29,129 bases of DNA from a virus (taxonomy: Duplodnaviria > Heunggongvirae > Uroviricota > Caudoviricetes): the IMG/VR virus record IMGVR_UViG_2728369553_000010; one strand, written 5' to 3'. Both the position numbers and the translations under genes were made by a program. The notes below the pieces were generated by a model. That model was not told where the DNA came from. It did no database searches and saw only the letters and a program-made list of their open reading frames with translations. Every line of letters starts with the position of its first letter. Position 1 is the first letter of the stretch. Shown here piece after piece: positions 1 through 29,129 of the stretch.

Positions 1-213
1 ATGTCTAACAAAATGACTGGTTTAGTAAAATGGTTTAACCCTGAAAAAGGTTTTGGTTTCATCACGCCGAAAGATGGCAGCAAAGATGTGTTTGTCCATT
101 TCTCAGCAATTCAGAGCAACGATTTCAAAACATTAACTGAGAATCAGGAAGTTGAATTTGGTATTGAGAACGGACCTAAAGGTCCTGCCGCTGTTCATGT
201 AGTGGCGCTTTGA
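1..213 (+). CDS. cspI: CspA-family cold-shock protein (70 aa); window begins exactly at its ATG so promoter and 5' leader are outside the window
   Basis: Translation [42 protein letters not shown]... carries the RNP1/RNP2 cold-shock-domain motifs (KGFGFI, VFVHF); the paralog assignment rests on remembered sequence and on synteny with gnsB/ydfO/Nu1-homolog as in the Qin prophage. Confidence 0.8.
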
Positions 214-442
214 GGTAGACAATATTACAAACCATATTCACTTTAGATGCCCGTGTTGTCATGGTTCCCAGTATAGAACATCATCTTTTGATGTTTCTGA
301 CATGAATCCTTTCGGGGCAAAATGTATCTTTTGTAAATCAATGATGATTACATTTGATAATATTTCACAATACTTAAATGCCAGCCGTCTGTCGTTGGAT
401 TTAAAAAAGTGAAAATGAAGGCTCCTTCGGGAGCTTTTTGGC

Positions 443-715
443 TTGGTGTCTATTCGATGGATACTCACATACTACGGTAACATCATGAAAAAAATCATAG
501 TTTTTTTTAACTCTGAACCAGCAGTGGTAGTGCCAGCGATGACTGGAGTTAACACCATCATGCGTGAATATCCAAATGGCGAAAAAACACACCTTACTGT
601 AATGGCCGCAGGGTTTCCATCTCTGACCGGAGATCATAAAGTCATTTATGTAGCCGCGGATCGACATGTTACTTCAGAAGAAATTCTGGAAGCAGCAATA
701 AGGCTCTTGAGTTGA
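443..715 (+). CDS. hypothetical protein (90 aa; alternative start at ATG 485, MKKIIVFF...)
   Basis: Open frame only; no recognisable motif and no strong Shine-Dalgarno. Position between the csp gene and the gnsB-like gene suggests a small moron gene, but this is weak. Confidence 0.3.
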   Translation: MVSIRWILTYYGNIMKKIIVFFNSEPAVVVPAMTGVNTIMREYPNGEKTHLTVMAAGFPSLTGDHKVIYVAADRHVTSEEILEAAIRLLS

Positions 716-883
716 TTTGATGCTATTGCATTGATAATTCAGGAAAATTCTCTTTGTCTGTTTGTGTAAAATTTAGACTATCGTATGTTGATTATTGCGA
801 TGTTTCATCTTATCTTTTACACGTTTGCACCATATAATCGACTTACTGTGTAACTGGAAAGTCATAACAGACTAAAAGAGGAA

Positions 884-1060
884 ATGATGAATATTGAAAA
901 CTTAAAAACAAAAGCAGAAGCAGATATTTCTGAATATATAACAAAAAAAATTATTGAACTTAAGAAAAAGACCGGGAAAGAAGTTACCAGTATTCAGTTT
1001 ACCGCACGGGAAAAAATGACGGGTCTTGAAAGCTATGATGTCAAGATTAATTTAATCTGA
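884..1060 (+). CDS. gnsB: GnsA/GnsB-family small protein (58 aa); not in the supplied ORF track (below its length cutoff)
   Basis: Manual translation MMNIENLKTKAEADISEYITKKIIELKKKTGKEVTSIQFTAREKMTGLESYDVKINLI; preceded by AAGAGG Shine-Dalgarno at about 874-879; closely resembles the GnsA/GnsB sequence as I remember it (...TAREKMTGLESYDVKI...). Confidence 0.7.
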   Translation: MMNIENLKTKAEADISEYITKKIIELKKKTGKEVTSIQFTAREKMTGLESYDVKINLI

Positions 1061-1174
1061 TGTATTCAATAATAAAATTTATCCATAAACCTCGTTTTTA
1101 CGGGGTTTTGTTATATTTGAATGGTTCCGAATATCTAAATCACAATTGTTGATGGTTTTTATTAAACCAATGCA

Positions 1175-1203
1175 GTCCGGCTCAGGAGTGAGAGAAGCCG
1201 GAC
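1175..1203. terminator. candidate bidirectional hairpin between convergent gnsB-like and ydfO-like genes
   Basis: GTCCGGCT (1175-1182) pairs perfectly with AGCCGGAC (1196-1203), 13-nt loop; flanking U-tracts are weak on both strands. Confidence 0.25.
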
Positions 1204-1211
1204 GTTATGGT

Positions 1212-1637
1212 TTAGCGTGGTAAGATCTGTGTAGTTTTCTGGATGCTTTCAGTAAATAGTAATGAATTATCAAAGGTATAGTAATATCTTTTTTGTTCGT
1301 GGATATTTGTAACCCACCGAAAAACTCCTGCTTTAGCAAGGTTTCTTCTGTATTCCTGAAATGTGATCTCTCTGGATTTCAGCTTATTAGAGGTCGTTTC
1401 TATAAGATGCCTATCCTTTGAAAATTTGACAGACACAATGTTTTTTAGGCCCTTTAATAACACTGTATTATCATTTTTTAATACAATATGAACATTCTCT
1501 GTGGCTAAATAGTAAATGTAATGTGAGACATTGTGACGTTTTAGCTCAGAATAAAACCATTGATAGTTTAAATCGTTTCGAACTTTATCAAATATTTGTT
1601 TAAAAATGACTACCTGATCCATAGATAAACCTTCCAT
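1212..1637 (-). CDS. ydfO: DUF1398-family protein, YdfO-like (141 aa)
   Basis: Intact ORF on minus strand; symbol assigned by synteny (between gnsB-like gene and the Nu1 gene, as ydfO lies in the Qin prophage) and remembered family membership, not by verified alignment. Confidence 0.5.
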
Positions 1638-1679
1638 GTGATATGAGGGGGCGTAGTCTGCACGATTATCTAAATTGCT

Positions 1680-1913
1680 TCAATCTGGTCTGACCTGTTT
1701 TCTGAGCAATTCAGTAATGTCACTCTTTTCTTTGTTTGCTTCAGAAGAAACTCTTTTTTCTGAGCACAGTCTCCGGCGGCAGGCTTCAATGACCCAGGCT
1801 GAGAAATTCCCGGACCCTTTTTGCTCAAGAGCGATGTTAATTTGTTCAATCATTTGGTTAGGAAAGCGGATGTTGCGGGTTGTTGTTCTGCGGGTTCTGT
1901 TCTTCGTTGACAT
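1680..1913 (-). CDS. ynfO: small ribbon-helix-helix-like protein, YlcI/YnfO family (77 aa)
   Basis: Translation MSTKNRTRRTTTRNIRFPNQMIEQINIALEQKG...: basic N-terminus followed by a beta-strand/helix pattern typical of RHH DNA-binding proteins; sits immediately upstream of cos/Nu1, where YlcI/YnfO homologs lie in DLP12/Qin-type prophages. Confidence 0.5.
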   Translation of the reverse strand: MSTKNRTRRTTTRNIRFPNQMIEQINIALEQKGSGNFSAWVIEACRRRLCSEKRVSSEANKEKSDITELLRKQVRPD

Positions 1914-2039
1914 GAGGTTGTCCCGTATTCAGTGTCGCTGATTTGTATTGTCTGAAGTTGTTTTTACGTTAAGTTGATGCAGATCAATTAATACGATATC
2001 TGCGTCATAATTGATTATTTGACGTGGTTTGATGGCGTA

Positions 2040-2300
2040 GATGCACGTTGTGACATGCAGATGATAATTATTATCATTTTGCGGGTCCTTTCCGGCGATC
2101 CGACAGGTTACGGGGCGGCGACCTCGCGGGTTTTCGCTATTTATGAAAATTTTCCGGTTTAAGGCGTTTCCGTTCTTCTTCGTTGTAACTTAATGTTTTT
2201 ATTTAAAATACCCCCTGAAAAGAAAGGAAACGACAGGTGCTGAAAACGAGCTTTTGGGCCTCTGTCGTTTCCTTTCTCTGTTTTTGGCCGTGGAATGAAC
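2040..2300 (+). other. cos packaging site (cosQ-cosN-cosB); cosN cohesive-end 12-mer at 2113..2124
   Basis: Sequence ...GATCCGACAGGTTACG|GGGCGGCGACCTCGCGGGTTTTCGCTATTTATGAAAATTTTCCGGTTTAAGGCGTTTCCGTTCTTCTTCGT... matches the lambda right-end/left-end junction as I remember it; Nu1 starts about 180 bp downstream, as in lambda. Confidence 0.9.
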
Positions 2301-2301
2301 A

Positions 2302-2821
2302 ATGGAAGTCAACAAAAAGCAGCTGGCTGACATTTTCGGTGCGAGTATCCGTACCATTCAGAACTGGCAGGAACAGGGAATGCCCGTTCTGCGAGGCGGT
2401 GGCAAGGGTAATGAGGTGCTTTATGACTCTGCCGCCGTTATAAGATGGTATGCCGAAAGGGATGCTGAAATTGAGAACGAAAAGCTGCGCCGGGAAGTTG
2501 AAGAACTGCGGCAGGCCAGCGAGGCAGATCTCCAGCCAGGGACTATTGAGTACGAACGCCATCGACTTACGCGTGCGCAGGCCGACGCACAGGAACTGAA
2601 GAATGCCAGAGACTCCGCTGAAGTGGTGGAAACCGCATTCTGTACTTTCGTGCTGTCGCGGATCGCAGGTGAAATTGCCAGTATTCTCGACGGGATCCCC
2701 CTGTCGGTGCAGCGGCGTTTTCCGGAACTGGAAAACCGACATGTTGATTTCCTGAAACGGGATATCATCAAAGCCATGAACAAAGCAGCCGCGCTGGATG
2801 AACTGATACCGGGGTTGCTGA

Positions 2822-2847
<26 letters not shown>
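2302..2847 (+). CDS. nu1: terminase small subunit Nu1 (181 aa)
   Basis: MEVNKKQLADIFGASIRTIQNWQEQGMPVLRGGGKGNEVLYDSAAVIRWY... is essentially lambda Nu1; same length; winged-HTH N-terminus. Confidence 0.97.
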
Positions 2848-6528
<3,681 letters not shown>

Positions 6529-6548
<20 letters not shown>

Positions 6549-7878
6549 TCTCCCGCATATTGCCAGCATGGCCTTTAATGAGCCGCTGATGCTTGAACCC
6601 GCCTATGCGCAGGTTTTCTTTTGTGCGCTTGCAGGCCAGCTTGGGATCAGCCGCCTGACGGATGCGGTGTCCGGCGACAGCCTGACTGCCCAGGAGGCAC
6701 CCGCGACGCTGGCATTATCCGGTGATGATGACGGACCACGACAGGCCCGCAGTTATCAGGTCATGAACGGCATCGCCGTGCTGCCGGTGTCCGGCACGCT
6801 GGTCAGCCGGACGCGGGCGCTGCAGCCGTACTCGGGGATGACCGGTTACAACGGCATTATCGCCCGTCTGCAACAGGCTGCCAGCGACCCGATGGTGGAC
6901 GGCATTCTGCTCGATATGGACACACCGGGCGGAATGGTGGCGGGAGCATTTGACTGCGCTGACATCATCGCCCGTGTGCGTGACATAAAGCCGGTATGGG
7001 CGCTGGCCAACGACATGAACTGCAGTGCAGGTCAGCTGCTTGCCAGTGCCGCCTCCCGACGTCTGGTCACGCAGACCGCACGGACAGGCTCCATCGGCGT
7101 CATGATGGCTCACAGTAATTACGGCGCTGCGCTGGAGAAACAGGGCGTGGAAATCACGCTGATTTACAGCGGCAGCCATAAGGTGGATGGCAACCCCTAC
7201 AGCCATCTTCCGGATGACGTCCGGGAGACACTGCAGTCCCGGATGGATGCAACCCGCCGGATGTTTGCGCAGAAGGTGTCGGCATATACCGGCCTGTCCG
7301 TGCAGGCTGTGCTGGATACCGAGGCTGCAGTGTACAGCGGTCAGGAGGCCATTGATGCCGGACTGGCTGATGAACTTGTCAACAGCACCGATGCGATCAC
7401 CGTTATGCGTGATGCACTGGATGCACGTAAATCCCGTCTCTCAGGAGGGCGAATGACCAAAGAGACTCAATCAACAACTGTTTCAGCCACTGCTTCGCAG
7501 GCTGACGTTACTGACGTGGTGCCAGCGACGGAGGGCGAAAACGCCAGCGCGGCGCAGCCGGACGTGAACGCGCAGATCACCGCTGCGGTTGCGGCAGAAA
7601 ACAGCCGCATTATGGGGATCCTCAACTGTGAGGAGGCTCACGGACGCGAAGAACAGGCCCGCGTGCTGGCAGAAACCCCCGGTATGACCGTGGAAACGGC
7701 CCGCCGCATTCTGGCCGCAGCACCACAGAGTGCACAGGCGCGCAGTGACACNNNNNNNNNNNNNNNNNNNNNNNNNNNNNNNNNNNNNNNNNNNNNNNNN
7801 NNNNNNNNNNNNNNNNCGCTGGCTGCAGGTAACCCGGCATCTGATGCCGTTAACGATTTGCTGAACACACCAGTGTAA
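6529..7878 (+). CDS. C: head maturation protease / scaffold C (GTG start 6529, 20-nt overlap with B); interrupted by a 65-nt N run (7752..7816) that keeps the frame
   Basis: VTAELRNLPHIASMAFNEPLMLEPAYAQVFFCALAGQLGIS... matches lambda C; the track's upstream Met at 6394 is inside B and is not the real start. C-terminal ...LAAGNPASDAVNDLLNTPV resumes in frame after the N run. Confidence 0.9.
7243..7878 (+). CDS. nu3: scaffolding protein Nu3, internal in-frame start within C
   Basis: ATG at 7243 lies 714 nt after the C start, the same offset as Nu3 in lambda as I remember it; reads MDATRRMFAQKVSAYTGLS...; shares the C stop codon. Confidence 0.8.
   Translation: MDATRRMFAQKVSAYTGLSVQAVLDTEAAVYSGQEAIDAGLADELVNSTDAITVMRDALDARKSRLSGGRMTKETQSTTVSATASQADVTDVVPATEGENASAAQPDVNAQITAAVAAENSRIMGILNCEEAHGREEQARVLAETPGMTVETARRILAAAPQSAQARSDXXXXXXXXXXXXXXXXXXXXXXXLAAGNPASDAVNDLLNTPV
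7752..7816. other. run of 65 ambiguous bases (N) - sequence gap or masked segment
   Basis: Directly visible; lies in the C/Nu3 C-terminal coding region. Confidence 1.
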
Positions 7879-7887
7879 GGGATGTTT

Positions 7888-8220
7888 ATGACGAGCAAAG
7901 AAACCTTTACCCATTACCAGCCGCTGGGCAACAGTGACCCGGCTCATACCGCAACCGCGCCCGGCGGATTGAGTGCGAAAGCGCCTGCAATGACCCCGCT
8001 GATGCTGGACACCTCCACCCGTAAGCTGGTTGCGTGGGATGGCACCACCGACGGTGCTGCCGTTGGCATTCTGGCGGTTGCTGCTGACCAGACCAGCACC
8101 ACACTGATGTTCTACAAGTCCGGCACGTTCCGTTATGAGGATGTGCTCTGGCCGGAGGCTGCCAGCGACGAGACGAAAAAACGGACCGCGTTTGCCGGAA
8201 CGGCAATCAGCATCGTTTAA
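7888..8220 (+). CDS. D: head decoration protein D (110 aa)
   Basis: [110 protein letters not shown] matches lambda gpD; the track start at 7882 adds two residues and is less likely. Confidence 0.95.
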
Positions 8221-8240
8221 CCTTACCCTTCATCACTAAA

Positions 8241-8262
8241 GGCCGCCTGTGCGGCTTTTTTT
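8241..8262 (+). terminator. terminator-like hairpin plus T7 tract between D and E
   Basis: GCCGC(8242-8246)-CTGT-GCGGC(8251-8255) followed by TTTTTTT (8256-8262). Confidence 0.45.
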
Positions 8263-8275
8263 ATGGGATTTTTTT

Positions 8276-9301
8276 ATGTCGATGTACACAACCGCCCAGC
8301 TGCTGGCGGCAAATGAGAAGAAATTTAAGTTTGATCCGCTGTTTCTGCGTCTCTTTTTCCGTGAGAGCTATCCCTTCACCACGGAGAAAGTCTATCTCTC
8401 ACAAATTCCGGGACTGGTAAACATGGCGCTGTACGTTTCGCCGATTGTTTCCGGTGAGGTTATCCGCTCCCGTGGCGGCTCCACCTCTGAATTTACACCG
8501 GGATATGTCAAGCCGAAGCATGAGGTGAATCCGCAGATGACCCTGCGTCGCCTGCCGGATGAAGATCCGCAGAATCTGGCGGACCCGGCTTACCGCCGCC
8601 GTCGCATCATCATGCAGAACATGCGAGACGAAGAGCTGGCCATTGCTCAGGTCGAAGAGATGCAGGCAGTTTCTGCTGTGCTTAAGGGCAAATACACCAT
8701 GACCGGTGAAGCCTTCGATCCGGTTGAGGTGGATATGGGCCGCAGTGCGGCGAACAACATCACACAGTCCGGTGGTACGGAGTGGAGCAAGCGTGACAAG
8801 TCCACGTATGACCCGACCGACGATATCGAAGCCTATGCGCTGAACGCCAGCGGAGTGGTGAATATCATCGTGTTTGATCCGAAAGGCTGGGCGCTGTTCC
8901 GTTCCTTCAAAGCCGTCAGGGAGAAGCTGGATACCCGTCGCGGCTCTAATTCCGAGCTGGAGACAGCGGTAAAAGACCTGGGCGAAGCGGTGTCCTATAA
9001 GGGGATGTATGGCGATACGGCGATCGTCGTGTATTCCGGACAGTACGTGGAAAACGACGTCAAAAAGAACTTCCTTCCGGACAACACGATGGTGCTGGGG
9101 AACACTCAGGCACGCGGTCTGCGCACCTATGGCTGCATTCAGGATGCGGACGCACAGCGCGAAGGTATTAACGCCTCTGCCCGCTACCCGAAAAACTGGG
9201 TGACCACCGGCGATCCGGCGCGTGAGTTCACCATGATTCAGTCAGCACCGCTGATGCTGCTGGCTGACCCTGATGCGTTCGTGTCCGTACAACTGGCGTA
9301 A
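8276..9301 (+). CDS. E: major capsid protein E (341 aa)
   Basis: MSMYTTAQLLAANEKKFKFDPLFLRLFFRESYPFTTEKVYLSQIPGLVNMALYVSPIVSGEVIR... matches lambda gpE; the track's upstream start at 8249 is not the lambda start. Confidence 0.95.
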   Translation: MSMYTTAQLLAANEKKFKFDPLFLRLFFRESYPFTTEKVYLSQIPGLVNMALYVSPIVSGEVIRSRGGSTSEFTPGYVKPKHEVNPQMTLRRLPDEDPQNLADPAYRRRRIIMQNMRDEELAIAQVEEMQAVSAVLKGKYTMTGEAFDPVEVDMGRSAANNITQSGGTEWSKRDKSTYDPTDDIEAYALNASGVVNIIVFDPKGWALFRSFKAVREKLDTRRGSNSELETAVKDLGEAVSYKGMYGDTAIVVYSGQYVENDVKKNFLPDNTMVLGNTQARGLRTYGCIQDADAQREGINASARYPKNWVTTGDPAREFTMIQSAPLMLLADPDAFVSVQLA

Positions 9302-9303
9302 TC

Positions 9304-9330
9304 ATGGCCCTTCGGGGCCATTTTCTCTCT
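9304..9330 (+). terminator. perfect 7-bp stem hairpin (ATGGCCC-TTCG-GGGCCAT) followed by a T/C-rich tract between E and FI
   Basis: Directly visible; the ATG the ORF track used as an FI start (9304) is buried in the stem, which argues for 9343 as the true FI start. Confidence 0.4.
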
Positions 9331-9342
9331 GTGGAGGAGTCC

Positions 9343-9738
9343 ATGACGAAAGATGAACTGATTGCCCGTCTTCAGGTGCTGGGTGAGCAACTGAACCGTG
9401 ATGTCAGCCTGACGGGGACGAAAGAAGAACTGGTGCTCCGTGTGGCAGAGCTGGAAGAGGAGATTGATGACACGGATGACGCTGCCGGTCAGGACACATC
9501 TGTCAGCCCGGAAAATGCGCTGACCGGACATGAAAATGAGGTGGTATCAGCGCAGCCGGATACCGTGACTGATACGGCTGATCTGGTCACGGTTGTGGCA
9601 CTGGTGACGCTGCATACTGATGCACTTCACGCCACGCGGGATGAGGCTGTGGCATTTGTGCTGCCGGGAACGGCGTTCCGTGTCTCTGCCGGTGTGTCAG
9701 CTGAAATGACAGAGCGCGGCCTGGCCAGAATGCAATAA
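9343..9738 (+). CDS. FI: DNA-packaging / head assembly protein FI (131 aa)
   Basis: MTKDELIARLQVLGEQLNRDVSLTGTKEELVLRVAELEEEIDDTDDAAGQ... matches lambda FI; GGAGGAG Shine-Dalgarno just upstream. Confidence 0.9.
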   Translation: MTKDELIARLQVLGEQLNRDVSLTGTKEELVLRVAELEEEIDDTDDAAGQDTSVSPENALTGHENEVVSAQPDTVTDTADLVTVVALVTLHTDALHATRDEAVAFVLPGTAFRVSAGVSAEMTERGLARMQ

Positions 9739-9749
9739 CGGGAGGCGCT

Positions 9750-10103
9750 GTGGCTGATTTCGATAACCTGTTCGATGCTGCCATTGCCCGCGCCGATGAA
9801 ACGATACGCGGGTACATGGGAACGTCAGCCACCATGACATCCGGTGAGCAGTCCGGTGCTGTGATACGTGGTGTTTTTGATGACCCTGAAAATATCAGCT
9901 ATGCCGGACAGGGCGTGCGCGTTGAAGGCTCCAGCCCGTCCCTGTTTGTCCGGACTGATGATGTGCGGCAGCTGCGGCGCGGCGACACGCTGACCATCGG
10001 TGAGGAAAACTTCTGGATAGACCGGATTTCGCCGGATGATGGCGGAAGCTGTCATCTCTGGCTTGGGCGGGGCGTACCGCCTGCCGTTAACCGTCGCCGC
10101 TGA
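9750..10103 (+). CDS. FII: head-tail connector protein FII (117 aa; GTG start)
   Basis: MADFDNLFDAAIARADETIRGYMGTSATMTSGEQSGAVIRGVFDDPENISYAGQG... matches lambda FII; GGGAGG Shine-Dalgarno upstream. Confidence 0.9.
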   Translation: MADFDNLFDAAIARADETIRGYMGTSATMTSGEQSGAVIRGVFDDPENISYAGQGVRVEGSSPSLFVRTDDVRQLRRGDTLTIGEENFWIDRISPDDGGSCHLWLGRGVPPAVNRRR

Positions 10104-10114
10104 AAGGGGGATGT

Positions 10115-10693
10115 ATGGCCATAAAAGGTCTTGAGCAGGCCGTTGAAAACCTCAGCCGTATCAGAAGAACGGCGGTGCCCGGTGCCGCCGCAATGGCCAT
10201 TAACCGCGTTGCTTCATCCGCGATATCGCAGTCGGCGTCACAGGTTGCCCGTGAGACAAAGGTACGCCGGAAACTGGTAAAGGAAAGGGCCAGGCTGAAA
10301 AGGGCCACGGTCAAAAATCCGCAGGCCAGAATCAGGGTTAACCGGGGGGATTTGCCCGTAATAAAGCTGGGTAACGCGCGGATTGTCCTGTCCCGACGCA
10401 GGCGTCGTAAAAAGGGGCAGCGTTCAGCCCTGAAAGGTGGCGGCAGCGTGCTTGTGGTGGGAAACCGTCGTATTCCCGGCGCGTTTATTCAGCAACTGAA
10501 AAATGGCCGCTGGCATGTCATGCAGCGTGTGGCCGGGAAAAATCGTTACCCCATTGATGTGGTGAAAATCCCGATGGCGGTGCCGCTGACCACGGCGTTT
10601 AAACAGAATATTGAGCGGATACGGCGTGAGCGTCTTCCGAAAGAGCTGGGCTATGCGCTGCAGCATCAACTGAGGATGGTAATAAAGCGATGA
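10115..10693 (+). CDS. Z: tail completion protein Z (192 aa)
   Basis: MAIKGLEQAVENLSRIRRTAVPGAAAMAINRVASSAISQSASQVARETKVRRKLVKERARLKRATVKNPQARIRVNRGDLPVIKLGNARIVLSRRRRRKKGQRSALKGGG... matches lambda Z. Confidence 0.95.
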   Translation: MAIKGLEQAVENLSRIRRTAVPGAAAMAINRVASSAISQSASQVARETKVRRKLVKERARLKRATVKNPQARIRVNRGDLPVIKLGNARIVLSRRRRRKKGQRSALKGGGSVLVVGNRRIPGAFIQQLKNGRWHVMQRVAGKNRYPIDVVKIPMAVPLTTAFKQNIERIRRERLPKELGYALQHQLRMVIKR

Positions 10694-11085
10694 AACATAC
10701 TGAACTCCGAGCAGCCGTACTGGATGCACTGGAGAAGCATGACACCGGGGCGACGCTTTTTGATGGTCGCCCCGCTGTTTTTGATGAGGAAGATTTTCCG
10801 GCAATTGCCGTTTATCTCACCGGCGCTGAATACACGGGCGAAGAGCTGGACAGCGATACCTGGCAGGCGGAGCTGCATATTGAAGTTTTCCTGCCTGCTC
10901 AGGTGCCGGATTCAGAGCTGGATGCGTGGATGGAGTCCCGGATTTATCCGGTGATGAGTGATATCCCGGCACTGTCAGATTTGATCACCAGTATGGTGAC
11001 CAGCGGCTATGACTATCGGCGCGACGATGATGCGGGCCTGTGGAGTTCAGCCGATCTGACTTATGTCATTACCTATGAAATGTGA
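10690..11085 (+). CDS. U: tail terminator protein U (131 aa)
   Basis: [71 protein letters not shown]... matches lambda U; ATGA overlap with Z. Confidence 0.95.
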
Positions 11086-11092
11086 GGACGCT

Positions 11093-11833
11093 ATGCCTGT
11101 ACCAAATCCTGTAATGCCGGTGAAAGGGGCCGGGACCACCCTGTGGGTTTATAAGGGGAGTGGTGACCCTTATGCGAATCCGCTTTCAGACGTTGACTGG
11201 TCGCGTCTGGCAAAAGTTAAAGACCTGACGCCCGGCGAACTGACCGCTGAGTCTTATGACGACAGCTATCTCGATGATGAAGATGCAGACTGGACTGCGA
11301 CCGGGCAGGGGCAGAAATCTGCCGGAGATACCAGCTTCACGCTGGCGTGGATGCCCGGAGAGCAGGGGCAGCAGGCGCTGCTGGCGTGGTTTAATGAAGG
11401 CGATACCCGTGCCTATAAAATCCGCTTCCCGAACGGCACGGTCGATGTGTTCCGTGGCTGGGTCAGCAGTATCGGTAAGGCGGTGACGGCGAAGGAAGTG
11501 ATTACCCGCACGGTGAAGGTCACCAATGTGGGACGTCCGTCGATGGCAGAAGATCGCAGCACGGTGACGGCGACAACCGGCATGACGGTGACACCCGCCA
11601 GTGCTTCCGTAGTGAAAGGGCAGAGCACCACGCTGACCGTGGCATTCCAGCCGGATGGCGCAACCGACAAGAGCTTCCGTGCGGTGTCTGCGGATAAAAC
11701 AAAAGCCACCGTGTCGGTCAGTGGTATGACCATCACCGTGAAAGGTGTTGCTGCAGGCAAGGTCAACATTCCGGTCGTATCCGGTAATGGTGAGTTTGCT
11801 GCGGTTGCAGAAATCAACGTCACCGCCAGTTAA
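11093..11833 (+). CDS. V: major tail tube protein V (246 aa) with C-terminal Ig-like domain
   Basis: [126 protein letters not shown]... matches lambda V; GAGGA Shine-Dalgarno; the track start at 11063 overlaps U and is not used. Confidence 0.95.
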
Positions 11834-11848
11834 TCCGGAGAGTCAGCG

Positions 11849-12271
11849 ATGTTCCTGAAAACCGAATCATTTGAACATAACGGTGTGACCGTCACGCTTT
11901 CTGAACTGTCAGCCCTGCAGCGTATTGAGCATCTCGCCCTGATGAAACGGCAGGCAGAACAGGCGGAGTCAGACAGCAACCGGAAGTTTACTGTGGAAGA
12001 CGCCATCAGAACCGGCGCGTTTCTGGTGGCGATGTCCCTGTGGCATAACCATCCGAAGAAGACAAAGCTGCCTTCCATGAATGAAGCCGTTAAACAGATT
12101 GAGCAGGAAGTGCTTACCACCTGGCCCACAGAGGCAATTTCTCATGCTGAAAACGTGGTGTACCGGCTGTCCGGTATGTATGAGTTTGTGGTGAATGATG
12201 CTCCTGAACAGGCAGAGGACGCCGGGCCTGCAGAGCCTGTTTCTGCGGGAAAGTGTTCGACGGTGAGCTGA
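11849..12271 (+). CDS. G: tail assembly chaperone G (140 aa)
   Basis: MFLKTESFEHNGVTVTLSELSALQRIEHLALMKRQAEQAESDSNRKFTVEDAIRTGAFLVAMSLWHNHPKKTKLPSMNEAVKQIEQEVLTTWPTEAISHAENVVYRLSGMYEFVVNDAPEQAEDAGPAEPVSAGKCSTVS matches lambda G. Confidence 0.95.
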   Translation: MFLKTESFEHNGVTVTLSELSALQRIEHLALMKRQAEQAESDSNRKFTVEDAIRTGAFLVAMSLWHNHPKKTKLPSMNEAVKQIEQEVLTTWPTEAISHAENVVYRLSGMYEFVVNDAPEQAEDAGPAEPVSAGKCSTVS

Positions 12272-12687
12272 GTTTTGCCCTGAAACTGGCGCGTGAGATG
12301 GGGCGACCCGACTGGCGCGCCATGCTTGCCGGGATGTCATCCACGGAGTATGCCGACTGGCACCGCTTTTACAGTACCCATTATTTTCATGATGTTCTGC
12401 TGGATATGCACTTTTCCGGGCTGACGTACACCGTGCTCAGCCTGTTTTTCAGCGATCCGGAGATGCATCCGCTGGATTTCAGTCTGCTGAACCGGCGCGA
12501 GGCTGACGAAGAGCCTGAAGATGATGTGCTGATGCAGAAAGCGGCAGGGCTTGCCGGAGGCGTTCGTTTTGGCCCGGACGGGAATGAAGTTATCCCCGCT
12601 TCCCCGGATGTGGCGGACATGACGGAGGATGACGTAATGCTGATGACAGTATCAGAAGGGATCGCAGGAGGAGTCCGGTATGGCTGA
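11849..12687 (+). CDS. T: tail assembly chaperone G-T fusion, made by the -1 frameshift at 12247..12253 (T part about 12253..12687)
   Basis: T-frame translation ...FDGELSFALKLAREMGRPDWRAMLAGMSSTEYADWHRFYSTHYFHDVLLDMHFSGLTYTVLSLFFSDPEMHPLDFSLLNRREADEEPEDDVLMQKAAGLAGGVRFGPDGNEVIPASPDVADMTEDDVMLMTVSEGIAGGVRYG matches lambda gpT; no independent start or Shine-Dalgarno expected. Confidence 0.85.
12247..12253 (+). promoter_or_regulatory. programmed -1 ribosomal frameshift slippery heptamer G GGA AAG
   Basis: GGGAAAG sits in the G frame as G-GGA-AAG, 6 codons before the G stop; the T reading frame (open through 12687) begins here in the -1 frame, exactly as in lambda G/G-T. Confidence 0.85.
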
Positions 12688-15259
12688 ACCGGTAGGCGAT
12701 CTGGTCGTTGATTTAAGTCTGGATGCGGCCAGATTTGACGAGCAGATGGCCAGAGTCAGGCGTCATTTTTCCGGTACGGAAACTGATGCGAAAAAAACAG
12801 CGGCAGTCGTTGAACAGTCGCTGAGCCGACAGGCGCTGGCTGCACAGAAAGCGGGGATTTCCGTCGGGCAGTATAAAGCCGCCATGCGTATGCTGCCTGC
12901 ACAGTTCACCGACGTGGCCACGCAGCTTGCAGGCGGGCAAAGCCCGTGGCTGATCCTGCTGCAACAGGGTGGTCAGGTTAAGGACTCCTTCGGCGGGATG
13001 ATCCCCATGTTCAGGGGGCTTGCCGGTGCGATCACCCTGCCGATGGTGGGGGCCACCTCGCTGGCGGTGGCGACCGGTGCGCTGGCGTATGCCTGGTATC
13101 AGGGCAACTCAACCCTGTCCGATTTCAACAAAACGCTGGTCCTTTCCGGCAATCAGGCGGGACTGACGGCAGATCGTATGCTGGTCCTGTCCAGAGCCGG
13201 GCAGGCGGCAGGGCTGACGTTTAACCAGACCAGCGAGTCACTGACGGCGCTGGTGAATGCCGGTGTGCGTGGTGGTGAGCAGTTTGAGGCGATCAGCCAG
13301 AGTGTGGCGCGTTTCTCCTCTGCATCCGGCGTGGAGGTGGACAAGGTCGCTGAAGCCTTCGGGAAGCTGACCACAGACCCGACGTCGGGACTGACAGCGA
13401 TGGCACGTCAGTTCCATAACGTGACGGCGGAGCAGATTGCGTATGTTGCTCAGTTGCAGCGTTCCGGAGATGAAGCCGGGGCATTGCAGGCGGCGAACGA
13501 GGCCGCAACGAAAGGGTTTGATGACCAGACCCGCCGCCTGAAAGAGAACATGGGCACGCTGGAGACCTGGGCAGACAGGACAGCACGGGCATTCAAATCC
13601 ATGTGGGATTCGGTGCTGGATATTGGTCGCCCGGACACTGCCCAGGGAATGCTGGAGAAAGCAGAAAAGGCTTTTGATGAGGCGGACAAAAAATGGCAGT
13701 GGTATCAGAGCCGGAGCCACCGGCGCGGTAAAACCTCAGCATTTCTTGCCAATCTCCGGGGAGCATGGGAGGACAGAGCGAATGCGCAACTTGGGCTTTC
13801 AGCCGCCACGTTGCAGGCCGATCTTGAAAAGGCCAGAGAGATGGCAGCAAAGGACTGGGCCGAGTCTGAGGCATCACGGCTGAAATATACCGAAGAGGCG
13901 CAGAAGGCTTACGAACGCCTGCAGACGCCGCTGGAGAAATATACCGCCCGTCAGGAAGAACTGAACAAGGCACTGAAGGACGGGAAAATTCTGCAGGCAG
14001 ATTACAACACGCTGATGGCGGCGGCGAAAAAGGACTATGAAGCGACGCTGAAAAAGCCGAAACAGTCCGGCGTGAAGGTGTCTGCGGGCGATCGTCAGGA
14101 AGACAGTGCTCATGCTGCCCTGCTGACGCTTCAGGCAGAACTCCGGACGCTGGAGAAGCATGCCGGAGCAAATGAGAAAATCAGCCAGCAGCGCCGGGAT
14201 TTGTGGAAGGCGGAGAGTCAGTTCGCGGTACTGGAGGAGGCGGCGCAACGTCGCCAGCTGTCTGCACAGGAGAAATCCCTGCTGGCGCATAAAGATGAGA
14301 CGCTGGAGTACAAACGCCAGCTGGCTGCACTTGGCGACAAGGTTACGTATCAGGAGCGCCTGAACGCGCTGGCGCAGCAGGCGGATAAATTCGCACAGCA
14401 GCAACGGGCAAAACGGGCCGCTATTGATGCGAAAAGCCGGGGGCTGACTGACCGGCAGGCAGAACGGGAAGCCACGGAACAGCGCCTGAAGGAACAGTAT
14501 GGCGATAATCCTCTGGCGCTGAATAACGTCATGTCAGAGCAGAAAAAGACCTGGGCGGCTGAAGACCTGCTTCGCGGGAACTGGATGGCAGGCCTCAGGT
14601 CCGGCTGGAGCGAGTGGAAAGAGAGTGCCACGGACAGTATGTCGCAGGTTAAAAGTGCAGCCACGCAGACCTTTGATGGTATTGCGCAGAATATGGCGGC
14701 GATGCTGACCGGCAGTGAACAGAACTGGCGCAGCTTCACCCGCTCCGTGCTGTCCATGATGACAGAAATTCTGCTTAAGCAGGCAATGGTGGGGATTGTC
14801 GGGAGTATCGGCAGCGCCATTGGCGGGGCTGTTGGTGGCGGCGCATCCGCGTCAGGCGGTACAGCCATTCAGGCCGCTGCGGCGAAATTCCATTTTGCGA
14901 CCGGGGGATTTACGGGAACCGGCGGCAAATATGAGCCAGCGGGGATTGTTCACCGTGGTGAATTTGTCTTCACGAAGGAGGCAACCAGCCGGATTGGTGT
15001 CGGCAACCTGTACCGCCTGATGCGGGGCTATGCGGAAGGTGGTTATGTGGGCGGTGCCGGAAGTCCGGCGCAGATGCGGCGGGCTGAAGGCATTAATTTT
15101 AATCAGAACAATCACGTGGTGATTCAGAACGACGGTACGAATGGTCTGCCAGGTCCACAGATGATGAAGGCGGTGTATGACATGGCCCGCAAGGGTGCCC
15201 GTGATGAAATCCAGGCACAGATGCGCGATGGTGGTCTGTTCTCCGGAGGTGGACGATGA
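12680..15259 (+). CDS. H: tail tape measure protein H (859 aa)
   Basis: MAEPVGDLVVDLSLDAARFDEQMARVRRHFSGTETDAKKTAAVVEQSLSRQALAAQKAGISVGQYKAAMRMLPAQFTDVATQLAGGQSPWLILLQQGGQVKDSFGG... matches lambda H; ATG overlaps the T stop (ATGGCTGA); Gly-rich C-terminal region as in lambda H. Confidence 0.95.
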   Translation: MAEPVGDLVVDLSLDAARFDEQMARVRRHFSGTETDAKKTAAVVEQSLSRQALAAQKAGISVGQYKAAMRMLPAQFTDVATQLAGGQSPWLILLQQGGQVKDSFGGMIPMFRGLAGAITLPMVGATSLAVATGALAYAWYQGNSTLSDFNKTLVLSGNQAGLTADRMLVLSRAGQAAGLTFNQTSESLTALVNAGVRGGEQFEAISQSVARFSSASGVEVDKVAEAFGKLTTDPTSGLTAMARQFHNVTAEQIAYVAQLQRSGDEAGALQAANEAATKGFDDQTRRLKENMGTLETWADRTARAFKSMWDSVLDIGRPDTAQGMLEKAEKAFDEADKKWQWYQSRSHRRGKTSAFLANLRGAWEDRANAQLGLSAATLQADLEKAREMAAKDWAESEASRLKYTEEAQKAYERLQTPLEKYTARQEELNKALKDGKILQADYNTLMAAAKKDYEATLKKPKQSGVKVSAGDRQEDSAHAALLTLQAELRTLEKHAGANEKISQQRRDLWKAESQFAVLEEAAQRRQLSAQEKSLLAHKDETLEYKRQLAALGDKVTYQERLNALAQQADKFAQQQRAKRAAIDAKSRGLTDRQAEREATEQRLKEQYGDNPLALNNVMSEQKKTWAAEDLLRGNWMAGLRSGWSEWKESATDSMSQVKSAATQTFDGIAQNMAAMLTGSEQNWRSFTRSVLSMMTEILLKQAMVGIVGSIGSAIGGAVGGGASASGGTAIQAAAAKFHFATGGFTGTGGKYEPAGIVHRGEFVFTKEATSRIGVGNLYRLMRGYAEGGYVGGAGSPAQMRRAEGINFNQNNHVVIQNDGTNGLPGPQMMKAVYDMARKGARDEIQAQMRDGGLFSGGGR

Positions 15260-15585
15260 AAACCTTCCGCTGGAAAGTGAAACCCGGTATGGATGTGGCT
15301 TCGGCCCCTTCTGTAAGAAAGGTGCGCTTTGGTGATGGCTATTCCCAGCGAGCGCCTGCCGGGCTGAATGCCAACCTGAAAACGTACAGCGTGACGCTTT
15401 CTGTCCCCCGTGAGGAGGCCACGGTACTGGAGTCGTTTCTGGAAGAGCACGGGGGCTGGAAAGCCTTTCTGTGGACGCCGCCTTATGAGTGGCGGCAGAT
15501 AAAGGTGACCTGCGCAAAATGGTCGTCGCGGGTCAGTATGCTGCGTGTTGAGTTCAGCGCAGAGTTTGAACAGGTGGTGAACTGA
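15256..15585 (+). CDS. M: minor tail protein M (109 aa)
   Basis: MKTFRWKVKPGMDVASAPSVRKVRFGDGYSQRAPAGLNANLKTYSVTLSVPREEATVLESFLEEHGGWKAFLWTPPYEWRQIKVTCAKWSSRVSMLRVEFSAEFEQVVN matches lambda M; ATGA overlap with H. Confidence 0.95.
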   Translation: MKTFRWKVKPGMDVASAPSVRKVRFGDGYSQRAPAGLNANLKTYSVTLSVPREEATVLESFLEEHGGWKAFLWTPPYEWRQIKVTCAKWSSRVSMLRVEFSAEFEQVVN

Positions 15586-16283
15586 TGCAGGATATCCGGC
15601 AGGAAACACTGAATGAATGCACCCGTGCGGAGCAGTCGGCCAGCGTGGTGCTCTGGGAAATCGACCTGACAGAGGTCGGTGGAGAACGTTATTTTTTCTG
15701 TAATGAGCAGAACGAAAAAGGTGAGCCGGTCACCTGGCAGGGGCGACAGTATCAGCCGTATCCCATTCAGGGGAGTGGTTTTGAACTGAATGGCAAAGGC
15801 ACCAGTACGCGCCCCACGCTGACGGTTTCTAACCTGTACGGTATGGTCACCGAGATGGCGGAAGATCTGCAGAGTCTGGTCGGCGGAACGGTGGTCCGGC
15901 GTAAGGTTTACGCCCGTTTTCTGGATGCGGTGAACTTCGTCAACGGAAACAGCGACGCCGATCCGGAGCAGGAGGTGATCAGCCGCTGGCGCATCGAGCA
16001 GTGCAGCGAACTGAGCGCGGTCAGTGCTTCCTTTGTGCTCTCCACACCGACGGAAACGGATGGTGCCGTTTTTCCGGGCCGCATCATGCTGGCTAATACC
16101 TGCACCTGGACCTATCGCGGTGATGAGTGCGGTTATCACGGTCCGGCTGTCGCGGATGAATATGACCAGCCGACGTCCGATATCACGAAGGATAAATGCA
16201 GCAAATGCCTGAGCGGTTGTAAGTTTCGCAATAACGTCGGCAACTTTGGCGGCTTCCTTTCCATTAACAAACTTTCGCAGTAA
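15585..16283 (+). CDS. L: minor tail protein L (232 aa)
   Basis: MQDIRQETLNECTRAEQSASVVLWEIDLTEVGGERYFFCNEQNEKGEPVTWQGRQYQPYPIQGSGFELNGKG...; same length as lambda L; C-terminal Cys cluster. Confidence 0.95.
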   Translation: MQDIRQETLNECTRAEQSASVVLWEIDLTEVGGERYFFCNEQNEKGEPVTWQGRQYQPYPIQGSGFELNGKGTSTRPTLTVSNLYGMVTEMAEDLQSLVGGTVVRRKVYARFLDAVNFVNGNSDADPEQEVISRWRIEQCSELSAVSASFVLSTPTETDGAVFPGRIMLANTCTWTYRGDECGYHGPAVADEYDQPTSDITKDKCSKCLSGCKFRNNVGNFGGFLSINKLSQ

Positions 16284-16288
16284 ATCCC

Positions 16289-17032
16289 ATGACAGAGACA
16301 GAATCAGCGATTCTGGCGCACGCCCGGCGATGTGCGCCAGCGGAGTCGTGCGGCTTCGTGGTAAGCACGCCGGAAGGGGAAAGATATTTTCCCTGCGTGA
16401 ATATCTCCGGTGAGCCGGAGGCGTATTTCCGGATGGCTCCGGAGGACTGGCTGCGGGCAGAAATGCAGGGTGAGATTGTGGCGCTGGTCCACAGTCACCC
16501 CGGTGCTCTGCCCTGGCTGAGTGAGGCCGACCGGCGGCTGCAGGTGCAGAGTGATTTGCCGTGGTGGCTGGTCTGCCGGGGGGCGATTCACAAGTTCCGC
16601 TGTGTGCCACATCTTACCGGGCGGCGCTTTGAGCACGGGGTGACGGACTGTTACACGCTGTTCCGGGATGCTTACCATCTGGCGGGAATTGAGATGCCTG
16701 ATTTTCATCGTGAGGATGACTGGTGGCGTCACGGTCAGAATCTCTATCTGGATAATCTGGAGGCCACAGGGCTGTATCAGGTGCCGTTGTCAGCGGCGCA
16801 GCCGGGCGATGTGCTGCTGTGCTGTTTTGGTTCATCGGTGCCGAATCATGCCGCCATTTACTGCGGCGACGGCGAGCTGTTGCACCATATTCCTGAACAA
16901 CTGAGCAAACGAGAGAGGTACACCGACAAATGGCAGCGACGCACACACTCCCTCTGGCGTCACCGGGCATGGCACGCATCTGCCTTTACGGGGATTTACA
17001 ACGATTTGGCCGCCGCATCGACCTTCGTGTGA
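16289..17032 (+). CDS. K: tail assembly protein K (247 aa; JAB/MPN-like plus NlpC/P60-like regions)
   Basis: MTETESAILAHARRCAPAESCGFVVSTPEGERYFPCVNISGEPEAYFRMAPEDWLRAEMQGEIVALVHSHPGALPWLSEADRRL... matches lambda K (HSHP metal-binding motif present). Confidence 0.95.
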   Translation: MTETESAILAHARRCAPAESCGFVVSTPEGERYFPCVNISGEPEAYFRMAPEDWLRAEMQGEIVALVHSHPGALPWLSEADRRLQVQSDLPWWLVCRGAIHKFRCVPHLTGRRFEHGVTDCYTLFRDAYHLAGIEMPDFHREDDWWRHGQNLYLDNLEATGLYQVPLSAAQPGDVLLCCFGSSVPNHAAIYCGDGELLHHIPEQLSKRERYTDKWQRRTHSLWRHRAWHASAFTGIYNDLAAASTFV

Positions 17033-17571
17033 AAACGGGGGCCGAAGCCATCCGGGCGCTGGCCACGCAGCTTCCGTCGTTTCGCCAGAAACTGAATGAG
17101 GGCTGGTATCAGGTGCGCATTGCCGGGCGTGATGCAGGCGAAAATGAATTATCAGCCCGTCTTAATGAACCGCTGGCAAATGGTGCTGTGATCCATATCG
17201 TGCCGCGTCTGGCAGGAGCCAAAAGTGGCGGTGTGTTTCAGGCTGTGCTGGGGGCGGCTGTTATGGCGGTTGCTATATGGATGCCGGGGGTAGGAATTAT
17301 GGCGAGTAATCTGCTGTTTTCTCTCGGTGCCAGTATGGTGCTCGGTGGTGTGGCGCAGATGCTGGCACCGAAAGCCAGAACTCCCCGCACACAGACAACG
17401 GATAACGGCAAACAGAACACCTATTTTTCTTCACTGGATAATATGGTTGCCCAGGGCAATGTCCTGCCCGTTCTGTACGGTGAAATGCGTGTGGGGTCGC
17501 GGGTGGTATCTCAGGAGATCAGCACAGCAGATGAAGGGGATGGTGGTCAGGTTGTGGTGATTGGTCGCTGA
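16930..17571 (+). CDS. I: tail assembly protein I (213 aa), start embedded in the 3' end of K (103-nt overlap)
   Basis: MAATHTLPLASPGMARICLYGDLQRFGRRIDLRVKTGAEAIRALATQLPSFRQKLNEGWYQVRIAGRD... matches lambda I (ubiquitin-like N-terminus); about 10 aa shorter than the lambda I length I remember. Confidence 0.9.
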   Translation: MAATHTLPLASPGMARICLYGDLQRFGRRIDLRVKTGAEAIRALATQLPSFRQKLNEGWYQVRIAGRDAGENELSARLNEPLANGAVIHIVPRLAGAKSGGVFQAVLGAAVMAVAIWMPGVGIMASNLLFSLGASMVLGGVAQMLAPKARTPRTQTTDNGKQNTYFSSLDNMVAQGNVLPVLYGEMRVGSRVVSQEISTADEGDGGQVVVIGR

Positions 17572-17631
17572 TGCAAAATGTTTTATGTGAAACCGCCTGC
17601 GGGCGGTTTTGTCGTTTATGGAGCGTGAGGA

Positions 17632-20600
17632 ATGGGTAAAGGAAGCAGTAAGGGGCATACTCCGCGCGAAGCGAAGGACAACCTGAAGACCACGCAGTTG
17701 CTGAGTGTGATCGATGCCATCAGCGAAGGGCCGATTGAAGGTCCGGTGGAGGGATTAAAAAGCGTGCTGCTGAACAGTACGCCGGTGCTGGACAGTGAGG
17801 GGAATACCAATATCTCCGGCGTCACGGTGGTGTTCCGGGCCGGTGAGCAGGAGCAGACTCCGCCGGAGGGATTTGAATCCTCCGGCTCCGAGACGGTGTT
17901 GGGTACGGAAGTGAAATACGACACGCCGATCACCCGCGCCATCACGTCGGCAAACATCGACCGACTGCGCTTTACCTTCGGTGTGCAGGCACTGGTGGAA
18001 ACCACCTCAAAGGGGGACCGGAATCCGTCGGAAGTTCGCCTGCTGGTTCAGATACAGCGTAATGGTGGCTGGGTGACGGAAAAAGACATCACCATTAAGG
18101 GCAAAACCACCTCGCAGTATCTGGCCTCGGTGGTGGTGGATAACCTGCCGCCGCGCCCGTTTAATATCCGGATGCGCAGAATGACGCCGGACAGTACCAC
18201 AGACCAGCTGCAGAACAAAACGCTCTGGTCGTCATACACCGAAATCATCGATGTGAAACAGTGCTACCCGAACACGGCACTGGTCGGCGTACAGGTGGAT
18301 TCGGAGCAGTTCGGCAGCCAGCAGGTGAGCCGTAATTATCATCTGCGCGGGCGTATTCTGCAGGTGCCGTCGAATTATAACCCGCAGACGCGGCAATACA
18401 GCGGTATCTGGGACGGAACGTTTAAACCGGCATACAGCAACAACATGGCCTGGTGTCTGTGGGATATGCTGACCCACCCGCGCTACGGCATGGGGAAACG
18501 TCTTGGTGCGGCAGATGTGGATAAATGGGCGCTGTATGTCATCGGCCAGTACTGCGACCAGTCGGTGCCGGACGGCTTTGGCAGCACGGAGCCGCGCATC
18601 ACCTGTAATGCCTGGCTGACCACACAGCGCAAGGCGTGGGATGTGCTCAGTGATTTCTGCTCGGCGATGCGCTGTATGCCGGTATGGAACGGGCAGACGC
18701 TGACGTTCGTGCAGGACCGACCGTCGGATAAGGTGTGGACCTATAACCGCAGTAATGTGGTGATGCCGGATGATGGCGCGCCGTTCCGCTACAGCTTCAG
18801 CGCCCTGAAGGACCGCCATAATGCCGTTGAGGTGAACTGGATTGACCCGGATAACGGCTGGGAGACGGCGACAGAGCTTGTGGAGGACACGCAGGCCATT
18901 GCCCGTTACGGTCGTAATGTCACGAAGATGGATGCCTTTGGCTGTACCAGCCGGGGGCAGGCACACCGAGCCGGGCTGTGGCTGATTAAAACGGAGCTGC
19001 TGGAAACGCAGACCGTGGATTTCAGCGTCGGCGCAGAAGGGCTTCGCCATGTACCGGGCGATGTTATTGAAATCTGTGATGATGACTATGCCGGTATCAG
19101 CACCGGTGGTCGTGTGCTGGCGGTGAACAGCCTGACCCGGACGCTGACGCTTGACCGTGAAATCACGCTGCCATCCTCCGGTACCACGCTGATAAGCCTG
19201 GTTGACGGAAGTGGCAATCCGGTCAGCGTGGAGGTTCAGTCCGTCACCGACGGCGTGAAGGTGAAAGTGAGCCGTGTTCCTGACGGTGTTGCTGAATACA
19301 GCGTATGGGGGCTGAAGCTGCCGAGGCTGCGCCAGCGACTGTTCCGCTGCGTGAGTATCCGTGAGAACGACGACGGCACGTATGCCATCACCGCCGTGCA
19401 GCATGTGCCGGAAAAAGAGGTCATCGTGGATAACGGGGCGCACTTTGACGGCGAACAGAGTGGCACGGTGAACGGTGTCACGCCGCCAGCGGTGCAGCAC
19501 CTGACCGCAGAAGTCACTGCAGACAGCGGGGAATACCAGGTGCTGGCCCGCTGGGACACGCCGAAGGTGGTGAAGGGCGTGAGCTTCCTGCTTCGCCTGA
19601 CCGTGGCAGCGGATGACGGCAGTGAGCGGCTGGTCAGCACGGCCCGGACGACGGAAACCACTTACCGCTTCACACAACTGGCTCTGGGGAACTACAGGCT
19701 GACAGTCCGGGCGGTAAATGCGTGGGGGCAGCAGGGCGATCCGGCGTCGGTATCGTTCCGGATTGCCGCACCGGCAGCGCCGTCGCGGATTGAGCTGACG
19801 CCGGGCTATTTTCAGATAACCGCCACGCCGCATCTTGCGGTTTATGATCCGACGGTACAGTTTGAGTTCTGGTTCTCGGAAAAGCGGATTGCGGATATCA
19901 GGCAGGTTGAAACCACAGCACGCTATCTTGGCACGGCGCTGTACTGGATAGCCGCCAGTATCAATATCAGGCCGGGCCATAATTATTATTTTTACGTTCG
20001 CAGTGTGAACACCGTTGGCAAATCGGCATTCGTGGAGGCTGTTGGTCAGCCGAGTGATGACGCATCCGGCTATCTGGATTTTTTCAAAGGCGAGATAGGG
20101 AAAACCCATCTGGCTCAGGAGCTGTGGACGCAGATTGATAACGGTCAGCTTGCGCCTGACCTGGCTGAAATCAGGACATCCATTACGGATGTCAGCAATG
20201 AAATCACACAGACCGTCAATAAGAAACTGGAAGACCAGAGTGCAGCGATCCAGCAGATACAGAAGGTTCAGGTTGATACAAATAATAATCTGAACAGCAT
20301 GTGGGCTGTGAAGCTGCAGCAGATGCAGGACGGACGCCTTTATATTGCGGGTATCGGTGCCGGTATTGAGAACACCCCCGACGGCATGCAGAGTCAGGTG
20401 CTGCTGGCGGCAGACAGGATTGCGATGATTAATCCTGCAAATGGCAACACAAAACCGATGTTTGTTGGTCAGGGTGATCAGATATTCATGAATGAAGTGT
20501 TCCTGAAATATCTGACGGCTCCCACCATTACCAGCGGCGGTAATCCTCCTGCATTTTCCCTGACACCGGACGGAAAGCTGACCGCTAAAAATGCAGATAT

Positions 20601-21111
20601 CAGTGGCAGTGTGAATGCGAACGCCGGGACGCTCAACAACGTTACGATAAATGAAAACTGTCAGATTAAAGGGAAACTGTCAGCCAACCAGATTGAAGGC
20701 GATATTGTCAAAACAGTGGGTAAGGCTTTCCCGCGGGACTCCCGGGCACCGGAGCGGTGGCCATCAGGGACCATTACCGTCAGGATTTATGACGATCAGC
20801 CGTTTGACCGGCAGATTGTTATTCCGGCGGTGGCATTCAGCGGTGCTAAACATGAGAGAGAGCATACTGATATTTACTCCTCATGCCGCCTGATAGTGAA
20901 GAAAAATGGTGCTGAAATTTATAACCGTACCGCGCTGGATAATACGCTGATTTACAGTGGTGTTATTGATATGCCAGCTGGTCACGGCCACATGACGCTG
21001 GAGTTTTCGGTGTCAGCATGGCTGGTAAATGACTGGTATCCCACAGCAAGTATCAGCGATTTGCTGGTTGTGGTGATGAAGAAAGCCACCGCAGGCATCA
21101 GTATCAGCTGA
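17632..21111 (+). CDS. J: tail tip / central tail fibre protein J (1159 aa) with a C-terminal receptor-binding region that differs from lambda J
   Basis: [85 protein letters not shown]... is lambda-J-like for roughly the first 800 residues; the remainder is only partly similar and of lower GC. Confidence 0.95.
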
Positions 21112-21130
21112 ATTTTATAACCCATATACG

Positions 21131-21156
21131 GGCGCCAGAAATGGCGCCTTTTTTAT
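21131..21156 (+). terminator. intrinsic terminator downstream of J
   Basis: GGCGCC(21131-21136)-AGAAAT-GGCGCC(21143-21148) followed by TTTTTTAT (21149-21156). Confidence 0.7.
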
Positions 21157-21178
21157 TGCAGAAAAGCGAGAGGTAATT

Positions 21179-21833
21179 ATGCGTAAAGTTTGTGCAGCCA
21201 TTTTGTCCACAGCCATCTGTCTGGCCGTATCCGGTGCGCCTGCATGGGCGTCTGAGCAGCAGGCCACACTGAGCGCAGGGTATCTTAATGCCCGTACGAA
21301 CGCTCCCGGCAGCGATAATCTGAACGGGATTAACGTGAAATACCGTTATGAGTTTACGGACACGCTGGGGCTGATTACGTCATTCAGTTATGCCAACGCT
21401 GAAGATGAGCAAAAAACGCATTACAGCGATACCCGCTGGCATGAAGATTCCGTGCGTAACCGCTGGTTCAGCGTAATGGCGGGGCCGTCTGTGCGCGTGA
21501 ATGAATGGTTCAGCGTGTATGCGATGGCGGGTGTGGCTTACAGCCGTGTGTNNNNNNNNNNNNNNNNNNNNNNNNNNNNNNNNNNNNNNNNNNNNNNNNN
21601 NNNNNNCGACTTTCTTCGGGGATTATCTCCGCGTAACTGACAACAAGGGGAAAACGCACGATGTGCTGACCGGAAGTGATGACGGTCGCCACAGCAACAC
21701 GTCTCTGGCGTGGGGGGCTGGCGTGCAGTTTAACCCGACCGAATCCGTGGCCATTGATATTGCTTATGAAGGCTCCGGCAGTGGTGACTGGCGCACTGAC
21801 GGTTTCATCGTGGGTGTCGGTTATAAATTCTGA
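21179..21833 (+). CDS. lom: Lom/Ail/PagC-family outer-membrane beta-barrel protein (moron); reading frame changes across the 55-nt N run, so integrity cannot be judged
   Basis: N-terminal [24 protein letters not shown] is a signal peptide; ...[12 protein letters not shown]... and C-terminal ...[42 protein letters not shown] match the lambda Lom family and end in the aromatic residue typical of OMP beta-barrels. Track ORFs 21179..21640 and 21501..21833 are in different frames. Confidence 0.75.
21552..21606. other. run of 55 ambiguous bases (N) - sequence gap or masked segment inside lom
   Basis: Directly visible. Confidence 1.
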
Positions 21834-21859
21834 TTAGCCAGGTAACACAGTGTTATGAC

Positions 21860-21886
21860 AGCCCGCCGGTTCAGGCGGGCTTTTTT
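21860..21886 (+). terminator. intrinsic terminator downstream of lom
   Basis: AGCCCGCC(21860-21867)-GGTTCA-GGCGGGCT(21874-21881) followed by TTTTTTG. Confidence 0.7.
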
Positions 21887-21897
21887 GTGGGGTGAAT

Positions 21898-24800
21898 ATG
21901 GCAGTAAAGATTTCAGGTGTACTGAAAGACGGCACAGGAAAACCGGTACAGAACTGCACAATCCAGCTGAAAGCAAAACGTAACAGCACCACGGTGGTGG
22001 TGAACACGGTGGCCTCAGAAAATCCGGATGAAGCCGGGCGTTACAGCATGGACGTTGAGTACGGTCAGTACAGCGTTATTCTGTTGGTGGAAGGATTCCC
22101 GCCGTCACATGCCGGGACCATCACCGTGTATGAAGACTCCCGACCCGGTACGCTGAATGATTTTCTCGGTGCCATGACGGAGGATGATGCCCGGCCAGAG
22201 GCACTGCGCCGTTTTGAGCTGATGGTGGAAGAGGTGGCGCGTAACGCGTCCGCGGTGGCACAGAACACGGCAGCCGCGAAGAAGTCAGCCGGCGATGCCG
22301 GCACATCAGCCCGTGAGGCGGCAACCCATGCGACTGATGCTGCAGGCTCAGCACGCGCAGCCAGCACGTCAGCCGGACAGGCCGCGTCGTCGGCTCAGTC
22401 AGCGTCTTCCAGCGCAGGAACGGCATCAACAAAGGTCAGTGAAGCATCGAAAAGTGCTGCTGCTGCAGAGTCCTCAAAAAGCGCGGCAGCTACCAGTGCC
22501 AGTGCCGCGAAAACGTCAGAAACGAATGCCGCAGCGTCACAACAATCAGCAGCCACTTCTGCATCCACCGCGACCACGAAAGCGTCAGAAGCTGCCACCT
22601 CAGCCCGGGATGCGGCGGCCTCAAAAGAGGCAGCGAAATCATCAGAAACGAACGCATCCTCGAGCGCCAGTAGCGCAACTTCCTCGGCAACGGCGGCAGG
22701 AAATTCCGCGAAGGCGGCAAAAACGTCCGAGACGAACGCTAAGTCTTCTGAGACGGCAGCGGGACAGAGCGCCTCAGCTGCGGCAGGCTCAAAAACAGCG
22801 GCTGCATCATCTGCCAGCGCCGCGTCAACAAGTGCCGGGCAGGCCTCAGCCAGTGCCACCGCCGCCGGAAAATCGGCAGAAAGCGCCGCATCATCCGCTT
22901 CAACAGCCACAACGAAGGCTGGCGAAGCCACTGAACAGGCCAGCGCAGCAGCGAGTTCTGCTTCCGCAGCGAAGACATCCGAAACGAACGCGAAAGCGTC
23001 GGAAACCAGCGCAGAATCCTCAAAAACGGCTGCCGCATCGTCAGCCAGTTCGGCGGCGTCATCGGCATCATCGGCGTCTGCTTCAAAAGATGAGGCGACC
23101 AGACAGGCGTCAGCAGCGAAGGGCAGCGCCACGACAGCATCCACGAAGGCGACAGAGGCAGCTGGCAGTGCGACGGCGGCAGCACAGAGCAAAAGTACGG
23201 CGGAATCCGCGGCAACGCGCGCCGAGACAGCGGCAAAACGGGCAGAGGATATTGCATCCGCCGTGGCGCTTGAGGATGCGAGCACGACGAAAAAGGGGAT
23301 AGTACAGCTCAGCAGTGCGACCAACAGTACGTCTGAAACGCTGGCGGCAACGCCAAAGGCAGTAAAATCAGCCTATGACAATGCAGAGAAACGTCTGCAG
23401 AAAGACCAGAACGGCGCTGATATACCCGATAAGGGACGCTTCCTGAACAACATTAACGCGGTCAGTAAAACAGACTTTGCTGATAAGCGTGGTATGCGTT
23501 ATGTGCGGGTTAACGCTCCTGCAGGTGCAACATCTGGAAAATATTACCCTGTTGTTGTTATGCGTTCTGCTGGCTCAGTAAGCGAACTGGCATCAAGGGT
23601 CATTATCACCACGGCAACGCGAACCGCAGGCGATCCGATGAATAACTGCGAGTTTAACGGATTTGTTATGCCTGGTGGCTGGACTGACAGGGGGCGTTAT
23701 GCTTATGGAATGTTCTGGCAATATCAAAACAATGAACGAGCCATCCACTCAATAATGATGAGTAATAAGGGCGATGATTTGCGCTCTGTGTTCTATGTTG
23801 ATGGCGCTGCTTTCCCTGTTTTTGCGTTTATCGAAGATGGCCTGTCAATATCCGCACCTGGTGCTGATCTCGTTGTTAATGATACGACCTATAAGTTTGG
23901 GGCAACAAATCCAGCGACTGAATGTATCGCGGCGGACGTTATCCTTGATTTTAAGAGTGGGCGTGGTTTTTATGAGTCTCATTCGTTAATCGTTAACGAT
24001 AATTTGTCGTGCAAAAAACTTTTTGCCACAGACGAAATTGTAGCGCGTGGTGGTAATCAGATTCGAATGATAGGTGGGGAGTATGGTGCATTATGGCGTA
24101 ATGATGGCGCTAAAACTTACCTGCTGCTTACCAATCAAGGTGATGTTTATGGTGGCTGGAATACATTAAGACCGTTTGCTATTTATAACGCAACCGGCGA
24201 ACTGGTTATTGGAACCAAACTGTCCGCAAGTCTGAACGGTAATGCATTAACAGCAACAAAGCTGCAAACGCCAAGACTGGTTTCTGGTGTTGAGTTTGAT
24301 GGTTCCAGAGATATTACTTTAACCGCCGCGCATGTGGCTGCTTTTGCCAGAAGGGCAACGGATACATATGCCGATGCGGATGGTGGCGTTCCCTGGAATG
24401 CCGAATCAGGTGCTTACAATGTCACCCGCTCTGGCGACAGCTATATTCTGGTTAACTTCTATACCGGAGTCGGAAGTTGCCGGACCTTGCAGATGAAGGC
24501 GCATTACAGAAATGGTGGTCTGTTCTACCGTTCTTCAAGAGACGGTTATGGTTTTGAGGAAGACTGGGCAGAAGTTTATACCTCGAAAAATCTTCCACCA
24601 GAAAGCTACCCAGTCGGCGCACCAATCCCGTGGCCATCAGATACCGTTCCGTCTGGTTATGCCCTGATGCAGGGGCAGACTTTTGACAAATCTGCTTACC
24701 CGAAACTTGCAGCCGCTTATCCGTCAGGCGTGATCCCTGATATGCGTGGCTGGACGATTAAGGGCAAACCTGCCAGTGGTCGGGCCGTATTGTCTCAGGA

Positions 24801-25248
24801 ACAGGACGGCATTAAATCGCATACCCACAGCGCCAGCGCATCCAGTACGGATTTGGGGACGAAAACCACATCGTCGTTTGATTACGGCACTAAATCCACG
24901 AATAACACCGGGGCGCATACCCATAGTGTTAGCGGTACGGCTGCTTCAGCCGGTGCACATACCCATTCGATGACATTTGTTTCAGGTGGTTCCAGTGGTG
25001 CTCCGGGAAGTGGAGCATCTGATTATTCTAAATACAGTGTTAACACTTCTTCTGCAGGCGCTCATACGCACTCTGTATCGGGTACTGCTGCAAGCGCAGG
25101 TGCACACGCACATACTGTGGGTATTGGTGCTCATACGCACTCCGTTGCGATTGGTTCACATGGACACACCATCACCGTTAACGCTGCTGGTAACGCGGAA
25201 AACACCGTCAAAAACATCGCATTTAACTATATTGTGAGGCTTGCATAA
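21898..25248 (+). CDS. stf: side tail fibre protein Stf (about 1116 aa from ATG 21898; track start 21892 is an upstream GTG)
   Basis: [80 protein letters not shown]... matches the lambda/Rac Stf N-terminus; long Ala/Ser/Thr-rich repetitive shaft; C-terminal His-x-His repeats ending ...[14 protein letters not shown] as in lambda Stf. Confidence 0.9.
22240..23290 (+). repeat. Ala/Ser/Thr-rich low-complexity coding repeats in the Stf shaft (SETNA motif recurs four times)
   Basis: Translation is about 350 aa of A/S/T/K/E with recurring ...AAKTSETNA... units (nt about 22510, 22640, 22723, 22975); this skewed composition also creates the long artefactual ORFs on both strands here. Confidence 0.6.
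24820..25200 (+). repeat. His-rich tandem coding repeats (GAHTHS-type) in the Stf C-terminal tip
   Basis: ...[10 protein letters not shown]...[23 protein letters not shown]...[42 protein letters not shown]; the [17 protein letters not shown] unit occurs twice. Confidence 0.6.
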
Positions 25249-25823
25249 TGGCATTCAGAATGAGTGAACAACCACGGACCATAAAAATTTATAATCTGCT
25301 GGCCGGAACTAATGAATTTATTGGTGAAGGTGATGCATATATTCCGCCTCATACAGGTCTGCCAGCAAACAGTACCGATATTGCACCGCCAGATATTCCG
25401 GCTGGCTTCGTGGCTGTTTTCAACAGTGATGAGTCATCGTGGCATCTCGTTGAAGATCATCGGGGTAAAATGGTTTATGACGTGGCTTCCGGCGACGCGT
25501 TATTTATTTCTGAACTCGGTCCGTTACCGGAAAATGTTACCTGGTTATCGCCGGAAGGGGAGTTTCAGAAGTGGAACGGTACAGTCTGGGTGAAGGATAC
25601 GGAAGCAGAAAAACTGTTCCGGATCCGGGAGGCGGAAGAAACAAAAAACAGCCTGATGCAGGTAGCCAGTGAGCATATAGCGCCACTTCAGGATGCTGTA
25701 GATCTGGAAATCGCAACGGAGGAAGAAACCTCATTGCTGGAAGCCTGGAAAAAGTATCGGGTGTTGCTGAACCGTGTTGATACATCAACTGCACAGGATA
25801 TTGAATGGCCAGCACTGCCGTAG
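25248..25823 (+). CDS. tfa: tail fibre assembly protein Tfa (191 aa)
   Basis: [124 protein letters not shown]... matches lambda/Qin Tfa; ATG overlaps the stf stop (TAATGG). Confidence 0.9.
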
Positions 25824-25920
25824 GGTAAAACATATAAATTCTATAATTAGATGTATCTTTCCATTTACGGCAAGGAAGGGGGCTTGGAAGACGTAAAGCA
25901 TCTCACACCGAGATTATTTT

Positions 25921-26511
25921 TTATATGTCAGGTGTCTGAAGTTTTGCTTTGGCTCTTAAAATGGTTTGCCGCGAGGTTTTGAATTCCCGGGCAATGGCAC
26001 TTATACTTACACCTGACTTAATTCGTTCGAATACCACCTGTTTCTGTTCTTCATTTAACACAGGTGGTCGACCAAAACGTTTCCCTGCGCCGCGGGCTCT
26101 TACTATCCCGGAATGAGTGCGTTCAAGTAAAAGGTCTCGTTCAAATTCAGCGACTGCTGAAATTACGTGCATCATCATTTTTCCTGTTGGACTGGTCAGG
26201 TCAATGCCCCCCAATGCTAAGCAATGCACTCTGATACCTGTTTCGGTCAGTTGTTCCACTGTTTTCCTGATATCCATTGCATTACAACCAAGGCGATCCA
26301 GTTTTGTCACAATCAATTGATCACCACATTTCAGGCGAGCAAGCAACCGGTTAAAACCAGGACGCTCACTGGTTGCTGCTGAGCCGCTAATGTGTTCTTC
26401 GATTATTTGCTGAGGTTTGATTTTAAAACCTGCACTTTCGATTTCCCGGCGTTGATTTTCGGTGGTCTGATCCAGCGTTGATATCCGACAGTAAGCAAAA
26501 ATTCGAGACAT
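25921..26511 (-). CDS. pin: serine recombinase, Pin/Gin/Hin-type DNA invertase (196 aa)
   Basis: [29 protein letters not shown]...: N-terminal catalytic serine motif (YCRISTLDQ), resolvase core and C-terminal HTH (...[18 protein letters not shown]...); same size and position as pinQ/pinR of K-12 cryptic prophages. Confidence 0.9.
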
Positions 26512-26648
26512 AGTGAGACTCTATACGAAATTGGTGTTCATATCATAATGCATCTCAGAAAATAATTTTGATTATTTTTGTGCATATTTGTATGTACACG
26601 TTCGAAAATAAACGAATGCGTATGCAACCCCGTAATTTTGGTGAGACC

Positions 26649-26662
26649 CAAAATCGATTTTG
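26649..26662. repeat. perfect 14-bp palindrome CAAAATCGATTTTG about 135 bp upstream of the pin start
   Basis: Directly visible; A-tract / central dinucleotide / T-tract layout loosely resembles Din-family crossover sites, but the match to gix/hix is only partial and the central CG is itself palindromic. Confidence 0.3.
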
Positions 26663-26827
26663 TGAAAAATGGCTTTAACTCGGTTTGTTTTTCGAGTTCC
26701 GGGCAGACTCAAGGAAGAAGAATAGTGTTGCGTGTTATTTTAACCAGATTTTAATTTGTTTGGTCGTGGAAAAGTGGAGCAAAATGTTGTTAAAGTGGAA
26801 AAATGATAAAAAAGTAAGTTTGTTATA

Positions 26828-27061
26828 TTACATTTTACCATTTAAATTTTGGTTGTCTTTAAGAACTGATATCGCTGTTTGTAATAATTCTTTGTTATCC
26901 AGCCATGATTTTTTCTTTATGTTTCCTTCAATGTAATCAAGCAATGTTCTGGTATTGATAGGTCTTCCCTGTTTTGCTACTTCCACTACAGCATCCCCTA
27001 GGATAATTCTTACTTCAGGAAGCTGCGCAGGGAACCACTTTAGGGTGTCTTTTGATTTCAT
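26828..27061 (-). CDS. ydfK: small cold-shock-associated protein, YdfK/YnaE family (77 aa; track offers an 88-aa version starting at 27094)
   Basis: MKSKDTLKWFPAQLPEVRIILGDAVVEVAKQGRPINTRTLLDYIEGNIKKKSWLDNKELLQTAISVLKDNQNLNGKM; the ATG at 27061 has an AAGGAA Shine-Dalgarno about 8 nt upstream, the 27094 start has none; position next to pin matches ydfK in Qin. Confidence 0.7.
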   Translation of the reverse strand: MKSKDTLKWFPAQLPEVRIILGDAVVEVAKQGRPINTRTLLDYIEGNIKKKSWLDNKELLQTAISVLKDNQNLNGKM

Positions 27062-27276
27062 GAAGATATTCCTTAAAATATTATTGATTTTCATTGCGAT
27101 ATTGTATGTCTGATTCAGGATATGTTGACTTATACATCGGTTTTGTCTGGGTTATTGGATATGCCAATCCCTAATTTTATTAGGGCATGACTAAAAATGC
27201 TGAATATGATAAGGAGAGAAGTGATTATCAGTATGCTGTTCATATAGCCTCGAATTAGTAATGTGTTATATATGAT

Positions 27277-27475
27277 ATAGTTGACAATTTTTATCTTGGG
27301 TGTTCTTAAAGTTCGTAGATAAACATTGTCGTTTCAGGTATACAGGAATGCTAACAGGTGGCGGCAAAAATCAGGCGGTTTATGGCGCAATCTGAAGTGG
27401 CAACTGCAAACTATCTTATGCAGAGACTCTACACGGATTGGGTTTAAAAGTATACATAGATAACAATTTTTATCT
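27277..27475 (+). repeat. pair of 20-nt direct repeats ATAG(T/A)T(G/A)ACAATTTTTATCT at 27277..27296 and 27456..27475 in the terminal non-coding arm
   Basis: Directly visible, 17 of 20 identical with a shared 13-nt core ACAATTTTTATCT; the first copy contains a TTGACA hexamer. Confidence 0.4.
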
Positions 27476-27845
27476 GAAGAAGAAAAATATCAAGGTGATA
27501 TAGCCTATATGCCTTTGATGCGGAGGAATGAATGTGATGGGAGTGATGTATCTGAATAGTTGAAAAACCGCAGACACGCCTTATGCAAGAACGTGCTGCG
27601 GTTGGCTGGTAAATTTTTCGATAGTGCGAGTATTGAATGATTTCCAGCCGTTATTGATTTTACGCGTAAATCCATGAAAAAACTACTTATCTGTTGGGGA
27701 GTTTTTTGGGGCATATATGGGACAGAAATAGGCCCCAGATAGACACTGAGATCGAACTTAGGATGCTTTTAAAAAAATGCAACTATCTGAAAAAACCTAG
27801 AAAACGCCAAGGAAACCACAGGATGGGAAAAAACACCTGTGAATT

Positions 27846-29129
27846 ATGGATTTCCAGTTATATTCGCTCGGCGCAGCGTTAGTGTTTCATGAAATATTTT
27901 TTCCTGAATCATCAACGGCAATGGCGTTAATTCTGGCAATGGGAACCTACGGTGCAGGTTATGTGGCGCGTATTGTCGGAGCATTTATTTTCGGCAAAAT
28001 GGGCGACAGAATAGGGCGTAAAAAAGTGCTCTTTATTACCATCACCATGATGGGGATCTGTACCACCTTAATTGGTGTGTTACCGACCTATGCACAGATT
28101 GGTGTTTTTGCACCCATCTTGCTGGTGACGTTGCGTATTATTCAGGGGTTGGGTGCAGGTGCGGAAATTTCCGGTGCCGGTACGATGCTGGCGGAATATG
28201 CGCCAAAAGGTAAGCGCGGAATTATCTCCTCATTTGTGGCTATGGGAACTAACTGCGGAACCTTGAGCGCAACGGCAATCTGGGCCTTTATGTTCTTCAT
28301 TCTCAGTAAAGAGGAACTGCTGGCGTGGGGATGGCGTATACCGTTCCTGGCGAGCGTTGTCGTGATGGTCTTTGCTATCTGGTTGCGTATGAATCTGAAA
28401 GAAAGCCCGGTCTTTGAGAAGGTTAACGACAGTAACCAACCGACAGCAAAACCTGCACCTGCTGGTAGCATGTTCCAGAGCAAATCCTTCTGGCTGGCAA
28501 CAGGGCTGCGTTTTGGTCAGGCGGGTAACTCCGGGTTAATTCAGACTTTCCTTGCAGGCTATTTAGTGCAGACGTTATTGTTTAACAAAGCAATTCCAAC
28601 AGATGCATTGATGATCAGTTCGATTCTCGGCTTTATGACCATTCCGTTCCTTGGTTGGTTATCCGATAAAATTGGTCGCCGGATCCCGTATATTATTATG
28701 AATACCTCCGCGATTGTGCTGGCATGGCCAATGCTTTCTATCATTGTAGATAAAAGCTATGCCCCGAGCACCATTATGGTTGCACTGATTGTGATTCATA
28801 ACTGTGCGGTGCTGGGATTATTTGCTCTGGAAAACATTACCATGGCAGAAATGTTCGGCTGTAAAAACCGCTTTACCCGGATGGCTATTTCTAAAGAAAT
28901 TGGTGGTCTTATCGCTTCCGGTTTTGGTCCTATCCTGGCGGGTATTTTCTGCACCATGACGGAATCCTGGTATCCGATCGCCATTATGATCATGGCATAT
29001 TCAGTGATTGGTTTAATCTCTGCGCTGAAAATGCCAGAGGTGAAAGACCGTGATTTAAGTGCGCTGGAAGACGCTGCGGAAGATCAACCGCGTGTTGTAA
29101 GAGCTGCGCAACCTTCCAGAAGTCTGTAA
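27846..29129 (+). CDS. ydfJ: MFS transporter of the metabolite:H+ symporter (ProP/KgtP-like) family, 5'-truncated (427 aa); probable host gene split by prophage integration
   Basis: Translation begins MDFQLYSLGAALVFHEIFFPESS..., which aligns with the middle of TM1 of ProP-type transporters (WFDFGVYGF...FFP), followed by the GxxxDRxGRK loop motif (GKMGDRIGRK); a TGA stop lies in frame two codons upstream of the Met, so the N-terminal segment is absent. Stop at 29127..29129. Confidence 0.8.
   Translation: MDFQLYSLGAALVFHEIFFPESSTAMALILAMGTYGAGYVARIVGAFIFGKMGDRIGRKKVLFITITMMGICTTLIGVLPTYAQIGVFAPILLVTLRIIQGLGAGAEISGAGTMLAEYAPKGKRGIISSFVAMGTNCGTLSATAIWAFMFFILSKEELLAWGWRIPFLASVVVMVFAIWLRMNLKESPVFEKVNDSNQPTAKPAPAGSMFQSKSFWLATGLRFGQAGNSGLIQTFLAGYLVQTLLFNKAIPTDALMISSILGFMTIPFLGWLSDKIGRRIPYIIMNTSAIVLAWPMLSIIVDKSYAPSTIMVALIVIHNCAVLGLFALENITMAEMFGCKNRFTRMAISKEIGGLIASGFGPILAGIFCTMTESWYPIAIMIMAYSVIGLISALKMPEVKDRDLSALEDAAEDQPRVVRAAQPSRSL

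Follow-up and report, generated by a model that had tools for sequence, protein, structure and literature searches.

Gene J of the window is intact and shared with many E. coli strains

The window analysed here, i.e. the whole 29,129-nucleotide stretch of DNA from a virus of the Caudoviricetes (IMG/VR record IMGVR_UViG_2728369553_000010), carries gene J, encoding the tail tip attachment protein (central tail fibre), on the plus strand at positions 17632..21111. The ORF list and translation reveal an intact reading frame of 1159 amino acids against 1132 in phage lambda, just as the initial annotation had stated. All six gpJ-specific Pfam domains (PF24801, PF13550, PF24421, PF24489, PF09327 and PF12421) score far above their cut-offs and follow the lambda order, and the series is complete: FNIII-A, the Phage-tail_3 hub, two Ig/FNIII domains, the tail-tip fibre and a C-terminal Ig receptor-binding domain (RBD). 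Lambda_tail_I is matched upstream of J, and Ail/Lom, tail fibre and Caudo_TAP domains downstream, in the gene order I-J-lom-stf-tfa that is also seen in lambda, 434 and the E. coli strain ABWA45. Window J is a member of the lambda family of tip attachment proteins, sharing with lambda gpJ (NP_040600; structures 8XCK and, with LamB, 8XCJ) the domain order, a conserved island, the gene neighbourhood and, as modelled, the Ig-like RBD fold (TM 0.77-0.78). An intrinsic terminator-like hairpin with a T tract adjoins the J stop codon on its 3′ side (21130..21157, plus strand; a consensus scan gives a stem of 8 bp, 6 of which are GC pairs, and then TTTTTATT), and terminators are annotated at the same post-J position in phages 434 and 21. 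No inverted repeats marking a Pin-invertible tail-fibre segment were found in 24300-26600.

Over all 3480 nt, window J is 100% identical to the gene for gpJ WP_000515751.1 of E. coli ABWA45 ('phage attachment tail tip protein J'; UniRef A0A1M1SXS0), which is found in many other strains too. The identity to ABWA45 also holds at 100% for the downstream flank up to ydfJ; the window lom, unlike that of ABWA45, contains a run of 55 N. The prophage is located at the Qin locus, which in K-12 holds a defective remnant. The exact window J protein is encoded on at least 1000 contigs in public collections, and a match to the J 3′ end is present in approximately 62% of complete E. coli genomes. This J allele is therefore already catalogued, very common and not new.

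The Qin location, with its defective K-12 counterpart, and the fact that the J gene of the Stx1 prophage VT1-Sakai is itself frameshifted might suggest that window J is a gene in decay, left over in a defective prophage and with a C-terminus that has no current function. We consider this hardly credible, given the full-length ORF, the abundance of the exact protein, the intact I, stf and tfa genes around J and the fact that PhiR55_1, a phage with the same RBD (99% core identity to the window), forms plaques.

Window J is a mosaic of exchangeable modules

We aligned window J with J proteins of known phages and mapped mismatches and gaps along the gene. The first part, comprising the lambda-type hub domains and two FNIII/Ig domains (17632..20040, plus strand; amino acids 1 to ~805), is 97.3% identical to lambda J over amino acids 1-805, in line with the earlier statement that J is lambda-like for about 800 residues, and reaches 93-99% nucleotide identity per 120-nt bin. 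Similarly high amino acid identities are seen with 434 (97.6%), phage 21 (96.9%) and PhiR55_1 (98.0%), with VT1-Sakai and phi330 at only 71-77%.

Identity to lambda then falls to 46.7% over amino acids 806-925, with 28 gap columns. This segment belongs to a long-shaft module (20040..20550, plus strand) made up of an alpha-helical shaft and an upper beta-prism fibre, in the domain nomenclature of Ge & Wang 2024 (PMC11101478). Relative to lambda it is longer by 84 nt (28 codons), inserted at 20136-20198 and 20234-20254, the lambda shaft being 28 residues shorter. Over amino acids 806-925 the window is 47% identical to lambda and 434, in contrast to 97.5% for phage 21, 95% for VT1-Sakai and 100% for PhiR55_1, and phage 21 J as a whole shows 95% nucleotide identity over J nt 1-3100, long shaft included. 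A single-sequence AF2 model of amino acids 790-1010 was poor (pLDDT 44); its sole confident part, a long helix at amino acids 842-899, is weak evidence for the shaft. The initial annotation had brought the extra length of the protein into its reasoning on a change of receptor, an argument that fails, as the 27 additional residues lie in the shaft and not in the RBD, and phage 21 shares this shaft yet uses LamB.

The shaft is joined to the receptor-binding module by a conserved island in the lower fibre prism (20466..20635, plus strand), with 95% nucleotide identity to lambda over 20512-20631 and 85.9% amino acid identity over residues 926-1003. The string quoted in the initial annotation for a conserved island within a patchily similar region lies inside this segment. 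Lambda residue 964, the boundary used in the gpJ chimera 1A2 discussed below, aligns with window residue 992 (nt 20605); upstream of it 1A2 has the short lambda shaft, whereas the window has the long one. Overlapping the island, a short junction patch (20574..20735, plus strand; mismatch map) is phi330/A8-like and partly lambda-like. It is nearly identical to phi330/A8 over 20596-20735. PhiR55_1 J (PV340571; isolated on E. coli C), which has 1159 amino acids, 96% nucleotide identity overall, a shaft that is 100% identical at the amino acid level and an RBD core at 99.2%, is only 83-90% identical over the patch. Per bin, nucleotide identity over 20632-20751 is 90% for phi330 versus 83% for PhiR55_1 and VT1-Sakai. 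Since the patch is closest to phi330/A8 and not to PhiR55_1 or VT1-Sakai, the mosaicism extends to a fine scale at the junction. Window J is thus a mosaic of modules.

The drop in GC content is a family-wide property of the J 3′ third

The initial annotation had described the 3′ end of J as visibly AT-richer and had connected this with a swapped C-terminus. The compositional drop itself is real: GC falls from 59.7% (GC3 72.7%) upstream of position 19791 to 50.2% (GC3 40.9%) downstream. Its use as a mark of a swap does not hold, because lambda J shows the same drop (GC from 59.2% to 53.5%, GC3 from 71.5% to 42.9%), as do the J genes of phages 21, 434 and PhiR55_1; the fall is a property of the J 3′ third across the family. 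Furthermore, it begins at ~19790, in DNA with 97% identity to lambda, and thus precedes the point of divergence by some 250 nt. As it starts in lambda-like DNA and is shared by relatives, the shift in composition is older than, and independent of, the module exchange. A recent foreign import from a lower-GC donor into a lambda-like gene, to which the within-gene fall from 59.7% to 50.2% might otherwise point, has next to no likelihood when the fall precedes the breakpoint and GC3 passes from ~72% to ~42% in window and lambda J alike.

The receptor-binding domain belongs to the VT1-Sakai/1A2 class

The RBD core (20746..21111, plus strand) is matched by Pfam Ig_GpJ_C (PF12421), with the match extending over amino acids 1029-1159. 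Over core residues 1041-1159, identity is 99.2% to PhiR55_1 and 95.8% to VT1-Sakai, as compared to 62.7% to phage 21, 61.0% to phi330, 42.0% to lambda and 42.2% to 434. Relative to the LamB-binding lambda RBD (amino acids 985-1132), the window is 44.9% identical over residues 1004-1159, i.e. 42-45% depending on whether the core or the larger segment is compared. The C-terminal 250 residues are 57% identical to those of lambda rather than near-identical, the outcome that the initial annotation had set against its own reading, and the C-terminal string that it had quoted as unlike lambda is present. With phmmer, window J matched the A8 chain with an E value of 2e-157 and the lambda chain with 6e-136. 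An AF2 model of the RBD (pLDDT 81.8) aligned in Foldseek with probability 1.00 and TM 0.74-0.78 to 9wca, 9wcb, 8xck and 8xcj, and the C-terminal domain is thus predicted to adopt the gpJ RBD fold. The best match among solved structures is phi330 J, the equivalent of the 'A8' gpJ chimera (9WCA and, with OmpC G17 of EDL933, 9WCB; TM 0.74-0.75), an OmpC binder.

Three segments of the RBD can be predicted to contact the receptor. Loop 1 (20725..20772, plus strand) aligns with lambda residues 1004-1019, including residue 1012, a key host-range residue and the site of an indel that defines J lineages (PMC6646904), as well as with the phi330 loop T918-Y921 (PMC12502783). Hairpin 2 (20842..20880, plus strand) aligns with the phi330 hairpin E953-S962, which is located inside the OmpC barrel in an AlphaFold3 model (PMC12502783); the window hairpin has 5-6 residues fewer than its counterparts in phage 21, phi330 and 434, and carries an R in place of the K of VT1-Sakai/1A2. 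Hairpin 3 (21013..21054, plus strand) aligns with the phi330 hairpin A1015-P1020 and lambda residues 1100-1114, including residue 1107, on which gaining OmpF use depends (PMC6646904); here the N of VT1-Sakai/1A2 is replaced by D in the window. Window and lambda differ in all three of the predicted contact loops. Compared with the window, phi330/A8 has a longer hairpin 2 and a shorter loop 1, whereas the 1A2/VT1-Sakai RBD, at 95.8% core identity and 94% identity across the 156 residues 1004-1159, has no indels and the same loop lengths. Five of the 119 core residues differ from 1A2, two of them, the R/K and D/N exchanges, in predicted contact hairpins. As judged from sequence, the window RBD belongs to a class different from that of lambda, namely the VT1-Sakai/1A2 class.

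Evidence from the 1A2 chimera points to OmpC as the receptor

1A2 is a lambda gpJ chimera described by Brödel et al., Nature 2024 (PMC11338833). In Supplementary file 1 of that article, the 3′ end of 'GpJ 1A2' translates to the RBD of VT1-Sakai (Sp15) J. The DNA is recoded and the available text is OCR-damaged, so that frames had to be stitched for translation; 176 of the 190 residues fall within exact 5-mers shared with VT1-Sakai, and the remaining 14 are at sites of lost bases. According to that study, delivery by 1A2 particles is 5% for wild-type, LamB-bearing MG1655, compared with 98% for MG1655 with OmpC-EDL933 (variant G17). In MG1655 without lamB and ompC, delivery is efficient once the EDL933 OmpC is expressed, and it is at least 76% on 20 of the 23 plasmid-borne natural OmpC variants. 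K-12 OmpC is reported there as not usable by 1A2, whereas A8 also uses it.

Because 1A2, with an RBD core 96% identical to that of the window, delivers in an OmpC-dependent manner, the receptor of window J most likely differs from that of lambda and is OmpC instead of LamB. Likewise, the window RBD class is most likely allele-selective, accepting most natural E. coli OmpC variants but not K-12 OmpC. The original proposal that a swapped C-terminus predicts a different outer-membrane receptor is thereby supported, both by the distinct RBD class and by OmpC-dependent delivery through 1A2, while for the window allele itself the assignment is inferred.

Could the window RBD still bind LamB, with its divergence reflecting arms-race drift on the same receptor? 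Phage 21 uses LamB, has the same long shaft and is 68% identical to the window in the RBD, and the RBDs of lambda and phage 21, both LamB users, are themselves only 49% identical. However, 1A2 particles barely deliver into wild-type MG1655 (the text examined gives no lamB expression for these cultures), and a strain deleted for lamB receives their DNA efficiently when provided with a suitable OmpC. Continued use of LamB is, in our estimate, very unlikely. The nearest characterised phages proved a poor guide to the receptor: the window RBD shows 68% identity both to that of phage 21 (LamB) and to that of phi330 (OmpC), two phages with different receptors whose RBDs share 81% identity. One mutation enables phage 21 to use OmpC. 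That few substitutions can change the receptor in the J family counts against a firm OmpC assignment for the window allele.

The same sensitivity bears on the R/D sub-variant that the window shares with PhiR55_1. Of the five positions at which its core departs from 1A2, two are in predicted contact hairpins (one aligns with lambda 1107), and single substitutions alter receptor use in phage 21; the sub-variant might accordingly use OmpF, PhoE, OmpN or a clearly different range of OmpC alleles from 1A2. This is improbable in view of the 95.8% core identity, the same loop lengths and the conservative nature of both substitutions. A milder version, in which the sub-variant (R in hairpin 2, D at the lambda-1107 position) recognises measurably different OmpC alleles or an additional porin, is somewhat more plausible but, on balance, still doubtful.

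Recorded hosts of phages with the window RBD class are E. coli C, ECOR13 or unspecified E. coli, with K-12 in none. We found no receptor determination for PhiR55_1 or other PhiR phages in the literature searched; in a 2026 Nature paper that works with PhiR phages, the only dependences described are on ManYZ and SNIPE. The phi330 paper cites its reference 47 for OmpC use by long-tailed Stx phages, but this reference concerns the virulent phage PP01 and was set aside as not relevant. An article on Gifsy-1 J was of no help for comparing RBDs, as it gives identities to lambda J for the N- and C-terminal parts only.

Discussion

Taken together, there is a strong likelihood that window J is an intact, ordinary lambda-family allele recombined from interchangeable modules, with an RBD class that is most likely OmpC-binding. 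In this scheme, the hub and FNIII part is a lambda-type module, the helical shaft and upper fibre are a longer version that is also found in phage 21, and the short conserved island is the probable crossover point. The last ~120-155 residues form an Ig-like RBD whose class is represented in many E. coli prophages, among them the Stx1 prophage VT1-Sakai, and in PhiR55_1. By analogy with lambda, the bottom loops of the three RBD copies at the tip of the fibre may enter a trimeric porin of the outer membrane, and porin binding may trigger opening of the tail tip. For the window RBD class, this porin would most likely be OmpC, not LamB, recognised in an allele-selective manner.

We predict that laboratory strains of K-12 would show no plaques with a phage induced from the window prophage, and that such a phage would require a host whose OmpC allele is not that of K-12, e.g. 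one of the EDL933 type. If the R/D sub-variant does recognise other OmpC alleles or porins, E. coli lineages would be divided, by two or three residues in the loops, between prophage tail tips that are identical in other respects. Neither the K-12 plaquing prediction nor exchange at the island is new, and their import goes little beyond correct annotation. The locus illustrates how exchange at the conserved island rebuilds J genes; engineers use this same junction for retargeting lambda particles.

Organisation of J and its divergence from lambda

The region 20040-21111 forms the final (3′) third of a long plus-strand ORF (17632-21111, 1159 aa), which is gene J, encoding the tail tip attachment protein gpJ, of a lambda-like prophage. 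The full set of gpJ domains is recognised by Pfam in the same order as in lambda, each far above its cut-off (FNIII-A_GpJ, Phage-tail_3, Ig_J, Ig_J_second, Phage_Tail_Tip and Ig_GpJ_C, the last at aa 1029-1159); a lambda I homologue lies directly 5′ of J, and an Ail/Lom gene, a gene for an 1118-aa side tail fibre and a tail-fibre assembly gene lie on its 3′ side. Terminator-like hairpins with T tracts stand immediately 3′ of J (21130-21149) and of lom (21860-21881), positions that also carry annotated terminators in phages 434 and 21.

Alignment of lambda J to window J, with identity taken per segment, bears out the initial annotation, which had described a protein that is lambda-like for about 800 residues and only patchily similar thereafter, with one conserved island: identity is 97.3% over aa 1-805, 46.7% over aa 806-925 (where window J has 28 extra residues), 85.9% over aa 926-1003, which hold the island, and 44.9% over aa 1004-1159. 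The C-terminal string quoted there is present in window J. Within the C-terminal 350 aa, for which an alignment had been proposed, the last 250 aa are only 57% identical to lambda J and therefore not near-identical to it.

We compared window J with the J genes of lambda, 434, 21, phi330, VT1-Sakai and PhiR55_1. From 17632 to ~20040 it is closest to lambda, 434, 21 and PhiR55_1, with VT1-Sakai and phi330 at only 71-77% amino acid identity. The long shaft module that follows (~20040-20550) is closest to 21, PhiR55_1 and VT1-Sakai, with lambda and 434 at only 47% amino acid identity; the conserved island (20466-20635) is closest to lambda (95% nucleotide identity in 20512-20631), and a junction patch (20574-20735) to phi330, with PhiR55_1 and VT1-Sakai at only 83-90% nucleotide identity. 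Finally, the core of the C-terminal receptor-binding domain (RBD; 20746-21111) is closest to PhiR55_1 (99.2% amino acid identity) and VT1-Sakai (95.8%), followed by phage 21 (63%), phi330 (61%), and lambda and 434 (42% each). This layout agrees with a survey of 1207 natural J homologues, which reported excess variation in a ‘specificity region’ (lambda aa 960-1132), phylogenies that conflict between this region and the remainder of J, and indels that define lineages at lambda residues 1012 and 1107 (PMC6646904). Both residues align with loops that differ in window J, two of the three such loops.

Neither base composition nor length bears on receptor specificity

The initial annotation had also pointed to a lower GC content at the C-terminal end of J. 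The drop is real, from 59.7% (GC3 72.7%) in the 5′ part to 50.2% (GC3 40.9%) from ~19791 on, but it is no sign of a swap: it starts inside DNA that is 97% identical to lambda, lambda J itself falls from 59.2% to 53.5% (GC3 from 71.5% to 42.9%), and J drops likewise in phages 21, 434 and PhiR55_1. J genes share this shift in their 3′ third, and it is uninformative on the window allele.

The length of 1159 aa is as first described; it exceeds that of lambda J by 27 residues, which are due to 84 nt without lambda counterpart, at 20136-20198 and 20234-20254. In the lambda structure the corresponding region follows the second FNIII domain, precedes the RBD and comprises the alpha-helical shaft together with the uppermost part of the beta-prism fibre (PMC11101478). 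A single-sequence AF2 model of the shaft region is poor overall (pLDDT 44), and its sole confident stretch tentatively suggests a long helix at aa 842-899. Phage 21 J shares this long shaft (97.5% identity over aa 806-925), and the receptor of phage 21 is LamB (PMC11336670). Therefore, the length difference does not set the receptor. The longer shaft would extend the fibre by a few nanometres; we know of no functional consequence of this. Thus, neither the GC nor the length argument has a bearing on receptor specificity.

The receptor-binding domain belongs to a class with a published OmpC receptor

AF2, given 34 sequences, models the C-terminal 175 aa of J as a beta-sandwich (mean pLDDT 81.8). 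Foldseek matches of this model are 9wca (A8 gpJ713, closed), 9wcb (A8 gpJ713 bound to OmpC G17 of EDL933), 8xck (lambda, closed) and 8xcj (lambda bound to LamB), each with TM 0.74-0.78 and probability 1.00, and a sequence search of the PDB returns the same entries (E 2e-157 and 6e-136).

Homology to characterised phages alone is insufficient to assign the receptor: the RBDs of phage 21, a LamB user, and phi330, an OmpC user (PMC12502783), are equally close to that of window J (68% identity each) and 81% identical to each other. More direct evidence is available from Brödel et al. (Nature 2024), who joined C-terminal portions of gpJ from natural variants to lambda gpJ, with the fusion point at aa 964, the counterpart of window aa 992, and screened the chimeras in a lamB deletion strain; their Supplementary file 1 gives ‘GpJ 1A2’ and ‘GpJ A8’ (PMC11338833). 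The supplementary text was machine-read, with bases lost, and the 1A2 insert is recoded; three frames were translated and then stitched. Of the 190 C-terminal residues of VT1-Sakai J, exact 5-mers from 1A2 cover 176, and those left uncovered fall where bases were lost; A8 covers 173/190 residues of phi330 J. VT1-Sakai J, from an Stx1 prophage, is split in its annotation into two overlapping CDSs, described as ‘truncated by a mutation’ (record 1100-4572); despite this, the legible sequence of 1A2, a functional chimera, agrees with the VT1-Sakai RBD.

According to the source data (PMC11338833), 1A2 gives 5% delivery to wild-type MG1655 and 98% to MG1655 with OmpC-EDL933. In MG1655 without lamB and ompC, delivery at top MOI is at least 76% for 20 of the 23 natural OmpC variants supplied, the failures being G1, G2 and G40. 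The G1 values are those of the OmpC-MG1655 panel, and G17 is the EDL933 variant, from the title of PDB entry 9wcb. We took delivery values from panels other than Panel C (OmpC-EDL933) of Extended Data Fig. 2, where the 1A2 and A8 values duplicate those of Panel B (OmpC-MG1655) and conflict with Fig. 1b, Extended Data Fig. 1 (G17) and Extended Data Fig. 8; this is probably a spreadsheet copy error.

The delivery pattern of 1A2, with its VT1-Sakai-type RBD, identifies the class to which window J belongs by sequence as predicted OmpC binders that reject K-12 OmpC. The hosts recorded for deposited phages of this class are E. coli C, ECOR13 or unspecified E. coli, never K-12, which is loosely consistent with such rejection. 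The proposal that a swapped C-terminus predicts a different outer-membrane receptor was, then, right in substance.

How far this extends to the window allele depends on the 5 of 119 RBD core residues that differ from VT1-Sakai/1A2. Two lie in predicted contact hairpins (window residue first): R vs K in GAKHE(R/K)EHTDI and D vs N in LVN(D/N)WYP. An AlphaFold3 model places the phi330 hairpins aligned with both sites at the OmpC barrel (PMC12502783), and the D/N site aligns with lambda residue 1107, needed for gain of OmpF use (PMC6646904). A shifted OmpC allele range or another porin, LamB, and further rival readings would share the minor part of the probability. Both changes are conservative, loop lengths are identical to those of 1A2, and PhiR55_1 is a viable phage carrying the R/D form; we consider it quite likely that window J uses OmpC.

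By analogy with the lambda structures, a J trimer would close the tail tip and extend a fibre of FNIII, shaft, prism and RBD, and the bottom loops of the three RBDs would insert into the extracellular mouth of the porin trimer. Binding might then spread the RBD bases, twist the prism, flip the helical shaft and release the FNIII strings, opening the tip for DNA ejection.

Distribution of the allele

The J allele is already catalogued and extremely common, in a class with a published receptor. Its DNA is identical over 3480/3480 nt to that of gpJ WP_000515751.1 of E. coli ABWA45, with a downstream flank that is also 100% identical, and the exact protein (UniRef name ‘Host specificity protein J’) occurs on at least 1000 contigs of a public collection. 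Searched against 5426 complete E. coli genomes, the final 512 nt of J find a match at ≥80% identity in 3805, with coverage of ≥80% in 3364 genomes and ≥99% identity in 286 records. The same RBD class is found in the deposited phages PhiR55_1, PhiR46_1, PhiR47_1, PhiR5_1, vB_EcoS-640R1 and VT1-Sakai, as well as in PPompW prophages and a series of long-tailed Stx2a phages.

Prophage surroundings

The prophage lies at the Qin locus, with tfaQ, pinQ, ydfK, ynfT and a 5′-truncated ydfJ 3′ of the tail fibre genes. Its right end (25248-29129), with a tfaQ-like assembly gene (25248-25823), the pinQ recombinase (25921-26511, minus strand) and the truncated ydfJ MFS transporter gene (27846-29129), looks like a full-length version of Qin, which in K-12 is a defective remnant. 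A Pin-family invertase adjoins the tail fibre genes. In 24300-26600 we found no inverted repeats of ≥14 nt flanking the tfa-pin region and no room for an alternative fibre-tip cassette, so that an invertible switch of host range in the manner of Mu, P1 or e14 seems to be missing or degenerate.

Two N runs interrupt the window, one of 65 N in the head/tail morphogenesis region (7752-7816) and one of 55 N (21552-21606) that splits lom into two ORFs (21179-21640 and 21501-21833). Since the flanks of the latter are directly contiguous in E. coli ABWA45, where lom is intact (600 nt), the 55 N are a pure insertion (mask or assembly gap) and not a biological frameshift. The side tail fibre (21892-25248) contains a ~350-aa low-complexity Ala/Ser/Thr-rich repeat region, which accounts for a GC-rich, strongly AT-skewed stretch (skew up to 0.5, especially in 22250-23300), and its C-terminal part carries Gp34_trimer, Collar and His-rich ‘GAHTHS’ fibre repeats.
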